DNA of 64,000 nt from an uncultured beta proteobacterium (GTDB lineage Bacteria; Pseudomonadota; Gammaproteobacteria; Burkholderiales; Burkholderiaceae_C). How positions within the stretch are numbered: the stretch's first letter is position 1; every line of letters begins with the position of its first letter. Location of the stretch: positions 256,668 to 320,667 of the forward strand of contig CAWJBD010000003.1 in NCBI GenBank assembly GCA_963841045.1. Direction: 5' to 3'. Positions 1 through 64,000 of the stretch are shown one piece after another. Under the pieces are notes generated by a model. The model had not been told where the DNA came from and did no database searches. It worked only from the letters and a program-made list of their open reading frames with translations. Both the position numbers and the translations under genes were made by a program.

Positions 1-673
1 ATGGAAAATAGTTGTAGCTATATTTCTGGCTAAATCAACGAATTCCTCGTCTGTCTGAAATTTTGAATCGGGTTTGTATTCTTCAGGTTGATATGCGCAA
101 GTGCACTTTGCGCAACAATTTTGCGTGTCATGCGCAAAGATTCGACAGTAATTTGCCGGCCATATTCGGTACTGAGGTAGTTGGTAACAATATTCGGCGC
201 ATCCTTGAAATTTCCACTTTTTGAATGCACATGATCTCTGCAGGTTGGATTCAAATTGCAAACACTTGCCATGAATGCAGGAAAATCATGCAATGGCTCT
301 CCAAAAGCATTTAAGATGAGTGGTTGCACACGGTATTGAATGTTCAGATATTACTGATTTGGCGAACTTCTTGTGAAAGCACCTAATTGCGATGGCGCCT
401 TGCTTAAAGGGCCAGTTTGTTTGAACGCATACTCGACTGCAATCTTAGTTTTGACCATAAGCTTTTGGCTTTTGTATTTAAGCTGATGTCTTTACCGTTT
501 GGGGACTTTATTTTGTAGACGCTGCGAAATTGCAAGTGACCTTGCAAATTTTCGCCAACGCCTGATAACTCGTGTACGACATGAATACCAGGTGGTTGCA
601 AAACTTCTCTAGACTCGGTTCCTGACAGCTGTAATATTTTTGGTGTTCCTATAGAACCGGCAGACAAAATCAA
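1..673 (-). pseudogene. GMC-family (choline-dehydrogenase-like) oxidoreductase remnant, 5'-truncated and multiply disrupted; 3' end runs off the window
   Basis: Minus-strand pieces lie in different frames: ILSAGSIGTPKILQLSG...GVGENLQGHLQ (404-673); IAVEYAFKQTGPLSKAPSQLGAF followed by an in-frame TAA; QPLILNAFGEPLHDFPAFMASVCNLNP...NYLSTEYGRQ (30-329); then a shifted QTDEEFVDLARNIATTIFH (about 1-60). The FAD-binding N-terminal part is missing. Confidence 0.85.
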
Positions 674-706
674 ATGGTTAGCGGGTTGTAGTGAAGTAGA
701 TTTGTC

Positions 707-975
707 TTAACCCTGCTGCAAGGCACATGAAATAAGGGATTTCGCAAAACGGACACCGACAAAATCTGTAGCCAAGTGTAGTGCGAAGAATTTATCTTTA
801 GCTCCTTTTTTGACAATCGCAATCAATACATAGGTGGCGATAGCACCAAATTTGTGCCTTTACTGCATTCTGATTTATCCCTTAAAACTTCTTAATTCTC
901 AAATGCTGCTTGATCCACTTAAAGAACAACTCGACCTGCCAGCGGCTTTTATAGAGGCGCCAAGCGTATACCTGA
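707..975 (-). mobile_element. C-terminal relic of an IS4-family (DDE_Tnp_1-type) transposase gene, inactivated
   Basis: Minus-strand translation gives LYKSRWQVELFFKWIKQHLRIKKF, then a stop. Shifted frames then give NAVKAQIW and AIATYVLIAIVKKGAKDKFFALHLATDFVGVRFAKSLISCALQQG, with the stop at 707-709. This is the typical C-terminal signature of this transposase family. No catalytic core or inverted repeats were recognised. Confidence 0.7.
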
Positions 976-1015
976 ATTCCCAGAAAAGCTCATATCGGTG
1001 TTGTAATATCGAGTC

Positions 1016-2881
1016 ATGACAATACATTCGAAAAATAAGCGCACATTGGCTTCTAGGCTTGGCGAACACCGAATCTGGGGCTTACTCAACGCGCAGGACC
1101 GCGCCATGCTTGAGTCTGCATTTGCATGCGAAGAAACATCCAGCGAAATCGTTGTACTAGATCAAGGCCAGCTTCATACCCGTATGGGGCTGATTCTGTC
1201 AGGCGATCTCAGCCTAATCGACCCTGATTTGGGCCTGGAGATTAAGCTTTCCCCAGGTGAAATGTTTGGCTTTGGCGCCACGCCACCACAACAACTCACC
1301 ACTTGGCAAGCTAAGACTTGCAAAGAAACAAGTATCGCTTGGTTGCAGCCAGATGTGTTGGTCGATATCTGCAAAAAACATGGTGAACTAGCGTATTTTT
1401 TTTCCTCCCTACCAATCAAGGAGTTAAAGAGCTCTGCTGATTTGCAAAATAATGAAGCAGTCAACCTGCTGAGCACACCTATACGCTCCCTCGTTAAGCG
1501 TGAACCAGTCACATTGAGCCCCTCAACGACCATTCAGGCAGCTGCTGAGCTGATGCGTGACTTAGGTATATCGTCAGTATTTTTGTTTGAAAATAATCAG
1601 TTAATTGGCTTACTCACAGATCGTGACTTACGCAGTCGCGTGGTTGCTGCAGGTATCGACATTAATCGTCCTGTGCGTGATATTGCTACACTCTCCCCCA
1701 TGACGGTGACGGCAAATAGCCCAGCGTTTGAAGTCTTATTGCTGATGGCGCAGCACAACATACACCACATGCCAGTAATGGACGGAGATCGCATTTTAGG
1801 CATGGTCACAACAACTGACCTCACTAAGCAGCATAGCAGTTCGGCGGTGTACTTGGTGGGCGATATTTATCAACAAACAAGCATTGAAGGGCTCAAGCAA
1901 ATAAGTCATCGCATTCGGTCGTTACAACAACAACTAGCTGCCGCCGATGCCACCGCCTACAGCACAGGGCACATCATCACTTCCGTGACCGATACCATCA
2001 CAATACAGTTGATCAAATTAGCCGAATCGACGTTGGGCGTTGCCCCCATCCCTTATGTATGGGTAGCCGCCGGCAGCCAAGCGCGTTTTGAGCAAACCGC
2101 CAAATCTGATCAGGACAACTGCCTGGTTTTGGATGATGCATTTGATGAACTTAAACACGGCGCATATTTCAAGGCGTTTAGCAAGTTTGTATGTGATGGT
2201 TTAGCACAGTGTGGTTACATCCACTGCCCGGGCGAAATGATGGCAATGACAGATCAATGGCGTCAACCACACAGGATATGGGTAGAGTATTTCAGCAAAT
2301 GGATCGAAGAACCTAAACCGATGGCACTTATGCTGACGTGCGTCTTTTTCGATCTACGCGCCATACATGGCGATATAGAATTACTCGACAGCCTGCGCCA
2401 AAATATCGTGCGCCTAACAAAAAGTAACAGCCTGTTTTTGGCGCATATGGTCAGCAATGCACTTAAACATCGTCCGCCGCTAGGGATGTTTGGGCAAATC
2501 ACATTGATAAAAGGTAGCGAAAATCCTGGCAGCATTGACATGAAGCACGCGGGCATCGTACCGATTGTGGATTTGGCTCGTGTTTATGCACTTGCTGCTG
2601 GCATCGCAGTTGCCAATACGCATGATCGCTTAGAGCTGAGCGCAAAGACTAGCGAGGTCAGCAACCAAGCGTCAAGGGATCTGCGTGACGCATTAGAGTT
2701 TTTATGCAAACTGAGAATTGACCACCAAGCCCGCCAAATCACCCAAGGGATTGCACCAGATAATTTTTTAGTGCTTGAAGAACTCAGCAATTTTGAACGC
2801 AGTCATCTCAAAAATGCATTCAATATCGTGCAAACGTTACAAGGTGTCTTGCAGCAGCGTTATTCAGGTGGACGGTTTTGA
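1016..2881 (+). CDS. cNMP-binding / tandem CBS / DUF294 putative nucleotidyltransferase protein
   Basis: 621-aa ORF. CBS pair (ISSVFLFENNQLIGLLTDRDL; HHMPVMDGDRILGMVTTTDL), nucleotidyltransferase-like core (VWVAAGSQARFEQTAKSDQDNCLVLDD) and a DUF294_C-like tail. Confidence 0.85.
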   Translation: MTIHSKNKRTLASRLGEHRIWGLLNAQDRAMLESAFACEETSSEIVVLDQGQLHTRMGLILSGDLSLIDPDLGLEIKLSPGEMFGFGATPPQQLTTWQAKTCKETSIAWLQPDVLVDICKKHGELAYFFSSLPIKELKSSADLQNNEAVNLLSTPIRSLVKREPVTLSPSTTIQAAAELMRDLGISSVFLFENNQLIGLLTDRDLRSRVVAAGIDINRPVRDIATLSPMTVTANSPAFEVLLLMAQHNIHHMPVMDGDRILGMVTTTDLTKQHSSSAVYLVGDIYQQTSIEGLKQISHRIRSLQQQLAAADATAYSTGHIITSVTDTITIQLIKLAESTLGVAPIPYVWVAAGSQARFEQTAKSDQDNCLVLDDAFDELKHGAYFKAFSKFVCDGLAQCGYIHCPGEMMAMTDQWRQPHRIWVEYFSKWIEEPKPMALMLTCVFFDLRAIHGDIELLDSLRQNIVRLTKSNSLFLAHMVSNALKHRPPLGMFGQITLIKGSENPGSIDMKHAGIVPIVDLARVYALAAGIAVANTHDRLELSAKTSEVSNQASRDLRDALEFLCKLRIDHQARQITQGIAPDNFLVLEELSNFERSHLKNAFNIVQTLQGVLQQRYSGGRF

Positions 2882-3108
2882 TGCTGTAGATTTTTCTTCG
2901 CCTTAATCACAGCCCATGCTAAACGCCCGGCAGCTACAACATTTACACCTATAACCGCAATTGCAGGCCAAAAGGGTATTTCATAGCCTGAAGTGGCGGA
3001 GTAAACCAGCAAGCCCATCAGTGCCAAACCGCCTATCAGAAGTGTGATGCCATAGGCCTTGATGGCACCGTGTTGTTTATGTTTTGAATTTAACATTGTT
3101 TTTACCAA
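2860..3108 (-). CDS. hypothetical small membrane protein (two predicted TM helices)
   Basis: 82-aa ORF with hydrophobic stretches ITLLIGGLALMGLLVY and WPAIAVIGVNVVAAGRLAWAVI. It sits between two convergent genes. No family was recognised. Confidence 0.4.
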   Translation of the reverse strand: MVKTMLNSKHKQHGAIKAYGITLLIGGLALMGLLVYSATSGYEIPFWPAIAVIGVNVVAAGRLAWAVIKAKKNLQHQNRPPE

Positions 3109-3179
3109 GTTCCATATACAAGCAATGGCTGATCACTTGCTGGCAAAAGCAGCATCGACCCCAAAAAAAATAATCCGTG

Positions 3180-5345
3180 TTAATATTTTAATCTCGCGTA
3201 GTATGTCTTTTTCGCTGCCTCGCGCGCTTGCCGCAAAGTCCTGATACCCTGAGCTTGCAATAAGGGTAACAATCGCAACCAAACCTCTGCTGTTACCAGC
3301 GCATCACCAAATGCAGTGTGGCGACCCAGTACCGTTATATTAAAACGATCAGCTATGGCCTCTAAGCGATGTGAGTCTTGATTAGGATGAACCACGGCAG
3401 ACAATAACAAGGTGTCAAGCACTGGATGGTCAAAAACCAAGCCTGTATCTTTTTCAAGCAATTGCAAAAACCGCATGTCAAACGCCGCATTGTGCGCCAC
3501 TAAAACAGTGTCTTGCGCAAAGGTGTAAAACGTTGGTAAAACCTCGTGAATGCTAGGCTTTCCCGCCACCATATCTTGTGTAATACCGTGGATGGGTATG
3601 GTCGCCGCAGGGATCATACGTTTGGGGTTCACCAATTGGTCAATGCACTCTTGACGCATAAGTTTGCCATTGACTATGCGCGTTGCACCTATCTGAATAA
3701 TTTGATCACCCTCGGAGGGGCGCAGGCCCGTGGTTTCAGTGTCAAATACTGTGTACGATAATTCGCTCAACAGCCGATCTTCGAGCACATCAGAGTGGGC
3801 GGTGCTTTGGAACAAATCAAAGTCATAATATTCTGGGCGACTTTGATCCTGCGGCGTCGGTATTAATTCAGCTTGCTCTTGGACACTGACTGGTCTGAGT
3901 TTTAATCTAAAAAAAGCTTCTTGCCGTATACGCTCACGCGCGAAGACGAAATCAGCACCATGGCGTTCAACCACATCGCGCACGCTCAATGTTGAATTTT
4001 CGGCACCTAAATTTATGTCATCCATCTCCCAAGTCATCGCAGTCTCAGTGCTCATGATTTGGCCAGTCCAAACGAGATCTAGCTGTGCTATGCCATCGAC
4101 ACAAGTGAGACGTAGTTGTAAAAATTTCACACCTAATTCTTCTACCAGTCTGGCTGCAAGGTACACCAATGACTGAATCAAGCTGTGACTGTCGATGCGC
4201 AACCACACCGCAGCCACGTCCCTGTCGATCACCACATCGCGCTTGCAATATTGCTGTATACGTTGTTGCGCCACCAGTAAAACATCTGCACCCAGCATTT
4301 CCTCCATAGGCCACAGCATTTTCAAATCTTGCTTCACTTGTCTGTCCAAATCCGAAAGCCGTTCACTCACCGTTAGAACATCTCCGCGCAATGACGCAAT
4401 CAATTGAGATGTCTCTTGTTGGTTTTGTAACATTGACTCGGCTGCCGTTAGCGAGCCCCGCATCGCCTCTAGGGCTGCTGCGCAAGCCTGCGTGACCGCA
4501 AGGATTTTTTGACCACGGGCATTTTCATCTTTATAGGCCCGCGTCACGTTGTCTAGCATCAACACAAAGCCATTGAGTATATTGTTAGCATCGTCTGTAC
4601 GGCTGGTACGTACGGGTGCCATCAATACGCGTAACATTTGTCCGGTTTTTGTACTTTTAACGAATTGCGCCGTAGGATGAGCCGCACCGCGCATCAATCG
4701 TCGCTGTATGCTGTCCATCGCATGCGTCACTAGTTGGCGGTCAAGTGCAACATAAATTGAACGCCCAATGCCTAATAATTCTGCGCCTCCAGCTAATACT
4801 GGCGTATCTGACAAGGTTTTAAACTGCATACGCGCACGGTTGTTATAAAGCAAGATGCGACCATCAAGGTTACAGACCACAACACTTTGCGTTAACTCAG
4901 CCATCAGAGCAGCCAAACGATCTCTTTCTTGCTGTATGGCTTGGCTGGCTGCAGCAACTTGCTTATCGACGTCTGAGCGCAATTGGTCGCGTTGGCAGGC
5001 TAGGCTAAAGATGACATCGGCCAATTCAGTGGTTTCTTTGGTTCCAACATGACATAAAGGCGCAGCTTGCTCGGCTGCTAAAAGCACACGAGTTTGCTCT
5101 ACCAGTTTTGCAGGTGCTTTGGCGTAACGTCTAAACAACCAACGCAGCGTTGATGCAATCACCACCAAACCCAAGGCCCACATCAACACGATCAATGCCA
5201 TTCTTGGCATCAGTTGTTCGGCAAGCAACGCACGCTGGGGTGCATCCAGGGCAGAGGCGATCAGACCGATTGTTAACAACAGCCAAACGATGGTGGATAA
5301 AGCAATGACTCCAATAGCCATTAGCAAGCGTCGATCAAGTGCCAT
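3180..5345 (-). CDS. membrane-anchored sensor-like protein with C-terminal DEDDh (DnaQ / Pol III epsilon-like) 3'-5' exonuclease domain
   Basis: 721 aa with N-terminal TM helices. C-terminal Exo motifs: YTVFDTETTGL, VAHNAAFDMRFL, HTAFGDALVTAEV. Confidence 0.85.
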   Translation of the reverse strand: MALDRRLLMAIGVIALSTIVWLLLTIGLIASALDAPQRALLAEQLMPRMALIVLMWALGLVVIASTLRWLFRRYAKAPAKLVEQTRVLLAAEQAAPLCHVGTKETTELADVIFSLACQRDQLRSDVDKQVAAASQAIQQERDRLAALMAELTQSVVVCNLDGRILLYNNRARMQFKTLSDTPVLAGGAELLGIGRSIYVALDRQLVTHAMDSIQRRLMRGAAHPTAQFVKSTKTGQMLRVLMAPVRTSRTDDANNILNGFVLMLDNVTRAYKDENARGQKILAVTQACAAALEAMRGSLTAAESMLQNQQETSQLIASLRGDVLTVSERLSDLDRQVKQDLKMLWPMEEMLGADVLLVAQQRIQQYCKRDVVIDRDVAAVWLRIDSHSLIQSLVYLAARLVEELGVKFLQLRLTCVDGIAQLDLVWTGQIMSTETAMTWEMDDINLGAENSTLSVRDVVERHGADFVFARERIRQEAFFRLKLRPVSVQEQAELIPTPQDQSRPEYYDFDLFQSTAHSDVLEDRLLSELSYTVFDTETTGLRPSEGDQIIQIGATRIVNGKLMRQECIDQLVNPKRMIPAATIPIHGITQDMVAGKPSIHEVLPTFYTFAQDTVLVAHNAAFDMRFLQLLEKDTGLVFDHPVLDTLLLSAVVHPNQDSHRLEAIADRFNITVLGRHTAFGDALVTAEVWLRLLPLLQAQGIRTLRQAREAAKKTYYARLKY

Positions 5346-5369
5346 GAGTTTCTCCGCTTGTCGCAGATA

Positions 5370-5723
5370 TTAAGATTTAGGCTTGCCCCATTGCGCATGC
5401 GCATGGCGACTCAGTGCAAAGCCTGCGAAAAACTTGCACCAAATAGTGCTGCCCGCAACCGCGCTCCAAGTACTGTATTCCCAATACCCAGCCAAGACGG
5501 CAACGATCACAACAATAATAATAACACCCGAAATCAAGTTAATGGACATTTCATAAATAGCAAATTTAGCGGGATTTTGTGGTGCTTCGCCGCGCTTGAT
5601 GGCGACTTCAGAATAATCACGTTTGATCGCTATGCGCCAAGCACGTCGTAACCAAAAATAGCCAATCGGGAACAAGGCTAAAAACAAAATCCACGTTAAC
5701 GCAACGCTGATATCAAACACCAT
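5370..5723 (-). CDS. hypothetical membrane protein
   Basis: 117-aa ORF with three hydrophobic segments, lying directly upstream of and co-oriented with the exonuclease gene. The overlapping plus-strand ORF has a non-protein-like composition. Confidence 0.5.
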   Translation of the reverse strand: MVFDISVALTWILFLALFPIGYFWLRRAWRIAIKRDYSEVAIKRGEAPQNPAKFAIYEMSINLISGVIIIVVIVAVLAGYWEYSTWSAVAGSTIWCKFFAGFALSRHAHAQWGKPKS

Positions 5724-5740
5724 GATAGGCTCTCCAGTAC

Positions 5741-5782
5741 AAAAATAAAAAGCCCTGCCAGCTTGATGGCCGGCAGGGCTTT
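5741..5782 (-). terminator. Rho-independent terminator downstream of the symporter gene
   Basis: On the minus strand: AGCCCTGCC-loop-GGCAGGGCT followed by TTTTATTTTT. Confidence 0.8.
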
Positions 5783-5841
5783 GATTGTCTCATCTTAACT
5801 CACTTGGGTGAGCTAAGGTTTGATCAATGGGTCTCTCAAGC

Positions 5842-7647
5842 TTAGTGCGCACCATCCACAAGCTTAGAGCCGCGCGGTACACGTACAGCCTCAACCATCG
5901 CCTGAATGTGTGCTGGTGGCTCTGGTGTGAACTTATCCACAAGGAAAGCTACAGCAAAGTTCACCATCGCGCCAACTGCACCGATAGCTTCAGGTGTGAT
6001 GCCAAAGAAGCTGTTGGCTCCGCCAATCATAGGCAAGTATTCTGTGCCTTTGATGAAGAACAAGCCTTTATGTGCAAACACATAGAACAAAGTGACGAAT
6101 AAGCCTGCCAGCATACCGGCAATTGCGCCTTCTTTGTTCATTTTCTTAGAGAAAATACCCATCATGATGGCGGGGAACAAAGAGCTTGCTGCAATACCGA
6201 AGGCTAAGGCCACCGTTCCCGCAGCGAATCCAGGCGGATTCAAGCCCAGATAACCCGCCACAACAATCGCTCCAGCCATGGCCACCTTGCCAGTCAGCAA
6301 CTCGTTCTTTTCAGAGATGTCAGGAACGAAAACGTTCTTAACCAAGTCATGCGACACAGCAGCAGAAATAGCCATCAGCAATCCAGCCGCTGTTGACAAT
6401 GCTGCAGCCAAGCCGCCTGCAGCCACCAAGCCGATGACCCAGTTAGGCAGCAAAGCAATTTCAGGGTTGGCCAACACAATAATGTCGGCGTTCACTGTCA
6501 GCTCATTACCCTTCCAGCCAGCAGCTTCGGCCTTGCCTTTTGCAACTGGATCTTTGGTTTTGTCATTGTAGTATTGAATACGGCCGTCAGCGTTTTTGTC
6601 TTCAAACTTCAACAAGCCAGTTTTCTCCCAGCGCTTCATCCAGTCAGGACGGTTAGCAGCTTCGATAGAAGCTTCAGACGCATACAAGTCGCCACCTTTG
6701 GTGACAGCAGTATTGACTGTAGCGTGCAGGTTCAATTTTGCCATAGCCGCAACAGCAGGTGCTGTTGTGTACAAAATAGCAATGAACACCAGCGCCCAAC
6801 CAGCTGAAGAACGAGCGTCCTTAACGGTGGGCACAGTAAAGAATCGCATGATCACGTGCGGCAAGCCCGCAGTTCCGATCATGAGAGACAAAGTGTACAT
6901 GAACATATTGAGCATGCTGCCTGGTAGTGCGGTTGTGTACTTGCCAAAGCCAAGATCAGTTACCACTGAGTCCAGTTTAGATAGTAAAGAAACATCCGTG
7001 CCGGCCATGTTGCCACCTAAGCCAAACTGAGGCAGTACATTACCTGTGAGTTGCAACGAAATAAAGACGGCAGGTACGGTGTAAGCCAAAATCAGCACAA
7101 CATACTGAGCGACTTGGGTGTAAGTAATGCCCTTCATACCACCGAACACGGCGTATAAAAACACAATACCCATACCAACGTAAATACCAACATCACTTGA
7201 GACACCCAAGAAGCGCGAGAATGCCACACCCACACCCGTCATCTGACCAATAATATAGGTCAAAGACGCGACGAGCAAACAAAGAACCGCAACAATAGCA
7301 GCACCCTTAGAGTAAAAGCGATCACCAATGAACTGCGGCACGGTAAATTTACCGAACTTACGCAGGTAGGGTGCCAGCAACATGGCCAACAGCACGTAGC
7401 CGCCTGTCCAACCCATCAGGAACAGCGCGCCGCCGTAGCCCATGTTAGAGATCAAGCCTGCCATGGAGATGAACGAAGCAGCAGACATCCAGTCAGCGCC
7501 AGTCGCCATACCATTCATGACCGGATGGACTGAGCCGCCCGCAGAATAAAACTCACTGGTGGAGCCGGCACGTGCCCAAATGGCAATACCGATGTAGAGC
7601 GCGAAGCTCAAGCCCACCATGACATAAATTGTGGTTTGAAGATCCAT
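5842..7647 (-). CDS. sodium:solute symporter family protein (large subunit, ActP-related / VC_2705-type)
   Basis: 601 aa and polytopic, with SSF-like sequence throughout. It is paired with a DUF4212 small subunit immediately upstream. Confidence 0.9.
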   Translation of the reverse strand: MDLQTTIYVMVGLSFALYIGIAIWARAGSTSEFYSAGGSVHPVMNGMATGADWMSAASFISMAGLISNMGYGGALFLMGWTGGYVLLAMLLAPYLRKFGKFTVPQFIGDRFYSKGAAIVAVLCLLVASLTYIIGQMTGVGVAFSRFLGVSSDVGIYVGMGIVFLYAVFGGMKGITYTQVAQYVVLILAYTVPAVFISLQLTGNVLPQFGLGGNMAGTDVSLLSKLDSVVTDLGFGKYTTALPGSMLNMFMYTLSLMIGTAGLPHVIMRFFTVPTVKDARSSAGWALVFIAILYTTAPAVAAMAKLNLHATVNTAVTKGGDLYASEASIEAANRPDWMKRWEKTGLLKFEDKNADGRIQYYNDKTKDPVAKGKAEAAGWKGNELTVNADIIVLANPEIALLPNWVIGLVAAGGLAAALSTAAGLLMAISAAVSHDLVKNVFVPDISEKNELLTGKVAMAGAIVVAGYLGLNPPGFAAGTVALAFGIAASSLFPAIMMGIFSKKMNKEGAIAGMLAGLFVTLFYVFAHKGLFFIKGTEYLPMIGGANSFFGITPEAIGAVGAMVNFAVAFLVDKFTPEPPAHIQAMVEAVRVPRGSKLVDGAH

Positions 7648-7656
7648 TATTAATCC

Positions 7657-7917
7657 TTACTTTTCTTCGACATTGAATTTAATGTCAAGTTTATTCATAC
7701 GCCAAGCGTAATAAAAAATTTGGGCAACAAAGATATAGATTGATCCTTGTTGCGCAAACCAGAATCCCAATGGGTAACCAGCTAGATGGAATTGATTAAG
7801 GAAGGGCGCGAATAAAATGCCAGCACCGAAAGACACCAAAAACCAGAGGATAAGCACATTCCTCAAAAGTTTAAGCGTTTCCTTCCAGTAGGCACCACTG
7901 TCGTAGTCATGCTTCAT
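7657..7917 (-). CDS. DUF4212 putative solute:sodium symporter small subunit
   Basis: 86 aa with two TM helices. YWKETLKLL...GYPLGFWFAQQGSIYIF is typical of this family. It lies 9 nt upstream of the symporter gene. Confidence 0.8.
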   Translation of the reverse strand: MKHDYDSGAYWKETLKLLRNVLILWFLVSFGAGILFAPFLNQFHLAGYPLGFWFAQQGSIYIFVAQIFYYAWRMNKLDIKFNVEEK

Positions 7918-8121
7918 GAAGTCTCCTGTTTAAATGAAATAAAGTACATCAATAAATTGCTGCACCCCACGTTATGCAGGGCAAGCCTGCTTACTGCGGG
8001 GTCGACTATCACGTGACTTACTTACAGCATTCTGATAAAAATTATTTAATGCCCCAATCTTAGGGTAATCCCTAGAGTTTTGGCTGCAAATGGCTTGATT
8101 TCATCAATTCTTTTGATGATT

Positions 8122-8766
8122 TTAATTTTTTCCTCTGGCAATACCTATCGGTATTTTTTTGCAAATTTCCCATTCGTCTGTTTGAAACCAGGGGTCATTT
8201 TGCAGATAACTTGCCAGCATTGGCAGTGCATCCAAACCAAAAAAGAGTTTGCCATCCACTTCAAAGGTGGGCACACCAAATACGCCTTTGGCAATCGCTT
8301 CTTCGGTGTTGGCTTTCAATTTGGCTTTAATTTCTGGACTATTGGGATCTTGTGCTGGCGACATTTCTTTGATCAAGGCATTCAGTCTGGTAGCGTCAGC
8401 AGCCTCCAATCCATTGCGCCAAACATGATGAAATAAACGTTCAACTGCGATACGGCTAGGCGAACCGAATTTGCCAACCGCTACCGCCAAGCGTTGCAAT
8501 GCCAAGGGATTGAATGGGTGCGCTGCTGGAAATTGCAATGGAATAGACAGATTGCGTGCCAGCCATAAGATTTGCCTGTAAGTCCAATCGCGTTTGGGTG
8601 GAATTTCAGCTGGTCCCAGTTGACCATGGTGATTCAACGCGCCTGCAAACAAAATGGGTTGGTAAGTCACGCTGTAGCTGTTGCCCATCAATGCCGCTGG
8701 TAATCGTTCAAAGGCCAGGTAGGCATAGGGTGATATCACGTCAAAATAAAAAGTTATGTGCTTCAT
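8122..8766 (-). CDS. 2-hydroxychromene-2-carboxylate isomerase / DsbA-like thioredoxin-fold protein
   Basis: 214 aa. N-terminus ITFYFDVISPYAYLAFERL and C-terminal GVFGVPTFEVDGKLFFGLD match the HCCA isomerase family pattern. Confidence 0.8.
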   Translation of the reverse strand: MKHITFYFDVISPYAYLAFERLPAALMGNSYSVTYQPILFAGALNHHGQLGPAEIPPKRDWTYRQILWLARNLSIPLQFPAAHPFNPLALQRLAVAVGKFGSPSRIAVERLFHHVWRNGLEAADATRLNALIKEMSPAQDPNSPEIKAKLKANTEEAIAKGVFGVPTFEVDGKLFFGLDALPMLASYLQNDPWFQTDEWEICKKIPIGIARGKN

Positions 8767-8786
8767 GGTTTTGCTCCGATTCAGCT

Positions 8787-9038
8787 TTAGATAACGTTAT
8801 TAATTTTCGCTTTTGTTACCGCTGTCGCATTGTATTGCTTTTGTCGCTTGTGTCGATTCCCTGGGTGGATTTTCGTTGCTGCAATCAACAACCAAACTTT
8901 TTGCTTCATCGCATCGGTACTTGTGCTCCAAGCAGCTATTTCATCCAGGGTACGAAAGCAACCTTTGCACAGAAGGCTGATGGCATCAATTTGACAAACG
9001 GACGTGCAAGGCGATGGTATCGACATTTTATATGACAA
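8787..9038 (-). CDS. DUF1289 family cysteine-motif protein
   Basis: SPCTSVCQIDAISLLCKGCFRTLDEIAAW is the DUF1289 signature. The ORF maximum starts with TTG at 9038; an ATG at 9026 is the more likely start. Confidence 0.7.
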   Translation of the reverse strand: MSYKMSIPSPCTSVCQIDAISLLCKGCFRTLDEIAAWSTSTDAMKQKVWLLIAATKIHPGNRHKRQKQYNATAVTKAKINNVI

Positions 9039-9041
9039 ATC

Positions 9042-9093
9042 AGGCTATAGCCGGCGTATTGATTGCCTATGTTGCTATTAAATACATAGCAAA
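9042..9093 (+). repeat. Family-1 dispersed palindromic repeat, copy A (intergenic)
   Basis: AGGCTATAGCCGGCGTATTGATTGCCTATGTTGCTATTAAATACATAGCAAA aligns with five other copies in the window. Confidence 0.85.
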
Positions 9094-9121
9094 TGAACAC
9101 TAATGGCTGTTATCATGCTGC

Positions 9122-9622
9122 TCACACCACATCCGCCACTGGTGCTTGGCTCAGTGCTTGCAGTGCAGCAGGTGTCACTTCAAACACCGCATGCGGATGT
9201 CCCGCCGCTGCCCAAATGGTTTGAAATCTGAACAGCTCTTTGTCTAACAATGTGACTGGTGGTGAAATATGCGCCACAGGCGCAACGCCGCCAATGGTAA
9301 AACCTGTTTTAGATTTGACGAAATCGGCATCGGCGCGGCCCAGTTTGGCAGTGCCTTCACAAACCAAGGCTTGCACCTTGGCTTCATCTACCCGTTTGTC
9401 ACCCGATGTGATGACCAGCACCGCGGCATCGTCAGACTTGCGGCGAAAAATAATGCTCTTGGCAATTTGCCCCAACGCTACACCCAAGGCATCGGCCGCT
9501 TGTTGTGCAGTGCGTGCAGCGTCATCTAACATAACAGGTTGGTGCGAATGACCCGCTTTTTGCAAGAAATCGGCGACACGCTGAACACCCTCGGGGCGCT
9601 GTGTTGTTTCGTTCTGCGCCAT
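9122..9622 (-). CDS. YbaK/EbsC-family aminoacyl-tRNA deacylase-like protein
   Basis: 166 aa. Contains KSIIFRRKSDDAAVLVITSGDKRVD and GFTIGGVAPVAH, as in the YbaK/ProX editing domain. Its start overlaps the liuE stop (TGATG). Confidence 0.8.
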   Translation of the reverse strand: MAQNETTQRPEGVQRVADFLQKAGHSHQPVMLDDAARTAQQAADALGVALGQIAKSIIFRRKSDDAAVLVITSGDKRVDEAKVQALVCEGTAKLGRADADFVKSKTGFTIGGVAPVAHISPPVTLLDKELFRFQTIWAAAGHPHAVFEVTPAALQALSQAPVADVV

Positions 9623-10542
9623 CAGCCCAGCCTTTTGTTCATCAGTGCTTTGGCAGCACGTGAGTTGGTCGGACGTTGCAAAAAGTCGCTGATGAATTGC
9701 CCCGCATCGATTAATTTGTCCATGTCAATGCCCGTTTCAATACCCATACCATGCAGCAGGTACACCACATCTTCAGTAGCCACGTTACCCGTCGCACCCT
9801 TGGCATAAGGGCAACCACCCAAACCAGCGATGGAGGTGTCATATTGCCAAATGCCCATTTCTAGACAGCGCAAGGTATTGCCCAGTGCTTGACCGTAGGT
9901 ATCGTGAAAGTGTCCTGAAATATCATTGATGTCGTACACCGACAGCGCCGCTTCCATGGCTCGCTGCACTTTGACAGGCGTGCCCACACCAATGGTGTCC
10001 GCCACGCCGATGTGCTGCACACCAATTTCTTTCATGAGCTGTGCCACCATTTTGACGTTGGATGGTGCTATATCGCCTTCATACGGGCAACCCACGGTGC
10101 ATGAAATGGCACCACGCACTTTGATGTTTTTCTCTTTGGCCATGGCCACCACACTGCGAAATCGTTCAATGCTTTCTGCAATGGTGCAATTGATATTGCG
10201 CTTGCTGAATGCTTCGCTGGCAGCCGCAAACACCACAATTTCGTCCGGCCATGTTGTTTGTGGTCCTGCGATGCTGGCCTCGAAACCCTGCATATTGGGC
10301 GTCAGCACCGAATAGCGCACTGCACTGCTGCGCGAAATACCTGCCATCACCTCTGAGTTGTCAGCCATTTGTGGCACCCACTTTGGGGAGACATAACTGG
10401 TGACCTCAATCTCAGTCAGACCAGCCGCTTGCAGCCTGTGCACCAATTCAATTTTGACGCTGGCTGGAACCGCTTGCTTTTCATTTTGCAAGCCATCGCG
10501 TGGCCCCACTTCGACCAATTTCACTTTTGCAGGTACTGTCAT
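9622..10542 (-). CDS. liuE: hydroxymethylglutaryl-CoA lyase
   Basis: VKLVEVGPRDGLQNE near the N-terminus and GLGGCPYAKGATGNVATEDV near the C-terminus. The ATG at 10542 is preceded by AGGAAA; the ORF-track start at 10572 is a TTG. Confidence 0.9.
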   Translation of the reverse strand: MTVPAKVKLVEVGPRDGLQNEKQAVPASVKIELVHRLQAAGLTEIEVTSYVSPKWVPQMADNSEVMAGISRSSAVRYSVLTPNMQGFEASIAGPQTTWPDEIVVFAAASEAFSKRNINCTIAESIERFRSVVAMAKEKNIKVRGAISCTVGCPYEGDIAPSNVKMVAQLMKEIGVQHIGVADTIGVGTPVKVQRAMEAALSVYDINDISGHFHDTYGQALGNTLRCLEMGIWQYDTSIAGLGGCPYAKGATGNVATEDVVYLLHGMGIETGIDMDKLIDAGQFISDFLQRPTNSRAAKALMNKRLG

Positions 10543-10585
10543 CTTGTTTCCTGTATTTTTATATGCAGTCAATCAATATCTGTTT

Positions 10586-12724
10586 TCAAGCTACGCTTAA
10601 CTTTAGCAACTCTGCCCCTTCAGCCACTTGGTCGCCTGGTAAGTACAGTAGCTCCTCTACCACGCCATCTGACGGCGAGCAAATGGTGTGTTCCATTTTC
10701 ATCGCGTCCATGACCGCCAAGGCTTGGCCTTTGCTGACCTTGTCACCCTTTTGAATAGAGAAAGAAACCACTTTGCCCGGCATGGGTGCAGTCAAACGAC
10801 CGCCCTCTTCATGCACTTCGCCAGCATGTGCCAGCTGGTCGTTTACTATCATTTGTATAGCACCTTTGGCAGTAAATATGCTGGCTACATCCATATTTTG
10901 ATGTATTTTTGCTTGAATACGTTGCCCCGCAAATTGCACATCAATCCCAGTTGCGGTTGGTAAATAATCCAATGCACCACTGATGTCGCCAACTGTTAAA
11001 TGCAATGCACCTCCGTGTAAATATCGCAATTGAGCAGATACGGGTTCACCATAAATTTCAAATTCGAAATTTCGAACACGTTCACCATGCGATTGCCAGC
11101 CATCAACTTTGCCCCAAGGATCAGCCCAATTCGACGCGTTGAGTTTTTCCGTTTTGGCAGCGCCATTCACTTCAGACTGCAAGGTGTTGGCAACTGCCGC
11201 TGCCACCGCCAAAACTTTATCGATGGGCTTCTGGTTGAACAAGGCTTTTTCTTCTCTCGGAATTAAACCAGTATCCAAATTAGCCGTTGCAAACGATTCA
11301 CTGTTCACCACATGGCGCAAAAACTGCACATTGGACTGCAAACCGACAATGTGCGTTTGTGACAAAGCCTTGTCCATGCGCGCCAAGGCTTGTTCGCGCG
11401 TGGCACCATGCACAATCAACTTGGCAATCATGGGGTCGTAGTAAGGCGAAATGGCATCGCCTGCGCGAACACCTGAGTCCACCCGTACAGACACTGCCGA
11501 AATCGAATCGCTGGCGTTTTGAAATGCGACATGCTCTGGCAATGCATATACATTGATATCACCAATGGCAGGCATGAATTGCTTGTCTGGGTTTTCGGCA
11601 CAAATACGCGCTTCAATCGCATGTCCGTTGATTTGCAAATCTTGTTGTTGCAAGGGCAGTTTTTCACCATTGGCTACGCGTAATTGCCACTCCACCAAAT
11701 CCAAACCCGTAATCGCTTCAGTCACTGGATGCTCAACCTGCAAGCGCGTGTTCATCTCCATGAAATAAAAGGCCCACACTTGCCATTGGTGTGCTGCGCT
11801 GCCCGCGGGGTCTAATTTCCCTTGAGGCGGCTCGGCGGGAAATTCTGCATCAACCGTTTCCACAATGAATTCAACCGTGCCAGCGCCCACATAATTCACG
11901 GCACGCGCAGCGGCAATGGCTGTGGCACCCATTTGTTCACGCATGGCTGGCGACAAGCCAGGTGCTGGCGCTTCTTCCAAGACTTTTTGATGGCGGCGTT
12001 GCACCGAACAATCGCGTTCAAACAAATGCACATAGTTGCCGTGCGTGTCGCCAAACACTTGTATCTCAATATGACGCGGACGTTGCACGTATTTTTCGAT
12101 CAACACATTGTCGTCACCAAAACTGTTGATGGCTTCGCGTTTGCATGAAGACAATGCTGCTGCAAAGTCGGCTGCCTTTTCCACAATGCGCATGCCTTTG
12201 CCACCACCGCCCGCGCTGGCTTTGATGAGCACGGGGTAGCCAATCGCATCGGCTTGCATTTGTAAATACGCCGCATCTTGGTTGGCACCGTGGTAACCAG
12301 GCACCAATGGCACGCCGGCTTTTTCCATCAACTGTTTGGACTCTGCTTTCAAACCCATGGCCTGTATGGCGCTGGCTGGTGGGCCAATGAATACCAAACC
12401 GGCTTGTGAGCAACTGTCTGCAAAGGCATCGTTTTCACTCAAAAAGCCGTAGCCAGGGTGAATGGCCTGTGCGCCCGTTTGCTTGGCCGCATCAATGATG
12501 GTTTGCCAACGCAGGTAACTGTCTTTGGGCGCATTGCCTGCATTTGGGTTGCTGCCATCGCCCACATCGCCAATGGCAATGGCTTCGTCGCAAGCCATCA
12601 CATGCTTGGAATGCGCATCGACAGGTGAATAAATAGCGACAGTTTTGATTCCTAAGCGTGCGCAAGTGGCTGCGACTCGGCAAGCAATTTCACCGCGATT
12701 GGCTATCAGTATTTTTTTGAACAT
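10586..12724 (-). CDS. liuD: 3-methylcrotonyl-CoA carboxylase alpha (biotin carboxylase + BCCP) subunit
   Basis: MFKKILIANRGEIACRV, EMNTRLQVEHPVTE, and the C-terminal biotinylation motif AMKME. Carries an in-frame Family-2 repeat insertion just before EMNTRLQVEH. Confidence 0.95.
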   Translation of the reverse strand: MFKKILIANRGEIACRVAATCARLGIKTVAIYSPVDAHSKHVMACDEAIAIGDVGDGSNPNAGNAPKDSYLRWQTIIDAAKQTGAQAIHPGYGFLSENDAFADSCSQAGLVFIGPPASAIQAMGLKAESKQLMEKAGVPLVPGYHGANQDAAYLQMQADAIGYPVLIKASAGGGGKGMRIVEKAADFAAALSSCKREAINSFGDDNVLIEKYVQRPRHIEIQVFGDTHGNYVHLFERDCSVQRRHQKVLEEAPAPGLSPAMREQMGATAIAAARAVNYVGAGTVEFIVETVDAEFPAEPPQGKLDPAGSAAHQWQVWAFYFMEMNTRLQVEHPVTEAITGLDLVEWQLRVANGEKLPLQQQDLQINGHAIEARICAENPDKQFMPAIGDINVYALPEHVAFQNASDSISAVSVRVDSGVRAGDAISPYYDPMIAKLIVHGATREQALARMDKALSQTHIVGLQSNVQFLRHVVNSESFATANLDTGLIPREEKALFNQKPIDKVLAVAAAVANTLQSEVNGAAKTEKLNASNWADPWGKVDGWQSHGERVRNFEFEIYGEPVSAQLRYLHGGALHLTVGDISGALDYLPTATGIDVQFAGQRIQAKIHQNMDVASIFTAKGAIQMIVNDQLAHAGEVHEEGGRLTAPMPGKVVSFSIQKGDKVSKGQALAVMDAMKMEHTICSPSDGVVEELLYLPGDQVAEGAELLKLSVA
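11773..11844 (-). repeat. Family-2 palindromic repeat, in-frame copy inside liuD
   Basis: The coding strand GAATTTCCCGCCGAGCCGCCTCAAGGGAAATTAGACCCCGCGGGCAGCGCAGCACACCAATGGCAAGTGTGGG aligns over about 75 nt with 50266-50342. It contains AATTTCCC-N15-GGGAAATT and CCCGCGGG palindromes. Confidence 0.8.
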
Positions 12725-12769
12725 TTTGTATCTGTATATTTAAATTGCAATCACTGTTTCAATCAATTT

Positions 12770-13487
12770 TTATGTGGTGCTTCCCACATTTCCCGTATCG
12801 TCACTGAACCAATTCTTTAAACGATTCAAGACCGCCTTGAGGTATTTGAACAAGACGATCACCAGCCAAATACTCAGCACCAGTACCACAAACAGCGTGA
12901 TGCCAAAGGTTACTGGGTAATTGGTAGCCAACCACATCATGCCCATCACCGCGCCCTCTTCAGCCAAGCTCACGGCGACATTACTAAAGGGTTCAGGGAG
13001 ATGTGTTCACGGCTGCGCGTGTGGTCGCTTTGGTGGCAAATGAGGTGGCAGCCAAAGCGCCGCCCATCAAACCCGCTACCGTACCCATGGTGGCACTGTC
13101 TGCGCCAAACACACCGGCTGCCAGCGCTGCACCTGCAGGCACACGTATGACCGAATGCACCATGTCCCACAGCGAATCGACACCCGGAATTTTGTCGGCA
13201 AAGAATTCAACAAACAACATGAAGCCACTGGCTGACAACATCGCTGGGTGTTGCAGTATTTTCAAACCTGCAGGTAATGGCAACCAACCCAACATGCCAG
13301 CCGCACCAGTGATAAAAACAACCAAATACAAACGAATGCCACTGGCCCAGCCCAGCGCTGCAGCCAATGCAGCCAGACCAGCCATATCTAAACCACCTAC
13401 CACTTTGGAAGCAGCACCCGCAACATCACCTGTATTGCCAAAGAGGTTGGCTATGAGTTGCTGAATGTAGGGTAAAAATGCGTCCAT
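12770..13487 (-). pseudogene. DUF4126 membrane protein gene split by a +1 frameshift
   Basis: The 164-aa ORF ends ...AAVNTSP-stop. The next frame continues PEPFSNVAVSLAEEGAVMGMMWLA... (the 67-aa ORF). The junction is at a C-run (minus strand) around 12990-12999. The total span of 718 nt is 3n+1. Confidence 0.7.
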
Positions 13488-14324
13488 TTTTAACTCCGTT
13501 TATTTCGACGACGATTTGGGCAACGCTGTCCAGCCCACTATTCATCCAACTGGGTTTACGTTTTTCTAAAAAAGCAGAAACGCCTTCTTTACCTTGCTCG
13601 CTGGCACGGCAGTTGGCAATGCCTTGCACGGTTTGGTCAATCAATGTTGGTTGATGTCACTGTGTGCTACCCACTGCAACAAATCTTTGCATGCCTTCAC
13701 CGCTTGCGGGCTGTTGCTGCACAATGTGCTGGCAATGGCGTTCACTTTTTCATCCAAGGCTTCAACTGTAGACACCACTTCGTGCACAAAACCGATACGC
13801 AAAGCTTCAGCTGCAGAAAACCGCTCAGCTGTTAAAAAATAACGGTGTGCGGCTCGCGGTCCCATGGCACGAATGACGTAGGGGCTGATGGTGGCTGGAT
13901 ACAAACCCAGCTTCACTTCACTCAGACAATAATTGGCAGTGTCTATTGACACCACCATATCGCACACCGATACCAAGCCCATGCCACCCGCATACACATC
14001 GCCTTGAACGCGCGCGACGGTTGGTTTGGGGCATTCATACATCACTTGCAACATGCGCGCCAATTGGCTGGCATCGGCCACATTTTCGTCGTGCGAATAA
14101 TCGGCCATTTTGCGCATCCAATTCAAATCCGCACCGGCACAAAATGCAGGCCCTTGTGCCGCCAGCACAATGCAACGCACATCGTCATCTTGCCCCAGCG
14201 TTTCAAACGCTTGTGTCAATTGCGCAATCACTTCCTCATTAAACGCATTGCGAACATCCGGTCGCACCAGTGTGACTTGCGCGACGTGAAGTGAGGGTTT
14301 GCTAATTAAAACAGCTTGACTCAT
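13426..14324 (-). pseudogene. liuC: methylglutaconyl-CoA hydratase (enoyl-CoA hydratase family) with a -1 frameshift near the 3' end
   Basis: Frame A reads MSQAVLISKPSLHVAQVTLVRPDVRNAF...QGPAFCAGADL...NSPQAVKACKDLLQWVAHSDINQH-stop (13641). Frame B continues LIDQTVQGIANCRASEQGKEGVSAFLEKRKPSW, the canonical crotonase C-terminus. The ATG at 14324 lies 10 nt after the liuB stop. Confidence 0.75.
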
Positions 14325-14334
14325 TTGCGCATCC

Positions 14335-15957
14335 TTACATCCGGAATATGCCAAATTTGGCATCGGGTATCGGTGCATTCAACGCCGCGGACAAGCCCAA
14401 AGCCAAAACCTTGCGCGTGTCGACTGGGTTGATGATGCCGTCGTCCCACAATCGCGCTGTGGCGTAGTATGGATGGCCTTGGGTTTCGTATTGGGCTTTG
14501 ATGGGCGCTTTGAATGCGGCTTCTTCTTCGGCACTCCAAGCGCCGCCTTTGGCTTCAATGCCGTCACGTTTGACAGTAGCCAAAACGGATGCCGCTTGCT
14601 CACCGCCCATCACGCTGATGCGCGCGTTGGGCCACATCCAGACAAAGCGTGGGTCATACGCGCGACCACACATGCCGTAGTTACCAGCACCAAAACTACC
14701 GCCAATGATGATGGTGAATTTCGGCACGTTGGCAGTAGCCACGGCTGTCACCATTTTGGCGCCGTGACGTGCAATGCCCTCGTTTTCGTATTTACGCCCC
14801 ACCATAAAGCCGGTGATGTTTTGTAAAAACACCAATGGAATTTTGCGCTGGCAACAAATCTCGATGAAATGTGCCCCTTTTTGCGCTGATTCGCTGAACA
14901 AAATACCGTTGTTGGCAATGATGCCCACTTGCATGCCTTCGATGCGGGCGAAACCGCAAATAAGCGTAGCGCCAAAGCGTGCTTTGAATTCGTCAAAATC
15001 GCTGCCATCGACCACGCGGGCAATGATTTCGCGCACATCAAACGGTTTGCGGGTGTCCACCGGAATCACGCCATACAATTCTTCTGCTGCATATTTAGGA
15101 GCAATACTGGCAGATACTGCGCTGGCTACAGCCTTATTTTTATTCAAATTTTTGACAGCTTGGCGCGCTATGGCCAAAGCATGCAAATCGTTTTGTGCCA
15201 AATGATCGGCCACGCCGGACAAACGTGTGTGCACATCACCACCGCCCAAATCTTCGCTGCTCACCACTTCACCAGTGGCCGCTTTCACCAAGGGTGGACC
15301 GCCTAAAAAGATGGTGCCTTGGTTTTTGACAATCACTGTTTCGTCACTCATGGCAGGCACATAGGCTCCACCTGCGGTACAACTGCCCATCACCACTGCA
15401 ATTTGTGCGATGCCTTTGGCGCTCATTTGCGCTTGGTTGAAAAAGATACGACCAAAGTGATCACGGTCAGGAAACACCTCGTCTTGATTCGGCAAATTGG
15501 CACCGCCAGAGTCCACCAAATAAATACATGGCAACTGGTTCTGCTGGGCAATTTCTTGCGCCCGTAAATGTTTCTTCACCGTCAGCGGGTAATACGTGCC
15601 GCCTTTGACGGTGGCGTCGTTGCACACAATCATGCATTCAATCCCATTGACACGGCCAATTCCAGCTATCAGACCTGCCGCTGGCGCACTGTCGCTGCCG
15701 TCTTTGTCTGGGTACATGCCCATGGCTGCCAATGGCGCAACTTCCAAAAATGGCGAGCCTGGATCCAGCAGTTGGGTCACACGGTCGCGCGGTAACAATT
15801 TGCCACGCGCCAAATGTTTGCTGCGCGCAGCTTCGCCGCCACCCAATTGAACTTGCTTCAGTTTTTGTTTCAAATCATCGGTCAAAGCGCGCATGGCAGC
15901 CGCGTTGGCAACAAAGTCGGCTGAACGGGCTATGAGTTTGGTTTCAATGACGGGCAT
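14335..15957 (-). CDS. liuB: 3-methylcrotonyl-CoA carboxylase beta (carboxyltransferase) subunit
   Basis: 540 aa from [15 protein letters not shown], with carboxyltransferase-family sequence throughout ([55 protein letters not shown]). Confidence 0.95.
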
Positions 15958-16085
15958 GGCTGTTTTCTCAAATTCGTAATGGGTTTGAATCACATCATCA
16001 TAGTCGCAGCATCCAAAATATTCTGCCAATCAAGGCTTTTGGCACTGACGGTTACAACGAGCACTCGTTGACGCTAGCACTAACG

Positions 16086-16119
16086 TTTTGGTTGACGTTT
16101 ACGTAAACGTCAACCAAAA
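16086..16119. promoter_or_regulatory. perfect 34-bp palindrome upstream of liuB (candidate operator; could alternatively act as a hairpin)
   Basis: TTTTGGTTGACGTTTAC|GTAAACGTCAACCAAAA is perfectly self-complementary. It lies between the HAD gene stop (16140) and the liuB start (15957). Confidence 0.6.
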
Positions 16120-16139
16120 CAGACCGATTGTGACAGAAA

Positions 16140-16820
16140 TTAACAGCCCAGCAAAGCCGGAAGCTCACTCATGTGCGTAAAAAAATGTTGCACGCCGACT
16201 TCTTGCAAGGCCGCTTGACCGGCATAGAAACTGCCTTCTGAGGTTTCTTTTGGCACAAAGCCAAATACTGTTGCACCAGCCGCCAAGCCTGCAAGCGCAC
16301 CGTTGGGGCTGTCTTCTATCACCGCGCAATTGGCAATGGGCACACCCAATGCCTGCGCCGCAGCCCAGTACACGTCAGGGTGTGGCTTGTTTCTGGCTTG
16401 CTCCATACCGCTGAATGATCGCCCTGTAAACGCTGGCATGAGCCCCACTTTGTTCAACTGCAAATGAACTTTGCCGATATCAGCGCCTGAAGCCACCGCA
16501 ATGCGTCCTGCCAAAGCAGCACTCAAGGTATCGACGCATGCATGTATGCCGTGCACAGCTTGTAGGCGCGTCAACAAAGCTTCATCGCGTCGCGCTCGAA
16601 ACTGGGTCAACCACTGTGGCGTGACTGTTTGCCCAGTATTGGCATGAATCAAATCCGCACGGTCAACGACTGCATGTCCGACAAAATGGCTGCTGCATTC
16701 TTGCATAGACATGGACCAACCCATTTCCGCCAACATCTCACGCAAGACGCCATTGGTGATCGGCTCACTGTCGACCAAGACGCCATCGCAATCGAACAGG
16801 ACAGCTTCAAATCGGGTCAT
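16140..16820 (-). CDS. HAD-superfamily hydrolase (beta-phosphoglucomutase-like phosphatase)
   Basis: 226 aa with motif I (VLFDCDGVLVDSE) and motif IV (AVIEDSPNGALAGLAAG). Confidence 0.85.
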   Translation of the reverse strand: MTRFEAVLFDCDGVLVDSEPITNGVLREMLAEMGWSMSMQECSSHFVGHAVVDRADLIHANTGQTVTPQWLTQFRARRDEALLTRLQAVHGIHACVDTLSAALAGRIAVASGADIGKVHLQLNKVGLMPAFTGRSFSGMEQARNKPHPDVYWAAAQALGVPIANCAVIEDSPNGALAGLAAGATVFGFVPKETSEGSFYAGQAALQEVGVQHFFTHMSELPALLGC

Positions 16821-16870
16821 GCGAAGTTCAATTGCGAAATCTTTGATATAACCGACGAATACATCATTTA

Positions 16871-16927
16871 CCTAGTTTGCTATATATTTAATAGCAAACT
16901 AGGCAATTAATACGCCGGCTACAGGCC
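16871..16927 (-). repeat. Family-1 dispersed palindromic repeat, copy B (intergenic, best-preserved hairpin)
   Basis: The reverse complement reads GGCCTGTAGCCGGCGTATTAATTGCCTAGTTTGCTATTAAATATATAGCAAACTAGG, with a 13-bp perfect stem CCTAGTTTGCTAT/ATAGCAAACTAGG. Confidence 0.9.
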
Positions 16928-16946
16928 AATTTCTTATATATTTTTG

Positions 16947-18128
16947 CTAGATGAGCTCTAGCGCAACTGCTGTACCTTCGCCGCCACCAATACACAATGT
17001 GGCCAAGCCACGCTTGAGTCCGCGTGCTTTGAGCGCATACATCAATGTCACCATGATGCGTGCACCACTGGCGCCAACAGGGTGACCCAAAGCGCAAGCA
17101 CCACCGTTCACATTCAATTTGTCATGCGGCACTTTCAGCTCTTCCATCAATGCCATGGGTACCACGGCAAAGGCTTCATTCACTTCCCACAAGTCCACAT
17201 CAGCCACTGTCCAACCGGCTCTGGCCAAGGCTTTTTGTGTAGCGCCCACAGGTGCAGTGGTGAACCAATTGGGTTCTTGCGCGTGCATGGCATGGCCTTT
17301 GATACGGGCCAAGGGTTTGCAGCCCAATTTGGCAGCGGTGCTGGCGCGCATCATCACCAAAGCGGCAGCGCCGTCGCTGATGGATGAGCTGGAAGCGGCG
17401 GTAATGGTGCCGTCTTTTTTGAATGCAGGTTTGAGCGAACTGATTTTGTCGAGCTTGACTTTGCCAGGCGCTTCATCGGTGCTGACCACCACGTCGCCAG
17501 CACGGGTTTTGACGGTGACCGGTGCAATTTCGGCGCTGAATGCGCCTGATTGGGTGGCAGCTTGTGCGCGTTTGACGCTGGTCACAGCGAATGCGTCTTG
17601 CGCTTCGCGGGTGAATTTGTATTTGTCTGCACACTCTTCGCCAAAAGTACCCATGGCGCGACCGGGTTCGTAAGCGTCTTCCAAGCCGTCCAACATCATG
17701 TGGTCATAAATACGGTCGTGGCCAATGCGTATGCCGCTGCGCCCTTTGAGCAATAAATGCGGCGCATTGGTCATGCTTTCCATGCCGCCTGCCACCACCA
17801 CGTCGGCAGTTCCAGCCGCCAACATGTCGTGCGCAAACATGGCGGCACGCATACCGCTGCCGCACATTTTTGACAATGTGACAGCACCCGCGCTTTTGGG
17901 CAAACCGCCTTTGAAACCTGCTTGGCGTGCTGGCGCTTGACCTTGACCCGCCATCAAACAATTGCCAAACAACACCTCATCAACTGCATCTGGCGAAATA
18001 CCAGCGCGCTCAACGGCTGCCTTGATGGCAACGCCACCTAAATCGTGGGCTGACAATGAAGTGAAATCACCCTGAAATGCGCCCATTGGGGTACGGGCTG
18101 CGGACACGATAACGATATCATCTGACAT
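16947..18128 (-). CDS. acetyl-CoA C-acetyltransferase (thiolase II)
   Basis: 393 aa from MSDDIVIVSAARTPMGAF (AAGGAG RBS upstream). Contains the active-site regions LSKMCGSGMRA and NGGACALGHPVGASGAR. Confidence 0.95.
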   Translation of the reverse strand: MSDDIVIVSAARTPMGAFQGDFTSLSAHDLGGVAIKAAVERAGISPDAVDEVLFGNCLMAGQGQAPARQAGFKGGLPKSAGAVTLSKMCGSGMRAAMFAHDMLAAGTADVVVAGGMESMTNAPHLLLKGRSGIRIGHDRIYDHMMLDGLEDAYEPGRAMGTFGEECADKYKFTREAQDAFAVTSVKRAQAATQSGAFSAEIAPVTVKTRAGDVVVSTDEAPGKVKLDKISSLKPAFKKDGTITAASSSSISDGAAALVMMRASTAAKLGCKPLARIKGHAMHAQEPNWFTTAPVGATQKALARAGWTVADVDLWEVNEAFAVVPMALMEELKVPHDKLNVNGGACALGHPVGASGARIMVTLMYALKARGLKRGLATLCIGGGEGTAVALELI

Positions 18129-18210
18129 AAAAAACTCCTTGCGTAAAAATAAGATTATCCATTTAACTTTCAAAAAAGAATGTCGTTCATGCGACATTCA
18201 ATGTACGTGT

Positions 18211-20046
18211 TCAATGCGCGAATCTCCGCTCCTCATCATAGGGGAAGACATCAAAAACCTGACCTTGCGCTATGCGGTCTTTTTGTTCCTGCCAATAACT
18301 GGCCTCTAACAAGTCGGCATGGTGTTGCATGAAGTATTTGCGCACAGTTGGATTGCCCAATAAGAAGGGTCCAAAAGTTTCAGGAAAAACATCATGCGGC
18401 CCCACGGTGTACCAAATTTCGCCACTCATTTCGTCTTCTTCATTGCGCGGTTCGGGTACTTTTCTGAAATTGCAATCGGTCACGTATTCAATTTCGTCGT
18501 AGTCGTAGAACACCACCTTGCCGTGCCGAGTAACTCCAAAATTTTTCCACAACATATCGCCTGGAAAAATATTGGCGGCTACCAAATCTTTGATGGCATT
18601 GCCGTATTCAATCACACCTTTTTCAACCTGCTGCAAGGCTTTTTCGGCAGCTGATCCCGGTGTGGGATCGGCAAAGCCAACGTCAAATGCTTCTTGCATG
18701 TAAATATTCAGCGGAATCATGCGCCGCTCAATATAAATATGCTTAATGATGACCTCCATCTTGCCATCGCCATTTCTGTCACTGATTTCAAGCTGGCTGG
18801 GTACAAACTTTTTCAACTCTTCAATCAGCTCATCTGAAAAACGGTCGCGTGGAAACCCTACTTCGCTGTATTCCAAAGTATCCGCCATTCGTCCGACTCG
18901 GTCATGTTGTTTCACCAATAAATACTTGCTTTTGATTAATTCTCGAGTTGTTTCTTTAGGTGGTGGGAAATAGTCTTTAATCACCTTGAACACATACGGA
19001 AATGATGGCAAATCAAACACCAACATCACCATGCCCTTGATACCTGGCGCAATGCGAAATTGATCGGTTGAATGCCTTAGATGATGCAAAAAATCGCGAT
19101 AAAAAAGGGTCTTTCCTTGCTTTTGTAATCCCAAGGCGTTGTAAAGCTCATTGCGCGGTTTACGCGGCATCATGCTGCGCAAAAACTGTACATAAGCGGA
19201 TGGAATTTCCATATCCACCATGAAATAAGCCCGCGCAAAGCTGAACAAGGCATGCATATCGTCTTCACCAATCAGCATGGCGTCAATCACTAGTTGTTTA
19301 AGGTCTGGATTCTTAGATTTGCTCTGATCGAGATGCAATATCGGCAATGCAAACGGTGTTTCTACAAACCCATTGACTATTTTTCCAACCAAATACGCAC
19401 CCTTATTCCGATAAAACAAACTTGAGAGCACTTGAATTTGAAAGTTTGCATGCACTTTCACGCCAACAAGACGATCATTGATGACGCGTGACACATTTTC
19501 AATATCGCGTTCTAAATTATGAAAAGGTGTAGCGAGATCAAAGTCGCGAACCATGTTCAACAAAACGGGCGACAAGTCTTTGTTATCAGGATAATAAGAC
19601 CAGTAGGTAGGCCGCTTTGCTTCTTCGTCATTCTCAATATATTCTGTGCTAACAGCAGGTCGCACAAAAATGAAATCATTTTGAAAATAACTGCGATGCA
19701 AAATTTGCGTGGTGATGGAATTGAAAAATGTTTCCGCCAACTCCGGCTGGTGATGATCGACCAACAATCCGATGTAATGCAATTTGATCTGTTGCCATGT
19801 TTCTTGCGTTTGCTCAGCTGCTTTGAATTCACGCTCCAAGCGATTGGAGCATTCGGTTACACGCAAATCATAAAACTCTATTCGCTCGCGTTGACCTCGT
19901 TGTTGCCCATGCCAATCTGCAACTTCAAACCGGTGTTTGGCACGCGCTGACTCGGTTCTAAACAGTCGGTAATGACGGTTAAAACCATCCATCATTGCTT
20001 TCGCAATATCGTAAGCTAGTGTTGAATTGAGTTGATTCGGAAACAT
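18211..20046 (-). CDS. aceK: isocitrate dehydrogenase kinase/phosphatase
   Basis: 611 aa with AceK-like sequence end to end ([16 protein letters not shown]; [24 protein letters not shown]). Confidence 0.9.
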
Positions 20047-20081
20047 GAGATTGAGCGAGTGAGTTAAAACGTCAATCCATT

Positions 20082-20741
20082 TTAGGCCTGACGTTGACTG
20101 AAAACTTTCCGAATGGCATTTTGGTAAATATCAATTAAATGTTCATTACTTGAGACCGATACCAACAGATCTTTTAACAAACCATCGTGAACACCATAGA
20201 CCCAACCATGTACCGTAATGGCATGTCCAGCTTGCCAAGCATCTTGCATGACATTGCTATGGCAAACATTGATGACTTGTTCTATTGCATTCAACTCTAC
20301 CAAAGCATCCGACCGTTTTGAAGCATCTATTTGCATAAGCATCGAATGGTGTTTATCGCGCACATCTTGTATGTGCCTAATCCAGTTGTCTGCCAGACCC
20401 ACTCGGGTGTTGTTCAAAGCTGCCAATACACCACCGCATCCATAGTGACCGCAAACGATGATATCTTGTACATGCAAAACATCGACAGCGAATTGAATGG
20501 TCGATAAGGCGTTGAGGTCTGTGTGGACCACAATGTTCGCAATATTGCGGTGCACAAATACTTCACCTGGCTCTAAACCCGTGATTTGATTGGCTGGTAC
20601 CCGACTGTCTGAACAACCAATCCACATGTACTTGGGGGTTTGTTGTTGCGTCAGGTTGGTGAAAAACCCCGGCCTTTGCTTGATCATTTCTGCAGCCCAC
20701 GCCCGATTGTGAGCAAAGAGATCTTGAATAGTATTCGTCAT
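20082..20741 (-). CDS. can: beta-class carbonic anhydrase
   Basis: 219 aa with the zinc-ligand motifs CSDSRV and HYGCGGV. Confidence 0.9.
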
Positions 20742-20818
20742 GTCTTATATAGGTTTATGCGTTTGAATTCTTGGCTTTCCGTGCATGATTACAATGACGT
20801 ACTTGTTTCAAAATTTTT

Positions 20819-21877
20819 ATGAGTCCAATTATTTATACCCGTGGGCAGCAATTGCCAAACATTTTAGCCCAGCGCATCGTTATTTTGGATGGTGCGATGG
20901 GAACCATGATTCAACGATTCAAACTAAGCGAAGCACAATACCGTGGTGATCGCTTTGCCAATTTTCACAAAGATGTGAAAGGTAACAACGAACTGCTGTC
21001 ATTAACACGTCCTGACGTTATTGCAGACATTCATGAGAAATACTTGGCAGCTGGTGCAGACATTATTGAAACCAACACATTTGGTGCAACCACCATTGCC
21101 CAAGATGATTACGAGATGGCGCACTTGGCACGCGAGATGAACGTGCAATCAGCCAAAATAGCCCGTGCTGCATGTGATAAGTATTCCACACCTGATAAAC
21201 CTCGGTTTGTTGCTGGCGCTTTAGGGCCTACCCCCAAAACCGCCAGCATCAGCCCCGATGTCAATGACCCTGGTGCACGCAATGTGACATTCGAGCAATT
21301 GCGAGCCGCCTATTACGAACAAGTGGAAGGCTTGGTAGAAGGTGGCGCTGATGTGTTGTTGGTTGAAACTATTTTTGATACTTTGAACGCAAAAGCTGCG
21401 CTCTTTGCAATTGATGAGTATTTCGAGAACTCTGGTGAACGTTTACCCATACTCATCAGCGGTACAGTGACAGACGCATCAGGTCGCATTTTGAGTGGCC
21501 AAACCGTGTCCGCTTTTTGGCACAGTGTGCGTCATGCAAGACCATTGGTCATTGGGCTCAATTGCGCTTTGGGTGCTACGCTCATGCGGCCGTATATCCA
21601 AGAGCTTAACAAAGTTGCCACTGACACTTACATCAGTTGCTACCCTAACGCTGGCCTACCAAACCCCATGAGTGACACAGGCTTTGATGAAACGCCCGAA
21701 GTCACATCACGTTTGGTGCATGAGTTTGCGGCCGAAGGTTTGGTGAACATCGTAGGCGGCTGTTGCGGTACGACCCCTGACCACATTCTGGCCATTGCAA
21801 GCGCTGTGAAAGGTACTCCCACTCGGCACTTTAAAACTGCTAACTTTTATTCAGAGCAGGTCGAGCCAGTGGCTTAA
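20819..21877 (+). CDS. homocysteine S-methyltransferase domain protein (stand-alone MetH N-terminal module)
   Basis: 352 aa. [29 protein letters not shown] and [11 protein letters not shown] match the Hcy-binding module. No pterin-binding or B12-binding modules follow. Confidence 0.85.
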
Positions 21878-21936
21878 ACACAGTAGTTTGATTGATTGAA
21901 CCAGACACCAAAAACAAAACAAAGAAACGAGACAAG

Positions 21937-24243
21937 ATGCAAACCACCAAATCAACCGAACAAAAACGAGACGAATTGCGTCAAGCAGCTCTTGATTACC
22001 ACGAACGTCCTATTCCTGGAAAAATAACCATAGCTGCCACCAAACAACTGGTCAACCAGCACGACTTGGCACTGGCTTATTCGCCTGGTGTGGCTTTTCC
22101 ATGTGAAGAAATTGTCAAAGATCCGAACAATGCCTTCAAATACACCGCACGCGGTAATTTGGTTGCGGTCATCACCAATGGCACCGCAGTATTGGGTTTA
22201 GGAGATATTGGGCCTTTAGCTTCTAAGCCAGTGATGGAAGGCAAAGCGGTTTTATTTAAGAAATTTGCTGGTATTGATGTATTCGACATTGAAGTCAATG
22301 AAAAGAACGACTTGGATAAATTGGTAGACATCATTGCGGCCCTAGAACCAACTTTTGGTGGCATCAATCTAGAAGACATCAAAGCGCCTGATTGCTTCTA
22401 CGTTGAGCGCAAGCTTAGTGAGCGCATGAAAATTCCCGTTTTCCATGACGATCAACACGGCACTGCCATCTGTGTAGGTGCAGCCATTTTGAATGGCCTT
22501 AAAGTTGTTGGAAAAGACCCCAAAGACATCAAGTTGGTCACATCGGGAGCAGGTGCTGCAGCACTGGCGTGTTTAGGTTTGCTCGTTAAGCTGGGCATTC
22601 CGCAGAAAAACATTTTTGTAACTGATCTTGCCGGTGTCGTATACGAAGGTCGTACCGAGTTGATGGATGAGGACAAGATTATTTATGCGCAAGCCACTTC
22701 CGCGCGCACCTTAGGAGAAGTCATTGACGGTGCGGATGTGTTTCTGGGTCTATCAGCAGGTGGTGTCCTGAAGCAAGACATGGTGAAGAAAATGGCGGCT
22801 AAGCCATTGATATTTGCCTTGGCCAATCCAAATCCCGAAATCACACCAGAAGATGTCAACGCCGTTCGCAATGATGCAATTGTCGCAACGGGACGCAGTG
22901 ACTACCCCAACCAAGTCAACAATGTTTTGTGCTTCCCCTACATATTCAGAGGCGCATTAGACGCTGGTGCGTCAACCATCACGACAGAGATGAAGATTGC
23001 AGCCGTTCACGCGATTGCTGAACTGGCGCAAGCTGAACAGAGTGAAGTCGTGGCAGCCGCATATGTTGGTGAAAAATTAGCTTTTGGGCCAGAGTATTTA
23101 ATACCCAAACCCTTTGATCCGCGTTTGATGATCAAAATCGCACCTGCAGTTGCTCAAGCCGCTGCCGACTCAGGTGTGGCATTGCGACCGATCAAAGACA
23201 TGGATGCTTATATTCAAAAATTGCAAGCATTTGTCTATGCATCTGGCACCACGATGAAGCCCATTTTCACAGCTGCAAAAAAAGCTGTCAAAAAGCGCGT
23301 GGTCTTTTCTGAAGGCGAAGATGAACGGGTGTTACGTGCATCACAAATCGTCGTGGATGAGAGCATTGCACACCCCACCTTCATTGGCCGGCCTGCTGTC
23401 ATTGCCAAACGCATTGAAAAGTTTGGTTTGCGTTTAAAAGAAGGTGTGGACTACCAAGTCGTGAATGTTGAGCAGGATGACCGTTACCGTGATTTCTGGC
23501 AAACCTATCACCGAATGACTGAGCGAAAGGGCGTTACCGAGCAGTTGGCCAAAATCGAGATGAGACGTCGTTTATCGCTCATAGGTGCCATGTTGCTGCA
23601 AAAAGGGGAAGTTGATGGTTTGATTTGTGGCACTTGGGGCAGCACCACATTGCATCTCAATTATGTAGACCAAGTAATAGGTAAACGCAACGGTGTCAAC
23701 AATTATGCGTGCATGAATGGCTTGATGTTGCCTGGGCGACAAGTGTTTCTAGTAGATACACACATCAACTATGACCCTAGCGCTGAGCAGTTGTGCGAAA
23801 TCACGATCATGGCAGCTGAAGAAATGAAGCGTTTTGGATTTAAACCCAAAGTAGCTTTGTTGAGTCACTCTAATTTTGGTAGTAGCGACAAGCCAAGTGC
23901 CATCAAAATGCGTAACACACTACAGTTGTTACGTGAACAGGCTCCATGGCTTGAAGTTGATGGTGAGATGCATGGCGACTTGGCTTTAGACAGTGATGCT
24001 CGCCATCATCTTATGCCCAATACAACGTTGCACGGTGACGCCAATCTTTTGGTATTGCCGAATATTGATGCTGCAAATATTGCTTACAACTTGTTGAAAA
24101 CTGCAGCTGGCGGCAATATTGCGATTGGTCCGGTACTGCTCGGTGCGAACAAGCCCGTGCACATTTTGACACCCAGCACCACGGTGCGGCGTATTGTCAA
24201 TATGACTGCTTTAACCGTGGCAGATGCGAATGCAGCCAGATAA
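21937..24243 (+). CDS. maeB: NADP-dependent malic enzyme with C-terminal phosphate-acetyltransferase-like domain
   Basis: 768 aa from [41 protein letters not shown] and a PTA-like C-terminal half. Confidence 0.9.
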
Positions 24244-24353
24244 TTGACTAATTTGTAAGGATCACTTGCTTTTTTTGCTGAATTGAACGACACTACAGCT
24301 CTCGAGTGATACGGGTTTACCCGCACTCAAACAGCGTTGTAAGCAGCAAACAT

Positions 24354-24782
24354 ATGGCATTGATGGGCTTTAGAGAGTCAAATTCTTTTATAAAACGACT
24401 ATTTGCGGTATTTTTAGCAAGTATTTTACTCATTTGCACCAATATAGTGCATGCGAGGTCATCTTCGGATTATCTTGCCAATTTGAGTCATTTAGAGTCG
24501 ATTTCTCTAGCCGATTTACCCAAACAGGGGCAGCATGTTTACGCACTGATTGAGGCAGGTGGACCTTTTGCTTATGAAAAAGATGGTGTTGTGTTTGGCA
24601 ACCGAGAGAGGATATTACCTGTACACAAACGTGGCTTTTACCGTGAATACACTGTAAAAACTTCTGGTGTACGTCACCGCGGTGCAAGACGCATTGTTTG
24701 TGGCGGGTACAAAATGACCAATCCAGAAGTTTGCTATTACACAGATGACCACTATGCGAGTTTTCGCATCATTAAACCTTGA
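24354..24782 (+). CDS. secreted guanyl-specific ribonuclease (barnase / RNase Sa / N1-T1 family)
   Basis: Signal-like segment LFAVFLASILLICTNIVHA, then GGPFAYEKDGVVFGNRERILP...YREYTV...RGARRIVCG...YYTDDHYASF. The start is uncertain (GTG at 24306, ATG at 24354 or 24363). Confidence 0.8.
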   Translation: MALMGFRESNSFIKRLFAVFLASILLICTNIVHARSSSDYLANLSHLESISLADLPKQGQHVYALIEAGGPFAYEKDGVVFGNRERILPVHKRGFYREYTVKTSGVRHRGARRIVCGGYKMTNPEVCYYTDDHYASFRIIKP

Positions 24783-24815
24783 TAGTTTTGAAAGTAGAGT
24801 GAGGGAATAGAATTT

Positions 24816-25211
24816 ATGCTACTTCGTACCGTTAGAAATAATATTGTTCAATCGATTCGTGCATTCACGGTGAATCAATTGCAAGACACTGCCAAAGAAC
24901 TTGGTCAGCATTTTTTATATGCCAATTTGGCCATGGCGCAATCTAAGCAAGACGTGCTTGATTTGGTTTCGGCCCAATTTTCATTGCCAGCGCACTTCGG
25001 TAAGAATTTTGATGCACTTTATGATTGTTTGACTGATCCAGTTTACAAGTCAGGTCCACAAGTTGGCTTTATTGTTGTGCTTGAACACATTCCAGCGAAT
25101 GTCAAATTTGACAAAGAAGCACGTGAACAGTTGTTGGATATTTTCAGGGATGCTGCTGATTATTGGGGAGACAGGAAAATACCATTCCGATGTTTCTATT
25201 CTTTTCAGTAG
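24816..25211 (+). CDS. barstar-family ribonuclease inhibitor
   Basis: 131 aa. FSLPAHFGKNFDALYDCLTD ... IVVLEHIP ... LLDIFRDAADYW. Lies immediately downstream of the RNase, with a GAGGGA RBS. Confidence 0.8.
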   Translation: MLLRTVRNNIVQSIRAFTVNQLQDTAKELGQHFLYANLAMAQSKQDVLDLVSAQFSLPAHFGKNFDALYDCLTDPVYKSGPQVGFIVVLEHIPANVKFDKEAREQLLDIFRDAADYWGDRKIPFRCFYSFQ

Positions 25212-25246
25212 CCCGTTCTGCGCAAAATAGCCAAGCAGAACGGGCT
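25210..25246 (+). terminator. strong hairpin at the barstar stop codon (no clear U-tract)
   Basis: AGCCCGTTCTGC-13 nt-GCAGAACGGGCT, a 12-bp perfect stem. Confidence 0.4.
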
Positions 25247-25454
25247 AATGAGGCACTGGGACAAATTAAGGTCGCAAATTTGGAAGTCATTAAAGATGAC
25301 GTTGAGGAAGCAGAAATAACCGAAAAAATGCCGACGGATAAACTCGTTGACGTTTCACCACTCGCATTGCGTATGAGCAGCCCTTTCAATGCAGGATATT
25401 GGTTAACAGCAGCTTAATTTTGATTCTCTCAACTGCGAACCAAATCTAATCGCG

Positions 25455-26255
25455 TTAATCTTTATCCAAAGCTAGCGCAAGCTCAATGTATTGCTCAACA
25501 GGCACTTCTTGAGCTCTGCGTTGCAGATCGAAATTGCCATGATACGATTTTTCGTCCAACCATTTGCCTAAAGTGTGGCGCATCAATTTGCGGCGTTGAC
25601 TGAAGGCAACACGCACCAACTCACTGAGCATTTCAAGATTTAACTGGGGTGGGTTTAATCTTGGGATCATGCGCACAATCGCGCTGTCGACACGAGGTGG
25701 TGGCGCAAATGAACTGGGCGGAACAAATAACACATTGGCCATGTCATAGCGCCATTGCATCATCACGCTTAAACGACTGTAATCACTGCAATCTGCTTTA
25801 GCAACCATGCGATCTATGACTTCTTTTTGCAGCATGAAGTGTTGGTCTTCTATCACGCCAACAAAATGAAGTAAATGAAAAAGTATTGGCGTCGAAATGT
25901 TGTAAGGTAAATTTCCAACAACACGCAACTTTTGCACATCGGCATCAGCAGTACTTGCGGAAGACTTCAACATGGATTGTCTGATTTCAAGAAAATCAAC
26001 ATTCAAAACATCGGATTGGATGACATCAAGATGCTCATGCAATCGAAGTTGAACAGCTAAATCTCGATCAAGTTCAATGACTGTCAAATGCCCCAAACGC
26101 TCAACCAAAGGTTGCGTCAGCGCTGCCAAACCGGGGCCAATTTCGACCATCATTTGACCCGCTTTGGGTGCAATCAGCCCGACGATGTCATCAATTATGG
26201 ATTTGTCTGTTAGGAAGTGCTGACCGAAACGTTTGCGAGGTATATGGTTATTCAA
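25455..26255 (-). CDS. rsmA: 16S rRNA (adenine1518/1519-N6)-dimethyltransferase
   Basis: 266 aa. [19 protein letters not shown] and [10 protein letters not shown]. Confidence 0.95.
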
Positions 26256-26267
26256 AATGTTATATGG

Positions 26268-27656
26268 CTATTTTGATGGTGCTTCGCGGAATTCAACATA
26301 GGCATTTTTCCGCAAATCATTCAACCAAATATTGAAGTTCTCATCCAATTTTTTTTCTCGCAATACATTTCGCGCTTGTTCGCGAAGTTCAGATAAAGCA
26401 ACTTTTGCATCACGGCGCTCCTCAACCAAAATCAAGTGCACACCAAAACGAGTCACAGTTGGCTCAGAAATCACACCAGGTGCCAATCGATTCATGGCAT
26501 TTTCAAATTCGGGGGCATACTGAAGTGGAAATGACCACCCCAATTGCCCCCCTTCACTCGCAGAACCATCTTGTGAATTTTGCCTAGCAATCGTCGCAAA
26601 ATCAGTACTTTTTGATTCAATGCGTTTTTTGAAGTCGACAAGCTTCGCAATTACGGCAGCTTCATCCATTTGTGCGTTAGGTCGAATCAAAATATGCCGA
26701 GCGCGTGTTTGGGTCACGATCAGGCCAGCATTGCCAGCAGATTGTTTGGCTATCACTTTGAGAATGTGAAACCCCGCTCCAGATTTGATGATGTCTGAAA
26801 TATCACCATCTTTAAGATTGGCCACGGCTTCTGCAAACAAAGTCGGATACCGATCAACAGGACGCATGCCCATTTGTCCGCCATTTTTTGCGTCTGTCCC
26901 ATCAGAATTTTCTTGCGCTAATTTGAAAAAATCTTCACCTGACTTGGCTTTTACCAACAAGCGTTCAGCACGTTCTTTCAGGTTTTGGATTTTCGCAGCG
27001 TTTGCATCTTCAGGAACGATAATTAAAATTTGGGCCAAATCAATTTCTGGTGGTGCATCTGACAGTACGCCTGGCGTTAACTTCAGAAAAGCATCAATTT
27101 CGTTTTCTGGAATACTCACACGTGTGGAAATCTCACGTTCGCGAAGTTTTTGAATAATCAATTGTCGTTCAAGGTCTGTTCTTATTTGCGCATATCCAAC
27201 GCCATCTGAACTGACACGTTTACGCAATTCTTCAACTGGGATATTGTTTTTATCCGCGTAGTTTTGTACGGCAGCATCCAAAATACGACCGTCTATCTTG
27301 ATGCCAGCTTCCTTGGCCATTTGCATTTGTATTTTCTCTTTGATGACATCTTCAAGAATCTCTTTCAACAGCACATCACGTGGTGGCATACCTTGGTTTT
27401 GTTCAGCGAGTCTTCGCTCATAGCGAATCAGACGGCTGCGAATTTCATTGTTGGTGACTGGCTCCGAATTCACAATGGCAACAATGTAGTCGGCTTGGAT
27501 GACTTGTCCGACTGCTTGATTTGAATTGGATACAGTCAATGAAGAACTAGGTTTGAGTTGTGCAGTTTGTGCCATTGTCGTACTCATGCAAGTGATGCAA
27601 GACATACTTAGTAGCAATCGCAAATAAAAAATTTTGGTCATAAAAATGGCTAGCAA
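26268..27656 (-). CDS. surA: periplasmic chaperone / peptidyl-prolyl isomerase SurA
   Basis: 462 aa with a signal peptide and two parvulin-like segments, in lptD-surA-rsmA synteny. Confidence 0.9.
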   Translation of the reverse strand: MLAIFMTKIFYLRLLLSMSCITCMSTTMAQTAQLKPSSSLTVSNSNQAVGQVIQADYIVAIVNSEPVTNNEIRSRLIRYERRLAEQNQGMPPRDVLLKEILEDVIKEKIQMQMAKEAGIKIDGRILDAAVQNYADKNNIPVEELRKRVSSDGVGYAQIRTDLERQLIIQKLREREISTRVSIPENEIDAFLKLTPGVLSDAPPEIDLAQILIIVPEDANAAKIQNLKERAERLLVKAKSGEDFFKLAQENSDGTDAKNGGQMGMRPVDRYPTLFAEAVANLKDGDISDIIKSGAGFHILKVIAKQSAGNAGLIVTQTRARHILIRPNAQMDEAAVIAKLVDFKKRIESKSTDFATIARQNSQDGSASEGGQLGWSFPLQYAPEFENAMNRLAPGVISEPTVTRFGVHLILVEERRDAKVALSELREQARNVLREKKLDENFNIWLNDLRKNAYVEFREAPSK

Positions 27657-27688
27657 TCAGCAATATTCAAAATTAGCCTATGGAAAGT

Positions 27689-30046
27689 TTAGTCATAGTT
27701 CGTGAAACGACTGGGTGTTGTAACTTGTTCATTTAAATTTTGATAACGCGGTATATTCGTTTTCAAGGTTCTTAACGTTCCAGCCTGTCCAATTCGAGCA
27801 AAGCCAACCAATTCGAGTTGGAACAAAACACGACTGTTACTACTGGCATCGCTGCGAGCCAAGTTTTCCACCACGACACGCCCTAACCAACAACCAGCAT
27901 CATATTCAAACCCCACAATGGAATCAACGAATTTGCGATCAGCCATGCTGTAATTCAGTCGCCCAACTGAATACCAGCGACCCGAGCTCTGGCCATTGTC
28001 TGATACGGCGGTTTGTCCCTTATCGCCCCACAAATCATTGAGAGGCCATTGCCAGCCTAAATCGATTTGTTCACTGCTGCCTTTTTGCAAGCGATATGCT
28101 AAATTCAAGACACGGTAGTTACTAGGCGTATAGCTTGCCCCAATGGTTGAACGAATGGCTCGATTGGTGTCAAAATTATATTGTTGCGTCGTGTCTAATG
28201 ACCAATGAGGTGATACATTGACAGACGCACCAACTAGCAAATCACTGAAACGATCCGTCACTGCGGTAGTCCCTGGCAATGTAACCAATTGATTTTTGAA
28301 ACGGAAACGCTGCGCGACAGAGAATCGTGCCAATTCAGCACCCGTTCCTCCATCTAAAAATCTAGATGTGGCGCCCAAAGTCAGTAAATTGTTATCGGCA
28401 ATTCTGTCACCACCACTGTATGGATTTTCTAAATAGCTGCTGGCAAAACTAAAGTCGTTTGCTGTAGTGTCATAAAGTGGAATAAAACTTTGATCACGAT
28501 AAGGTGTATAGGTATAAAAAGCACGGGGCTCAAAGGTCTGCAACACATTTCTTCCGAAAATTTGTGTATCTCGTTCAAATACCAAACCGCTGTCTAGACT
28601 GAATGTTGGTAAAACACGATTGGCTGAGCGAGCACCATTGGATACAACATCATCAAATGCATAACGAGTTGCATGGACTTGCAGTTTTGGGGTAAAGAAC
28701 CATCCCGGGTTTATCCAAGGACGACTGACCTGTGCATGCAAAATTCCGCGATTAACGTTGGGTTGCTTGGTCAAACTCGCATCAGACGAGAACCGTGTGA
28801 CATCGCCTGTGATAGAAAAATCAAATCCGTACAAATTGTTTTTTGCATACCTGGCCGTAAATTGTGGCAACCTATCGTAGGGCGGAACAATTGGCGCGGC
28901 AATATCTTTCAATGTTTGCCATTTCGAAACGCGTAACCCAAGTGACAGTTGCTCGGTATTCAAACTCAAACCCATTTCGCTGGCCAACAAACGCTGTGTC
29001 AACGAGGCTGTACCTCGGGGAAAATCGCGCCAATAGTTGTCGTCACTCACGCGGTTAATATCAAAATTTAAGCCAACATCTCCCAAGCCTGTCTGGTAAT
29101 TCATATTTTGCTTACCAGCAAAACCCCAACGCGTGCGGTCACGAAGTGGGTCAGATGGCATGACATCGGCGCGTATTTGACCGTTGTAGTTATCTTCTAA
29201 ATAGCGGAATTCTGCCCCCATGCTTAAACCACGTCGGTAACTGTACGCTGGAATAAGGGTGGCATCACGATTGGGCGCCAAATTGACATAGTAGGGTGCT
29301 GAAAACTCAAACCCGTTGATACTGTCTGTGGCATATGTGGGTGGTAACCAACCCGATTTGCGCTTGTTACTCAACGGAAAACTAATGGATGGCAGAGGCA
29401 CGGGTACGCCTTTGAAAGTCAGTGTGGCGTCTGTCGCTTGTCCAACATCATCCTCAGTATTGATATTCATACTGGCAGCTTTGAGTATCCAGTCTGGCAT
29501 CCAACTGGGTCCAGGATATCTTCTACAGGTGCTGTAAGTGGCATTTTGAATGATGGCATGCTTGTCATCTACAAAATCTACGCGACTGCCTTCACCATGA
29601 CCTTCTGTTTTAAGAAATTTATACTTTGGCTGATCTAAAAAGCCAGAAAAACTGTCGACCTTCAAATCCAGCAGCGTGCCTTCATAAATATCACCTAAAC
29701 GATTGAGCCTGACATTGTTAGTCGCTTTGGCCTTGTCTTCCAGAATTTGGTATTCCAATTTATCGGCATGAATCACTGTGCCTGGGCGTCGCAGTTCGGC
29801 ATTGCCCTCAACCTTGGCTTCAATATCAGGTCTACCACTGATTCGGTCGCCGTAGATAAAGGTTATTGGAGCTTGTTGCACAGTTTGCGGGATCGCTTCT
29901 TGCAGCAAGGGCGACATTTTCAATGTTGCTGATGCTGGCTTAACTGCATTCTGAACAGTTTGCGCATGACTTGAACTTAGGCCTAAGATGTTCAGTGCAA
30001 TGAATAAAATTGGTGAGAAACTAATTTTTCGCATGTCGTTGGGCAT
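27689..30046 (-). CDS. lptD: LPS-assembly outer-membrane protein LptD
   Basis: 785 aa with a signal peptide, a beta-barrel-type alternating sequence and a C-terminal aromatic residue. Sits upstream of surA. Confidence 0.9.
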   Translation of the reverse strand: MPNDMRKISFSPILFIALNILGLSSSHAQTVQNAVKPASATLKMSPLLQEAIPQTVQQAPITFIYGDRISGRPDIEAKVEGNAELRRPGTVIHADKLEYQILEDKAKATNNVRLNRLGDIYEGTLLDLKVDSFSGFLDQPKYKFLKTEGHGEGSRVDFVDDKHAIIQNATYSTCRRYPGPSWMPDWILKAASMNINTEDDVGQATDATLTFKGVPVPLPSISFPLSNKRKSGWLPPTYATDSINGFEFSAPYYVNLAPNRDATLIPAYSYRRGLSMGAEFRYLEDNYNGQIRADVMPSDPLRDRTRWGFAGKQNMNYQTGLGDVGLNFDINRVSDDNYWRDFPRGTASLTQRLLASEMGLSLNTEQLSLGLRVSKWQTLKDIAAPIVPPYDRLPQFTARYAKNNLYGFDFSITGDVTRFSSDASLTKQPNVNRGILHAQVSRPWINPGWFFTPKLQVHATRYAFDDVVSNGARSANRVLPTFSLDSGLVFERDTQIFGRNVLQTFEPRAFYTYTPYRDQSFIPLYDTTANDFSFASSYLENPYSGGDRIADNNLLTLGATSRFLDGGTGAELARFSVAQRFRFKNQLVTLPGTTAVTDRFSDLLVGASVNVSPHWSLDTTQQYNFDTNRAIRSTIGASYTPSNYRVLNLAYRLQKGSSEQIDLGWQWPLNDLWGDKGQTAVSDNGQSSGRWYSVGRLNYSMADRKFVDSIVGFEYDAGCWLGRVVVENLARSDASSNSRVLFQLELVGFARIGQAGTLRTLKTNIPRYQNLNEQVTTPSRFTNYD

Positions 30047-30134
30047 GTCGTTTGTTCAGATAAATTAAAAAAGAAACCTTACTACTCAAGTGAATCGAAA
30101 TGGGCTTTTTAGTTGTTTGTAAAATAGATTATCC

Positions 30135-31268
30135 ATGAATCCAAGCACAAGTCACCAAACAATCCCATCCGCGTCCAATACAAGCATTATCTGGGATGAC
30201 ACTGATCGCCATTCTTTATTCCAGTCTTGGTTAAAAAACGCAGGCCCGAACCACCATTTATCTGACAACACACTGCGCAGTGCATCAGCGGATGCCAGTT
30301 TCAGACGCTATTTTCGCATCGACAATTCGCTAGGACAGAGTTTCATCGTCATGGATGCACCACCAGACAAAGAAGATTGCAAGCCATTCGCACATGTAGC
30401 CGATTTGATGTCCCAAGCGGGTTTGCTCGTTCCTGAAGTCCTCAACTGGGACGAAACGAATGGCTTCATGCTGCTCACTGATTTGGGCGCAAAAACCATG
30501 ATGGAAGTCATAAACCCCCATTTATCTGACGATCTTGCAGAGCCCAATCAGGACTTGTACATGCAAGCAGTTGATGTATTGGTCGCTTGGCAATTAGCTT
30601 CTAAGCCTGATGTATTGCCAGCCTATGATGAGTCTTTGTTGCGCCGTGAACTTAATTTGTATCCTGAATGGTACTTGGCAAAGCACAAGCAAATCAACCT
30701 AACGCCATCGCAGCAAGCGACCTTAGACAATGCTTTCTCATTGATCGTGCAACGCAATCTGGCAGTGCCCAATGTGTATGTTCATCGCGATTTCATGCCA
30801 CGCAATTTGATGGTCGCAATGCGTGACGGGAAACCGACCTTGGGTGTGCTTGACTTTCAAGATGCTGTTTATGGCCCCATCACGTATGACATTGCCAGTT
30901 TGATGCGCGACGCTTTTCTATCTTGGGAAGAGCCGTTTGTACTGGATATCACCATTCGCTATTGGCAAAAAGCAGTCAAAGTCGGTTTATTGGGCGCAAA
31001 CAGTGCGTCGGGCTGGGGTGCAGATTTTGGCGAGTTTTATCGCGCTGTTGAGTGGCAAGCACTGCAACGGCACTTGAAAATACTGGGCATTTTTGCGCGC
31101 TTAACCCTGCGCGATGGCAAACCTAAATATTTGGCTGACACACCGCGCTTCATCAACTATGTGCGTAAAACGGCTGACCGATACCGCGAGTTGGGACCTT
31201 TTTTGAAGCTCATTGATGAAATTGAAGGCATAGAAACGGCAACCAGCTATGCATTTGGCAAAGTCTAA
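30135..31268 (+). CDS. aminoglycoside-phosphotransferase-fold kinase (AmgK-like anomeric MurNAc/GlcNAc kinase candidate)
   Basis: 377 aa with an APH-type catalytic loop (VHRDFMPRNLM) and DFQDA. The position divergent from lptD is typical for amgK. Confidence 0.7.
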   Translation: MNPSTSHQTIPSASNTSIIWDDTDRHSLFQSWLKNAGPNHHLSDNTLRSASADASFRRYFRIDNSLGQSFIVMDAPPDKEDCKPFAHVADLMSQAGLLVPEVLNWDETNGFMLLTDLGAKTMMEVINPHLSDDLAEPNQDLYMQAVDVLVAWQLASKPDVLPAYDESLLRRELNLYPEWYLAKHKQINLTPSQQATLDNAFSLIVQRNLAVPNVYVHRDFMPRNLMVAMRDGKPTLGVLDFQDAVYGPITYDIASLMRDAFLSWEEPFVLDITIRYWQKAVKVGLLGANSASGWGADFGEFYRAVEWQALQRHLKILGIFARLTLRDGKPKYLADTPRFINYVRKTADRYRELGPFLKLIDEIEGIETATSYAFGKV

Positions 31269-31315
31269 GTAAGCAGCCTGCATCGCCTCTATCTCATGAA
31301 TATTTATAAGAAATT

Positions 31316-31367
31316 AGGCTGTATCCGGCGTATTTATTGCCTAGTTTGCTATTAAATATATAGCAAA
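31316..31367 (+). repeat. Family-1 dispersed palindromic repeat, copy C (intergenic)
   Basis: AGGCTGTATCCGGCGTATTTATTGCCTAGTTTGCTATTAAATATATAGCAAA. Confidence 0.85.
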
Positions 31368-31388
31368 TACGTCTAATACTATTTAATC

Positions 31389-32144
31389 ATGAACACACCA
31401 CGCTTTCACTGCCCTGTGCTTCTCAAGTCTGGCGACAGTATCAATTTACCGGCAGGTGCAGCGCGGCATGTTCAAGTATTGCGCAAACAACCAGGCGATA
31501 CGCTGACGCTTTTCAGCGGCATGGATCAAGGTGGTGAGTTTGAAGCCACCATTGAACACATGGGTCGCAGCGATGTGCGAGTTGTGATAGGCGCGCACAA
31601 CCCCATTGAACGTGAGCCATTGAACCAAGTGCATCTTGCTATTGGCGTTCCAGCCAATGACAGAATGGATTGGTTGGTAGAAAAAGCGACCGAACTGGGT
31701 GTCACCAGTATTCAAGCTTTGATGACTGAACGCAGTGTGCTGCGTTTGAGCGGTGAACGCGCTGATAAAAAGCGCATGCACTGGCAAGCCATTGCCATCG
31801 CTGCTTGCGAACAGTGTGGTCGCAATCAAGTGCCCACCATTCACCCAGTGATGAATTTACACAATTGGTTATCAAATTTGTCAACTTCTGTCACGTATTC
31901 GACGCCAATCTCAAACAAACTTTTACTTTCATTGCAAGCAGAATCTGTCTCTCTCAAAACAAAATTGCGTACAGAAAAGAGTGGGCAGCAATTTATTTTC
32001 TTATCAGGACCAGAAGGTGGCTTCAGTCTGTCAGAAGAAACTGCCGCTCTAAACCATGGTTTTGCGCCCATAACGCTCGGGAATCGTGTTCTCAGAGCAG
32101 AGACTGCTGCGATCACTGCCCTGGCTGCGTTGACAGTTGAATAA
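31389..32144 (+). CDS. rsmE: 16S rRNA (uracil1498-N3)-methyltransferase
   Basis: 251 aa. RFHCP...H...VLR and C-terminal GPEGGFS..E...LG.RVLRAETAA. Confidence 0.85.
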   Translation: MNTPRFHCPVLLKSGDSINLPAGAARHVQVLRKQPGDTLTLFSGMDQGGEFEATIEHMGRSDVRVVIGAHNPIEREPLNQVHLAIGVPANDRMDWLVEKATELGVTSIQALMTERSVLRLSGERADKKRMHWQAIAIAACEQCGRNQVPTIHPVMNLHNWLSNLSTSVTYSTPISNKLLLSLQAESVSLKTKLRTEKSGQQFIFLSGPEGGFSLSEETAALNHGFAPITLGNRVLRAETAAITALAALTVE

Positions 32145-32191
32145 AACAATAACCTAAACAATTTCCTTTCACACACGGAAAACTCACAACC

Positions 32192-33460
32192 ATGAACATC
32201 AATCTTTGGCTCCTTGCATTTGCGCAAGGCTTGTTTCTAACCAATAACGTCACTTTCATCGCCATCAATGGCTTGGTAGGTTGGAGTATCGCGCCGCTGG
32301 GATGGATGGCAACACTACCGGTCGTTGGTTATGTGGTGGGTGGCGCGTTGAGCACGGGTATGGTGGCCAAGACACAAAAGAAATATGGCCGCAAAAAATC
32401 ATTCCAAATGGGATTGGTCATCGGTATGTTGTCGGCGGCTGTTTGCGCCTACGCGGCCCACACACAACAGTTTTGGTTATTGGTTGCATCCACCATGGTG
32501 GCAGGGTTTTACAACGCCAACGCCAGCCTTTACCGCTTTGCAGCCGCTGAATTGGCATTGCCCGCTTTTAAAGAAAAAGCAGTTTCGCTGGTGATGGCGG
32601 GTGGTTTGCTCGGTGCGGTTTTGGGACCTAATTTAGCGCAATGGACCAAATCTATTTTTGCCGTGCCTTTTGTGGGTGCTTACACGGCGCTGGTGTTCAT
32701 TGCGATCATATCGATGCTTGTGATTTCACAGATCAAGTTTCCTGAACTTCCAACAAATCAAATCAATCAAGCCAATGCAGACTTGGGACGCCCCTTGGCA
32801 GAAATCATCAAACAGCCAGTTTTCATCGTGGCTGCAATGGCCAGTTCATTGGGCTACGGAGTGATGAATTTATTGATGGCGGCCACACCGCTGGCGATGC
32901 AAAATTGTGGCTTGTCTTTTTCTGACACGGCCTTGGTATTGGAATGGCATGTGATTGGCATGTTTGCACCCGGTTTTTTTACGGGCCATTTAATCAAGCG
33001 GTTTGGCGTGTTGCGCATCATGGGTATTGGTGTGCTTCTAAATTTTGTGTGTATCGCTATCGCTTTATCAGGTCAAGAGTTGCATCAATACTTAATCGCA
33101 TTATTTTTACTCGGACTGGGATGGAATTTTCTCTTCACTGGCGGCACAACTTTGGCACTGACAACTTACCAACCCGTTGAAAAAGACCGGGCACAAGGCG
33201 CTATTAATTTCATTACCTTTGCGGTATTGGCATTCACATCGTTTGCCTCTGGTGCCATGGTGACCACCCAAGGTTGGTCAATGTTGAACACTTTGTCACT
33301 GTTACCCGTTTTTGTTATCGGGTTGGCACTCATTTGGCTTGCAATCCGTCAGCCAAGCAGGTCACAATATACCGTCTTAAAGACTACATTAAACTTAGTC
33401 TTTAGTTCATTAACTTTTCACTTTCTACTATTTACAAAGGATTCATCATGGGATTGTTAG
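32192..33460 (+). CDS. MFS transporter
   Basis: 422 aa with about 12 hydrophobic segments and a loop 2-3-like motif (KKYGRKKS). Confidence 0.8.
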   Translation: MNINLWLLAFAQGLFLTNNVTFIAINGLVGWSIAPLGWMATLPVVGYVVGGALSTGMVAKTQKKYGRKKSFQMGLVIGMLSAAVCAYAAHTQQFWLLVASTMVAGFYNANASLYRFAAAELALPAFKEKAVSLVMAGGLLGAVLGPNLAQWTKSIFAVPFVGAYTALVFIAIISMLVISQIKFPELPTNQINQANADLGRPLAEIIKQPVFIVAAMASSLGYGVMNLLMAATPLAMQNCGLSFSDTALVLEWHVIGMFAPGFFTGHLIKRFGVLRIMGIGVLLNFVCIAIALSGQELHQYLIALFLLGLGWNFLFTGGTTLALTTYQPVEKDRAQGAINFITFAVLAFTSFASGAMVTTQGWSMLNTLSLLPVFVIGLALIWLAIRQPSRSQYTVLKTTLNLVFSSLTFHFLLFTKDSSWDC

Positions 33461-33918
33461 ACTCAGTTATCGGTGCAGTTTTAAACGGCGGTCAGCAACA
33501 AGCGCCAGCCGCTGGTGGCGGTTTAGGTAGCATCATTGGCATGTTGGCTCAAAACCCACAAATCTTGTCAACCATCACTGGCATGCTGGGCAATGATGGC
33601 GCACAGGGTGGCTTGGGCGGATTGGTTGGCACATTGTCAAAAGCTGGTTTAGGCGATGCTGTGGGTTCTTGGATCAGCAATGGACAAAACATGCCTGTTT
33701 CTGGCGAACAACTCGGCGGCGCTTTGGGTTCAGATGTATTGGCTGGTTTGGCCAAACAAATGGGTGTCAACACGGGTGATGCGGGTGGCATTTTGGCCAG
33801 TGTTTTGCCTGAATTAATTAATCAGTTGACACCACAAGGTCAAGCGCCTGCAGGTGGATTGGGCAATGCAGGCGATTTGATGGGCATGCTGGGTGGCTTA
33901 CTGAATCAAAAAGCGTAA
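33448..33918 (+). CDS. YidB-family (DUF937) protein
   Basis: 156 aa and Gly-rich, with GLGDAVGSWISNGQNMPVSGEQL and VLPELINQLTPQG. Confidence 0.8.
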   Translation: MGLLDSVIGAVLNGGQQQAPAAGGGLGSIIGMLAQNPQILSTITGMLGNDGAQGGLGGLVGTLSKAGLGDAVGSWISNGQNMPVSGEQLGGALGSDVLAGLAKQMGVNTGDAGGILASVLPELINQLTPQGQAPAGGLGNAGDLMGMLGGLLNQKA

Positions 33919-33925
33919 GCTAGAC

Positions 33926-34777
33926 TTATTCAGGTAAAGTTCGATCAAGCCAAGTTTTCATGCAAGTGAAAACTTGGGCTTGATCAGGTTCATTGAAAAT
34001 TTCGTGGTACATGTGTTCAAAACATTGAACCTCCACACAACTGGGCGCATTGGCGGCAAATGCGCGACTACCTGCAGGGGATACCAATTTATCCTGTCCC
34101 GCAAACATCAATAAAGTAGGCAATTTCAAACCAGATGCCGATGCAATTACCTCTGCTCCATTGTTCACAATAGATCGACCCAATCTGGCAGAGATACGGT
34201 CATGCACCAAAGGGTCAGAGGTATATGCTGCAACCACTGACTCATCGTGTGAAATAAAACGCGGATCTAAACCATTCCCTACACGCAAATTGGGTGCAAT
34301 TCTTGGTAAAGTGGACAAAAGCAATTTTTGGATAGCGTTCAATCCACCATCCAAAGCTGGAGATGACATCACCAGAGCATCCACTCTTTCTGGATGCATT
34401 GATACAAAGCGACCCACCACGCCACCACCCATGCTGTGCCCAACTAACACCAGTTTTTCGTTTGCAGGCATATTTTGCTGTGCTTGCAAAAGCATTGCAT
34501 CCAAATCGTCCAACATTTGATTGTCGGCTAACAAACCACCGCGTACACCGGTGGACAAACCATGCCCAAAATGGTCGTATCCTTTAACCGAAAAACCCCA
34601 TTGATTTAAGTGCTGAGCCACATGTGCATATCGACCCATGTGCTCGCCCAAACCATGCACCAATAACGCTGTGCCACGTGATTTTTGACCCGTTTGCAAT
34701 GGCCAATCGTAAATCGCTATGGTTTCACCTTTGCCAGTTTTGAAATTCGAAATAATGGGAGCTGGTAATGGTGACAT
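33926..34777 (-). CDS. alpha/beta hydrolase (lysophospholipase / monoacylglycerol-lipase-like)
   Basis: 283 aa. LVHGLGEHMGRY, the nucleophile elbow GHSMGG and a C-terminal H in YHEIFNE. Confidence 0.85.
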   Translation of the reverse strand: MSPLPAPIISNFKTGKGETIAIYDWPLQTGQKSRGTALLVHGLGEHMGRYAHVAQHLNQWGFSVKGYDHFGHGLSTGVRGGLLADNQMLDDLDAMLLQAQQNMPANEKLVLVGHSMGGGVVGRFVSMHPERVDALVMSSPALDGGLNAIQKLLLSTLPRIAPNLRVGNGLDPRFISHDESVVAAYTSDPLVHDRISARLGRSIVNNGAEVIASASGLKLPTLLMFAGQDKLVSPAGSRAFAANAPSCVEVQCFEHMYHEIFNEPDQAQVFTCMKTWLDRTLPE

Positions 34778-34808
34778 GTGATTGGTCTTTTAAATTGGCG
34801 TTAGGAAA

Positions 34809-36207
34809 TTAAAGCAAGGTGCGATATATCAAGCCGCATATGGCACATGCGAATAAAACCGACATAACGTCCACTTTATAACGAATTAACGCGAGCGCCG
34901 CAACACCTGCTAAGCCCAAAGCAAAGAAATCAATATTCGACACTTGAAACCCAATGTTGTCTACATTTAATGCAATGTGTGTAATAAAAAATAGGGCAAG
35001 ACTGGCAATAACACCGACGACTGCGGCTGTGATAGCGGTCAATGGCGCAGTGAATTTCAAATTATTGTGCGTTGTTTCAACCAATGGGCCACCAGCCAAT
35101 ATAAACATGAATGAGGGCAAAAATGTGAACCAAGTTGTCAAGGTTGCAGCAAGTGCAGCACCTAAAAACAGCGCATCAGGCCCCAGCACTTGTTTAGACC
35201 AACCACCTAAAAAAGCGACAAAGGACACGACCATGATCAATGGACCAGGTGTTGTTTCACCCAATGCCAAACCATCCATCATTTGAGCACCTGATAGCCA
35301 CCCGAATTGATTAACACCACCATCGTACACATAAGGCAACACCGCATAAGCGCCACCAAAAGTGAGCAGTGCCGCTTTGGTGAAAAACCAGGACATTTGT
35401 GTCAAGGTACCATGCCACCCCTGATAAGCCATCAAGATGCCCATGGGCAAAAGCCATAAAGTCAAACATACGGAAACAACTTTCGCAAGGTGTGATTTCC
35501 TAAAAAGCGCATGCTCAGGCGTTGGCGTGTCGTCATCAATTACTGCCGACACATGTGCGCCACCACTACCTTTGGCACCATGCCCACCGCCGCTCGCAAA
35601 CTGAGTGGGCGCAAATTTTGCACCAGCAGCTCCGATTATTGCGGCCAGCAGAACAATCAATGGGAATGGAACGCTGAAAAAGTACAATCCTAAAAAACTG
35701 AGCACCGCTACAAGCCACAAAATTGGCGCTTTGCTGGGAGTCTTTAAAGTTTTAGATCCAATGCGGTGTACCGCTTGCACAACGATGGCTGCAACAGCCG
35801 GTTTAATGCCATACAGCAATGCCGCCACCCAAGGCACACTACCGAAGACCACGTAGACATAGCTTAATCCGATTAATATAAACAAGGAAGGCAACACGAA
35901 GAGAACGCCTGCCACAATCCCACCCCAAGTTTTGTGCAACAACCAGCCAATGTAAATTGCCAATTGTTGTGCTTCCGGGCCGGGCAACACCATGCAGTAA
36001 TTCAATGCATGCAGAAAACGTTTTTCAGAAATCCAACGCTTCTCATCAACCAACTCTTTATGCATGATAGCGATTTGTCCTGCGGGACCAGCCAAAACTG
36101 ATCCAACCTAGTTTGAACCAAAATTTGAGTGCGTCGAAAAACTTGATTGAGTTTCGCTGATTGCTGAATATCTCTTTAGACTTATTTGTCGTGTTGATCG
36201 TGTCCAT
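34809..36207 (-). pseudogene. chrA: chromate transporter ChrA with a +1 frameshift near the 5' end
   Basis: The upstream frame reads MDTINTTNKSKEIFSNQRNSIKFFDALKFWFKLGWISFG, then shifts into GPAGQIAIMHKELVDEKRWISEKRFLHALNYCMVLPGPEAQQL... The canonical motif is SFGGPAGQIA. There is an extra base near 36090. The total span of 1399 nt is 3n+1. Confidence 0.75.
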
Positions 36208-36320
36208 GGGGTTTCCTAGTGAAAATTATTGCCATTGGACAGGACACTGTCTTGAAGCGTTTGACGCTAATGGGGCAGCAGATACCCCAAGTAAAAATCA
36301 TATCAGAACGATATTTATGC

Positions 36321-36902
36321 TTATCTTGAAAGTAAAAAGACCGATGTTCCAGCAAGCATATTTGGAAAGGTTCGAACAATTCGTTTATCTTGAATTCCAA
36401 AACTATCGAGTACTTTCAGACCATTTTTCAAAGCCAAAATATTCAAATCAGCATGTGTCCCAACTCGAATATTGGGTGTGTCATACCATTGATAAGGTAA
36501 TCTTTTGGTCACTGGCATGCGGCCTTGCATGACGCTGAGCCGATTCGGCCAATGGGCAAAGTTTGGGAATGCCACCACACCAAGCCGCCCTACGCGTACC
36601 GTCTCACGCAGCATCACTTCGGCATTTCGCAAATGCTGCAATGTGTCTATCTGCAGCACCACATCAAACGAAGCATCGTCAAACAGAGCCAAGCCTTCGT
36701 CCAAATTGAGTTGAATGACATTGACTCCACGCTTCACACAAGCATGCACATTGGTATCGTCAATTTCAATTCCATATCCCATACATTTGCGATTCTCTTG
36801 CAAGTATGCGAGCAATGCACCATCACCGCAGCCCAAATCCAGGACACGCGACCCAACTGGAACCAATTGAGCGATCGCTTGCATGGTTGCTAAGTCACTC
36901 AT
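36321..36902 (-). CDS. metW: methionine biosynthesis protein MetW
   Basis: 193 aa. Methyltransferase-fold motif [12 protein letters not shown]. Overlaps the metX stop by 8 nt. Confidence 0.9.
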
Positions 36903-38091
36903 TGCCTGCCTCCAAATTCTTGTTCTCCAACAAGATCTTGTCGAAATACGAATGCACTATTCCCAAGTAACGAGCGTCATCTAGTAAAAAGGCATCATGC
37001 CCGTGGGGTGCATCAATTTCTGCGTAACTCACATCGCGGTGATTGTCAAGTAAGGCTTTCACAATTTCGCGGCTTCGGTTAGGTGCGAAACGCCAATCTG
37101 TAGTGAAACTCACTAGCAAAAATTTGGCGACGGTGTGACTCAATGCTTGTTTGAGATCACCACCAAATTTACGTGCTGGATCAAAATAATCCAGAGCACG
37201 TGTTATTAACAAGTAGGTGTTGGCATCAAAATATTCTGCGAATTTATCGCCCTGATATCGCAAATAACTTTCTATTTGAAATTCAACTTCTTGCGTTGTG
37301 TATTGGTACTCAGCATGTAATTTATTCTGATTTTCACCTAGACCCAATGCAGCTTTTAACTGCCTTCCAAATTTGGCATTCATCACATCATCACTGAGGT
37401 ATGTGATATGACCAATCATGCGTGCAATGCGTAAACCTCTTTTGGGTACGACACCGTGATCATAAAACCGACCCTCATGAAACTCCGGATCGGTCACAAT
37501 AGCTCGCCTAGCCACTTCATTAAACGCAATATTTTCAGCAGTCAAATTTGGTGCACTGGCAATAATCAGTGCATGTCGGACACGATTTGGATATTGCAAT
37601 GTCCAACTTAATGCCTGCATACCACCTAAACTTCCACCAATCACCGCAGCAAGTTGCTTGATACCAAGTTGGTCCAGCAATAACGCTTGCGAATTAACCC
37701 AATCCTCTACAGTCACAACTGGGAAGTCTGGCCCATACACTTTTTCAGTATCTGGGTTGATGTGCATCGGTCCGGTAGACCCAAAGCAAGAACCCAAGTT
37801 ATTCACACCGATCACAAAAAATTGATCGGTATCTAATGTTTTGCCAGGACCAATCATGTTGTCCCACCAACCTGTTGATTTCTCCTCGATCTCTCCAGAT
37901 TCGTTGGTATATACACCAGCCACATGATGCGAAGCATTTAAAGCATGGCAAACCAATACTGCATTGGATTTATCGGCGTTTAGTTTGCCGTAAGTCTCAA
38001 AACTTAAAGAGTATTCACTTAAGGACTTGCCACTTTGTAAGATCAGTGGCTTAGCAAAGTGCATTGATTGTGGTTGGGCAATCATTGTCAT
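36895..38091 (-). CDS. metX: homoserine O-acyltransferase (MetX family)
   Basis: 398 aa. [20 protein letters not shown] and DWRF. Followed by metW. Confidence 0.9.
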
Positions 38092-38103
38092 AAAGAGTGC
38101 AAA

Positions 38104-39102
38104 CTATAGCTTTGGAAATTCGCGATCATTTTTAGTGACATATCGGAACAAATATTGCGGCTTGTTATTTAAACGCAAATGAATGCGCCCCAAGTATTCG
38201 CCTAGTACACCAATAAACAGCGTTTGAAATCCACTCACTAATAAAATTGTCACGATGATTGAAGCCCAGCCTTTTGATTCATTCGGATAGAGATAACTGC
38301 TCACAGCAACAAAAATTGCACCCATAAAGCCCAACGCCGCTAAGCATGCACCCATCAGTGTGACCAACCTCAACGGCACGATAGAAGTGCCAGTGACCAT
38401 TCTTAACCACAGCGAGATCGATTTTTTGAAGTTGTAATTGCCTTCTCCATAAGCACGAGATCCATGCTGAATTTCTACGCTAGCGATGCGCCTGGTAATA
38501 TCAAGAATGAGACCATCTAAGTAGGCGAATGGCCCTTCATGATTGCGAACTTGATCCACAACTCCGCGTTTTAATGCTTTAAAAGAGGATAGATACAAAC
38601 CCTTGGGCTTGGATAAAAGCCACGAAGCCATCAAATCGTTAAATTTACTACCAAGAATTTTCCAAGCTGCGTGCTGTCGATTGGCATAACGGGTGTAACA
38701 AACATCCGCCCCTTTGACCAACTCTTGAATCATGCCTGGTATTGCTTCAGGAGGATGCTGTAAATCATCATCCATCAAGACAACATACTCGCCTTGCACC
38801 AAATTTAGACCAGCCATAATGGCATTGTGCTGCCCAAAATTTCTAGAGAGTGTCGCTCCCTGCAAAAAAGCATATTTTGTGGCCAATGTTTGAATCATTT
38901 GCCAACTGTTATCAGGACTGCAATCGTCCACCAAAATCAGCTCAAAACTATCAGCATAAGCCGAATTTTTCATGCAAGCTTCAATACGCACCACCAACTC
39001 TTCCAGACCCCCTTCGTTCCGATAAACGGGGATCAGAATTGATACTTGCAATTGGTTTGTTGGAATCACTTGATTTGTTGATGCTGTACTTGTCATTTGC
39101 AT
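38104..39102 (-). CDS. family-2 glycosyltransferase with C-terminal TM helices (polyprenyl-phosphate glycosyltransferase, ArnC/GtrB-like)
   Basis: 332 aa. SILIPVYRNE, LVDDCSPDNS, MDDDLQHPPE and two C-terminal hydrophobic helices. Confidence 0.8.
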   Translation of the reverse strand: MQMTSTASTNQVIPTNQLQVSILIPVYRNEGGLEELVVRIEACMKNSAYADSFELILVDDCSPDNSWQMIQTLATKYAFLQGATLSRNFGQHNAIMAGLNLVQGEYVVLMDDDLQHPPEAIPGMIQELVKGADVCYTRYANRQHAAWKILGSKFNDLMASWLLSKPKGLYLSSFKALKRGVVDQVRNHEGPFAYLDGLILDITRRIASVEIQHGSRAYGEGNYNFKKSISLWLRMVTGTSIVPLRLVTLMGACLAALGFMGAIFVAVSSYLYPNESKGWASIIVTILLVSGFQTLFIGVLGEYLGRIHLRLNNKPQYLFRYVTKNDREFPKL

Positions 39103-39191
39103 GATTGTAACGATGGCATAGGTGCACCAACAAATACCAGATAGCTACAAATCAGGTTATCATTACTACTGAGTTTATATACATACTTATT

Positions 39192-39617
39192 TTGAGCAAA
39201 TTCATCCACATCCTCGACATAGAGTCAGCCATTAATTTTTGGCGCGAACATAGACCGTCACTTGATGGTGTTGCTTTATCGCCAGAAATTCGTGCATTAG
39301 GAGAAACCTATGCGTTGATGGTCTACAAACAAGAAACAGAAGTTGACGAATGCAGTGTGTCAGAACCAGCCATGTCTGCTTGGTTAGCGTGGTATGCCAC
39401 TACCCCTGACACACCTTGCATCGCAATATGCTCAACCAGCCAAGGAGACGAAAGTTGCAAAGGCTGTGGACGTACTTTTGCCGAAGTACAGCACTGGCCA
39501 AACATGTCACCTGTCGAAAAACGCATGACATGGCGTCGCATCACACATGAAAATACTGCTTGGCGTTTTAACACTTATGCTGAACGTGCGAGAGAAGGCA
39601 TTGCATCAACACAGTGA
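39192..39617 (+). CDS. DUF3717-like N-terminal domain fused to a DUF1289-like cysteine motif
   Basis: 141 aa with a TTG start. ILDIESAINFWREHRP (DUF3717-like) and TPCIAICSTSQGDESCKGCGRTFAEVQHW (DUF1289-like). Confidence 0.55.
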   Translation: MSKFIHILDIESAINFWREHRPSLDGVALSPEIRALGETYALMVYKQETEVDECSVSEPAMSAWLAWYATTPDTPCIAICSTSQGDESCKGCGRTFAEVQHWPNMSPVEKRMTWRRITHENTAWRFNTYAERAREGIASTQ

Positions 39618-39667
39618 TAATGTAAACACACGTATTCAAACCTAATCCTCACGCATACCTATTCAAA

Positions 39668-40237
39668 ATGATTAGCACACTCACAGGCATACTCAGTGAT
39701 AAAAACCCACCGCAAATTGTGATTGATTGTCATGGCGTAGGCTACGAAGTCGATGTTCCAATGAGCACTTTTTATAACTTGCCAAGCATTGGAGAAAAAG
39801 TGAGTTTATTGACGCATTTTGTTGTGCGCGAAGATGCTCAAATCTTATTTGGATTTCAAACAGCGCAAGAACGTACTGTATTTAAACAGCTCATTAAAAT
39901 TTCAGGTGTGGGCGCAAGAACTGCTTTGTCAATACTTTCCGGCATGAGTGTGAATGAGTTAGCTCAAGCTATTACACTGCAGGATGCTGGTAGGTTGGTG
40001 AAAGTCCCAGGTATTGGAAAGAAGACGGCAGAACGATTGCTGCTGGAGTTGAAAGGCAAGCTCGGAGCAGATATGGGTCATACTAGCCACGTGGGTGGCG
40101 ATGTGCATGTTGACATATTGCAGGCTTTGGTGGCCTTGGGTTACAGCGACAAAGATGCTACATTGGCCGCCAAAGTGTTGCCAAAAGATATCAGTGTCAG
40201 CGAAGGCATCAAACTGGCTTTGCGAGCATTGGCATAA
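39668..40237 (+). CDS. ruvA: Holliday junction DNA helicase RuvA
   Basis: 189 aa. [16 protein letters not shown] and [12 protein letters not shown]. Confidence 0.95.
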
Positions 40238-40274
40238 AGAAAATAATGATAGTCAATCAACTTACATAGTCAAG

Positions 40275-41333
40275 ATGAGCATTCAAACCGACGATTTCGC
40301 TCCAGCGCCCACCAAGCGAGTCATATCCGCTGAACCCTCTTCGCCTAACGAAGAAGCCATAGAGCGCGCATTGCGACCCAAACTGTTTGACGAGTACGTT
40401 GGCCAAAGCAAAGTTCGTGAGCAATTAGAAATTTTCATTGGTGCGGCAAAAATGCGCAATGAAGCCATGGACCATGTTTTGCTTTTTGGTCCACCAGGAT
40501 TAGGAAAAACCACTCTTTCGCACATCATTGCGCACGAGCTTGGTGTTAATTTACGGCAAACGAGTGGGCCCGTATTGGAAAAACCTAAGGATTTAGCGGC
40601 ACTGTTAACCAACTTAGAAAAAAATGATGTTTTGTTTATCGACGAAATTCACAGATTGAACCCTGTGGTCGAGGAGATTTTGTATCCAGCTTTAGAAGAT
40701 TACCAAATTGACATCATGATAGGTGAAGGTCCCGCAGCCCGATCAATTAAGCTTGATTTACAACCATTCACCTTAGTTGGAGCGACCACACGTGCGGGTA
40801 TGCTAACGAATCCACTTCGCGACAGATTTGGTATCGTCTCCCGTTTGGAGTTCTACACTGCTGACGAATTAGCACGTATTGTTCAGCGCAGCGCAGCTCT
40901 GCTTAACGTGCCTGCAGATAAAGATGGTGGATTTGAAATCGCTCGTCGATCACGTGGTACACCTCGAATCGCCAACCGATTGCTACGTCGTGTGCGTGAT
41001 TTCGCAGATGTAAAAGGAGAAGGTCAAATCACATTGGATATCGCCAATAAAGCGCTGGCAATGCTTGATGTTGACCCGCAAGGTTTAGACATCATGGACC
41101 GAAAAATGTTAGAAGCGGTCATCCATCGTTTTGATGGTGGCCCCGTTGGCTTAGATAATATTGCAGCCAGCATTGGCGAAGAACGCGATACGATTGAGGA
41201 TGTGATCGAACCGTATTTAATTCAACAAGGCTATTTGCAACGCACCCCAAGAGGACGAATCGCTACCCTAGCAGCTTACAAACATTTGGGTGTTTTACCA
41301 CCTAAAAATACTGCAGAGCTATTTATAGAGTGA
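40275..41333 (+). CDS. ruvB: Holliday junction DNA helicase RuvB
   Basis: 352 aa from [10 protein letters not shown], with Walker A (GPPGLGKTT) and Walker B (LFIDEIHRL). The longer ORF from 40095 overlaps ruvA and is not RuvB-like. Confidence 0.95.
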
Positions 41334-41349
41334 ATGTGTATCTTTGTAA

Positions 41350-41751
41350 TTAATGCAAAACACGGGCGTTTGGAGTGTCTGCAATTAATATAAATTCGTC
41401 TATCGGTGCTTCAAAACGTGCGCCATCTTCTGCAACGCAAAAGTAGCTGCCATGCATTGTTCCAGTGGGTGTGCGAAGTCTTGTGCCACTCGCGTATTCG
41501 AATGCTTCACCTGGTTTCAGTAAAGGTTGGTGTCCCACTACCCCTAAACCCTTTACTTCTTCTGTATGTCCATTGGCATCCACAATTACCCAATGACGCG
41601 ATATCAATTGTGCGGGAATATCTCCCACATTCTTAATTGTTATTGTGTATGAAAACACATAACTATCGGACATTAAATCTGATTGCTCTGCAATATATTG
41701 AGTAACCACGCTGACGTCAAATTTATATTCATTCATCGTCGAATGGTACAC
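41350..41751 (-). CDS. apaG: ApaG (DUF525) protein
   Basis: 133 aa. YVFSYTITIKN.G....QL.SRHW.I.D.NG..EEV.G.GVVG.QP.L.PGE.F.Y.S. Confidence 0.9.
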   Translation of the reverse strand: MYHSTMNEYKFDVSVVTQYIAEQSDLMSDSYVFSYTITIKNVGDIPAQLISRHWVIVDANGHTEEVKGLGVVGHQPLLKPGEAFEYASGTRLRTPTGTMHGSYFCVAEDGARFEAPIDEFILIADTPNARVLH

Positions 41752-41765
41752 GACTGCTTTTAACT

Positions 41766-43271
41766 TTATGCAGTGAGGGGTTTATTTTTTGTTAGAAGTT
41801 TAAGAATTCTTGGCAAGAAAAGAACCAACAAAATAATAATCAAGAGTGTCAAAGACATAGGGCGCTCTACGAAAACAGACCATTTACCCTCACCAATAGC
41901 TATGGCATTTCGTAATTGAGCTTCTGCGAGTGGTCCCAAAATCATGCCAACCACAACAGGTGCTGCCGGGAAATCGAATCTTCTCATCACCACACCGAAC
42001 ACACCAATTGCATACAACAAGACCAAGTCAAAAGCACTTTGTCGCATACCATACACACCAACAGTTGCAAAAATCAAAATCCCTGCGTACAGATATGTCT
42101 TGGGAATTTTCAACAACTTGACCCAAATACCCACCAAAGGCAAGTTCAATACCAAGAGCATCACGTTCCCAATATAAAGAGATGCAATCAATGCCCAAAC
42201 CAAACTTGCAGAAGACGAAAGCAATTGTGGCCCAGGTTGAATTCCATAACTTTGAAATGCACCCAGTAATATTGCTGCAGTGGTAGACGTTGGAATACCC
42301 AAAGTCAACAAAGGTATCAAAGTTGCTGTGACGGCTGCGTTATTGGCTGCTTCTGGACCAGCCACACCTTCAATAGCTCCTACAGTTCCAAAATCTTTTT
42401 TGATACTTTCCGAGGCTAATTTTTTTTCTGTCGCATAACTCAAAAAAGTGGGTATCTCACTGCCGCCAGCTGGAATGGTGCCGAATGGAAACCCAATAGC
42501 TGTCCCACGCAACCAAGCAGGCCAAGATCTGCGCCAATCGCTTTTACCCATGTGCATGTTGCTCAGTTGATTTTGCGTTTCCACTGTCTTGCCTTCATAG
42601 AGCACGGCATACAAGGTTTCGGCAACCGCAAACAATCCGACCGCAACAAGAACAATTTCTATACCATCCAATAGTTCTGAAACACCAGCCGTATAGCGTG
42701 CTTGACCTGATATTTGGTCCATCCCAACCAAGCCTGCAGCCAATCCTATGAAGAGCGAAACAATGCCACGCAAAGTACTTTGCCCCAGCACCGAACTGAC
42801 GGTAACGAATGCCAATAACATCAAACAAAAATATTCTGGCGGCCCCAATTTGACCGCAAAATTCGCCAATATGGGCGCAAACAAGGTGACACCCACAGTT
42901 GCAATTGATCCCGCTACAAACGAACCAATGGCCGCAGTTGCCAAAGCAGCACCCGCACGCCCTGATTTGGCCATTTTGTTGCCTTCCATGGCTGTGATCA
43001 TGCTTCCAGCTTCACCTGGCGTGTTTAGCAAAATGGAAGTGGTCGATCCACCGTACATGGCGCCGTAATAAATACCGGCAAAGAAAATCATTGAAGCAGT
43101 CGCCTCTACCTGTGCTGTGATGGGTAATAGCATGGCTACGGCAACTGCTGGCCCAATACCAGGCAAAACGCCTACTGCAGTCCCAAGCGTACAACCAATC
43201 AAACACCATAGCAAATTAATGGGTGTCGCAGCAGTCGCAAAACCCTGCATAAGTTGGGTCAATATATCCAT
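41766..43271 (-). CDS. tctA: tripartite tricarboxylate transporter permease TctA
   Basis: 501 aa and polytopic, with GVLPGIGP and PGEAGS motifs. Confidence 0.9.
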
Positions 43272-43284
43272 TGTTATTTTTCTA

Positions 43285-43815
43285 TTAAAACCAACCTGTG
43301 GTGGTCAATCCAGGCAAGCCAATGGCAAGTAGTTTTGTAAACATCCAATACACGGGAGCTGAAAGGGCTAAGCCAATGAGAGCATCTTTCAATAATCGAA
43401 TTGCATCAAAAGGTAATTTATTCTGACTTTGCGACAAGCGCATGCCACGAGCCGCACATACAAAGCAAAGCGTGCAACTTAGAATAAAACCGATTGTGGT
43501 GATCAATGTTGCATTTGCAAGCAAACCTACAGACAACCAAGCAAAGCCAGGCCAGTCACCTCGCGTGCTACCCGAAGGCTCACCCATTTGGCGAAAGCCA
43601 CCTGTTCGCGCTTCCCAAACGACCCATAAGCCACTAATCAACAAAACCAATGACACCACCGAAGGCAGGAAATTCGGACCAACGCCGGAATAACCGGCAT
43701 CAGAGGGGATGCTATAAGCGCCGACTGCCATCACAACGCCAATTCCAAAAACACCTAGGCCAACCAGGCTTTGCAGTGTTTTTGAATTTGTGCGAGTTGA
43801 AGAATCCTCGGTCAC
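43285..43815 (-). CDS. tctB: tripartite tricarboxylate transporter small membrane subunit TctB
   Basis: 176 aa with four TM segments. Its start overlaps the tctC stop by 4 nt. Confidence 0.8.
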
Positions 43816-44771
43816 AACATGCCTGCCAAGTGCATCGTTCCGCGTAAACTTGCAAACTCATTGTCAACAAAATCATCAAAAGCTTTGCCAGCGAGGACAG
43901 CTGGAGTCCAATTGTTTTTTTCCAAGGCTTCAGCCCAAGCTTTTGATTTTGTGGCTTTGATGATGATGTCAGTTAGTGCAGTACGTTGCGCTGGTGTAAT
44001 GCCTGGAGCGCCATAGACACCACGCCAGTTACCCAGAACAACGTCGTAACCTTGTTCCTTTAAAGTGGGCACATTAATTCCTGGCAAACGCTTTTCGGAA
44101 GTTACACCGATAGCGCGCATTTTCCCTGCCGCTATATATTCCGCAAATTCGCTGTAACCACTGCCACCTACTTTCACATTGCCACCCAAAATAGCGGCCA
44201 CAGCTTCACCGCCGCCACGGAATGCAACATAGTTCACTTTCTTAGGATCAACGCCCACATTGCGTGCCAACATGGAAGATGCAATGTGCTCAGTCGAACC
44301 CTTTGAACCACCACCCCATGTCACACTGCCAGGGTCTTTTTTCATTTGCTCAACCACATCTTTCATTGTTTTGAAAGGTGAATTAGCCGGCACCACATAC
44401 ACGTTGTACTCGCTTGTCAAACGCGCGATGGGGGTAACCTTATCAAGACCAATTTGAGGCTTGCCACCGATAATCCCGCCCAACATCACTGCACCCATGA
44501 CCATCATGGCATTGGGGTCGCCTTTACTTGCGTTCGCAAATTGTGCAAGGCCAATCACGCCAGCTGCACCACCCTTGTTTTCATACTGAACGGTATCTGC
44601 ACCTTTGGCGTCCATGATGGCTTTACCCAGCGCACGCCCTGTGCTGTCCCAACCACCACCTGGGTTTGCGGGAATCATCATTTTGAGGTTTGTCGCAGCT
44701 TGCGCTGTCAATGGCAATGAACCTGCAGCAGCCAATGCTGCCAAAGATTTTAGAAATGTATCGCGACGCAT
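43812..44771 (-). CDS. tctC: Bug-family / TctC periplasmic substrate-binding protein
   Basis: 319 aa with a signal peptide, PANPGGGWD, ENKGGAAG and AAPGITP. Confidence 0.9.
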   Translation of the reverse strand: MRRDTFLKSLAALAAAGSLPLTAQAATNLKMMIPANPGGGWDSTGRALGKAIMDAKGADTVQYENKGGAAGVIGLAQFANASKGDPNAMMVMGAVMLGGIIGGKPQIGLDKVTPIARLTSEYNVYVVPANSPFKTMKDVVEQMKKDPGSVTWGGGSKGSTEHIASSMLARNVGVDPKKVNYVAFRGGGEAVAAILGGNVKVGGSGYSEFAEYIAAGKMRAIGVTSEKRLPGINVPTLKEQGYDVVLGNWRGVYGAPGITPAQRTALTDIIIKATKSKAWAEALEKNNWTPAVLAGKAFDDFVDNEFASLRGTMHLAGML

Positions 44772-44878
44772 AAGAATCTCCAGTGATAAATAATTTGAAA
44801 GTTAGTTTGAATCAAACTCATTGATTGTCACGCCAAATCAGCGTCAGCTGCATAGGTAGTAACACTAGGCATGCAACT

Positions 44879-45083
44879 TCAGCACAAGACTGCACAAACA
44901 CATACCTTTAGACGTTTGTCTGCTGGCACCTTCGCCAGCAAGTCCTCAGAAAATTTGATTTGTTGTACACCAACACGGCGCTTGTTTTTCACCTGTCTCA
45001 CGTTCTATCACCATTGCGCAGTGATTGGGTTGACCGCAAATGGCGCAAAGATTTTCATCGATGCTGTGTAAGTGAGATGCCAT
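44879..45083 (-). pseudogene. cysteine-rich CWC-family small protein gene with a +1 frameshift (not in the ORF track)
   Basis: Minus strand reads MASHLHSIDENLCAICGQPNHCAMVIERETGEKQAPCWCTTNQIF-stop. The next frame reads FSEDLLAKVPADKRLKVCVCAVLC-stop. The junction is in an A/T run at about 44949-44956. The span of 205 nt is 3n+1. Confidence 0.65.
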
Positions 45084-45131
45084 GTAATTAAACTAGTTGA
45101 ATTATTGAAGATATTGAAGACTTATAGACGT

Positions 45132-45160
45132 AAAAAAGGCTTCAAAATTGAAGCCTTTTC
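45132..45160 (-). terminator. Rho-independent terminator downstream of the RRM-protein gene
   Basis: Minus strand: AAGGCTTCAA-TT-TTGAAGCCTT followed by TTTT. Confidence 0.8.
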
Positions 45161-45200
45161 AAATATGAATCCAGCGAACCAGATTCTATAAATTTTGTGC

Positions 45201-45593
45201 TTAGTAGCTTGAACGGCCACCGCCGCCGTAACCGCCGCCGCCATCGCGACCGCCGCCACCGTAACCGCCGCCGCCTGAACGACCGCCGCCACCGCCGCCG
45301 TAACCACCACCGCCACCGAAGCCACCGCTACGTGGAGGACGTGGCTCCATCGGACGTGCTTCATTGACGACGCAGCTGCGACCGCCTAAATCTTTACCAT
45401 TCATACCAGCAATGGCTGCTTGTGCTTCGGCATCGCTGCCCATTTCCACAAAACCAAAACCTTTTGAACGACCTGTGTCGCGTTCCATCATCACTTTAGC
45501 GCTGGTAACAGCACCAAATTGACTGAAAGATTGCTCTAAATCGCCATCGCGAACCGAGTACGGCAAATTGCCAACGTACAGTTTGTTGCCCAT
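45201..45593 (-). CDS. RNA-binding protein (RRM domain, Gly/Arg/Tyr-rich tail)
   Basis: 130 aa with RNP-2 (LYVGNL), RNP-1 (KGFGFVEM) and a C-terminal GGGGYGGGG repeat. Confidence 0.9.
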   Translation of the reverse strand: MGNKLYVGNLPYSVRDGDLEQSFSQFGAVTSAKVMMERDTGRSKGFGFVEMGSDAEAQAAIAGMNGKDLGGRSCVVNEARPMEPRPPRSGGFGGGGGYGGGGGGRSGGGGYGGGGRDGGGGYGGGGRSSY

Positions 45594-45823
45594 TGAGGGA
45601 CTCCCTAAAAAACTCTAATAAAAAAGCGACATGTCCCTAATACACAAAATCACAACAAACCAACAAACTAAATATGGCACCGCTGTGGTGTGAAACTAAG
45701 CTATCACCCAACCTGTGCGCCATTCAAGACGCACACAACCATTATGCGCTATAAATAGCAAAAAGCAAGCCTGTTGTTTTTATGCGATTTTTCACCCTAA
45801 ATCGGAACCCAATTGCCAATTGA

Positions 45824-46045
45824 TCAAACGGCTTCGTTGTCTAAGTTGTCTTGCTGGGTGTAGTTTCGCCATTGCTTCAAACCCTCGCGCATGGTGAGCA
45901 ACTGCTTTTCAAAATTGGGGCAAGCTTTGCAGGCCCACAAATGAATCCGTAAACCAACCCGGTCACTCACGGCTAAAGCGCGGTCTTCACGCGCGACCAG
46001 CAAGGCTGCGGCTTGTTTGCAGGACATCATCATTTTCATAGCCAT
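45824..46045 (-). CDS. zf-HC2-type anti-sigma factor (small)
   Basis: 73 aa. MSCKQAAALLVAREDR...HLWACKACPNFEKQ (H-x3-C-x2-C). Lies directly downstream of the ECF sigma gene. Confidence 0.75.
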   Translation of the reverse strand: MAMKMMMSCKQAAALLVAREDRALAVSDRVGLRIHLWACKACPNFEKQLLTMREGLKQWRNYTQQDNLDNEAV

Positions 46046-46103
46046 ATTGAATACTGTTTAGCGAGTTAAGTGAGTTGACTGAGTTAAGTGAGATTCAAAA
46101 AAT

Positions 46104-46700
46104 CTATTTTGCTGCCGGATTTGGCTGATTGCCAAACCAATTGAGTTCCAAACATTCGCGCAGTCGAAGACGGGCGCGGTGCAATTGAACGTAAAGATTG
46201 GTCGAAGTCAGGTTGAGTTCCTTACAAATTTCGTCGACGGACATCTCTAACCATTCGCGCATCAGAAAAAGCCGACCTTGCGCGGCGGGCAATTTATCGG
46301 TGCAAGCTTCCAAAATTTGAAAAAATTGTTGCGATTGCAAATTTTCAGACGGATTGAAAGTCGCATTTTGCCCGCCAGACCATGTGGACGGTGGCTCAAC
46401 AAAATGCCCGTCTTTTTGAAACATCAAGGCATCCAGCTCCTCATTGCCATCTTGATCGGATTCAAAATGAATACTGGCCTCACGCGTTTGCACTCGCAAA
46501 ATATCCACCACTTTGTGTTTCAAAATACCAACCAACCAGGTCTTTAACTGTGATTTGTTTTCAAACGATTGTGGCTTGGCCAATGCCGCTAAAAGGGTGT
46601 CAGACACAGCGTCTTCAGCCCATGCATCATTGCGAAGTTGCAAGCGTGCAAATCGCAAAAGATAGTCGCGATGCTGATTCAGCTGGAGTTCAATTGGCAT
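46104..46700 (-). CDS. ECF-type RNA polymerase sigma-70 factor
   Basis: 198 aa with region 2 (DAWAEDAVSDTLLAAL...LKTWLVGILKHKVVDILR) and region 4 (LFLMREWLEMSVDEICKELNLTSTNLYVQLHRARLRLREC). Confidence 0.9.
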   Translation of the reverse strand: MPIELQLNQHRDYLLRFARLQLRNDAWAEDAVSDTLLAALAKPQSFENKSQLKTWLVGILKHKVVDILRVQTREASIHFESDQDGNEELDALMFQKDGHFVEPPSTWSGGQNATFNPSENLQSQQFFQILEACTDKLPAAQGRLFLMREWLEMSVDEICKELNLTSTNLYVQLHRARLRLRECLELNWFGNQPNPAAK

Positions 46701-46775
46701 GCTAGGGCTTAGATTTGTATTGAAATTAAAAAGTAGAAAAAGTCTGTAAGAATATTTCAGAACGAGAGACTATTC

Positions 46776-46817
46776 AGCAATCGTAGCAAAATCAATTGTC
46801 ATTTTGCACCGATTGCT
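46776..46817. promoter_or_regulatory. nested 42-bp near-palindrome in the sigma / bufA divergent promoter region
   Basis: AGCAATCG-TA-GCAAAAT-CAATTGTC-ATTTTGC-AC-CGATTGCT. A GAAC (46760-46763) lies 18 nt before CGTA, giving a weak ECF-promoter-like pattern. Confidence 0.4.
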
Positions 46818-46877
46818 ACTGTATTGTGCAGTAGTTTATGTGATAGTTTTATTTTCATTTATTTTTAGGAGATACCC

Positions 46878-47175
46878 ATGAACCAACGTGCACTTATCGC
46901 ATCTGCCGCTACCGCTTTGCTCTCTACCATGTTGCTGTCCACTTCTGCCATGGCCGCCAGCCATGCTGCTGCACCTAAGGCTGAAAAAGAAAAATGTTTT
47001 GGCGTTGCAAAAGCAGGTCAAAACGATTGCGCCAATTTGGCTGGTACACATTCATGTGCTAGGTCAAGCCAAGGTTGACATGGACAAAGGCGAATGGAAA
47101 TACGTTGCCAAAGGCACTTGCGCCACCATGAAAGGCATGAGCATGGAAGAAGCCAAAAAAGGCATGAAAAGCTAA
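46878..47175 (+). pseudogene. bufA: DUF2282-family signal-peptide RiPP precursor (bufferin BufA-like), interrupted by a +1 frameshift
   Basis: Frame 1 reads [61 protein letters not shown], then RSSQG-stop. Frame 2 continues [37 protein letters not shown]. There is an extra base at about 47061. The span of 298 nt is 3n+1. AGGAG RBS at 46867-46871. Confidence 0.8.
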
Positions 47176-47218
47176 GCTAAAAACATTGGCACTTTAAATA
47201 TTCAACAAGTCCGCCCAC

Positions 47219-48103
47219 ATGACATCGCATAGCAATATCGGTATCGGTTGGCGGCACCCTCATTACCAAGAGTTGGTAGATCGGCTGCCAACTCTTGATT
47301 TTTTAGAAGTCCATTCAGAAAACTTTTTTGGCAAAGGTGGCGCGGCATTGGCCGTGCTGATGAAAGGCCGTTCGCACTACCCCATTAGCTTGCATGGTGT
47401 TGGTTTGGCCTTAGGCTCAGCTTCTGGCATTGATGAATGGCATTTGAACAAACTGACCCATTTGGTGGCACAAGTGGACCCCATTCGTGTCAGCGACCAC
47501 GCTTGCTTTGCGCGTGGCAGTGTTGAATGCCAAGGTCAAATGGTGAATGTGCATGGCGCAGATTTGTTGCCTGTGCCCTTCAACCAAGAAGCCTTGGCTG
47601 TGATGTGTGCGAACGTCAGCCAAGTGCAAGACCGTTTGAAACGCCGCATCGCGGTAGAAAATCTTTCCGCCTACATCAGCTTTGCAGACAGCGATATGCC
47701 TGAGACCGAATTTTTGAACCAACTCGCACAGCGCACAGGGTGCGAGTTGTTGGTTGATGTGAACAACATTTACGTCAACGCGCTGAACGACCAAATACAA
47801 CAGCGTTGCACCAACCCATTGCAACAATGTAAAGATTGGTTGAATCAAATTAGGCCAGATGCGGTTTCAGAAATTCATTTGGCTGGTCACATCGACTGCG
47901 GCGACATTGTGGTGGACGACCACGGCAGCCGCATCAAAGCACCGGTTTGGGATTTGTACCAACACGCGATTCAACTGTTTGGTGCGGTGCCCACTTTGAT
48001 TGAATGGGACACCGATATTCCTGCATTGGATGTGCTACTGGATGAAGCACAGCACGCCAGTCAAATTTGCAAAGCCTGCCTAACTACAGAGGTCACAGCA
48101 TGA
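47219..48103 (+). CDS. bufB: DUF692 / MNIO-family enzyme (MbnB/BufB-like)
   Basis: 294 aa. [13 protein letters not shown]...[12 protein letters not shown]...[12 protein letters not shown]...RVSDHACF...EWDTDIP. Confidence 0.85.
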
Positions 48104-48936
48104 GCAACTTGGCCGCGCAACAAAGCGCGCTATTACGCACCTTGTTCAGTTCACCTGTTCAACGGAGTCAAAATGCTACTAATTTCATAGCACTTCAGGC
48201 AATCAATACGCCGCCTAGAGGCCAAAAAGACCATATAAAATTCCAAGAAAGAGGCTTGCAGGTGTATCACGCCAATGCGCAAGTGGCAGCCATTCGCAAC
48301 TTGCAAGCGGCCTATCCAGTGACAGAACAATTGGTTGGTGGCGAAGCGTTTGCTTTGTTGTCGCGCGATTTGTGGCATCAATTTCCACCTAGCAAGGGCG
48401 ATGCCGCTCAATGGGGCGCAGATTTGGCGCAGCTCATCCACAGCATTGCAGAATTAAAGACAGAACCTTACCTGCCCGACGTTGCACGCATTGAATGGGC
48501 CTTGCATATGGCAGCAACAGCAACCGATGCAGAACTGGACGTTAACAGTTTGGCGCTGTTGACCACGCATGCCCCCGATGCCATTACCTTGCAACTGGCA
48601 ACTGGCACACACATTGTGAACAGCAGCTATCCAGCCGCCAGCATCACCACAGCGCATTTGTATGAGAACCCCAACTTTGAAGAATTACAAGCCAAACTCA
48701 GAAAGAGCAGCCCTGAATCTGCCCTCATTTGGCGACAAGGTTTTCGCCCATCTGTGGCCTTATGTACTGCTGCCGATGCCGCATTTATTCAAAATTTATT
48801 AGACGGTGCATCTTTGGCGGCAGCCTTGGATGACACCGAAACGGTTGACTCAACGCCAGCATTTGACTTCAACACGTGGCTCACACAGTCAGCGCAATCT
48901 GGTTTGCTGGTGGGTGCCAAACTGCTTTCAACTTAA
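48100..48936 (+). CDS. bufC: DUF2063-family partner protein (BufC-like), carrying an in-frame Family-1 repeat
   Basis: 278 aa from [26 protein letters not shown]...[13 protein letters not shown] matches the DUF2063 N-terminal pattern. Its ATG overlaps the bufB stop (ATGA). Confidence 0.8.
48171..48223 (-). repeat. Family-1 dispersed palindromic repeat, copy F (in-frame inside bufC)
   Basis: The reverse complement reads GGCCTCTAGGCGGCGTATTGATTGCCTGAAGTGCTATGAAATTAGTAGCATTT. In the gene it is translated as [18 protein letters not shown]. Confidence 0.8.
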
Positions 48937-48972
48937 ATCAATCTCTTAACCCAACAACACATAGGAAGAAAA

Positions 48973-49419
48973 ATGGAGAACACCCCTATCAAGCGAGGAT
49001 TGGCTTTATGGACCAGCGTGACTCAAACATTGGATTTGGCTCAACCTTTGGCTGCAATGCTGGCCCGCCTGTACGTGGCACAAGTCTTTTTCATGTCGGG
49101 CCTCACAAAAATTCGCGATTGGGAAATCACAGTGTCACTGTTTACCGATGAATACAAAGTACCCTACTTATCGCCAGAACTCGCCGCCATGCTGGGCACT
49201 GCGGGTGAATTGGTTTTGCCTGTGCTCTTGGTATTGGGATTGATGGGGCGCTTTGCGGCGCTGGGTTTGTTTGTGGTGAATGCGATTGCCGTTATCAGCC
49301 TGTCTGAAATCGCACCTGCCGCTTTGCAACAGCACATCACTTGGGGTGTGTTGCTCGCATTGTTGGCCATTTATGGTTGCGGAAAATGGGCGCTTGATCA
49401 TTGGTTAATCAAGCGATAA
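48973..49419 (+). CDS. DoxX-family membrane protein (in the BufD position of bufferin operons)
   Basis: 148 aa with four TM segments. LARLYVAQVFFMSGLTKI and AELVLPVLLVLGL. Confidence 0.8.
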   Translation: MENTPIKRGLALWTSVTQTLDLAQPLAAMLARLYVAQVFFMSGLTKIRDWEITVSLFTDEYKVPYLSPELAAMLGTAGELVLPVLLVLGLMGRFAALGLFVVNAIAVISLSEIAPAALQQHITWGVLLALLAIYGCGKWALDHWLIKR

Positions 49420-49481
49420 AACTCACAACACAAATTTTTAGCACAAATAATTAGCGCAACTGCCATGCGCATAATAGCGGA

Positions 49482-51174
49482 ATGGCGAATTCCGACAACT
49501 TTAATCCTCAACCACCAGCGCAAATGGCCAGCACGATTGTGCTGTGCACGCTCAACGCCAAGTACATCCATGCCTCTTTAGGATTGCGTTATTTGTTCGC
49601 CAACATGGGCGAATTGCAGTCGCAAACGCGCATTTGTGAATTCATGATCAACCGCAAAAGCCCAGAAGAATGGGCGAATGAGTTGATTGCCATGAACCCA
49701 CGCATCATTGGCTTTGGTGTTTACATTTGGAACACGGTGCAAACCTGTGAAGTGGTCAAACTGCTGAAACAACTGCGACCAGACATCACCATCGTTTTAG
49801 GTGGCCCAGAGGTCAGCCATGAAGTACTGGAACAAGAAATCGCGCAACTGAGCGACTACGTCATCACCGGCTGGGGCGACATCAGCTTCCCCAAACTGTG
49901 CCGCGCGGTGTTGCATGGTCCTCAACCCTTGATGAAAGTGATAGCGGGCGAGCAACCGCCGCTGGACGACATCCAACTGCCCTACGCCTACTACACCGAC
50001 GAAGATTTGGCGCACCGCTTGCTGTATGTGGAAGCCTCGCGCGGTTGCCCGTTCAAGTGCGAGTTTTGCATCAGCTCGCTGGACAAAACCGCATGGGCAT
50101 TTGATTTGGATTTATTTCTGGGTGAACTGCAAACTCTGTACAACCGTGGCGCGCGCAATTTCAAATTTGTGGACCGCACTTTCAATTTAAAAATCGACGC
50201 ATCGGTGCGCATCATGCAGTTCTTTTTAGACAAAATTGACGCCGAGAAGCATGGGAGAGGATTTGAATTCTCCGACGAGCCGCCTCTAGGAGAATTAGCC
50301 CCCTCGGGGGGCAGCGCAGTACGCGAAGCGACAAGCGTGGGGGAACTTTTCCTGCATTTTGAAGTGATTCCAGACCATTTGCCAGACCGACTCGAAAGAA
50401 ATGATTGCCAAATTCCCACCCGGCTCTTTGCAATTTGAAGTGGGCATTCAAACCTTTAATGTCGATGTGCAAAAGCGCATTTCGCGCAAGCAAGACAATG
50501 ACAAAACCGTTGCCAATTTGAAATGGTTGCTGAACGAATCCAACGCGCATTTGCACACCGATTTGATTTTTGGCCTGCCAGGCGAAAGCTTGCAAAGTTT
50601 CGCCGATGGTTTTGACAAACTGTATGCGCTTGAGCCGCATGAAATTCAACTCGGCATTTTGAAACGCCTGCGCGGCACGCCCATTGCCAAGCACACCGAA
50701 ACACACGGCATGGTGTACGACCCGCTGCCGCCCTACCAAGTGCGGCAAACCGCGGCAGTGACTGCGGCTGACATGACCCGCTTTGCCCACATGGCACGCT
50801 ATTGGGATTTGGTCGCCAACTCTGGCCGCTTCACCGCCACCATGCCTTTGCTGATGCTGGGTGATTCACCATTCGGCGCGTTCATGGCTTTCAGCGATTG
50901 GCTGTGGAATGACTCCATCCACATCAAAGGCAAAACCAGCGGCATCACGCCCGAGCATTTGGTCAATGCCCTGCATGCATATTTGATTGGGCCACGCGGT
51001 ATGGATGTGGATGTGGTGACGCAAGCCCTGCTCACCGACTACGTCGCCAGCGGTGCGCGGGCCAGGCCTGATGTGCTGCGTCATTTAATGCCAAAGTTCC
51101 CAGCACCCATCCCCAAAGCCAAGAAGCAACACAGCCAGCGCCAAGCGCAGCATTTGTCGCTGACTCCGTCTTAA
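49482..51174 (+). pseudogene. B12-binding-domain radical SAM protein (DUF4080-type) with a +1 frameshift and an in-frame Family-2 repeat
   Basis: Part 1 ends ...LFLHFEVIPDHLPDRLE then RNDCQ... and a stop. Part 2 begins (K)EMIAKFPPGSLQFEVGIQTFNVDVQKRISR. Contains the rSAM cluster motif EASRGCPFKCEFC. The junction is at about 50391-50400. The span of 1693 nt is 3n+1. Confidence 0.8.
50266..50342 (+). repeat. Family-2 palindromic repeat, in-frame copy inside the radical SAM gene
   Basis: AATTCTCC-GACGAGCCGCCTCTA-GGAGAATT, then a GCCCCCTCGGGGGGC hairpin, then AGCGCAGTACGCGAAGCGACAAGCGTGGG. Translated as EFSDEPPLGELAPSGGSAVREATSVG, compared with EFPAEPPQGKLDPAGSAAHQWQVW in liuD. Confidence 0.8.
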
Positions 51175-51194
51175 ATTCGTAATAAGATACCGCC

Positions 51195-52010
51195 ATGACT
51201 TTTTCTACCCGCTTTTGGGCAAAATTAAGCACCGATGAATTTGCAACGCGCTTGTCAACGGGTGCTGCAGCCGACGTGGTGGCCGTCTTGCCAGTCGCTG
51301 CGACAGAGCAACATGGACCGCATTTGCCCCTGTCGGTCGATGTGGATTTGGTCGATGGCATCGTGGCAGCATGTTTGCCGCATTTGCCACAATCATTACC
51401 CGTCTTGTTTTTGCCAACGCAAACAGTTGGTTTGAGCAGCGAACACCTCAACTTTGCCGGCACATTGAGTTTGAGCCCAGAGACCATCATCCGTACCTGG
51501 GTAGAGATAGGCGCGGCTGTGGCACGCACAGGTGTGAAAAAACTGGTGCTCTTCAACAGCCACGGCGGCAATGTGGCGGTGATGGACATCGTTGCGCGTG
51601 AGCTGCGCGCACACCATGGCATGATGGTTTTCAGCAGCAGTTGGTACAACTTGCCTTTGGGTGCTGCGGCAGATGCATTCAGTGCCGAAGAACACCGCTT
51701 TGGCTCCCACGCCGGCGATATCGAAACCTCCATGATGCTGGCTTTGAACCCACAATCCGTGCGCATGGACAAAGCGCAAAATTTCCAATCCACCAGCCAA
51801 TCCCGCGCCCAACAATTCCCCATCCTAGGCAACGGCAAATCCGCCAAACTAGGCTGGCAAATGCAAGACATCAACCCCAACGGCGCAGCCGGCAATGCTG
51901 CCAATGCAACGGCTGAGAAAGGTCAAGCGTTAGTGGATGAAGCGGGCAAGCAACTGGCGGCGATGTTGCAAGAGGTGGTGCGGGTGCCGGTGGGGACATT
52001 GCAAAATTAA
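51195..52010 (+). CDS. creatininase-family (creatinine amidohydrolase / MftE-like) protein
   Basis: 271 aa. VLPVAATEQHGPHLPL, SHGGN and GSHAGDIETSMML. Confidence 0.85.
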   Translation: MTFSTRFWAKLSTDEFATRLSTGAAADVVAVLPVAATEQHGPHLPLSVDVDLVDGIVAACLPHLPQSLPVLFLPTQTVGLSSEHLNFAGTLSLSPETIIRTWVEIGAAVARTGVKKLVLFNSHGGNVAVMDIVARELRAHHGMMVFSSSWYNLPLGAAADAFSAEEHRFGSHAGDIETSMMLALNPQSVRMDKAQNFQSTSQSRAQQFPILGNGKSAKLGWQMQDINPNGAAGNAANATAEKGQALVDEAGKQLAAMLQEVVRVPVGTLQN

Positions 52011-52089
52011 ATTCGATTGTCTTGTTGTCAGATAACACACGGATATGAAAGATATAACACGATAGCCCTCAAATTAAGGATAAATCACA

Positions 52090-52737
52090 TTGGATTTTCA
52101 AACTGGCGACGTATTTCTCATGTGTGGAGATGCGAAACATTCAGAGTACTTAGCTACCGCACAAAAGCTGCTCTATAGAAACGCAAAATCAAGCCATGTC
52201 CTTTTTTCATTTGGAGATGGAGCTTTTGTTCATTCAACCACAAATACCGGGGTCGACTTTGCGTTCTATGAGAATGTACTCCAAGACTGCAAAGATGGTT
52301 GGCGCGTTATTAGGTTGAAGGGGATCACTGAAGAGCAACGCGAGGCAATGATGAAGGAATCCATATACCTAATTGACCAAGCTTATAACTATAAGTTTCT
52401 CTTCAAGAGCAATGAGAGCTCGTCTTTCTGCTCGGAGTTGGTCGCAAAAATATTTGAGAGCGCAGGTGTCAATCTATTTAGCAAAGAAACCGGCACAGTT
52501 ACTCCAGCCGACTTTGATCGTGCTGCAGATGGTGATGAGTCTTGGGAAGATGTGACCACCGGCTATAGAGAGGCATTTGAAGAAATAGCCAAAGATCCGT
52601 TCATTTACAGATTCGGCGACTCTACGCTAGTTGCGTCCGTTAGAAAGCGCCAATTCATGATGCGGTCAACTGATGACCTATTCGATGGGTTTAAGCTCCT
52701 TGTAGATAACGGCGGAATTAGCAACGGAGTTCTTTGA
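52090..52737 (+). CDS. YiiX/YaeF-type permuted papain-like (C92 / NlpC-P60 superfamily) protein
   Basis: 215 aa with a TTG start after AAGGA. TGDVFLM...SSHVLFSFGDGAFVHS...YNYKF....SSFCSELVAKIFESAGV. The local sequence is AT-richer than its flanks. Confidence 0.6.
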   Translation: MDFQTGDVFLMCGDAKHSEYLATAQKLLYRNAKSSHVLFSFGDGAFVHSTTNTGVDFAFYENVLQDCKDGWRVIRLKGITEEQREAMMKESIYLIDQAYNYKFLFKSNESSSFCSELVAKIFESAGVNLFSKETGTVTPADFDRAADGDESWEDVTTGYREAFEEIAKDPFIYRFGDSTLVASVRKRQFMMRSTDDLFDGFKLLVDNGGISNGVL

Positions 52738-52943
52738 TAAGGCTGTTGCATGGAAAAGGAATTCAGAGAGAAAAAGAACATTTCTTTCTGGAATGAGAAG
52801 CAATATCGCAGCCCTGATCAGCCGAAAGGTGATGAGGGCTAACAAGTCCATCAAGCGGACCCAGCCAAAGCGGGCCGCTTATTTCCAACGTTATCTAAAA
52901 CACATCACAGCTTGAAATATGTGTAGCGGATAATTCATCTGTT

Positions 52944-53288
52944 ATGCCGACCCCCAAACCCGCCCCCAAATCCCACCACTACCACGTCTACGTGGTGGAG
53001 CTGGATGACAGGGTTTGGAACAGTGGGAAGTTTCGGCGCTGCAATCCGGACTATGTGATGGGCAAGCCGTTTGTTTATGTGGGGATGACGGGGCTGGATC
53101 CGGATGTGCGGTTTGACAAGCACATGGCTGGCATTCAGGCCAATGCGTTTGTGACGGACTATGGCGTAAAGCTACTGCCCGCGCTGTATGAAAAGTTCAA
53201 CCCCATGCCCTACAAAAAAGCGCAGGCGATGGAAGTGGAGCTGGCGATTGCTTTGCAGCGGTTGGGCTATGGGGTGTGGCAGGGTTAA
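52944..53288 (+). CDS. small conserved protein with a GIY-YIG-like N-terminal pattern (function uncertain)
   Basis: 114 aa. HVYVVEL...PFVYVGMTGLDPDVRFDKHMAG...EVELAIALQRLGYGV. Confidence 0.45.
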   Translation: MPTPKPAPKSHHYHVYVVELDDRVWNSGKFRRCNPDYVMGKPFVYVGMTGLDPDVRFDKHMAGIQANAFVTDYGVKLLPALYEKFNPMPYKKAQAMEVELAIALQRLGYGVWQG

Positions 53289-53289
53289 C

Positions 53290-54267
53290 TCAGCTCTTTG
53301 CAACAATGGGCAACTGCCCTTTGAGGATGCGGATGTGGATGTTTTGGCTAGTGCCCAAATACTCGCCATCAGCCGCCAATGGAATGGGCGTGTCTGATTT
53401 GATTTGCAGTGTTTGAAACGGCTGGGTGTGCACCTTGGGGTGGTTCAAATGTTTGCCAAACAGCAAGTCTGGCAACAGCAAAATGGTTTGCCACACGCTC
53501 ACGTTTTTAGCCAAGAGCAAATTCAACTGCCCGTCATAAATCGAAGCATGGGGCACGGCTGGCATGCCTGCGCCAAAGGTGGGTGTGTTCAGGGTCGAAG
53601 CAAACAAAGCTTCGGTGGTGTAAATGGGTTTACCGTCTGCCAAAACCACCAAGCCCCATTTGCGAAAGTGCAGCAATTCGCGCACAGTCGCCAGCAAATA
53701 GCGTGGCAAACCGCGCAACCATTTGGGCCCATTGAGTGCGCGCAAACCTACTGATGAATCAAAACCCGTGGTGAAGCTGGAGGCAAACGGCACGCTGTAT
53801 AAACGGTCTTCGTTTTGGCCTTCTTCTTGGTCTGCTTTTTGACTTTCTAATTGATCATCTTCTTGATTTTCATTGGACTCTGGCAATACTTCAAACTCAG
53901 CCAACCCAATGTCCATGCGCTGTGGTGTTTGGCTGCCAGCCAGTGCCAGCGCTTTGCGCCAAGACATGCCACGCAAACCCAATGCGCGGGCCAAATCGTT
54001 GCCACTGCCATAGGGCACCAAGGCAGCGCTGTGTTGCCCCGCCAACAAGCTGGGCAGCATTTGGTTGAAGGTGCCATCGCCACCCACCAGCACAATGCGG
54101 CTGCCTTGCGGCATGGCATCAATCAAGCGGCGACCAATGGCGACGTTGTGCGCAATGGCCAATTGCCAGTCGGGCTGATTTTTAGCCAGCCAAGTTTTCA
54201 GAGGTTTGGCCAACGCAGCTGCTTTACCGCCAGCTGCGTGAGGATTCAAAACAAGCAATGTACGCAA
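53290..54267 (-). CDS. diacylglycerol-kinase-family lipid kinase (YegS/BmrU-like)
   Basis: 325 aa. LVLNPHAAGGKA and VLVGGDGTFNQ. Contains an acidic low-complexity insert (ESNENQEDDQLESQKADQEEGQNED). Confidence 0.8.
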   Translation of the reverse strand: MRTLLVLNPHAAGGKAAALAKPLKTWLAKNQPDWQLAIAHNVAIGRRLIDAMPQGSRIVLVGGDGTFNQMLPSLLAGQHSAALVPYGSGNDLARALGLRGMSWRKALALAGSQTPQRMDIGLAEFEVLPESNENQEDDQLESQKADQEEGQNEDRLYSVPFASSFTTGFDSSVGLRALNGPKWLRGLPRYLLATVRELLHFRKWGLVVLADGKPIYTTEALFASTLNTPTFGAGMPAVPHASIYDGQLNLLLAKNVSVWQTILLLPDLLFGKHLNHPKVHTQPFQTLQIKSDTPIPLAADGEYLGTSQNIHIRILKGQLPIVAKS

Positions 54268-54278
54268 TCACTCGCCTC

Positions 54279-55103
54279 TTAAATGCCCATGCTTTGCAAA
54301 GTCACCACGCCTTTGGGCGTGCGCAGGGTGACGGTGAGGTTTGGCTCACCCTCTGAAACAGTGACGCCACTCAAACCAATAGCCGTGTAAGCAGCTTGCA
54401 GTTTGTCGCTACTTAGGGATGTGACAGCCACGCTTTGCAGCGACACGCCAGAGCGCGGCAAGGTGTTGCGCGGGTGCAAGCGCAGGGGTTCAGCGTCGGC
54501 ATTTTTGCCCCACTGAATCAGACTGGGCAAAGTGCCGTTGAACAGGCGCTGGCCATCATCGCGCACGGTGATTTTCCATTCCAAACGGCCTTTGCGCGTG
54601 TGGCGGCTGGCTTCGACTGCGGTGCCGCGGTCAATGCCTTGCAACTTTAATGCGCTCTTTGCGGCTTGGATGTCTGCCGTCTGTGCCACAAAGTGCACCA
54701 AGCGCGGCTCTACTGCCACTGCCTTTTGCAGCGCTGCATCGTCCATATCAAACCAACGCGCAGAATTTATACGTTTTTGGCCTGTAGCCGGCGTATTAAT
54801 TGCCTGAGGTGCTATTGAATTAGTAGCATCAGGTTTAATGGCAATGATTTCAAAATACGCCAATGGATACTGTGGTGTGGCGATTTTGAACAAGCAATTG
54901 TGGGTGCCAAACTGCTTGTGCTCGCCACCTTCATTGGGTGTGATGCCCAAAGTGGCTTCGCACCACGCAACACCCTGCTCTAGCGTTTGCGCTACGACAA
55001 CGATGTGGTCTATTTGAGTCTTAACTTCTGTGCTGGTCGCTTCGGTTGGTGCTGAAGTAGCAAACGCACGCGCTTCGCGGTTGGACCGCACGATCAGCGT
55101 CAT
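54279..55103 (-). CDS. VOC-family (glyoxalase-like domain) protein carrying an in-frame Family-1 repeat
   Basis: 274 aa. IDHIVVVAQTLEQGVAWCEATLGITPNEGGEH..FGTHN.LF...YFEIIAI. Confidence 0.7.
   Translation of the reverse strand: MTLIVRSNREARAFATSAPTEATSTEVKTQIDHIVVVAQTLEQGVAWCEATLGITPNEGGEHKQFGTHNCLFKIATPQYPLAYFEIIAIKPDATNSIAPQAINTPATGQKRINSARWFDMDDAALQKAVAVEPRLVHFVAQTADIQAAKSALKLQGIDRGTAVEASRHTRKGRLEWKITVRDDGQRLFNGTLPSLIQWGKNADAEPLRLHPRNTLPRSGVSLQSVAVTSLSSDKLQAAYTAIGLSGVTVSEGEPNLTVTLRTPKGVVTLQSMGI
54780..54835 (+). repeat. Family-1 dispersed palindromic repeat, copy E (in-frame inside the VOC gene, antisense to the element)
   Basis: GGCCTGTAGCCGGCGTATTAATTGCCTGAGGTGCTATTGAATTAGTAGCATCAGG. 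Translated on the minus strand as DATNSIAPQAINTPATGQ. Confidence 0.85.
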
Positions 55104-56317
55104 GCTGCCTTTTGCAAGTTCTGTAGTTCGAGCAAAGCTTCTTTGATGGCTTCGCCCAGTGCTTTCATGCCAATGTTGATTTGGTCTACCGACGCAGTCA
55201 CAAAACTCAAACGCAGGGTGCGGCTGTCGGCTTGGTCGGCATAGAAAGGCGAGCCAGGTACGAATGCGACGTTTTTATCCACCGCTTTGGGCAGCAGCTC
55301 GACCGCGTTCAAACCAGCTGGCAAGCGCACCCACAAGAACATGCCGCCATCGGGCGTATTCCAAGTCACGCTGGCCTCTGCGTTGCCGGGTGTCACTGGC
55401 ATTTCACGCGCCAAGGCGGTCAACATGGCATCGCGCTGTGACTTGTACAGCTTGCGAATCATGGGCACATGGCGGTCTAAGAAATTGCCTTTGAGCACTT
55501 CGGATGCCACGCGCTGGTTAAAGCTGGGCGTGTGCAAATCGGCCGCTTGTTTGGCTTGCAAAATTTTGGGGAACAAGGTCTTGGGCAAGACCATGAAGCC
55601 CAGACGCAAACCAGGAGCCAGCACTTTGCTGAACGAGCCCAAATAGACACAGCCTTCAGGGTTGCGCGCAGTCAATGGCAAAGGTGGTGCTTGGTCAAAC
55701 CACAGCTCGCCATAGGGGTTGTCTTCAACAATCGGCAAACCAATCTCCATGCAAGCGGCGCTCAATGCGGCGCGGCGTGCTTCGGTCATGGTGCGGCCTG
55801 TGGGGTTTTGGAAATTGGGCAACACGTACAAAAAGCGTGCGCCTTTGCCTTTGGCTTTCAGGTCTGCAATGTCAATGCCTTGGTCGTCGCTTTTGACAGA
55901 CACCACATTTGGCTCCATCGGTGTGAAGGCTTGCAAAGCACCCAAGTAGGTGGGTGTTTCCACCACGATGGGGCTGTTTTCATCAATCAAAATTTTGGCG
56001 AGCAAATCCAAACCTTGTTGCGAGCCGGTGGTGATCAGCACCTGGTTGGGGTCAACCTTCCACGGCAAGCTGGCAGCCACTTGTTCACGCAATGGGCCAA
56101 AGCCTTCGCTGGCGGCGTATTGCAAAGCGGATTTGCCGTCTTCAGTCAACACCTTGGTGCATGCAGCAGCAAATTCGGTGATGGGAAAGGTCAAAGGCGA
56201 TGGCAAGCCACCCGCAAAACTGATGATGCCCGGCTTTTCTGTGACTTTCAAAATTTCACGAATCACAGACGGGTTCATCTTCTCTGCGCGTTTGGCTTGG
56301 GTCCATTGGGTGCTCAT
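55100..56317 (-). CDS. PLP-dependent aminotransferase (class I/II, 2-aminoadipate-transaminase-like)
   Basis: 405 aa. FAGGLPSP, YVLPNFQNPTG and SFSKVLAPGLRLG (PLP lysine context). Confidence 0.85.
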   Translation of the reverse strand: MSTQWTQAKRAEKMNPSVIREILKVTEKPGIISFAGGLPSPLTFPITEFAAACTKVLTEDGKSALQYAASEGFGPLREQVAASLPWKVDPNQVLITTGSQQGLDLLAKILIDENSPIVVETPTYLGALQAFTPMEPNVVSVKSDDQGIDIADLKAKGKGARFLYVLPNFQNPTGRTMTEARRAALSAACMEIGLPIVEDNPYGELWFDQAPPLPLTARNPEGCVYLGSFSKVLAPGLRLGFMVLPKTLFPKILQAKQAADLHTPSFNQRVASEVLKGNFLDRHVPMIRKLYKSQRDAMLTALAREMPVTPGNAEASVTWNTPDGGMFLWVRLPAGLNAVELLPKAVDKNVAFVPGSPFYADQADSRTLRLSFVTASVDQINIGMKALGEAIKEALLELQNLQKAA

Positions 56318-56384
56318 GGTTGTTTCCTTAAATTTTTATCTCAATATTTTCATCAATTTTTCATCGACTTGGTATCCCACCATT

Positions 56385-57020
56385 TTAGCTGTGACTCAGC
56401 AAGAGTGGTGCAAACACGGGGTACAAAGTTGCCAGCAACAAAGCCGCCATGATCCAGTTAAACCACCGGCGCTTTTGCGGGTCTTGCAAAAACTGGCGCA
56501 TGCTGCTGCCAAAGAGCAACCAGCTCAAGACCATGGGTGCGTTGATCACTGCAAACACCGCGCCCACCCAAAGTACGCCCCATGCCCCTGAACCACTGGG
56601 CGCGTAGGTGGTGATGGCACCAATCGCCATCATGATGGCTTTGGGGTTGACCCATTGAAAAGCCACCGCCGACAAATAGGTCATGGGTTTTGCAGTCAGT
56701 TGTCCATCTGCGCTTTTGGGCGCATCAGTCACATTAGCCATTTTCCAAGCCAACCACGCCATGTAGGCCGCACCCACGTAACGCAACACCACTTCCAGCT
56801 GTGGGTAAGCGATGAATACACTTTTTAAGCCAAAGCCCAAACACAAAATCAGCAACAAAAATCCCGATGTCACACCTGCGTAATGCGGCAGTGAGCGCCG
56901 CACACCAAAATTGACGCCCGATGCCAACAGCATCAAATTGTTAGGGCCTGGCGTGATGGACGAAACCGCAGCAAAAATGGCCAAGGCGATGAGTTGGTCT
57001 GTGTTCATATGTGTATTCAA
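56385..57020 (-). CDS. LysE/RhtB-family amino-acid exporter
   Basis: 211 aa with N-terminal ITPGPNNL and six TM segments. Confidence 0.85.
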   Translation of the reverse strand: MNTHMNTDQLIALAIFAAVSSITPGPNNLMLLASGVNFGVRRSLPHYAGVTSGFLLLILCLGFGLKSVFIAYPQLEVVLRYVGAAYMAWLAWKMANVTDAPKSADGQLTAKPMTYLSAVAFQWVNPKAIMMAIGAITTYAPSGSGAWGVLWVGAVFAVINAPMVLSWLLFGSSMRQFLQDPQKRRWFNWIMAALLLATLYPVFAPLLLSHS

Positions 57021-57346
57021 TCTACGATGAAAAGTTTTGCCCCTTTAGGCGCAGTTGAACGGTGTGGCTCGGCGTTGTCGGCGACTTGGTAGCTCATGCC
57101 GGGTTTGAGTGTGAAGCTGCGACCGTCTTCCAGTTCAGTTTGTAATTCGCCCTCAATGCACAGCAAGATGTGCCCTTTGACGCACCAGTGGTCAGACACG
57201 TAGCCTGCGGTGTATTCGACCATGCGCACGCGCACATCGCCAAATTGCTGTGTGCGCCAGAAGGCTTTTCCTGCTTGGGCCGATTTTTCAACCGCTTCGA
57301 TGCTTGTCCAATCGGTCGTGCCGAAAGGGATTAGGTTCATTTTCAT
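57017..57346 (-). CDS. DHCW-motif cupin-fold protein
   Basis: 109 aa. IPFGTTDW...VRVRMVEYTAGYVSDHWCVKGHILLCIEGEL...LFIVD. Confidence 0.8.
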   Translation of the reverse strand: MKMNLIPFGTTDWTSIEAVEKSAQAGKAFWRTQQFGDVRVRMVEYTAGYVSDHWCVKGHILLCIEGELQTELEDGRSFTLKPGMSYQVADNAEPHRSTAPKGAKLFIVD

Positions 57347-58320
57347 TTGGCATTCCCTACCGACATACTTTTACCTATAAACACGGTGGCGATCACAGCC
57401 AAAGCAAAACCCAGAGTCATCAGGTCAATTTTTTCGCCCAGCAATGGCACAGCAAACAACAAACTCAAAAATGGTTGAACGAGCTGAACTTGGCTGACCC
57501 GCACCGCACCACCCAGTGCCAAGCCGCGATACCACGCGAAAAAGCCCAGCCACATAGAGAAGACCGCGACGTAAGCAAATGCCCACCAGCTACCAGCCTG
57601 AATGACGCTGAAATGTTGTGGCATGGTTTGCAAAGTCAAAGGAACAGTGATGGGCAAAGACAAAACCAGCACCCAACAAATCACCCGCTCTGCGCCCAAA
57701 GAAGGCGTCAAACGTGCACCGCCTATGTACCCCAGCGATCCGCTGATCATGGCGAGCAACAAAAATATGTCTGCCAAGTGCATTCTGAATTGCCCCCCTG
57801 CATCAGCAGAGCGCAGCAGCATAAAGCTCAACACCAGCACCGTGCCTAAAACAGCGAAAAACCAAAAGCCCATGCTTGGCCGCTGCTTGTACCAAATTGC
57901 TGCGATGACGGCGGTAGCGAGCGGCATTAACCCCGTCACCACCGCGCCATGCGTGCTGGGTACGTATTGCAACGCCAAAGACAAGAAGAGCGGAAAGCCG
58001 ACCACCACACCACAAGCGGTGAAAGCCAGCAAACCCCATTCGCTTGTGCTGGGTAGTTTCCATGCACGTTGATTTGTTTTTTTAGTGTTCGAATTCACTT
58101 CTTTCGCAGATTTATATTGCCAAGTCAGATACAAAATTGATAGCAAACCTGCGACAGCGGCGCGACCAAAGGTGATGAACCAAGGCGACAGTTGCGGCTG
58201 TGCCAGCGTGCCCACAGCGAGCTTGGTCATCGGCAAGGTGACTGCAAATATGATCACGCCCAGCAAGCCCAGCCACAAGCCAGCTTTAACGTTTTCAGCA
58301 GTAGCTTGTGCAGAATTCAT
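57343..58320 (-). CDS. DMT-superfamily (EamA) transporter
   Basis: 325 aa with ten hydrophobic segments in a duplicated EamA-like organisation. Confidence 0.8.
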   Translation of the reverse strand: MNSAQATAENVKAGLWLGLLGVIIFAVTLPMTKLAVGTLAQPQLSPWFITFGRAAVAGLLSILYLTWQYKSAKEVNSNTKKTNQRAWKLPSTSEWGLLAFTACGVVVGFPLFLSLALQYVPSTHGAVVTGLMPLATAVIAAIWYKQRPSMGFWFFAVLGTVLVLSFMLLRSADAGGQFRMHLADIFLLLAMISGSLGYIGGARLTPSLGAERVICWVLVLSLPITVPLTLQTMPQHFSVIQAGSWWAFAYVAVFSMWLGFFAWYRGLALGGAVRVSQVQLVQPFLSLLFAVPLLGEKIDLMTLGFALAVIATVFIGKSMSVGNAK

Positions 58321-58321
58321 A

Positions 58322-58921
58322 TTAAAACGTTGCCATCCAAGCCGCTGTGACCGCCAAAACCAAAGCCATGAAACGGTTAAACCAAGTCAAGCGATTGCCA
58401 ATTTGTAGCCATTTGCGCAGCAAAGAGCCCATGGCGGCATAGGCCAAATTGCTTGCGAATGCGTAGATCAGCAAAATAGGGAACATCAGCATGTAACGGC
58501 TCAAAGCATCTGGCTTGCCAGCTATCCAACCCGCAACCAAGGCCAGCGCCAGCATCCAAGCTTTGATGTTTAAAAACTGCAGCATCACGCCCTGAAAGAA
58601 TGTGACGTTGATGCGCGAATTGTCTGTCTCACCCAATGTGCGTGTCATGCCGATCTTGTAGGCCAACCAAAGCAAATACGCCACGCCAAACACTTTGATG
58701 CCCAAGCGCAAGGCAGGTATTGCCACCACCAATGCCCCCACGCCACCCGCGCACAAGCTGAAAAGCAACGCCCAGCCAACAGGTACGGCGCACACAAATG
58801 TCATTGCCCGCTTCAATCCGTGGTTAGCCGCCAAAGCTGTGGACAGGGTCGTGTTCGGCCCTGGCGTGAAGCTAGCGGCGGTTGTTAAAGCCAACAAAGC
58901 GGTGAGTTCAGTCGCTGTCAT
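58322..58921 (-). CDS. LysE/RhtB-family exporter
   Basis: 199 aa from MTATELTALLALTTAASFTPGPNTT. The ORF maximum extends to 58972, but that extension would cover the promoter-region inverted repeat. Confidence 0.8.
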   Translation of the reverse strand: MTATELTALLALTTAASFTPGPNTTLSTALAANHGLKRAMTFVCAVPVGWALLFSLCAGGVGALVVAIPALRLGIKVFGVAYLLWLAYKIGMTRTLGETDNSRINVTFFQGVMLQFLNIKAWMLALALVAGWIAGKPDALSRYMLMFPILLIYAFASNLAYAAMGSLLRKWLQIGNRLTWFNRFMALVLAVTAAWMATF

Positions 58922-58959
58922 GGCTTGCAGTTTAGCCGCAAATACCATTACACTACCAG

Positions 58960-58990
58960 TACAGTTTAACAATCACATACAGAAACTGTA
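58960..58990. promoter_or_regulatory. inverted repeat in the MocR / exporter-operon divergent region (candidate MocR operator)
   Basis: TACAGTTT-N15-AAACTGTA, with an extra ATACAG in the spacer. It lies 30 nt upstream of the mocR-like ATG. Confidence 0.45.
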
Positions 58991-59020
58991 TTGCTATCTT
59001 TACTGACACACAGAACCACC

Positions 59021-60526
59021 ATGCTCACCAAAAACAGCACCCTTTCACTGTCTGAACAATTGCGCGACCGCTTTGCACAGCGCATTCAAAGCCGTTTGCT
59101 CTCAGCTGGCGCGCGCTTGCCTTCGGTGCGGCAATGTGCGCAGCAGCAAGGTGTGAGCCCGTCAACGGTGGTGGCTGCTTATGACCAATTGCTGGCGCTG
59201 GGTTTGGTAGAGTCGCGCCGCAACAGGGGCTTCTATGTACGAGAATTTACCAATTTTTATACAAAAAATCAGCCTGTATCCGGCGTATATATTGCCTATG
59301 ATGCTATCAATAATGTAGCAAATAATGCAAATCATCTTGCGACAAATGCTCCAAGCGTATCGGCTACACAAACCCCTGCACCCATGCGGGCACCTACTCC
59401 CGCCCCCATCAATGCCGCCATGCTGATTCGTGGCATGTTCCGCCAAGCAGGACCCAAGCCGCAACCTGGCATGGGGGTGTTTCCACCAGAGTGGTTGGAC
59501 AACCCGTTTTTAAGCGCCGCTGTGCGCAAAGTCACCACACCAGCCGCGCTGAAACAGTTTTCATTGGAATATGGCGACCCAATGGGTGATGCGAATTTAA
59601 GACAATCGCTGTCCAACAAGCTCGCACAAATGAACATCAGCGCAGCACCCAGCCAAATCATCAGCACAGTTGGCGCTACGCATGCGCTGGATGTGGTGAG
59701 CCGCACCTTGCTCAGAGCGGGTGACGCGGTGATGGTGGAAGAGCCCGGCTGGGCGGTGGAATTTGCGCGCTTGCAAGCGCTGGGCATGCAGATATTGCCC
59801 GTGCCACGCCGTGCCGATGGACCCGATTTGGACGTGATGGCGAAGTACTGCGACATTCACAAACCCAAACTGATGGTGAGCGTGAGCGTGCTGCACAACC
59901 CCACGGGCTACATGCTGTCGCCCCACAGCGCGCACCGCATGTTGCAGCTGGCGAATGAACACGACTTTCACATCATGGAGGACGACAGCTACAGCCACAT
60001 TGCGCCCGACCATGCCACGCGCCTGTGCGCTTTGGATGGTTTGCAACGCACGATCTATGTGAGTGGCTTTGCCAAAATACTCGCCCCCAATTGGCGCGTG
60101 GGCTATATGGCTGCACCCGAAGATTTGATAGAACGATTGCTGGACACCAAATTGCTTGCCACCTTGACCACGCCAGCTCTCTTAGAAAAAGCCATTAGCC
60201 TGTGCATAGACCAAGGCCAACTGCGCCGCCACGCCACCAGCATACGTGCCAAACTGGCAGCGGCACGTGGCAGAACGGTTAAGTTGGCACTTGCTCACGG
60301 TTGTACATTCGCATCCGAACCAGCAGGTTTATTCGGCTGGGTAGACACTGGCGTGGATACCGACCAATTGGCGCAGCGCATGCTTGACCACGGATACTTG
60401 CTCGCCCCCGGTGCCCTCTTCCACGCCAGCCGCCAACCCAGCACACTGATGCGCATCAACTTTGCGACCACGCAGAATGCGGAATTTTGGAAAGTGTTTG
60501 CGCGGGAAGTGGAAGCGATGAAGTAA
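59021..60526 (+). CDS. MocR-subfamily GntR regulator (wHTH + PLP aminotransferase-like domain) with an in-frame Family-1 repeat in the linker
   Basis: 501 aa from MLTKNSTLSLSEQLRDRF. LPSVRQCAQQQGVSPSTVVAAYDQL (HTH) and SGFAKILAPNWRVGY (PLP lysine context). Confidence 0.85.
   Translation: MLTKNSTLSLSEQLRDRFAQRIQSRLLSAGARLPSVRQCAQQQGVSPSTVVAAYDQLLALGLVESRRNRGFYVREFTNFYTKNQPVSGVYIAYDAINNVANNANHLATNAPSVSATQTPAPMRAPTPAPINAAMLIRGMFRQAGPKPQPGMGVFPPEWLDNPFLSAAVRKVTTPAALKQFSLEYGDPMGDANLRQSLSNKLAQMNISAAPSQIISTVGATHALDVVSRTLLRAGDAVMVEEPGWAVEFARLQALGMQILPVPRRADGPDLDVMAKYCDIHKPKLMVSVSVLHNPTGYMLSPHSAHRMLQLANEHDFHIMEDDSYSHIAPDHATRLCALDGLQRTIYVSGFAKILAPNWRVGYMAAPEDLIERLLDTKLLATLTTPALLEKAISLCIDQGQLRRHATSIRAKLAAARGRTVKLALAHGCTFASEPAGLFGWVDTGVDTDQLAQRMLDHGYLLAPGALFHASRQPSTLMRINFATTQNAEFWKVFAREVEAMK
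59271..59322 (+). repeat. Family-1 dispersed palindromic repeat, copy D (in-frame, sense orientation, MocR linker)
   Basis: AGCCTGTATCCGGCGTATATATTGCCTATGATGCTATCAATAATGTAGCAAA. Translated as QPVSGVYIAYDAINNVAN. Confidence 0.8.
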
Positions 60527-60585
60527 TACCATCAGACCAAGTTCGACAACAGCTTAGTTCATCATAAATTCAGCTTGCTTATTCA

Positions 60586-62484
60586 GTGAAACATTCCAAT
60601 TCAACATTTTCTGCTCTTGTGAAACGAGTTTCAATTGAAATCCTCATTTGGTACAGTTTGCCATTGGCATTCATTACCATTTACATCTTTCAATTTCACA
60701 ATCCGGCACGTGTTGTATTTGACCATTTGCGTCCCATTACTCACATCGCCTTAACAGTTTTTTTACTTAAAACCTGCCTACTCCAATGGGTGAAATCAAC
60801 CCAAATCCGTCTATTTTTGTCTGCATGGTTGTATGGCACATCTCTATTCCTCTTAATGGCTTACTACGGCGTGGTGCTGATTGGCTTACGGGCATGGTCA
60901 AAAGTTATTACCACTGAGCTCATTGCAAGTTATGTCGGACAAGCAACGCCGTTCATTGAAGTAATGGGTTTGTCGTACAACTTGGTGATATTAGCCACCA
61001 CAATTGTTTATCTAGCCGTGTGTGGAATTTGTTTCTACGTCACAAAACGATATCTCAATTACGGCCCTTTACATCTTCCTCATTTTCCTAAAAAATATTT
61101 GGATGCTTTCGTCTTTGCCATTTTTGCTGCAAATGCTTTCTTCCTTTACCGTTATTTCTTCTTGCATGAACTCACTAAGAACGAGCCATTCCTGATTACT
61201 GTTAATGCAGGTAAAGCTGGCCATGGTGGCTTCATTGACACAACTCGTATTAGTTTTAATCATGCTTTGGACCAAGAAGAATTGATTGCGCGAAATACGT
61301 ATCTACCATCAAACACAGTCGCTGACAAAAATGTTATTTTGATTGTTGTGGATGCACTGCGATCTGATCACATGGGTGTATATGGTTATAGACGTCACAA
61401 CACACCGTTTCTGAGTCAACTCGCTAAAGATGGACGTCTAACTGCAGTACCAAATGTTCGCGCGGCATGTAGCTTGTCACTGTGCGGGTTGTCGAGCATA
61501 TCAAGCTCTAAATATGTGCACCAACTTCCAAATAAACCATTCACTTTGCACCAAGTTCTGAAGCAGCATGGTTATCAGATAAATATGATTTTGGGAGGTG
61601 ATCATACAAATTTTTATAACTTGCGCGATTTCTACGGTGCTGTTGACAACTATTACGACGGTTCAATGGCCAAGCCATATTACATGAATGATGATGCTTT
61701 AGTTACGGATAAAGTGACTAAATTACCCGCTTGGAATGGCGCACCAGTGATGTATCAATTTCATTTAATGACAGCACATAACCTTGGTCGAAGACTCAAA
61801 AATCAGCATGAGCCATACAAACCAAGCCAGCCTTATATTGCTGGCTTCAATAGACCTCCAAGAATTGAACACACTAACTATTACGACAATGGTGTCTTTC
61901 AAATCGATAGCATCATCAAAGAATTACTCACATCACTTGAAAAGAAAAACTACCTTGAAAATGCTTTGGTAATCGTCACTGCAGATCACGGTGAAGGTTT
62001 AGGCGAACACAATAGGTATGGTCATGGTAATAGTGTGTATGAGGAATTACTGCGCATCCCTTTGTTGATAATTGATTATGGGAAAGACACGACAAAAAAA
62101 CAATTATTCAAAAACGCCCATTCCGTTGTGTCACAAATCGACATTGCTGCCACCATTTTGCATGATCTAAAAATACCTAAACCAAAGAACTGGTCAGGCA
62201 TTGCATTGCAAGATATTGCAAACATCTCAACTGGTACCATGTTGACTAGTACAACAAACATCAGAAACGGAATTGTTTATTTTCAATTACATCCATTTAT
62301 AGGCTTGTATGATTATCAAAATCCAAATCAAGTCTTTAAATATTGGGTGCATACATTTACAAACGAAGAGTTTGCATATGACATAACTTCGGATGCTAAT
62401 GAAACAACAAATTTAATTCCCTCACTCCCTACCAGTCAGAGGAATCTATGGCGATCTTTAGCCTACCAAACGCGCATTGAGTAA
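60586..62484 (+). CDS. membrane-anchored sulfatase-family hydrolase/transferase (phosphoethanolamine / phosphoglycerol-transferase-like)
   Basis: 632 aa with about 5 N-terminal TM helices, then a sulfatase fold (VILIVVDALRSDHMGVYGYRRHNTPFL, VTADHGEGLGEH). The gene is AT-rich. Confidence 0.75.
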   Translation: MKHSNSTFSALVKRVSIEILIWYSLPLAFITIYIFQFHNPARVVFDHLRPITHIALTVFLLKTCLLQWVKSTQIRLFLSAWLYGTSLFLLMAYYGVVLIGLRAWSKVITTELIASYVGQATPFIEVMGLSYNLVILATTIVYLAVCGICFYVTKRYLNYGPLHLPHFPKKYLDAFVFAIFAANAFFLYRYFFLHELTKNEPFLITVNAGKAGHGGFIDTTRISFNHALDQEELIARNTYLPSNTVADKNVILIVVDALRSDHMGVYGYRRHNTPFLSQLAKDGRLTAVPNVRAACSLSLCGLSSISSSKYVHQLPNKPFTLHQVLKQHGYQINMILGGDHTNFYNLRDFYGAVDNYYDGSMAKPYYMNDDALVTDKVTKLPAWNGAPVMYQFHLMTAHNLGRRLKNQHEPYKPSQPYIAGFNRPPRIEHTNYYDNGVFQIDSIIKELLTSLEKKNYLENALVIVTADHGEGLGEHNRYGHGNSVYEELLRIPLLIIDYGKDTTKKQLFKNAHSVVSQIDIAATILHDLKIPKPKNWSGIALQDIANISTGTMLTSTTNIRNGIVYFQLHPFIGLYDYQNPNQVFKYWVHTFTNEEFAYDITSDANETTNLIPSLPTSQRNLWRSLAYQTRIE

Positions 62485-62514
62485 CACGCAACAATCCATG
62501 CAAATCCAATACTG

Positions 62515-63153
62515 ATGAAAAAAACCCAAGAAACTATGACGCGAGCAGGTGTCCAAAAAACTTATCGCCTATATGCACCGATTTACGATTTTCTTTTTGG
62601 TGCCGTATTAGAACCGGGCAGAAAATCTCTATGTGACGAAGTTGTCAAACTGAACCCAAAAAGACTACTGGAAGTTGGTGTTGGAACTGGTTTGCTCATA
62701 AATCGATATCCTGAGCTTAGCGACATTACAGGTATTGATGTTTCTGAAGAGATGTTAAATATTGCTGCAACTCGTGCAAAGCTAAATCCGGAAAAATCAA
62801 TTAGTCTTTTAGAAATGGACGCGGAGAATATGACTTTTGGCAACAACAGTTTTGACTGCGTTGTCGCACCTTATGTATTATCAGTCACACCAAATCCAGA
62901 AAAACTATTAAGAGAAATGCAGCGCGTTTGTAAAAACGATGGCACCATCATCATACTTAACCACTTCAGTGGGAGTGGAACATGGTATTTACTCGAAAAA
63001 TTGGTGAAAAATGCTGCTCAGAAAATTGGTTTCAGGTCAGATTTTAGTTACGAACAACATATTGGTCGACATCAATTAAGCATCTCAAAACTAGAAACAG
63101 TAAATATGTTTGGTCTGTCTAAATTAGTCGTATTTACGAATACCAAGAAGTAA
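62515..63153 (+). CDS. class I SAM-dependent methyltransferase (PmtA/UbiE-like)
   Basis: 212 aa with motif I (LLEVGVGTGLL) and post-I (DVSEEML). AT-rich. Confidence 0.8.
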   Translation: MKKTQETMTRAGVQKTYRLYAPIYDFLFGAVLEPGRKSLCDEVVKLNPKRLLEVGVGTGLLINRYPELSDITGIDVSEEMLNIAATRAKLNPEKSISLLEMDAENMTFGNNSFDCVVAPYVLSVTPNPEKLLREMQRVCKNDGTIIILNHFSGSGTWYLLEKLVKNAAQKIGFRSDFSYEQHIGRHQLSISKLETVNMFGLSKLVVFTNTKK

Positions 63154-63159
63154 TAGCGC

Positions 63160-63207
63160 AAAACAAAAACGCCTTTAGAAATTAGCATTTCTGCATTTCT
63201 AAAGGCG
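63160..63207 (-). terminator. Rho-independent terminator downstream of tRNA-Arg
   Basis: 12-bp stem GCCTTTAGAAAT/ATTTCTAAAGGC, followed on the minus strand by GTTTTTGTTT. Confidence 0.75.
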
Positions 63208-63229
63208 AAAACAATTGATTTTATGTTTG

Positions 63230-63306
63230 TGGTGCGGCTGGCAGGAATTGAACCCACGACCCTCTGGTTCGTAGCCAGATACTCTATCCAACTGAGCTAC
63301 AGCCGC
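63230..63306 (-). tRNA. tRNA-Arg (anticodon ACG)
   Basis: The reverse complement is GCGGCTGTAGCTCAGTTGGATAGAGTATCTGGCTACGAACCAGAGGGTCGTGGGTTCAATTCCTGCCAGCCGCACCA. This is 77 nt and folds as a cloverleaf: acceptor GCGGCTG/CAGCCGC, anticodon loop CTACGAA, T-loop GGTTCAATTCC, encoded CCA. Confidence 0.95.
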
Positions 63307-63341
63307 ACAGACTATCGATTATACAAGCAAAATTCCTTGAA

Positions 63342-64000
63342 TTAATACGTTCCTGCGTAAGCTCCACCATCGGTCAAAATATTTTGACCTGTGATGTAGC
63401 TCGCCTGCTGGCTGCATAAAAATGCACAGGTAGCGCCAAATTCGTTGGGTTGACCAAAACGGCGAGCGGGAATGGTGTTTTGACGCGACTCGCGCAGTGC
63501 GCTGACCGCCTGTCCTGTTTTTTGCGACACGCCTTGCATCATGGTGGCGATTCGGTCGGTGTCGTAGGTGCCTGGCAACAGATTATTGATGGTGACATTG
63601 TTGCTGGCCAGTTTGCTGGTGCGTGCCAGACCGGCGACAAAGCCGGTCAAACCACTGCGCGCGCCATTGCTCAAGCCCAAAGCTTCGATAGGCGCTTTAA
63701 CTGAGCTGGATGTGATGTTGACGATGCGCCCAAAACCACGTGCCACCATGCCATCGACCGTGGCTTTGATGAGCTCAATAGGTGTGATCATGTTGGCGTC
63801 AACCGCTTTGACCCAATCGTCGCGCTGCCAATCGCGGAAATCGCCAGGTGGTGGACCACCAGCATTGGTGACGACGATGTCAAAGTTTTTACCCGGCCCG
63901 CCTGCAACGGTAAAAGTGGCTTGCCTGCCGGCATCGGTGGTAATGTCGGCAGCTACAGATAAAACTTTAATTTGCGGAAATTGACTCTGTAATTGTTGCG
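63342..64000 (-). CDS. short-chain dehydrogenase/reductase (SDR), N-terminus beyond the window end
   Basis: The frame stays open upstream of the listed Met: ...DIVVTNAGGPPPGDFRDWQRDDWVKAVDANMITPIELIKATVDGMVARGFGRIVNITSSSVK... Confidence 0.85.
   Translation of the reverse strand, partial: QQLQSQFPQIKVLSVAADITTDAGRQATFTVAGGPGKNFDIVVTNAGGPPPGDFRDWQRDDWVKAVDANMITPIELIKATVDGMVARGFGRIVNITSSSVKAPIEALGLSNGARSGLTGFVAGLARTSKLASNNVTINNLLPGTYDTDRIATMMQGVSQKTGQAVSALRESRQNTIPARRFGQPNEFGATCAFLCSQQASYITGQNILTDGGAYAGTY

Follow-up and report, generated by a model that had tools for sequence, protein, structure and literature searches.

A three-hairpin repeat of Burkholderiales, found in frame in the genes for MCCase alpha and a radical SAM protein, that resembles the palindromic elements of Rickettsia in its behaviour

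The best-known in-frame palindromic repeats are those of Rickettsia, which have been linked to reductive, intracellular genome evolution. Rickettsia palindromic elements (RPEs; Ogata et al. 2000), as far as the summary in PMC10969869 describes them, are about 100-150 nt long and are found both between genes and in frame within genes; they are palindromic interspersed repeats that occupy many unrelated housekeeping genes, where they add a short peptide while preserving the ORF, lie in loops, and are old and decaying where they occur in genes. MITEs such as ERIC, BOX, Coxiella QMITE1 and the Anabaena MITEs are small, non-autonomous repeats that are occasionally fused in frame to ORFs (PMC10969869). 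The REP/BIME sequences and the REPINs (RAYT) are GC-rich, imperfect, mostly extragenic palindromes of high copy number, which have neither terminal inverted repeats nor target duplications and are found in both orientations, within operons as well as between convergent genes; REPs themselves are 20-40 nt long, with a conserved stem, a 5' GTAG-type head and an arrangement in inverted doublets. Mycobacterial interspersed repetitive units (MIRUs) are direct tandem units of 40-100 bp between operon genes, whose open frame overlaps the starts and stops of the flanking genes.

The element analysed here, which occurs in two genes of a 64,000-nt stretch of Burkholderiales DNA (the window), has the properties listed above for RPEs, its position in a loop being a prediction, and the analysis supports regarding it as their counterpart in free-living bacteria, the likeness being one of behaviour, with RPEs set beside it by description. 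It differs from them in its host (free-living Burkholderiales rather than Rickettsia) and in its three-hairpin layout, with conserved loops, hypervariable stems and frequent direct tandem arrays. In addition, its frame varies by site (APSGGSA vs PLGGQRS), and strains that are nearly identical differ in its in-gene copies, which appear to spread by recombination. Its unit of ~80 nt is also shorter than the ~100-150 nt given for RPEs in the PMC10969869 summary. The features shared by REP/BIME and REPIN apply to it as well, but here it is the loops that are conserved and the stems that vary, the unit is ~80 nt long with three hairpins, and the arrays are direct, with a period of 80-86 nt, rather than inverted. 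Like MITEs it is small, non-autonomous and sometimes fused in frame; unlike them it has no terminal inverted repeats, its variable 5' end failing to match the reverse complement of the 3' end (GCCCCCACGCTT). The MCCase junctions described below (GAAAC-TGAA|CAATTT...GGGGGCC|TATTAC) show no target-site duplication and, in contrast to MITEs, we know of no parent insertion sequence. A tandem pair at one locus (L001), forming an ORF that overlaps both rsmH and ftsL, between which it lies in the dcw operon, behaves in a MIRU-like way; it is one such operon case, the taxon is different, and to our knowledge no MIRU is a structured three-hairpin unit or is inserted within an enzyme domain.

The two host genes of the window and the copies within them are as follows.

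10586-12724, minus strand: host gene 1, for the alpha subunit of 3-methylcrotonyl-CoA carboxylase (MCCase alpha, liuD), a 712-aa ORF (Pfam; E=4.5e-173 to PDB 3u9s)
11771-11844, minus strand: copy a of the repeat element, in frame in MCCase alpha, encoding about EFPAEPPQGKLDPAGSAAHQWQVWA; decayed (nhmmer family profile, E=1.1e-8; covariance model, 55.7 bits)
11814-11844, minus strand: hairpin 1 of copy a, with arms at 11837-11844 and 11814-11821 (AATTTCCC / GGGAAATT) and the conserved apical segment GCCGAGCCGCCTCAA at 11822-11836
11802-11809, minus strand: remnant of hairpin 2 of copy a, CCCGCGGG vs the canonical CCCCCTCGGGGGG (covariance model)
49482-51174, plus strand: host gene 2, for a B12-binding radical SAM / DUF4080 protein, here two ORFs split by one extra G near 50393
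50265-50344, plus strand: copy b of the repeat element, in frame in the radical SAM gene, encoding EFSDEPPLGELAPSGGSAVREATSVGE; structurally intact (nhmmer, E=1.3e-15; covariance model, 84.6 bits)
Within copy b, plus strand: hairpin-1 arms at 50266-50273 and 50289-50296; hairpin 2 at 50299-50311; CAGCGC at 50312-50317; stem B and its loop at 50318-50333; AAGCGTGGGGG ending at 50343

Read on its sense (minus) strand from 11844 to 11771, copy a is GAATTTCCC-GCCGAGCCGCCTCAA-GGGAAATT-AG-ACCCCGCGGG-CAGCGC...GTGTGGGCC; on the plus strand AATTTCCC occupies 11814-11821 and GGGAAATT 11837-11844, with CCCGCGGG at 11802-11809, and the 15 nt between the arms confirm the N15 palindrome of the initial annotation. 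That annotation had also estimated about 75% identity over about 75 nt between the MCCase and radical SAM segments, and alignment gives 58 of 72 aligned bases (80.6%), or 75% over 77 alignment columns, around an ungapped core of 44 nt that is 82% identical in a repeat search of the window. The shuffled-sequence test it proposed came out in favour of a true relationship: the Smith-Waterman score between copies a and b is 60, as against 30 or less elsewhere in the window or in 30 shuffles of copy a (whole window, both strands). Both copies have 8-bp hairpin-1 arms (AATTTCCC/GGGAAATT and AATTCTCC/GGAGAATT) and the A..T variant of a covarying apical pair, and their arms differ by two compensatory pair changes (TTTCCC/GGGAAA vs TTCTCC/GGAGAA). 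The reading frame, said to be the same in both, is shared over the first two thirds (EFPAEPPQGKLDPAGSA vs EFSDEPPLGELAPSGGSA), but towards its end the MCCase copy reads HQWQVW where the canonical element has HAVASVG, a local frame shift produced by deletions of 3, 1 and 2 nt with respect to an orthologue of 96% identity at another locus (L003). The insertions add 21-27 residues to the two host enzymes, and no common target sequence is evident at their sites. Searches of the window with nhmmer and with the covariance model (filters off) found these two copies and no third; a candidate at 26082-26202 (E=5) is a chance match within a 16S rRNA dimethyltransferase gene, at its SAM-binding motif.

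Copy a encodes residues ~290-317 of MCCase alpha, directly before FYFMEMNTRLQVEH. The placement just ahead of this conserved motif was thus correctly noted at the outset, but the gain, put there at about 24 residues, is a net 21, a loop of 8 residues (QQANGAMQ) being replaced by 29. The insert interrupts the HMMER alignments to 3u9s_A (between residues 285 and 289) and to human MCCC1 (between 327 and 331), which places it at a beta-hairpin turn of the ATP-grasp domain between GAGTVEFIVE and FYFMEMNTR. An AlphaFold2 model of moderate overall confidence (mean pLDDT 66.5) has residues 292-316 as coil with pLDDT <50, with strands at 280-290 and 317-325 on either side, so that the insert is predicted to form a disordered loop at the tip of the beta-hairpin. 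No promoter or terminator was found on the sense strand in a scan of the insert. At the level of the element, hairpin 1 of copy a is retained in the DNA fold centroid, while the covariance model flags hairpin 3 and part of hairpin 2 as broken, with CAGCGC kept. The MCCase copy is therefore decaying, having lost hairpins 2 and 3 and acquired a compensated internal frameshift, from which we infer that its reading frame is now constrained and the structure of the element no longer is. In copy b every helix is formed under the covariance model (DNA fold z-score, -2.16), and a 96%-identical orthologue of its host (P0241) is an unbroken protein of 549 aa with the same insert.

Comparison of many copies has defined the anatomy of the repeat, given here 5' to 3' in the orientation that reads as sense in the two host genes. 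The unit is ~80 nt long, with 62-80% G+C, and has three hairpins. Hairpin 1 consists of a hypervariable, self-complementary stem of 8-9 bp and a conserved apical segment, GCC-G(G/A)GCCGCC(C/T)C-AA; hairpin 2 has the consensus CCCCC-TC-GGGGGG; and hairpin 3 has an invariant outer helix, CAGCGC/GCGTG, around a variable, covarying stem of 4-5 bp with a G-N-A loop. The 3' end is GGGGGC. The pattern of hairpins 2 and 3 (CCCCC-TC-GGGGGG, then CAGCGC-variable stem-AAGCGTGGGGGC) is full in copy b and partial in copy a, which has a shortened hairpin 2 and a broken inner stem in hairpin 3. Among 126 copies there are 67 distinct 5' arms of hairpin 1, each of which pairs over 8-9 bp with its own 3' arm and over only 2-5 bp with that of another copy; the apical pair is GC in 83 and AU in 24 members of the family. 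In an alignment fitted to the model, 97.2% of cells are paired vs 85.2% in shuffles, both sides have changed in 218 cells vs 59.7, and the covariation score is 0.341 vs 0.124, a value reached in none of 500 shuffles; slid controls, in which the 3' partner was moved by 1-3 columns, score 0.046 or less.

The sense frames of the element encode a peptide rich in Gly, Pro, Ser and Ala. The frame differs between copies because hairpin 3 varies in length (15/16 nt) and hairpin 1 by 1-2 nt, giving variants such as APSGGSA vs PLGGQRS and GPPQG vs GRPKQG. A small protein-coding gene family was ruled out, since the frame is not conserved and all six frames are mostly open, the latter as a consequence of the G+C content. 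Rfam 15 has no match for the window at gathering scores, nor any at E<=1 for eight loci with canonical and tandem copies, and no description of the family was found in the literature searched by topic and by sequence strings. The three-hairpin repeat is thus apparently an undescribed family.

The family is not confined to this DNA or its genome but spans Burkholderiales. An nhmmer profile (A3) was built from 100 sequences, 95 of them from a genome scan of other genera and with both window copies among the training sequences, and it detects 176 copies in 1.05 Mb of fetched loci. The proposal that the two window segments belong to a repeat family with copies in unrelated genes is borne out by the recognition of both by the profile from other genera. 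The matches listed in the scan of a genome collection fall in many Burkholderiales genera and include Ramlibacter, Pigmentiphaga, Variovorax, Hydrogenophaga, Polaromonas, Casimicrobiaceae and others, and Paraburkholderia and Acidovorax replicons also have a copy. Most copies are intergenic, either single or in direct tandem arrays, and truncated and 1.3-copy variants occur. At the protein level, the translated element has 300 matches at E<=10; the 120 of these that were listed are 33-102 aa long, mostly short 'hypothetical' ORFs together with a few gene ends, and many have two tandem copies. (The search used a doubled peptide and the listed proteins are all of 102 aa or less, though MCCases score 46-51 bits locally, so that these numbers are no estimate of the in-gene fraction.) At E<=0.001, 260 protein cluster representatives match, among 1.84 billion proteins. 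The idea that low-GC relatives keep intragenic copies only was true of the 171 kb sampled, but it was discarded when a metagenome scan showed intergenic copies of the low-GC subfamily.

In-frame copies are present in at least 15 host protein families. Apart from the two window genes, seven hosts (DinB, RecQ, GspE, GltB, a metallo-beta-lactamase-fold protein, an Ndh-like oxidoreductase and DUF2126) have the element in sense orientation, with both flanks coding by a GC3 test and with confirmation by Pfam. (A plain test for an open frame spanning the element was rejected in favour of GC3 and Pfam, as it gave 143 spurious spans in GC-rich DNA.) A fatty-acid hydroxylase (FA_hydroxylase) has an in-frame copy in two contigs, and P-type ATPases, PriA, EamA and oxoprolinase are further hosts. 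The first reading of the locus, as an RPE-like palindromic repeat lying in frame in unrelated genes, with the ORF kept open and the domains on either side intact, therefore holds for MCCase alpha, the radical SAM gene and these further hosts, within a family that is abundant and mostly intergenic. Taken together, these findings make it very probable that both window segments are resident, translated copies of an interspersed ~80-nt repeat widespread in Burkholderiales.

The distribution of the insert among orthologues provides a view of its history. At the radical SAM locus the element is present in 26 of 121 sequences, at one site and in several subtypes; its presence is patchy and polyphyletic, and the nearest relatives apart from P0241 lack it. 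In MCCase it is present in 15 of 120 orthologues and is polyphyletic on a tree built without the insert, while a 10-aa indel of MCCase alpha, used as a control, is monophyletic. The alignment of orthologues, from which the initial annotation had expected a lineage-specific insert, thus yields a patchy one: orthologues 92-94% identical lack it and others only 69-87% identical have it with the same junctions. Distant orthologues do carry the segment, which had been put forward as a sign that it is ancestral, but ancestry does not follow, since the closest orthologues are without it. Alleles with and without the insert coexist at 93-96% identity, and in the species-level cluster of the window two uninserted loop alleles segregate against the inserted one. 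Conversely, the element is 90-95% identical between MCCase alleles whose genes are 71-73% identical, and seven alleles from four separate clades have identical junctions, IVE-T-(E/A)QF ... SVGA-(Y/F)YF, in place of QQPNGDMNF.

Recombination tracts were sought in DNA because the flanks are too conserved at the protein level to be informative. In the sister pair P0018 (with insert) and P0064 (without), mismatch is 17.2% in the 200-nt flanks vs 7.8% further out (Fisher p=2e-7), and in the pair P0022 (with) and P0078 (without) it is 16.0% vs 8.1% (p=1e-5); in non-sister pairs the trend is reversed. These foreign flanks in two lineages point to spread by homologous recombination. The window lineage itself has no foreign flanks (2.5% mismatch vs 5.3% further out), so recombination is demonstrated for the two other lineages only. 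The description of copy a as mobile DNA inserted in liuD is thus upheld as regards an RPE-like repeat, but direct transposition into liuD is unsupported, and two lineages received the inserted allele by homologous recombination. Two accounts of the insertion were discarded. A simple 80-nt insertion after ATGCAG with an 11-nt frame-restoring deletion was rejected, as the window junction is that of P0017/P0018/P0022 plus a 6-nt GGTTGA indel; and the 5' arm of hairpin 1 is not a host-derived, inverted target duplication, as the arm AATT(T/C)(C/T)CC is common to MCCase, radical SAM and intergenic copies of the same subfamily.

Other explanations of these observations differ in how well they fare. 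That the MCCase segment is an ordinary lineage-specific or ancestral loop, its likeness to the radical SAM segment being chance or convergence, might be argued from the intact flanking motifs and from the common variation in loop length at this hairpin turn of biotin carboxylases. This reading is extremely improbable: it is refuted by the pairwise score far above shuffles, by the profile and covariance-model matches from copies of other genera, and by the polyphyly of the insert next to a true indel of the same protein that is monophyletic, and hundreds of further occurrences of this DNA lie outside genes. It is unlikely, though less so, that the element is mainly a functional structured RNA or ssDNA motif rather than selfish DNA (a signal for processing or stability, a site bound by a protein or one of translational pausing), with in-gene copies kept for that function. 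The loops are indeed conserved and the stems covary throughout the order, hairpin 3 has an invariant G-U pair, which the opposite strand would turn into an A-C mismatch, the arms of the window copies have changed in a compensatory manner, the rsmH-ftsL pair lies within an operon, and the element is in sense orientation in all 10 host genes found at the DNA level, even though 81-91% of copies have open antisense frames. However, intergenic copies lie in all four arrangements relative to their neighbouring genes (30/27/26/18), departures in the variable stems are G-U in ~17 cases and A-C in ~13 with neither strand clearly favoured, and tandem arrays as well as truncated and 1.3-copy variants occur. 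Also against it are the intact ORF around a window MCCase copy without hairpins 2 and 3, the many close orthologues without the element, and the absence of an Rfam match even at E<=1.

Possible, though still doubtful, is that MCCase and radical SAM offer hot spots for repeated, independent, site-directed insertion, as opposed to a recombinational spread of old alleles. In both host genes truncated and 1.3-copy variants are found at the same site, as are different subtypes with different first-half frames, such as QFSAGPPQGKL vs AAPGRPKQGT vs SGRSAGPPQARP; since several subtypes and a 1.3-copy variant share one host site, recombination of a single ancestral allele would not suffice without gene conversion or repeated insertion. 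Moreover, the uninserted loop (..GAMQF / ..DMNF) is similar to the 5' junction that the element commonly has in tandem arrays (..GAMQF), a hint of microhomology, and the flanks of the window lineage are native. Against repeated insertion stand the identical, non-trivial junctions of seven alleles in four clades, the foreign flanks in two of these lineages, and the lack of an evident common target sequence in MCCase and radical SAM.

Under the preferred reading, of resident repeat copies whose alleles are exchanged, new copies may arise when a trans-acting enzyme recognises a folded strand, as in the REP/RAYT or IS200/IS605 systems; this is suggested by single-stranded loops that are conserved while the stems are free to vary. 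A minority of copies lie in coding regions, always in sense orientation, and are retained only where their length keeps the frame and the site tolerates an insert. The inserted MCCase allele is old, given identical junctions in lineages whose genes are 71-73% identical, and it passes between lineages by homologous recombination via the highly conserved flanks, as the two sister pairs show and as may hold for the rest. (A crude HUH and NPVxAGL motif scan of ~1.2 Mb of 8-kb loci revealed no RAYT or HUH transposase; since neither a mobilising enzyme nor terminal inverted repeats nor a target-site duplication was found, the element is called putatively mobile on the strength of its copy number and distribution.) A more far-reaching version, which is speculative and rather unlikely, is that this is an undescribed, order-wide class of structured mobile DNA whose loops are recognised on a folded single strand by dedicated machinery, and that in-gene copies are endonuclease-free 'homing' cassettes, sense-oriented, translated as disordered loops, and exchanged by short-patch gene conversion among orthologues that have diverged, at a small number of permissive, highly conserved sites.

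These results extend RPE-type behaviour to free-living Burkholderiales with large genomes. One structured element is conserved over several families of an order, its hosts include core enzymes (RecQ, PriA, DinB, GltB, GspE and MCCase), and its design of conserved loops and variable stems suggests an enzyme that recognises the folded strand. At least some of the cassettes have spread by homologous recombination and not by transposition. For annotation, the open frame of the repeat is a source of artefacts, as gene callers make hundreds of spurious 'hypothetical proteins' from it. Pairs of alleles with and without the insert constitute a natural experiment in which the gain of repeat-derived loops can be studied. 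If the in-gene copies were indeed to prove homing cassettes, the compensatory arm changes in coding copies would reflect continuing selection on nucleic-acid structure within genes, and the element would repeatedly supply free-living bacteria with new protein loops.

Direct reading of the sequence confirmed the palindromic DNA within the gene for the alpha subunit of 3-methylcrotonyl-CoA carboxylase (MCCase) as the initial annotation had described it. On the sense strand, this copy (copy a) reads GAATTTCCC, a 15-nt segment, GGGAAATT, then CCCCGCGGG. The proposed likeness to a segment of a radical SAM gene (copy b) is above chance: 58 of 72 aligned bases are identical (80.6%; 75% over 77 columns), with a local alignment score of 60, whereas nothing else scores above 30, neither other parts of the window nor 30 shuffled versions of copy a run over both strands of the full window. 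The features concerned are:

10586-12724, minus strand, MCCase alpha ORF, 712 aa, with Pfam domains Biotin_carb_N, ATP-grasp (CPSase_L_D2), Biotin_carb_C, BT_MCC_alpha and Biotin_lipoyl
11771-11844, minus strand, copy a, inside the MCCase alpha ORF
50265-50344, plus strand, copy b, inside a B12-binding radical SAM/DUF4080 gene

No third copy was found in the window (47.6% G+C) by alignment scan, nhmmer profile or covariance model. A second, unrelated AT-richer repeat family of ~60-70 nt, which appears to be intergenic, has the consensus ..GGCCTGTAGCCGGCGTATTnATTGCCT..TGCTATnAAAT..ATAGCA with a terminal TGCTAT/ATAGCA hairpin and six copies in the window:

9029-9094, copy 1
16876-16944, minus strand, copy 2
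31299-31368, copy 3
48173-48228, minus strand, copy 4
54764-54831, copy 5
59260-59323, copy 6

At 45198-45331, GCC/GCCGCC-type triplets recur at periods of 9-18 nt and probably encode a Gly-rich protein tail on the minus strand.

Alignment of 100 copies and an RNAalifold consensus resolve the repeat into three hairpins. The stem of hairpin 1 is hypervariable (67 distinct 5' arms in 126 copies); in most copies the 5' arm forms 8-9 uninterrupted pairs with its own 3' arm, versus 2-5 with the arm of another copy, and the arms of copies a and b are two compensatory pair changes apart. Within the conserved apical segment enclosed by this stem, one pair covaries: 83 copies have G-C and 24 have A-U, and copies a and b both show A-U. 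Hairpin 2 is invariant (CCCCC-TC-GGGGGG), as is the outer helix of hairpin 3, including one G-U pair; the inner stem of hairpin 3 covaries (C-G 55/G-C 44 at one pair, G-C 75/A-U 27 at another). In an alignment of 112 copies fitted to the model, from which these covariation counts come, 97.2% of cells are paired versus 85.2% in shuffles, 218 cells are changed on both sides versus 59.7, and the covariation score is 0.341 versus 0.124, a value reached by 0 of 500 shuffles; sliding the 3' partner by 1-3 columns gives at most 0.046. Departures in the variable stems are about equally often G-U and A-C, and therefore the palindrome could work as DNA or on either strand. Copies in tandem are direct repeats spaced every 80-86 nt, and intergenic copies show all four possible arrangements with respect to the genes beside them. 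Terminal inverted repeats are absent from the 100-copy alignment, and no target duplication is seen at the MCCase junctions.

Some copies (fetched locus L112, 5135-5235, and proteins P0157, P0204, P0237 and P0388) carry an extra ~80-90 nt inside or beside hairpin 2, translated as ..EGLEPAAPSVLEHAWTGDRGEASREPRPARPR.., perhaps another small element that sits within the repeat. A subfamily with TCAG(T/G)CCGGC arms (e.g. loci L046, L053, L093, L104 and L122) has a conserved ..TCAG on the 5' side and GTCAT 3-4 nt beyond the 3' GGGGGC; its reverse strand holds a candidate ATG...TGA mini-ORF of ~27 codons (e.g. MLAPTLVASLRRCPPRGRSPAWDGPAPD), or these may just be flanking gene boundaries.

Both window copies belong to this family: an nhmmer profile built from 100 copies, 95 of them from a scan of one genome per species, finds copy b at E = 1.3e-15 and copy a at 1.1e-8 (84.6 and 55.7 bits with the covariance model), and 176 copies in 1.05 Mb of fetched DNA. 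That scan, using the motif GGGGGCAGCGC-N15-AGCGTGGGG, yielded at least 120 stretches; hosts among the matches listed are Ramlibacter, Pigmentiphaga, Casimicrobiaceae, Rhodocyclaceae, Hydrogenophaga, Rivibacter, Rhodoferax, Variovorax, Ideonella, Methylibium, Piscinibacter, Polaromonas and Caldimonas, and one copy each lies in Paraburkholderia and Acidovorax replicons. The family spans the order Burkholderiales. A profile of the insert peptide matched 300 proteins at E<=10; among the 120 listed (33-102 aa; sources including Polaromonas, Hydrogenophaga and soil metagenomes), short ORFs annotated as 'hypothetical' predominate, many of them holding the repeat twice in tandem, alongside a few fragments or ends of genuine genes, so the repeat is usually intergenic and its open frame is translated by gene callers. 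At L001 (10001-10240), on a contig of 61% G+C, a tandem pair between rsmH and ftsL of the dcw cluster makes up an ORF of 79 aa, with its start codon overlapping the stop of rsmH (ATGA) and its stop codon the start of ftsL, a layout similar to the translational coupling described for mycobacterial MIRUs. No Rfam family matches the repeat, and canonical tandem copies gave nothing at E<=1 either; the sole Rfam match in the window is a tRNA gene (63233-63306, minus strand, 65.6 bits).

The MCCase alpha ORF matches the Pseudomonas (PDB 3u9s, E=4.5e-173) and human (MCCC1, PDB 8j4z, E=5.2e-170) proteins, and both alignments share a break point, leaving residues ~290-317 unmatched (between 285 and 289 of 3u9s_A and between 327 and 331 of 8j4z_E). 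The AlphaFold2 model places coil with pLDDT <50 (292-316) between strands 280-290 and 317-325, so the insert is predicted to extend a beta-hairpin turn as a loop. The repeat occupies this site in 15 of 120 orthologues, including the closest (P0001, 96% identity). The expectation that it would prove lineage-specific needs correction: 15 orthologues at 92-94% identity have QQANGAMQ or QQPNGDMN in its place, while P0017 (87%), P0018 and P0020-22 (74-76%) and a basal clade (69-71%) carry it. On a tree made with the insert columns left out, the carriers are polyphyletic, with P0018, P0020, P0021 and P0022 each singly nested among non-carriers, and a 10-residue control indel elsewhere in the protein is cleanly monophyletic (18 of 120 sequences). 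This indel, DVGDGSNPNA (residues 53-62; 12539-12568, minus strand; low pLDDT in the model), occurs only in the window's clade and P0017.

Most of this patchiness would be explained by recombination through the extremely conserved flanks. At the DNA level, the repeat is 90-95% identical, with the same junctions, between alleles of genes only 71-73% identical. Carrier P0018 and its non-carrier sister P0064 are 92.2% identical away from the insert and 82.8% in the 200-nt flanks (mismatch 7.8% versus 17.2%, p=2e-7), and the pair P0022/P0078 behaves likewise (8.1% versus 16.0%, p=1e-5); in non-sister pairs the same flanks are, as expected, the better conserved part. Homologous recombination therefore brought the inserted allele into these two lineages together with foreign flanking sequence. 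The window lineage has native flanks (mismatch 2.5%, versus 5.3% away), and three loop alleles are intermixed on the MCCase tree within its species-level cluster, consistent with a recombining polymorphism. Repeated insertion at one site, or gene conversion from other copies, may have acted beside recombination, since several repeat subtypes occupy one site and the host loop ..GAMQF resembles the usual 5' junction of the repeat. Copy a itself is decaying: relative to L003, the locus of the 96%-identical orthologue, it has lost 3, 1 and 2 nt, and these losses disrupt hairpins 2 and 3 and cause a local frameshift (HAVASVG to HQWQVW), with the overall frame kept.

The same pattern holds for the radical SAM insert, found in 26 of 121 sequences at one site between FFLD(K/R).. 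and LF(V/L)HFEVIPD, as several subtypes, a 1.3-copy variant and truncated forms. P0241 has an identical insert in an unbroken 549-aa protein and probably lies on the same 88,411-bp contig as P0001. P0242, P0243 and P0257 have no insert; the P0257 contig (354,111 bp) is the same size as a genome contig that also has no MCCase insert. Across 171 kb of the window and low-GC relatives, these intragenic copies are the only ones of the family; intergenic copies of the low-GC subfamily occur in other low-GC contigs. In the window, a single additional G following CTC at ~50393 (50385-50400) divides the radical SAM/DUF4080 gene into two ORFs that overlap (49482-50438 and 50401-51174); the window reads CGACTCGAAAGAAATG there, where P0241 (96% identical) has DRLKEMIAKF in one frame. 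The cause is either recent pseudogenisation or a sequencing error.

The reading of the repeat as similar to Rickettsia palindromic elements (RPEs) is supported, with corrections, by its in-frame presence in MCCase alpha, the radical SAM gene and further genes. GC-rich loci were screened for copies in an open frame whose two flanks both have coding-type GC3; the seven found are all oriented as in MCCase, and Pfam confirms each host as a real gene with domains that flank or surround the insert: DinB, a metallo-beta-lactamase-fold protein, GspE, GltB, DUF2126, RecQ (in the zinc-binding domain) and an Ndh-like flavoprotein. A metagenome scan for the low-GC subfamily gave 13 contigs, two with the repeat inside a fatty-acid hydroxylase gene. 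When 1.84 billion cluster representatives were searched exhaustively with a profile, 260 proteins matched at E<=0.001, including a P-type ATPase whose actuator domain holds the repeat twice in tandem, PriA, an EamA transporter and an oxoprolinase. On L141 (1334 nt, coverage 0.76), a single ORF contains the repeat together with a Glyoxalase_3 domain and a GCV_T C-terminal barrel, probably a misassembly or fusion artefact of this very low-coverage contig. Length differences of 1-2 nt in hairpins 1 and 3 make the reading frame of the repeat vary by site (APSGGSA versus PLGGQRS). The orientation does not vary: all 10 host genes detected at the DNA level carry the repeat in sense, and this is not due to stop codons, because antisense frames are open in 81-91% of copies. 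Sense-only retention could mean that the Gly/Pro/Ser/Ala-rich peptides encoded in sense are tolerated, or that the mechanism is directional, and the repeats may multiply via a trans-acting enzyme that reads the conserved loops on the folded strand.

The repeat shares the behaviour of RPEs and of the occasional in-frame copies of ERIC, BOX and QMITE1 [reviewed in PMC10969869, where Burkholderia is unmentioned]. It lacks the terminal inverted repeats and, at the MCCase junctions, the target duplication that define MITEs, and the conserved stem and inverted doublets of classical REP/REPINs; searches by topic and sequence string found no description of it in the literature. It is therefore filed with the small palindromic repeats able to live in-frame in genes, among which its unusual anatomy and population behaviour deserve attention.

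Follow-up and report, generated by a model that had tools for sequence, protein, structure and literature searches.

An apparently undescribed ~71-bp repeat family of Comamonadaceae with in-frame intragenic copies, probably comparable in kind to Rickettsia palindromic elements and REP-like repeats

A 64-kb stretch of DNA from an uncultured beta-proteobacterium, here called the window, carries a dispersed repeat with a unit of ~71 bp that recurs in related genomes and lies both between genes and, in frame, within them. We think it probable that the members of this family are selfish-DNA insertions, short and non-autonomous, and that they are to be classed in kind with the Rickettsia palindromic elements (RPEs) and REP-like repeats. 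The best reading of its relationships is a new family of a known kind (an RPE/REP-like non-autonomous repeat) that is itself not a member of RPE, REP or MITE, and the family is apparently undescribed.

Searching the window with the 27-mer GGCCTGTAGCCGGCGTATTNATTGCCT and allowing up to three mismatches returned six matches, at 9042 (+), 16901-16927 (-), 31316 (+), 48197-48223 (-), 54779 (+) and 59271 (+), and none of 100 dinucleotide-preserving shuffles contained one. With none expected by chance, the six matches confirm a dispersed repeat, and they recover every site and orientation given in the first-pass annotation; for the fifth copy (c5) the site was right and the start coordinate was not (54779 rather than 54780). 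A covariance model built from these six copies and run on the window with filters off scored them at 74-93 bits and added two decayed copies at 38-39 bits. Six, the copy number first reported, is therefore correct for the 27-mer and too low as a total, which amounts to 8-10 copies (the six, two decayed copies and one or two relics) or ~1 per 7 kb, as follows.

c1, 9025 to 9095, plus strand: intergenic, between the stop of a ybaK-like gene (9122) and a DUF1289 gene, antisense to both.
Decayed copy, 10838 to 10912, minus strand: scored at 38.4 bits (E 2e-7) by the unfiltered covariance model; in frame, in sense orientation, in the gene for MccA (alpha subunit of methylcrotonyl-CoA carboxylase), close to the BT-domain/biotinyl linker.
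Decayed copy, 15079 to 15154, minus strand: scored at 39.3 bits (E 1e-7) by the unfiltered covariance model; in frame, in sense orientation, within a carboxyltransferase (MccB-type) gene, where it is only a putative insertion, as the Pfam match shows no net length gain.
c2 (copy B, the one first reported), 16874 to 16944, minus strand: full unit, 93.2 bits with the covariance model; intergenic. Left arm 16944-16918, core 16917-16901, spacer 16900-16897, hairpin stem 16896-16891, loop 16890-16884, stem 16883-16878.
Possible remnant, ~25444 to 25469, plus strand: ATCTAATCGCGTTAATCTTTATCCAA, at the site of a full copy in Polaromonas L073.
c3, 31299 to 31369, plus strand: intergenic, with the stop of an AmgK-like kinase gene 30 nt before it and the start of rsmE 19 nt after it.
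c4, 48170 to 48240, minus strand: in frame and antisense, inside a DUF2063/BufC gene (48100-48936).
c5, 54762 to 54832, plus strand: in frame and antisense, inside a Glyoxalase_3 gene (54279-55025, minus strand).
Relic, ~58066 to 58152, plus strand: antisense, inside an EamA transporter gene, visible only by alignment with the orthologous copy in L096.
c6, 59254 to 59324, plus strand: in frame and sense, inside a MocR-type regulator gene (59021-60526).

Gene maps agree with the division of the six main copies, as first annotated, into three intergenic (c1, c2, c3) and three in-frame intragenic ones (c4, c5, c6); around each of the latter the frame is unbroken, and Pfam domains or conserved sequence flank it on both sides. 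Copy c2 starts 2 nt past the thiolase stop, ends 54 nt ahead of the HAD-hydrolase start and shares its strand with both of these neighbours. The left end of c1 is overlapped by the ATG of the DUF1289 gene (9026-9024, minus strand), and both c1 and the copy in MccA have orthologous copies in L063, while c3 has an orthologue in Polaromonas L073 with an identical core and diverged flanks. Within BufC, c4 encodes a peptide of 23 letters, and c6 falls in the linker joining the GntR and aminotransferase domains, a site also occupied in L096, L098, L099 and L101. The EamA relic has retained its right half (ATATTGCC...AGATACAAAATTGATAGCAA) and lost the left part of the core, and its L096 orthologue is well kept. 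The match at 25444-25469 is a weak candidate for a further remnant, suggested by sequence likeness at a site that is filled in Polaromonas.

Some features of the host genes deserve mention in their own right. Both decayed copies are hosted by a leucine-catabolism cluster (window 9622-16029) that encodes HMG-CoA lyase and both methylcrotonyl-CoA carboxylase subunits. The stretch at 47219-49419, with MbnB/DUF692-like, DUF2063 (HvfC/BufC-type) and DoxX genes in a row, resembles a bufferin-type RiPP modification operon. The longest open reading frames of the Glyoxalase_3 and MocR genes (54279-55103 and 58991-60526) are over-extended at their 5' ends, and alignments of orthologues point to a GTG at 55025 (VKTQIDH) and an ATG at 59021 (MLTKN) as the likely starts.

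The extent of the unit was taken from a positional profile of 106 copies, in which position 0 is the C of CGGCG. Information content is zero beyond -27 and +43, so the unit is ~71 bp long; the initial estimate of 52-57 bp fell short, since conservation reaches ~17-20 nt further 5'. The left arm comprises an A/T block (-27 to -22), a variable stretch (-21 to -16), AAATW (-15 to -11) and GCCTnTAGC (-9 to -1), with the A at -3 present in 99% of copies. The near-invariant 17-nt core CGGCGTATTTATTGCCT (0 to 16) is separated by a purine-rich 4-nt spacer (17 to 20) from a 6-bp palindrome, which consists of TGCTAT (21 to 26), a 7-nt A/T loop and ATAGCA (34 to 39), and a short A/T tail runs to +43. The only constant parts are the core, the bases just 5' of it and both palindrome halves, and ~35 positions are constrained across 70 bp. 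This conservation is sharply position-specific, with invariant positions beside random neighbours; as neutral decay of pasted copies predicts otherwise, a selective or drive process is needed. Terminal inverted repeats were not found, the ends (-27 to -16 and +30 to +43) not being complementary, and the sole complementarity lies inside the unit, is partial (AAAT..GCC with GGC..ATTT) and shows no covariation. Nor was there a target-site duplication, seen as an excess of 2-6-nt direct repeats, at any boundary offset in 198 copies.

The repeat is widespread in one bacterial family. When a collection of species-representative genomes was scanned with CGGCGTATNNATTGCCTNNNNTGCTA, at least 95 genomic stretches carried this query, and among the matches listed all came from Comamonadaceae assemblies, with Polaromonas, Rhodoferax, 'Ca. 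Aalborgiella aggregata' and other Comamonadaceae/Burkholderiaceae among the carriers. A profile HMM found ~205 copies at E < 1e-3 in 97 loci and the window, forming a continuum from perfect to badly decayed. Scanned over the loci of relatives, the covariance model from the six window copies returned 210 matches at E < 1e-3 in 810 kb (loci chosen for carrying a copy), which bears out the earlier view of a real multi-copy family, and the density is ~1 copy per 4-7 kb. BLAST against plasmids and phages gave no match to the repeat, and viral contigs gave one among 2.9 million. The statement that this is not a recognised, described family stands: the repeat has no match in Rfam, 15- and 16-mers of the core were not found in the searchable literature, and the repeat is unlike the BRE elements considered below.

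Among classifiable intergenic copies in the fetched loci, 33 are co-directional with their neighbours in sense and 25 in antisense orientation, 26 lie between convergent genes and only six between divergent ones. They sit at a median of 14-18 nt from the nearest stop codon and avoid divergent promoter regions. In L041 (7166-7241) and L074 (4451-4525) a gene start lies inside the element, the rlmH ATG being in the hairpin loop (TGCTATGAAATTAATAGTA), and it is possible that the purine-rich spacer serves there as a ribosome-binding site. HigB/HigA-like toxin-antitoxin pairs are bracketed by copies in L018 (2474-3767) and L050 (4000-5362), and L050 has three copies in the same orientation ~1.3 kb apart, in the manner of a cassette array. 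Integron attC sites, which these arrays had suggested, were rejected by eye, no conserved GTTRRRY/RYYYAAC pair being present.

Intragenic copies, called where at least 60 open codons lie on each side, number 36 of 202 (at least 18%), and 32 of the 36 are read in just two of the six frames; in the window, five or six of nine to ten copies are inside genes. The sense frame reads ..AGV.IA..AI.NIA and the antisense frame ATN.IA.QAINTP..GQ. Of the 13 antisense-frame copies, 11 have a G at position 17, whereas the figure for the whole set of copies is 17%; this enrichment is explained by the TAG that the consensus A would create there, and sense-frame copies likewise avoid TAA, TAG and TGA at positions 16-18. 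This frame bias, together with the stop-removing variants, is the signature of selection filtering insertions. The host genes belong to at least 15 unrelated Pfam families, and in them the frame stays open before and after the unit. Pfam confirmed BufC, Glyoxalase_3, MocR, EamA and MccA as hosts in the window and, in ten cases chosen from the fetched loci, LeuRS, HscA, SbcB (exonuclease I), SerRS, PolA (DNA polymerase I), DapE, RlmD, methylmalonyl-CoA mutase, AroA (AroA-Cmk) and WaaA (KDO transferase). The added peptide of ~24 residues lies in linkers or variable loops, and domain maps place it in inter-domain linkers of MocR, PolA, LeuRS, SerRS and SbcB. An AlphaFold model of the Glyoxalase_3 host, with a mean pLDDT of 46.6, was too poor to place the peptide on the surface.

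The polarity of the change is clearest in Glyoxalase_3, where orthologues down to ~73% identity all carry the peptide, ATNSIAPQAINTPATGQKRIN in c5. The loop at this site has 26-34 residues in carriers, as opposed to 10-13 in Rhodoferax P0120/L097 (72% identity) and in homologues of 35-56% identity; the peptide is missing from L097 and from distant homologues, and their short loop represents the empty site, so that the direction is one of gain. Solved homologues of four other hosts show a gap at the element site each time, the net gain being +6 residues in SerRS (against 6r1m), +13 in AroA (7tm4), +15 in RlmD (1uwv) and +44 in exonuclease I (SbcB; 4rg8), while BufC gains +11 and Glyoxalase_3 +13 to +21 relative to homologues. 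The net gain is thus not a constant block, ranging from +6 to +44 residues across hosts, which counts against a simple insertion. Moreover, in the AroA-Cmk fusion of L032 (~1676-1751) the unit shares its right half with the native ASYFIAIGAI motif. The variable gain and the overlap in AroA may be explained by one of three processes, namely insertion followed by trimming of native residues, partial units in some cases lying beside chance similarity, or integration that favours sites resembling the end of the element. In L032 AroA the codons for the universally conserved EPSP-synthase motif ASYF(L/I)A(A/I)GAI spell out the palindrome AGCTATTTTATAGCT. Near their N terminus the Glyoxalase_3 proteins P0008, P0011, P0023 and P0055 (alignment A2, columns ~27-53) have another in-frame insert (QFPAEPPQGKLAPTGGSA...), unrelated to the first, which is missing from the protein of the window (54279-55103); it looks like another, G+C-rich, gene-invading repeat family.

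Copies at a given site are common to distant genomes, which indicates an ancient spread followed by vertical inheritance. Over 7 kb the window matches 'Ca. Aalborgiella aggregata' at 91-95% identity, and it is syntenic with Polaromonas loci at ~73% identity. Five further syntenic loci, fetched through their Glyoxalase_3 orthologues and thus by protein, independently of the DNA motif, have copies at the same MocR, EamA and Glyoxalase_3 positions, and subsets of them also have copies in PhzF and in the Lcl_C-DsbD spacer. The EamA copies all bear the derived variant AGATA...taaaattg and hence descend from one insertion. At these protein-chosen sites the 17-nt core has between 0 and ~8 mismatches, which shows a decay that is real but uneven. 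Sequence comparison indicates that the copies have been carried vertically since before the carrier genera split and that their decay differs between lineages. No presence/absence polymorphism was seen between close relatives, and Polaromonas and the lineage of the window share all the sites that were compared, so that there is no sign of current mobility. At two intergenic orthologous sites the core and the stem halves are near-identical between genomes and the surrounding spacer is unalignable. Such islands are not predicted by vertical descent with neutral decay and imply purifying selection or homogenisation by copying. A four-fold-site test for constraint on the DNA inside genes, which had too few informative codons, gave no more than a hint, in EamA, with two of the eight invariant four-fold sites falling in the element.

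Based on these observations, we propose that insertion brought the units to their sites and that it was catalysed in trans, the enzyme being presumably encoded elsewhere. The putative enzyme may recognise the core together with its neighbouring stem-loop, perhaps as single-stranded DNA in the manner of HUH/RAYT-type enzymes, a mode from which neither target duplications nor terminal inverted repeats are expected. Insertions that broke a gene would all have been lost to selection afterwards. That intergenic orthologues keep their core suggests that some protein may still bind or use it, and the core with its hairpin is probably the recognition site of this putative protein. A weak tblastn search for RAYT/Y1 proteins, with approximate YafM and IS200 TnpA queries, had no hit at E < 1 in the 0.78 Mb surrounding copies, no parent element was seen, and clustering of the open reading frames near copies gave, as recurring neighbours, only generic families such as ABC ATPases. 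The repeat had initially been described as lacking coding capacity of its own, terminal repeats and a transposase, and this description holds, given ends that are not complementary and no linked transposase in the loci examined.

A possible but rather doubtful alternative is that the core and the 6-bp stem-loop form a living signal kept by selection across genera of Comamonadaceae. The signal could be the site of a domesticated, vertically inherited enzyme, which would represent a new REP-RAYT-like class, or of a chromosome-organising or DNA-uptake protein. Copies inside essential genes (LeuRS, SerRS, PolA, AroA) would on this account be tolerated because two of the reading frames encode harmless peptides.

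The main rival, which we consider unlikely, is that the core and palindrome are a host-selected DNA signal, either a site for an abundant chromosomal protein or an uptake-type sequence kept by biased uptake and recombination, with the intragenic copies reflecting tolerance rather than parasitism. IHF and gyrase use BIME/REP clusters. A host signal would fit the near-perfect islands of core and stems between unalignable intergenic flanks, the invariant positions beside unconstrained ones and the equal use of both orientations, as well as A/T blocks centred near -24, -13, +8, +30 and +41, about one or two helical turns apart, where phasing is our interpretation. It is also favoured by the lack of a detectable target-site duplication, terminal inverted repeats or transposase, by the variable net length change in genes and by the overlap with the native AroA motif. 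However, ~35 constrained positions over 70 bp are unlikely to arise via point mutation, and we know of no uptake sequence that approaches this number. The core was never seen without the hairpin at its fixed 4-nt distance among the ~205 profile-HMM copies, as expected for whole-unit copying, and proteins with the element exceed element-free homologues in length at the site. In addition, many copies are visibly decaying, and a density of ~1 per 4-7 kb is below that of known uptake sequences. We therefore prefer selfish insertion to a host signal.

Very improbable, in our view, is a structured RNA, either a small RNA gene or a cis-acting stabiliser or terminator co-transcribed with its neighbours, in which the hairpin would be functional. 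The perfect 13-bp stem noted at the outset in copy B is real, and RNAfold lengthens it to 16 pairs (-26.4 kcal/mol, z = -4.1). This long stem is specific to copy B; the other five main window copies have folding z-scores of -0.1 to -2.2, and the 6-bp stem is the only fold predicted in all six. The first description, a conserved arm with a variable hairpin, is accordingly right about the arm and wrong about the hairpin, whose 6-bp stem is conserved while the loop and the bases outside vary. In 150 model-aligned copies 96.1% of stem cells are paired, which would favour a structured RNA, but only three cells changed on both sides and the covariation score was 0.089 against 0.091 in shuffled alignments, with 248 of 500 shuffles at least equal. 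Mutual information across 198 copies likewise exceeded 0.155 bits for no column pair, and the highest value, for positions 17 and 34 (A with A or G with G), marks a subfamily rather than a base pair. In the same 198 copies Watson-Crick frequencies equalled the product of column frequencies in the small hairpin, in its extension and in a left-arm/right-arm hairpin. The test for compensatory changes proposed with the first description was thus negative in both the 150- and the 198-copy sets, and the palindrome is conserved as sequence, not as structure. The long left-arm/right-arm hairpin was rejected as a candidate: near-perfect complements occur in a few copies (L033, L017), and the central six positions pair at chance across 198 copies.

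The common variants in the 3' half of the palindrome (C38 to T, A34 to G, A39 to G) all retain G-U pairs on the element's own strand, and copies lie directly past stop codons, both as expected of a transcribed structure; this hint of strand-specific pairing is given little weight because other wobble-compatible changes were never seen. Against a structured RNA, the same bases are kept in either orientation to transcription, including both sense and antisense intragenic copies. The stem has no T-run after it, consensus scans found no consistent sigma-70 promoter or intrinsic terminator at the units, and terminators adjoin ~7% of copies, near the rate in control segments. Membership of a known structured RNA, which would have undermined the original reading, was not seen: at Rfam gathering scores the repeat had no match, and E-value mode gave microRNA-hairpin noise only. 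A tRNA-Arg (ACG) at 63230-63306 on the minus strand is the only Rfam or ARAGORN match in the window. Hardly credible is a sigma-54-type promoter carried by the repeat (GG-N10-GC: cGGCgtatttaTTGCc), since, set by eye beside the 106-copy consensus, the sigma-54 consensus TGGCAC-N5-TTGCW agrees in its GG and GC doublets and TTGC at the exact -24/-12 spacing but in only ~7 of 12 positions overall, there is no orientation preference toward downstream genes (33 vs 25) and divergent regions are rare (6 of 90), and hundreds of copies, many of them intragenic in either direction, are a misfit for a regulated promoter class.

Taking the repeat as a selfish insertion, we compared it with the systems it most resembles. 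The first-pass annotation had proposed a REP/MITE/RPE-type element, of which the RPE-like part is upheld by the in-frame intragenic copies and the strict REP or MITE part is not, there being no consistent GTAG, inverted repeats or target duplication, and no RAYT gene in the loci examined. As the in-frame intragenic copies are genuine and common, RPEs are the best analogue of the three kinds named. In the outline of RPEs that PMC10969869 gives from Ogata et al. 2000, these elements, like the Comamonadaceae repeat, are short, non-autonomous and A/T-rich with a palindromic part, and occur in intergenic positions and, unusually often, in frame in unrelated housekeeping genes, to which they add a conserved peptide. 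According to the same outline, they too are old, vertically inherited and subject to differential decay, and have no target-site duplication, terminal inverted repeats or transposase of their own. By that description the two are set apart by length (~71 bp against ~100-150 bp for RPEs) and by their hosts, free-living beta-proteobacteria with normal-sized genomes as opposed to intracellular alpha-proteobacteria with reduced ones. As RPEs are portrayed in that summary, they are palindromic overall, whereas the Comamonadaceae repeat has a sharply conserved, asymmetric 17-nt core and, unlike RPEs, intergenic copies that cluster within ~15-20 nt of stop codons.

With REP/REPIN elements, which depend on RAYT (Y1/HUH) enzymes, the repeat shares high copy number, a short stem-loop with conserved flanking bases, the lack of target-site duplication and terminal inverted repeats, a tendency to lie at gene 3' ends and in convergent spacers, and a consensus that persists across related species. 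In place of the GTAG head of REPs it has nTAG at -5 to -2, with G at -5 in 26%, at 20 nt from the stable hairpin. Its units are single, unlike the inverted doublets of REPINs, and many are intragenic, unlike the extragenic REPs; moreover, its conserved part is mostly the unpaired core, whereas that of REPs is the stem. Since the REP tests failed for the GTAG head, for extragenic location and, so far, for a RAYT gene, we file the repeat as a separate, new family.

The Correia/NEMIS MITEs of Neisseria are likewise small, non-coding, dispersed, occasionally intragenic and beta-proteobacterial. The repeat differs from them in size and sequence and in lacking terminal inverted repeats, a TA or other target duplication and a related insertion sequence. 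BREs (beta-proteobacterial repeat elements; Hot et al. 2011, PMC3110155), the one published repeat of beta-proteobacteria that we found, measure 75-91 bp, have 69% G+C and as a rule form tandem arrays with the behaviour of variable-number repeats. They too occur in Polaromonas, Rhodoferax and other Comamonadaceae, mostly in intergenic positions and in some cases in coding sequence (PMC3110155). Identity with BREs was rejected, as these are G+C-rich and tandem, and GGCGTAT, ATTGCCT and AGGCAAT are all missing from the supplementary sequence files of PMC3110155. Uptake sequences (USS of Pasteurellaceae, DUS of Neisseriaceae) resemble the repeat in having a conserved core with phased A/T flanks in both orientations, in lying inside genes in preferred frames and in being conserved at orthologous sites. 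In contrast, they have a 9-12-nt core, occur at ~1 per kb and arise without length change, whereas the repeat has ~35 positions over 70 bp, ~1 copy per 4-7 kb and longer carrier proteins.

The element has practical consequences for annotation, as it shifts predicted gene starts (DUF1289 in the window; rlmH in L041 and L074), inflates apparent domain insertions and can seed mis-assembly in metagenome bins of Comamonadaceae. The hallmark of RPEs is that a single short repeat has colonised housekeeping genes in frame, and this has mostly been discussed for reduced intracellular genomes. Here, RPE-like behaviour is found in free-living freshwater, glacier and wastewater beta-proteobacteria, across several genera and at least 15 protein families. 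The conserved core in intergenic orthologues offers a handle for finding the protein that recognises it, by oligonucleotide pull-down. The family provides a second, independent and experimentally more tractable system in which to ask how proteins absorb ~24 foreign residues and why such repeats persist.

Follow-up and report, generated by a model that had tools for sequence, protein, structure and literature searches.

Within the 64-kb window, by which we mean the whole stretch of 64,000 nucleotides that was analysed, a minus-strand ECF sigma factor gene and the gene for a 73-aa ZAS anti-sigma factor stand divergent from four plus-strand genes, bufA, bufB, bufC and doxX. Its nearest genome is that of the MAG Ca. 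Aalborgiella aggregata. The features of the locus are as follows.

45824-46045, minus strand: small soluble ZAS-type anti-sigma factor, 73 aa, with Cys9, His35, Cys39 and Cys42 (NCBIfam NF052368, antisigmaE)
46104-46700, minus strand: ECF sigma factor, 198 aa (Pfam Sigma70_r2 and Sigma70_r4_2)
46199-46226, minus strand: promoter-like motif, second copy, TGTAAGGA-N15-GACCA, within the coding region of the sigma gene (CKELNLTST), some 150 nt before the anti-sigma start
46745-46772, plus strand: promoter-like motif of two parts (TGTAAGAA-N15-GACTA), preceding the bufA ATG by 105 nt
46878-47175, plus strand: bufA, DUF2282/BufA1 precursor (PF10048), split into frames 46878-47078 and 46888-47175
46878-46955, plus strand: predicted signal peptide of bufA, with cleavage predicted after AMA26
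47060-47064, plus strand: site of a 1-nt insertion, GC-T-A-GG-T in the window against GCT GGG or GCA GGA in relatives
47219-48103, plus strand: bufB, MNIO (DUF692) bufferin maturase, 294 aa (PF05114)
48100-48936, plus strand: bufC, DUF2063 and RRE-like partner, 278 aa (PF09836)
48973-49419, plus strand: bufD, DoxX-family membrane protein, 148 aa (PF07681)
49482-51174, plus strand: B12-radical SAM/DUF4080 gene, split, following doxX
51195-52010, plus strand: creatininase-family gene, following the radical SAM gene

Profile searches reproduced every family assignment (DUF2282, DUF692, DUF2063, DoxX) made in a preliminary description of this DNA. Bridged by removal of one base, BufA is a 98-aa protein that scores 87.8 bits against PF10048 (gathering score 22.4). 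The search found 5667 homologues; PF10048 is present in all 120 among the matches listed, and one is named in UniRef 'BufA1 family periplasmic buf...'. The four cysteines noted earlier in the precursor (C40, C51, C60 and C81; codons at 46995, 47028, 47055 and 47119) proved invariant across 27 sequences. They are spaced 11/9/21, versus 11/8/21 for Cys12/23/31/52 of Caulobacter vibrioides Buf1 (Leprevost et al. 2024, PMC11626156); here one more residue separates CysII from CysIII. By inspection, the N-terminus has a basic n-region (MNQR), a hydrophobic stretch and an AMA-A cleavage motif, a pattern that is conserved in the 27 sequences and would suit a Sec signal peptide, which the C. vibrioides precursor has (PMC11626156). 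The AF2 model of BufA is of low confidence (pLDDT 46).

BufB, the DUF692 enzyme, scores 318 bits against PF05114, passes the NCBIfam equivalog NF050167 (MNIO_BufB; 318.6 against a cut-off of 310) and matches PDB 3BWW at E=8e-34. Its sequence similarity is weak both to MbnB (E about 6e-5) and to TglH (3e-13, over part of the protein), and its NCBIfam scores for MbnB, ApyH and ChrH fall far under their cut-offs. Twenty-five homologues share H32, H59, H94, E147, D180, N183, H220, D233, H235 and E262 without exception; by the MbnB and TglH structures, these would be metal ligands. The bufC ATG overlaps the bufB stop (ATGA, 48100-48103), as described previously, and on this evidence bufC is translationally coupled to bufB. 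PF09836 matches the N-terminus of BufC with 44.9 bits. In Foldseek, the AF2 model of BufC (pLDDT 81, pTM 0.73) is closest to TglI (8HI7_A, E=1e-5), followed by Neisseria NGO1945 (3DEE, E=1e-4), with weak matches to the RRE protein TbiB1; a DUF2063 and RRE-like partner (PME type 1) thus follows the MNIO gene. The pairing of a TIM-barrel multi-iron enzyme with a helical partner is shared with MbnBC (methanobactin) and TglHI (pearlins), which differ in chemistry and precursors. The fourth gene encodes the expected DoxX protein (PF07681, 60.3 bits), which scores 59 bits for the NCBIfam HvfX family, under the cut-off of 80.

Across 80 related loci, bufA, bufB and bufC, with or without doxX, are syntenic with the sigma pair: bufA lies upstream of bufB in 74 of 80 loci, bufC downstream of bufB in 66 of 66, doxX downstream of bufC in 42 of 66, and the sigma and anti-sigma genes accompany bufA in 40 of 64. 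Gene families, gene order, invariant cysteines and synteny all support the bufferin/gig-like architecture first proposed. By its sequence, the locus is a textbook-like Buf1-type bufferin (BufABCD, gig-like) cluster in a Comamonadaceae-like host.

As given in the window, the bufA reading frame is not intact; one extra base is present and no full-length precursor is encoded. The frameshift had been listed as an oddity of the locus, and the extra base is indeed there, but the oddity itself is likely an assembly artefact. Alignments place intact 98-aa bufA genes in four independent close relatives (L001, L081, L082 and L086) at 94-98% identity. Bridged BufA is 100% identical to the product of the intact gene in L081 and 98% identical to that in L001, and substitutions downstream of the shift are all synonymous in the bridged frame. 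The two codons at the site read GCT GGG in L001 and GCA GGA in the other three relatives; GCTAGGT in the window could contain both Ala wobble alleles. Because the stretch has five single-base insertions relative to L001, all directly after a codon third position, the pattern points to a consensus artefact over mixed strains, arising at synonymous polymorphisms. The Cys_rich_CWC and radical SAM genes, within 5.5 kb, carry insertions of this kind. We conclude that the frameshift is most likely an assembly error. The frameshifted bufA and the split neighbour genes have the look of consensus errors from assembling mixed strains, and calling them pseudogenes would be unwarranted.

Were the frameshift real, bufA would be a recent pseudogene in this strain, and its 66-aa product, lacking CysIV and the C-terminal strand, would leave the cluster unable to make a functional bufferin; that the truncated product would be non-functional follows from C. 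vibrioides, in which the peptide of a CysI/CysIV double mutant was undetectable (PMC11626156). The extra base does stand in the given sequence, at a site that is not a homopolymer. We nevertheless regard a genuine frameshift as improbable, given the four intact relatives, the zero non-synonymous changes downstream, the intact bufB, bufC and doxX, and the absence of the truncated protein from an index of 153 billion genes. The like insertions in two other nearby genes also fit consensus error, not independent pseudogenisation. One of these two genes, the split radical SAM gene, lies 62 nt beyond doxX on the same strand and is followed by the creatininase-family gene. Their adjacency, reported earlier as a further oddity, is real, but their membership in the cluster is not borne out: they adjoin it in 1 of 66 loci, that of the species-level relative L001. 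One could envision that the B12-radical SAM/DUF4080 protein and the MftE-like creatininase extend the pathway by further tailoring or cleaving the bufferin, as the best NCBIfam match of the latter, under the cut-off, is MftE, a RiPP peptidase. However, neither protein reaches any NCBIfam cut-off, and according to published surveys, the share of bufferin clusters with further conserved genes is extremely low (PMC12452194). We give such an extension hardly any weight, and from their distribution we judge that the two genes are not part of the bufferin cluster.

A repeat said to be inserted in bufC was not recovered. The repeat search and TRF give a 17-nt run of GCAACTG (2.4 copies, 48591-48607) alone, which aligns gap-free to homologues (LQLATGT versus LQLAPGT). 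The one real repeat element of the region is absent from bufC; the radical SAM gene and 11761-11870 are the sole places where nhmmer --max detects it. The longer N-terminal segment of BufC is a lineage-variable loop with a centre (residues 34-41) modelled at pLDDT <50. On this model, bufC has a variable disordered loop, not a repeat.

The ECF sigma factor contains the Sigma70_r2 and r4_2 domains, as expected from the earlier reading, and exceeds the NCBIfam cut-offs of PRK12520 (281.9 versus 255) and TIGR02943 (223 versus 162). Its partner had been called a zf-HC2 anti-sigma factor; the zf-HC2 match (20.7 bits) is just below the Pfam cut-off, and antisigmaE passes (65.9 bits versus 50). Across 26 homologues C9, H35, C39 and C42 do not vary, and they follow the pattern C-x25-H-x3-C-x2-C, within the C-x(23-26)-H-x3-C-x2-C spacing of small cytoplasmic ZAS proteins. 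Domain searches with the 73-aa protein returned no NrsF match, and it has no hydrophobic segment. RsqA and NrsF are membrane proteins (PMC13492112, PMC3511200), and because the 73-aa anti-sigma factor here is soluble, with MseR spacing, the pair is not of the RpoQ/RsqA type to which it had been assigned. A SigF-NrsF arrangement was likewise rejected, since the protein matches zf-HC2/antisigmaE and not the membrane NrsF/DUF1109 type. Judged by Cys/His spacing and published descriptions, the anti-sigma factor is of the soluble MseR/HrsE class. MseR of Neisseria meningitidis (C4/H30/C34/C37) has identical spacing (PMC2893595), and HrsE of Haemophilus influenzae is of the same class (PMC7907618). 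In both systems, sigma-E/MseR and RpoE2/HrsE, the genes under control include a homologous DoxX-MNIO-DUF2063 cluster (PMC2893595, PMC7907618). Classical oxidants failed to trigger MseR (PMC2893595), but the HrsE/RpoE2 system does react to HOCl and H2O2 (PMC7907618).

Of 39 intergenic regions examined between sigma and bufA, that of the window included, 32 carry a bipartite motif with the consensus GTAAGA-N16-GAC(T/C)A on the bufA strand; its spacer sequence is not conserved. In the full 64 kb there are two matches, versus 0.08 expected: the copy upstream of bufA and the copy embedded in the sigma gene. The Cys codon in the embedded copy is TGT in 47 of 50 sigma orthologues. In loci with a GC content of at least 0.55 it is TGT in 34 of 38, versus about 18% TGT among other Cys codons of the cluster genes, which suggests that a codon-level constraint acts on the embedded copy. 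No copy of the motif was found upstream of the sigma gene itself in the 64-kb window, and none at msrAB or another oxidative-stress gene there. The SigF/ECF16 promoter, GTAACC-N16-CGAA, was not found upstream of the operon, where the conserved motif is instead GTAAGA-N16-GAC(T/C)A; GTAA and the N16 spacing are the sole features common to the two. We infer that GTAAGA-N16-GAC(T/C)A is a candidate promoter of bufA.

Several characterised systems are close to the locus. With buf1ABCD of C. vibrioides (CCNA_03363-03366; PMC11626156) it shares the order of DUF2282 precursor, MNIO, DUF2063 and DoxX genes and an ECF sigma/anti-sigma pair beside the operon. However, the C. vibrioides pair is SigF with the six-helix membrane anti-sigma factor NrsF, not a 73-aa soluble ZAS protein, and its promoter is GTAACC-N16-CGAA. 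The gigPABT operon of Cupriavidus metallidurans CH34 likewise has four genes and lies divergent from an ECF sigma/anti-sigma pair, rpoQ-rsqA (PMC10304878, PMC13492112). The CH34 descriptions make RsqA membrane-bound and place RpoQ in ECF16, and the pair examined here is set apart, by description, as having another class of anti-sigma factor. Copper and gold induce the gig operon, whose part in copper resistance is minor (PMC10304878, PMC13492112); experiments did not succeed in showing that RpoQ controls gig (PMC13492112). With the Neisseria sigma-E/MseR operon (NMB2140-2145, NGO1948-1943) and with Haemophilus RpoE2/HrsE and its hvf/oxazolin genes, the locus has in common a small cytoplasmic anti-sigma factor (67-73 aa, C-x25-H-x3-C-x2-C; PMC2893595, PMC7907618, PMC13097082). 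There, the sigma factor controls a DoxX, MNIO and DUF2063 peptide cluster; here, the corresponding evidence is linkage in 40 of 64 loci and the motif upstream of bufA. Unlike the DUF2282 protein of this locus, the Neisseria and Haemophilus precursors are EGKCG-repeat peptides (gonophorin, oxazolin), and the regulons include msrAB. In Neisseria, moreover, all genes form one operon with the sigma and anti-sigma genes at its end.

We place the probability of the full explanation, a Buf1-type operon regulated by an ECF sigma/ZAS anti-sigma pair and bearing an artefactual frameshift, at roughly 0.8. Families, gene order, conserved residues, synteny and motifs are observed at this locus, and the steps of the mechanism are drawn from characterised homologues. 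BufA would carry a Sec signal peptide, and the iron enzyme BufB and its DUF2063/RRE partner BufC would oxidise Cys51 and Cys60 of the precursor to 5-thiooxazoles in the cytoplasm; after export by Sec and cleavage behind Ala26 a Cys40-Cys81 disulfide would form, by analogy with Buf1, in which CysII and CysIII become thiooxazoles and CysI and CysIV are joined (PMC11626156). The product of about 72 residues may buffer periplasmic copper, and DoxX would be an accessory protein. The divergent sigma factor would drive transcription from the GTAAGA-N16-GAC(T/C)A promoter that precedes bufA by 105 nt. Its zinc-binding, soluble anti-sigma factor, of the MseR/HrsE kind, would hold it until released by cytoplasmic thiol-reactive stress, whether an oxidant or Cu(I). 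The copy inside the sigma gene probably gives sigma-dependent expression of the anti-sigma factor, a negative feedback.

Given the class of the regulator pair, the main role of the cluster could alternatively be protection against oxidative or hypochlorite envelope stress, as in the Neisseria sigma-E and Haemophilus RpoE2 regulons, with copper buffering secondary. HOCl and H2O2 induce RpoE2, which has doxX-MNIO-DUF2063 genes under its control (PMC7907618). However, peptides of the Buf1 type that share this Cys pattern have a very high affinity for both Cu(I) and Cu(II) and give protection from copper (PMC11626156), and no oxidative-stress gene in the window, msrAB included, carries the promoter motif. 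We think this ordering of roles unlikely, with perhaps one chance in five. One role does not preclude the other.

Bufferins were characterised in 2024, BufA1 and BufB are already named in Pfam, NCBIfam and UniRef, and thousands of clusters have been catalogued. Once four failed additions of the preliminary description (the RpoQ/RsqA type, the frameshift, the bufC repeat and the radical SAM/creatininase genes) are dropped, the locus is indistinct from thousands of annotated BufA1 clusters, and its discovery value is small. The regulatory detail is a testable handle on the bufferin-inducing signal, a question shared with the gig, sigma-E and RpoE2 systems; the candidate promoter and its embedded copy tie Buf1 clusters to an MseR-type cytoplasmic anti-sigma factor. 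We tentatively propose, at slightly less than even odds, that Buf1-type operons in many Burkholderiales answer to a soluble MseR/HrsE-like zinc anti-sigma factor rather than to the NrsF membrane sensor, with a distinct GTAAGA-N16-GAC(T/C)A promoter and a copy in the sigma coding sequence feeding back on the anti-sigma gene. If so, bufferin production in this lineage would report cytoplasmic thiol, Cu(I) or oxidant stress, not periplasmic metal. On relatedness to the Neisseria and Haemophilus proteins, the protein search returned close Burkholderiales relatives alone. Most homologues of the anti-sigma factor have no Pfam match, and the class is largely invisible to Pfam-based cluster surveys.

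This locus is a member of the Buf1 family of bufferins, also termed captophorins (PMC13097082). Except for the precursor gene, whose reading frame is broken in the sequence as it stands, it carries every testable defining feature of Buf1, which bears out its preliminary description as a BufABCD-type cluster. Compared with the best-studied bufferin examples, the locus departs only in regulation, that is, in anti-sigma class and promoter. Mapping of the ORFs and reading of the sequence itself give the reported layout, with an ECF sigma/anti-sigma pair on the minus strand and the precursor, DUF692, DUF2063 and DoxX genes on the plus strand.

Genes of the cluster, with profile matches
45824-46045, minus strand: anti-sigma factor, 73-aa ORF; Pfam zf-HC2, 20.7 bits, slightly below cut-off
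46104-46700, minus strand: ECF sigma factor, 198-aa ORF; Pfam Sigma70_r2 and Sigma70_r4_2
46878-47078 and 46888-47175, plus strand: bufA precursor in two frames; DUF2282, 87.8 bits, when bridged
47219-48103, plus strand: bufB; Pfam MbnB_TglH_ChrH (MNIO), 318 bits
48100-48936, plus strand: bufC; Pfam DUF2063, 44.9 bits
48973-49419, plus strand: DoxX gene; Pfam DoxX, 60.3 bits

Profile-HMM searches thus place all four plus-strand products in the families first proposed (DUF2282, MNIO/DUF692, DUF2063 and DoxX), and the bufC start does overlap the bufB stop as ATGA at 48100-48103. BufB exceeds the NCBIfam equivalog cut-off for 'MNIO family bufferin maturase' (318.6 vs 310), the 73-aa protein that for 'antisigmaE' (65.9 vs 50), and the sigma factor those for PRK12520 and TIGR02943. 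Exact-sequence look-up found no record for BufB; for the sigma factor it returned the strain loci L081-L085. PDB sequence searches with BufC, as a single sequence or a 24-sequence profile, yielded nothing meaningful. An AlphaFold model of BufC (pLDDT 81, pTM 0.73) matches, by Foldseek, the MNIO partner TglI (8HI7_A, E=1e-5) and, as the archetype of DUF2063/RRE proteins, NGO1945 (3DEE, E=1e-4).

Once a single extra base is removed, the bridged BufA is the four-cysteine precursor that had been described, with a putative Sec signal. Judged by eye only, its n-region is basic and precedes a hydrophobic core and an AMA-A cleavage motif. Its cysteines (residues 40, 51, 60 and 81) are invariant across 27 orthologues. 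Their spacing is 11/9/21. Buf1 of C. vibrioides has a spacing of 11/8/21 (Cys12/23/31/52); there, CysII and CysIII are converted to 5-thiooxazoles, while a disulfide links CysI to CysIV (PMC11626156). The family comprises 5667 homologues at E<=1e-5 and already bears the name BufA1 in public databases. The AF2 model of BufA, for which the alignment was shallow (25 sequences, 68-95% identity), has pLDDT 46 and is unusable.

We surveyed synteny in 80 genome loci retrieved with BufB, using proteins of the window as tblastn queries. bufA lies directly upstream of bufB in 74 of the 80; bufC is downstream in 66/66 loci and doxX in 42/66. A homologous sigma/anti-sigma pair is found upstream in 40 of 64 loci, either divergent as in the window (29) or co-directional (11). 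The adjacent radical SAM and creatininase genes, previously counted among the oddities of the locus, have a counterpart nearby in only 1 of 66 loci (L001, the closest genome locus); we therefore regard them as incidental neighbours rather than cluster members. Tandem bufA genes precede a single bufB in L007, L015, L054, L056, L060 and L067, in agreement with published tandem precursors in such clusters (PMC12452194). Directly past the anti-sigma gene is a glycine-rich, RRM-type RNA-binding protein (45201-45593, minus strand; NCBIfam Rbp_regulator, 106.9 vs 100), which holds this position in about 30 Comamonadaceae-type loci. This arrangement may reflect a functional link or merely family-level synteny.

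The extra base that splits bufA, at 47060-47064, is indeed present in the window, but the frameshift is probably not biological. L001, a locus of the MAG Ca. Aalborgiella aggregata with 94-97% identity across 13 kb, encodes an intact, 98-aa BufA. The gene is also intact in three independent short-read contigs, L081, L082 and L086, the last located via a BufA homologue. L081 and L082 encode exactly the window's sigma protein, and L081 BufA is 100% identical to the bridged protein. At the frameshift site L001 reads GCT GGG and the three contigs read GCA GGA, while the window reads GC-T-A-GG-T; given this difference, one explanation is that the window holds both Ala-codon wobble alleles side by side. 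Substitutions 3' of the shift are all synonymous in the bridged frame. Relative to L001, the window has five single-base insertions: 44880, 44890 and 44963 in a Cys_rich_CWC gene (44871-45083), 47060-47064 in bufA, and 50394 in the radical SAM gene. They disrupt all three genes, and each falls directly after a codon third position (e.g. GCT|G, GCA|G, CTC|G). Such a pattern points to a consensus that took in both alleles at synonymous polymorphic sites.

We thus put at roughly 85% the probability that the frameshift is a consensus artefact, produced at sites where strains mixed in the assembly differ synonymously. Less probably, a real recent mutation underlies it. Exact-sequence look-up of the truncated, 66-aa BufA gave no match in the gene index, and a JGI metagenome scan for intact and frameshifted alleles of the site gave 0 matches to either. 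Programmed frameshifting was rejected, since a slippery sequence is lacking and the same protein is encoded by natural alleles that do not have the extra base. Two other pairs of adjacent ORFs considered as split genes each consist of separate genes: ECH/carboxyltransferase at 13641-16029 and RuvA/RuvB at 39668-41333.

The sigma pair had been likened to RpoQ/RsqA of Cupriavidus, and this assignment fails on the anti-sigma factor. RsqA of Cupriavidus and NrsF of Caulobacter are membrane-embedded by description, whereas the window's protein lacks a hydrophobic segment. Its Cys9, His35, Cys39 and Cys42 are invariant in 26 homologues with identity down to 35%. The same C-x25-H-x3-C-x2-C arrangement occurs in MseR, a soluble ZAS anti-sigma factor of N. 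meningitidis (Cys4/His30/Cys34/Cys37), whose sigma-E drives an operon with DoxX-like and hypothetical genes (PMC2893595). HrsE of H. influenzae also shares it, and its partner, RpoE2, controls genes for DoxX, a periplasmic peptide and DUF692 and DUF2063 proteins (PMC7907618). The pairing of a Buf1 cluster with an MseR-like anti-sigma may be under-reported, as a published survey of the cluster landscape recorded sigma domains and NrsF (PMC12452194) and most homologues of the window's protein have no Pfam hit; the point is a modest one.

Phylogenetic footprinting of sigma-bufA intergenic regions uncovered a bipartite motif, TGTAAGAA-N15-GAC(T/C)A. Of 39 such regions, 32 carry it in the orientation of bufA, and its spacer is not conserved in sequence. 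The window's copy (46745-46772) lies 105 nt 5' of the bufA ATG. Allowing one mismatch, the 64-kb window holds two matches, against 0.08 expected. The second (46199-46226, minus strand) falls within the sigma gene, and the anti-sigma gene starts about 150 nt downstream of it. The Cys codon embedded there is TGT in 47 of 50 orthologues; among loci with GC >=0.55 it is TGT in 34 of 38, compared with about 18% TGT at the clusters' other Cys codons. Codon usage at this position indicates that DNA-level constraint adds to protein constraint. We read the embedded motif as a putative sigma-dependent internal promoter of the anti-sigma gene, which would provide negative feedback. A promoter inside a sigma gene is a known design, as in rseA P3 within E. 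coli rpoE. The Caulobacter SigF promoter, GTAACC-N16-CGAA, resembles the window motif only in GTAA and spacing. Rfam searches of the region and the bufA 5' UTR gave nothing credible, and generic sigma-70 promoter and terminator scans gave matches at or below chance. At 47267-47297 (plus strand), 48 nt into bufB, the window and L001 share a perfect 13-bp stem (-20.8 kcal/mol) and, after it, TTTTTT; eight other orthologues checked lack this feature. It could attenuate transcription in this lineage and so raise the bufA:bufBCD transcript ratio, or it could be due to chance.

By analogy with characterised homologues, stress would inactivate the zinc anti-sigma factor, and the freed sigma would transcribe bufABCD. 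BufB and BufC would then convert Cys51 and Cys60 to 5-thiooxazoles; the peptide would undergo Sec export, cleavage after Ala26 and Cys40-Cys81 disulfide formation, and the product of about 72 residues would chelate periplasmic Cu. DoxX is probably accessory; in Caulobacter it is dispensable for modification.

bufC contains no inserted repeat, contrary to what had been reported. Its sole tandem feature, a 17-nt GCAACTG run, aligns gap-free to homologues, and the added length of BufC is a variable N-terminal loop common to the window and L001, with pLDDT <50 at its centre (residues 34-41) in the model. A repeat element of about 75-100 nt does lie in-frame within two unrelated genes, at 50220-50360 (plus strand) and 11761-11870 (minus strand), and may be the source of that report. 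The core reads GAGCCGCCTCNAGGNNAATTAGNCCCC; in the radical SAM copy a GC hairpin, GCCCCCTCGGGGGGC, comes next. Of the two host genes, the one for the B12-radical SAM/DUF4080 protein has an L001 orthologue that lacks the element; in the second, for a biotin carboxylase (MCC/PCC alpha), the element sits between GTVEFIVE and FYFMEMNTR. The two copies share a reading phase and translate to ..F(P/S)(A/D)EPP(Q/L)G(E/K)L(A/D)P.GGSA.. The element also occurs at L012:845-930 and in L087-L095. A metagenome scan gave nine copies beyond the two in the window, seven in the same phase, of which three lie within open reading frames 234-377 aa long. In Burkholderiales the element seems to be an in-frame insertion repeat akin to the Rickettsia palindromic element.

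The 58-nt spacer between the sigma and anti-sigma genes (46046-46103) holds about 3.3 copies of a 9-nt GAGTTAACT-like unit (46063-46092), and differences among strains L081-L085 are concentrated there. Several other genera have the two genes abutting or overlapping.

Follow-up and report, generated by a model that had tools for sequence, protein, structure and literature searches.

A segment of a radical SAM gene that is read in frame with its host was found to belong to a known repeat family, the Beta-proteobacterial Repeat Element (BRE), and not to a new one. BRE was named by Hot et al. (2011, BMC Genomics 12:207; PMC3110155), who described GC-rich units of 75-91 nt occurring in tandem arrays of variable copy number in Comamonadaceae (including Polaromonas and Rhodoferax) and in Bordetella, and who already remarked that some copies lie wholly within coding sequences. 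No secondary structure, reading-frame analysis, host gene list or function was given in that paper, and judging by the literature searched, BRE has apparently been left alone since 2011. In our view, the copy is probably a passenger, structured and either selfish or near-neutral, which is tolerated at places where its translation gives a flexible loop on the protein surface.

The two BRE copies and their host genes

The window, namely the whole stretch of 64,000 nucleotides that was analyzed, contains two copies of BRE, both of which are single units (Table 1). When a profile was made from the seven published BREs of Bordetella (List S1 in the supplement of PMC3110155), it matched 50272-50347 over almost its full length (E=1.1e-6) and had no other match in the 64-kb window. 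Reciprocally, a profile of 139 Comamonadaceae copies, all from other genomes with both window copies left out, matched the published BRE units at E=1e-8 to 2e-3. This second profile found the copy in the radical SAM gene at E=2e-21 and that in the liuD-like gene, which was matched by the Comamonadaceae profile only and not by the Bordetella profile, at E=1.4e-11; in the rest of the window, there was no further match better than E=6.9. The order of blocks is also that of the BRE described by Hot et al.: a stem, GCCGGGCCGCCC(C)AAG, a stem, GCCCCCTCGGGGGGCAGC, a hairpin, and CAGCGTGGGGG. In the Comamonadaceae copies, however, the third hairpin (G-Y-A-C-R-C GAA G-Y-G-R-C) is shorter than its counterpart in Bordetella (AAGCCCGC...GCGGGCG), and the T-runs flanking the Bordetella units are absent. 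When one genome per species was scanned with a DNA pattern, at least 120 BRE loci were found; the 80 record titles among the matches listed were all from Burkholderiales, many of them from Comamonadaceae genera, and the genera among the matches listed included Polaromonas, Rhodoferax, Variovorax, Acidovorax, Ramlibacter, Curvibacter, Hydrogenophaga, and others.

The first-pass annotation of this DNA had proposed that the segment is conspicuously GC-rich and is a second copy paralleling an insertion in liuD, both of which we can confirm. The 78-nt unit has a GC content of 65%, as compared to 46-50% in its 300-nt flanks, and thereby agrees with BRE in size and composition; the GC content of the liuD copy is 62.5% as opposed to 47-52% in the flanks. 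Identity between the two copies is 78-82% over ~80 nt, and each is sense-oriented, with one common frame relative to the element (..GGC AGC GCA..). As to the architecture described there, AATTCTCC (50266-50273) and GGAGAATT (50289-50296) are indeed separated by 15 nt, and GCCCCC is followed by GGGGGC, but the loop between the latter two is composed of three nucleotides (TCG) instead of TC. One might also suspect that two GC-rich stretches of low complexity are alike by chance, or that the assembly has produced an artefact, given that at least one suspicious single-base indel occurs in the window and within the radical SAM gene itself. This idea can practically be dismissed; it is already refuted by the E-values of the independent profile, by an identical insert in an independent metagenome assembly (L002), and by many other assemblies with homologous copies at the same sites.

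In the codon frame of the upstream ORF, nucleotides 50265-50342 are translated into EFSDEPPLGELAPSGGSAVREATSVG, which is then followed by ELFLHFEVIPDHLP; the peptide encoded by the BRE copy is (E)FSDEPPLGELAPSGGSAVREATSVG, and ~26 residues are added by reading through it. Relative to the empty allele, the inserted block amounts to 83 nt. While the in-frame placement proposed in the first-pass annotation thus holds, the gene as assembled here is split downstream of the copy: one extra base near 50393, which is 50 nt downstream of BRE and absent in two close relatives, shifts the frame and divides the gene into two ORFs. This split is seen in the window only. The true start of the gene is probably 49524, as in the protein P0001.

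Table 1. Positions of the BRE copies, their hairpins, and the host genes in the window
Feature	Position	Strand	Description
Radical SAM host gene	49482..51174	+	B12-binding radical SAM protein with DUF4080; ORFs 49482-50438 and 50401-51174
BRE copy 1	50266..50343	+	78 nt, close to the consensus; read in frame within the radical SAM/DUF4080 gene
Hairpin 1	50266..50296	+	outer stem AATTCTCC/GGAGAATT, 50266-50273 with 50289-50296
Inner helix of hairpin 1	50277-50279 with 50284-50286	+	3 bp, GAG/CTC, CCGC loop
Hairpin 2	50298..50312	+	GCCCCC-TCG-GGGGGC; GCCCCC 50298-50303, GGGGGC 50307-50312
Hairpin 3	50319-50332 (region 50314..50338)	+	G-U-[A]-C-G-C GAA G-C-G-A-C; covariation
3' G-run	50339..50343	+	GGGGG, end of the unit; lies outside the search pattern and is conserved to at least 90%
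Site of one extra base	50391..50395	+	CTCGAAAG here, CT-CAAAG / CCT-GAAAG in relatives
BRE copy 2	11769..11849	-	in frame, in the methylcrotonyl-CoA carboxylase (MCCase) alpha (liuD-like) gene, 10586-12724 (-)

Hairpins and compensatory changes

The secondary structure was analyzed in an alignment of 141 BRE copies, which were collected with a sequence pattern that itself sets part of the core conservation in this alignment. Three hairpins with abundant compensatory changes emerged from the comparison. The proposed pairs were formed in 90.2% of the cells, as compared to 35-46% in slid controls, and the covariation score was 0.209 against 0.097 in shuffled alignments, none of which (0/500) scored as high. 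Each pair in the outer stem of hairpin 1 exhibited 28-64 double changes among the 141 copies, and the inner pair 26-33 was G-C in 130 copies and A-U in seven, including both window copies; a register-free arm test also supports this hairpin. Hairpin 2 was paired in 98% of the cells with zero double changes; most of its columns are set by the search pattern, and, being nearly invariant, it gives no evidence from covariation. In hairpin 3, the pair 71-82 was either C-G (66 copies) or U-A (66 copies), and the pair 74-80 was either A-U (87 copies) or G-C (48 copies); the two pairs covary, and all four combinations are present. The covarying third hairpin and the inner helix in the loop of hairpin 1 are features beyond those in the first-pass annotation. 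Furthermore, a GCGC/GCGU helix is possible around hairpin 3 (50314-50317 with 50335-50338) and is invariant across the copies, and the MFE fold shows a possible alternative in which the 3' G-run is paired to the C-run of hairpin 2.

A highly conserved core with freely varying yet complementary stems is typical of functional RNAs. It is hence possible, albeit rather unlikely in our estimate, that BRE functions as a structured motif of nucleic acid, be it a sense-strand RNA or a folded single strand of DNA, and is selected at each locus; possible roles would be a signal for processing or stability, a small-RNA gene, and a protein-binding site, and the copy in the radical SAM gene would then be dual-coded, i.e., both folded and translated. 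The two alternative pairings available to the C-run are in line with such a motif, and so is BprJ1 of B. pertussis, a discrete RNA of ~80 nt, which corresponds in position to one sense-oriented BRE unit and hints at a role as RNA. The mismatch counts, nonetheless, show no clear preference for a strand, with G-U in 24 cases versus A-C in 15 (p=0.2). The folding energies of the two window copies were unremarkable in the sense strand (z-scores of -1.5 and +1.1; -2.2 and -0.9 in the antisense strand). Also, no Rfam family was matched at E<=10 in the region or at the gathering score in six BRE-rich loci.

Reading frames, turnover, and decay of the copies

In the sampled Comamonadaceae genomes, at least 30%, or about one third, of the BRE copies were deep inside genes, as defined by a position at least 150 nt inside a coding-like ORF; these ORF-based calls, which undercount intragenic arrays (e.g., L028 and L045), replaced an earlier criterion (open frames within +-240 nt plus a GC3 threshold) that was too strict. 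Among 44 such copies, 30 were in the sense GGSA frame, 12 in one antisense frame (APTLVASRTALPPEGA), and two in others; in other words, 42 of the 44 were in one of only two frames, while the consensus is open in four of the six. Between co-directional genes, antisense copies outnumbered sense ones (24 versus 9). Because the orientations are mixed both within and between genes, a single transcript-level role cannot fit all copies, and this counts against the functional motif considered above.

The proteins hosting intragenic BREs are ordinary housekeeping enzymes, including PEPC, TrpE, GcvP, PurL, PurK, AceE, GlnE, and RecJ, and the Pfam families of the 20 hosts that were examined are unrelated. 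In the sense frame, BRE encodes a peptide with small residues, xFxAGPPQGxLAPSGGSAxxExxSVGA. The AlphaFold model of P0001 gives pLDDT <50 for the insert (residues 246-272), which is placed between a helix (residues 224-244) and a strand (residues 276-281); the insert is modelled as a loop with low confidence. In solved structures of MCCase, a 3-residue turn is found where the insert of liuD sits, and this turn is replaced by the insert. One may then ask if the Gly/Ser/Ala/Pro-rich loop is a module at the protein level, selected for some role in the enzymes with the DNA similarity as a by-product; indeed, the motif APSGGSA...SVGA is conserved at fixed positions in 38 DUF4080 homologues and in many of MCCase alpha. 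We regard this as highly improbable, since it is already contradicted by the results here: DNA of this kind is found outside genes, too, and in an antisense frame, the amino acids change together wherever paired bases co-vary (VREAT / AHEVA / VHEVT), the closest relatives have no insert, the insert is modelled at very low confidence, and the unrelated host enzymes have no function in common. The liuD copy even tolerates a local frameshift, by which HAVASVG is changed to HQWQVW.

The radical SAM protein has its closest homologues in P0002 (91% identity in amino acids and 95.5% in nucleotides) and P0003 (81% in amino acids), both of which lack the segment, and this supports the proposal of the first-pass annotation that it is an inserted repeat and not native protein. 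At the DNA level, the radical SAM locus of L001 (95.5% identity) is without the insert and that of L002 (96.7% identity) has it; similarly, 15 liuD relatives at 92-94% amino acid identity lack the liuD copy, which is present in relatives at 96%, 87%, and ~75%. For both hosts, close relatives at ~95% nucleotide identity do without the insert, while more distant ones have it at the same codon. Its absence from the nearest relatives, too, argues against a motif selected at each locus. BRE was found at the same site in 38 of 121 DUF4080 homologues, and at least 21 gains or losses of the insert are needed on their neighbor-joining tree. The insert is double in five of the 38 and is sometimes tandem in distant relatives; the tandem BREs at this site have 2-2.4 units with a period of 81 nt (L004) or 90 nt (L005), and GcvP of L066 has three BRE units. 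It had been reasoned in the first-pass annotation that protein-level conservation in distant DUF4080 homologues without nucleotide similarity would speak against a repeat. The opposite was observed: the distant homologues with the segment keep strong nucleotide similarity, their element core being 86-91% identical as compared to 44-55% at the surrounding third codon positions.

Between the window and L002, furthermore, there are zero differences across 50144-50363 (219 nt) despite a difference of 3.3% over the gene, which would also fit a functional motif. We do not take this identity for a sign of recent transfer, since it is only marginally unusual after allowing for the element. One pair of filled and empty DNA sites was available for each host, and neither was clean: 16 extra nucleotides are present upstream at the radical SAM site, and the native loop is replaced by the insert in liuD. 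As compared to the copy in a relative (L128, with the gene 94.7% identical), the liuD copy in the window is decayed with internal deletions of 3, 1, and 2 nt. These deletions fall inside the hairpins and have removed parts of hairpins 2 and 3, which is unfavorable to the functional motif, and the gene is still in frame.

Proposed propagation of BRE and its relation to other repeats

In the explanation we favor, that of a passenger, a single strand of BRE would fold into three hairpins with highly conserved sequence between them. The lineage has gained one copy in the DUF4080 radical SAM gene and another in the MCCase alpha gene. Both are sense-oriented, use the sole sense frame giving a peptide of small residues, and sit at loops that separate secondary-structure elements; the ribosome would read through BRE, and the enzyme would gain an extra disordered surface loop. 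Copies are gained and lost fast and are retained within genes in no more than the two benign frames, and resident copies decay with the reading frame alone protected. The hairpins and the conserved core would instead be kept for the propagation of the element itself, probably via a single-stranded DNA or RNA intermediate acted on by a putative trans-acting factor. The rapid gain and loss, the restriction to two benign frames, and the decay with protection of the frame alone are what suggest the status of a passenger, and BRE would then be selfish and without function for its host.

Counted against the passenger, in addition to BprJ1, are the recurrence at the same codon in many lineages and the 86-91% identity of the orthologous DUF4080 copies while synonymous sites are saturated; this identity is listed in favor of the functional motif as well. 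A purely neutral resident would not stay so similar, and rapid turnover, re-insertion, gene conversion, or selection in place is therefore called for. That BRE represents a new class of structured element, actively maintained by selection or template correction and inserted repeatedly at the same codons by dedicated machinery, appears to us unlikely.

As for signals of mobility, no recurrent transposase-like family was found among 609 clustered ORFs in the 8-kb neighborhoods of the sampled loci, where genes for ABC transporters and acyl-CoA ligases made up the largest clusters. The vicinity of the sampled copies was also devoid of RAYT-like genes, which is weak evidence since no more than one or two of them would be present per genome. 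When the unit ends (AATTCTCC... and ...GTGGGGG) are read directly, they show no complementarity, nor are terminal inverted repeats evident; the junctions in the filled/empty comparisons are not clean, and a target-site duplication is as compatible with them as is its absence. Insertion after a sequence resembling the 3' end of BRE itself (GCGTGGGGGC) was tried as a target rule and rejected because the upstream matches were no better than those in control windows; true tandem predecessors, with at least 9/10 upstream matches to the BRE 3' end, were found for 23 of 126 copies. With no transposase-like gene, terminal inverted repeats or target motif found, the mobility of BRE is thus deduced from its distribution only.

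REPs are extragenic single hairpins of 20-40 nt with a conserved GTAG head, and REP/REPIN are mobilized by RAYT transposases, which are IS200/IS605-like (Y1). BRE resembles the REP/REPIN-RAYT system as a short, GC-rich hairpin repeat that is abundant, dispersed, and often arrayed, and recognition as a folded single strand, as in REPs, would explain the covarying stems and the conserved unpaired bases. BRE differs, however, in having three hairpins over ~80 nt with no GTAG at the hairpin foot and in that at least 30% of the copies sampled lie deep within genes. Terminal inverted repeats and target-site duplications are features of classical MITEs, whereas the ends of the BRE unit are not complementary. 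MIRUs and other bacterial repeats of the VNTR type (ERIC, NEMIS/Correia, and BOX), which are named as comparators in PMC3110155, are likewise small and dispersed, some of them tandem with strain-variable copy number and some transcribed or translated; they have no sequence relationship to BRE.

In behavior, BRE is like Rickettsia palindromic elements (RPEs), which are described in PMC10969869 as hairpin repeats that are translated in frame in many unrelated housekeeping genes and also occur between genes. BRE is similar to them in being in frame in many unrelated enzymes, in its conserved peptide, and in the two frames accounting for 42 of the 44 copies. Unlike RPEs, which are ~100-150 nt (quoted as ~150 bp in that source) and are found in obligate intracellular Rickettsia, BRE is ~80 nt, frequently forms tandem arrays, and is hosted by free-living Burkholderiales; the two are likened by behavior and not by sequence. 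Behavior of the RPE type has been discussed mostly as a curiosity of reduced intracellular genomes, and our analysis shows that BRE behaves in the same manner in free-living Comamonadaceae.

For annotation, the BRE loops of 26-28 residues, or multiples thereof, inflate and split the alignments of conserved enzymes, could pass for lineage-signature indels, and yield spurious small "hypothetical proteins"; indeed, when the BRE peptide profile was used as the query, the best 120 matches were ORFs of 29-93 amino acids, which are translated arrays with no Pfam domain. If active maintenance were true after all, 80 nt in the genes of essential enzymes would both fold into three hairpins and encode a harmless loop. 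With its conserved core, covarying stems, re-use of sites, and rapid change between presence and absence, BRE is tractable for understanding how repeats spread and how proteins absorb them.

The repeat copy and its host gene

In pairwise alignment, the radical SAM segment is about 80% identical to the reverse complement of 11769-11849, the copy in the 712-aa methylcrotonyl-CoA carboxylase alpha gene (liuD), and both copies have the sense orientation and an identical frame relative to the element; the parallel with liuD drawn in the first-pass annotation is thus borne out. Its view of the segment as GC-rich also holds (62-65% in both copies vs 47.6% in the window), and of the proposed hairpin GCCCCC-TC-GGGGGC the stem arms stand, with the spacer reading TCG and not TC. 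When a profile was made from copies of other genomes only, the radical SAM and liuD copies were hit with E=2e-21 and 1.4e-11, respectively, and no third copy was found in the 64-kb window, all other scores being E=6.9 or worse.

Starting from bprJ, a small-RNA locus of B. pertussis, Hot et al. (2011, PMC3110155) described a ~90-bp repeat and called it Beta-proteobacterial Repeat Element (BRE). Copy numbers were 8-22 for Bordetella and 29 for Polaromonas sp. JS666, tandem arrays differed in unit number, some copies were wholly inside coding sequences, and no function was assigned. The block order in the published supplementary sequences (PMC3110155) is identical to that in the copies studied here, and profiles of the two sets match reciprocally. 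Since later work on BRE or bprJ was not found in the literature searched, nor a BRE-like family in Rfam, the window copy joins a known, barely characterised family. At least 120 loci match the exact pattern in a DNA scan in which each bacterial species was represented by one genome; among the matches listed, 80 of 80 record titles are Burkholderiales, including many genera of Comamonadaceae. In the retrieved loci, nhmmer found 166 copies, and one BRE copy lies on a viral-classified contig.

The radical SAM copy is within the ORF 49482-50438, where its translation is EFSDEPPLGELAPSGGSAVREATSVG. By Pfam, this ORF and 50401-51174 are one gene for a B12-binding radical SAM/DUF4080 protein, in which the Radical_SAM domain is interrupted between profile positions 68 and 104; ...DHLPDRLKEMIAKFPPG... 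is regained on deleting one base near 50393. This extra base, which divides the gene into two overlapping ORFs only in the window, is missing in both close relatives, L001 (95.5% nt identity) and L002 (96.7%; full-length product P0001, 549 aa), and the frameshift is therefore private to the window and due to a recent mutation or to misassembly. As the site resembles a mix of the L001 and L002 codons, an assembly/consensus error and a genuine pseudogene are equally likely.

Directly upstream of the radical SAM gene, a bufferin-type peptide cluster comprises a BufA1-like precursor, MbnB/DUF692, HvfC/DUF2063 and DoxX, and a sigma-70 ECF-type gene lies further upstream; the DUF4080 gene is flanked by other genes in L003, L004 and L006, which are more distant relatives with BRE. 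A second, AT-richer repeat family (~65-70 nt, ..GGCTRTAGCCGGCGTATTNATTGCCT..TGCTATnnnnnnnATAGCA..., GCTAT/ATAGC hairpin) has six copies in the 64-kb window. One of them lies where the HvfC/DUF2063-like gene encodes its N-terminal part; since L001 and L002 have it conserved, it is a candidate for a further in-frame repeat.

Location of the repeats and associated features (window positions unless a locus is named)
Feature	Location	Strand	Detail
Radical SAM BRE copy	50266-50343	+	AATTCTCC-N15-GGAGAATT-A-GCCCCC-TCG-GGGGGC-AGCGCA-GTACGCGAAGCGAC-AAGCGTGGGGG
Alternative-pairing runs	50299-50303, 50307-50311, 50339-50343		alignment columns 50-54, 58-62, 91-95
Extra-base site	50391-50395		CTCGAAAG vs CT-CAAAG in L001, CCT-GAAAG in L002
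Bufferin-type cluster	about 46860-49420		synteny with L002 7344-9884
AT-richer repeat copies	9031-9094, 31305-31368, 54768-54831, 59260-59323
AT-richer repeat copies	16876-16944, 48173-48228	-	48173-48228 in HvfC/DUF2063-like gene
Tandem repeats	45198-45331		imperfect, 15/18 nt, GCCACCGCCGCC.., Gly-rich on minus strand; within small RRM_1 RNA-binding protein gene, glycine-rich tail (synteny with L002)
BRE on viral-classified contig	L007 6894-6938		IMG/VR UViG_3300025683_000763
In-frame BRE array	L066 518-768		glycine dehydrogenase (GcvP)
In-frame BRE array	L084 5315-5479		AMP-dependent ligase
In-frame BRE array	L028 3502-3696		nitrilase-like protein
In-frame BRE array	L045 6481-6756		FemAB-like protein, antisense frame

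Hairpins and covariation

An alignment of 141 copies was analysed by RNAalifold and explicit pair counting. Hairpin 1 has a highly variable outer stem (105 distinct outer-arm 10-mers in 139 copies) and a small inner helix, GGG-CCGC-CCC; hairpin 2 is invariant, and hairpin 3 is G-Y-[A]-C-R-C GAA G-Y-G-R-C. Because the search pattern set columns 27-37, 51-54 and 57-73, invariance there is partly by construction; columns 21-26 and 74-95, and likewise the copies retrieved via the host protein, give support free of this bias. Paired cells amount to 90.2% overall vs 35-46% with the partners slid, and the covariation score of 0.209 (0.097 in shuffles) was reached in none of 500 shuffles. At pair 71-82, C-G and U-A account for 66 copies each; pair 74-80 is A-U in 87 and G-C in 48, and inner pair 26-33 G-C in 130 and A-U in 7, to which both window copies (GAG...CTC) belong. 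In a register-free test, furthermore, a copy's own arms paired better than arms swapped from another copy, with the longest helix at a mean of 4.76 bp vs 3.75 bp, a gap of 13 standard deviations. Amino acids in the translation change along with the compensated pairs (VREAT, AHEVA, VHEVT); it is therefore the nucleic acid and not the peptide that is constrained. Consistent with the repeat described in the first-pass annotation, the segment is kept at the nucleotide level in distant DUF4080 homologues that carry one, where orthologous elements are 86-91% identical vs 44-55% at flanking third codon positions.

Such high similarity of orthologous copies, together with BprJ1, a discrete ~80-nt RNA in B. 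pertussis that coincides with one BRE unit, supports the main rival explanation, in which BRE would function as a structured motif, in RNA or single-stranded DNA, and be maintained in place. G-U vs A-C mismatch counts gave no clear strand preference (24 vs 15, p=0.2). Also, two conserved G-runs, the neighbouring one and the 3'-terminal GGGGG, are alternative partners for the conserved C-run of hairpin 2, giving two mutually exclusive folds; Bordetella units differ in having a T-run after the 3' G-run, like an intrinsic terminator.

Filled and empty sites

Maintenance in place is disfavored by the closest relatives without insert. Among the best 120 homologues of the radical SAM protein (121 sequences in total), the two closest after P0001, namely P0002 (91% aa) and P0003 (81% aa), have no segment; it occurs at exactly the same position in 38 of 121 sequences, is doubled in 5 of these 38 and has a variant 5' half (AAAKGRPEQGTAP...) in some. 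On a neighbour-joining tree with the insert columns left out, presence/absence takes at least 21 changes vs a mean of 32.6 for random assignment. A clean empty/filled protein pair is MSED|L vs MSED-QFSAGPPQGKLAPPGGSAVREATSVGAG-L; in DNA, the window and the empty allele L001 are 16+83 nt apart at this site, a pair that hence does not represent a plain insertion in a single step. The same pattern is seen at the liuD site: the insert is present in a 96%-identical relative, absent from 15 relatives at 92-94% identity, and present again in one relative at 87% and in several at about 75%. The radical SAM segment is an insertion, which in an AlphaFold model has pLDDT <50 between helix 224-244 and strand 276-281, while the 28 inserted liuD residues correspond to a 3-residue turn in solved MCCase structures.

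Decay of the liuD copy also argues against maintenance. Compared with the copy in L128 (gene 94.7% identical), three deletions lie inside the element: the G-run of hairpin 2 has lost 3 nt, the hairpin 3 loop has lost 1 nt, and AAGCGTGG has lost 2 nt. Jointly they preserve the gene frame but shift it locally over a few codons, so that HAVASVG becomes HQWQVW, as would be expected for a passenger with hairpins unneeded at the site.

Placement in genes and reading frames

When 146 fairly complete copies were placed against ORFs with GC3 support, 54 were outside ORFs, 8 overlapped ORF ends and 84 were inside coding-like open stretches, the last share being a lower bound because some arrays first classed as intergenic prove to be in-frame and intragenic. 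At least 150 nt separate 44 of the 84 from either end; 30 of these use the sense frame xAGPPQGxxAPSGGSAAHEVASVGA, 12 a single antisense frame (APTLVASRTALPPEGA...) and only 2 any other. Of the four frames open in the consensus, the two avoided ones are rich in arginine, cysteine and leucine. Intergenic copies are mostly between co-directional genes, to which they are antisense more often than sense (24 vs 9), as arranged at the B. pertussis bprJ locus. The use of both orientations is a further point against a motif functioning in place. By Pfam, 20 host genes encode ordinary enzymes, including formate-dehydrogenase-like oxidoreductases, AceE, PEPC, Lhr, PurK, PurL, TrpE, GcvP (three units), acyl-CoA dehydrogenase, RecJ, GlpK, oxoprolinase and GlnE; sites in PEPC, TrpE, GcvP, PurL, MCCase and DUF4080 are reused across species with differing stem variants. 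The tabulated arrays have two to three units each, and the intragenic periods seen (81, 84, 87 and 90) are all multiples of three; those of published intergenic Bordetella arrays are 83-86.

Neither a mobilising enzyme among ORFs in 8-kb neighbourhoods of sampled loci nor a target motif in the upstream flanks of 126 copies, relative to control windows, was found. The best-supported interpretation of the radical SAM segment is a BRE copy inserted in frame at a surface loop, where it is tolerated; the hairpins and the conserved core would serve the propagation of BRE itself, and its copies would turn over fast.
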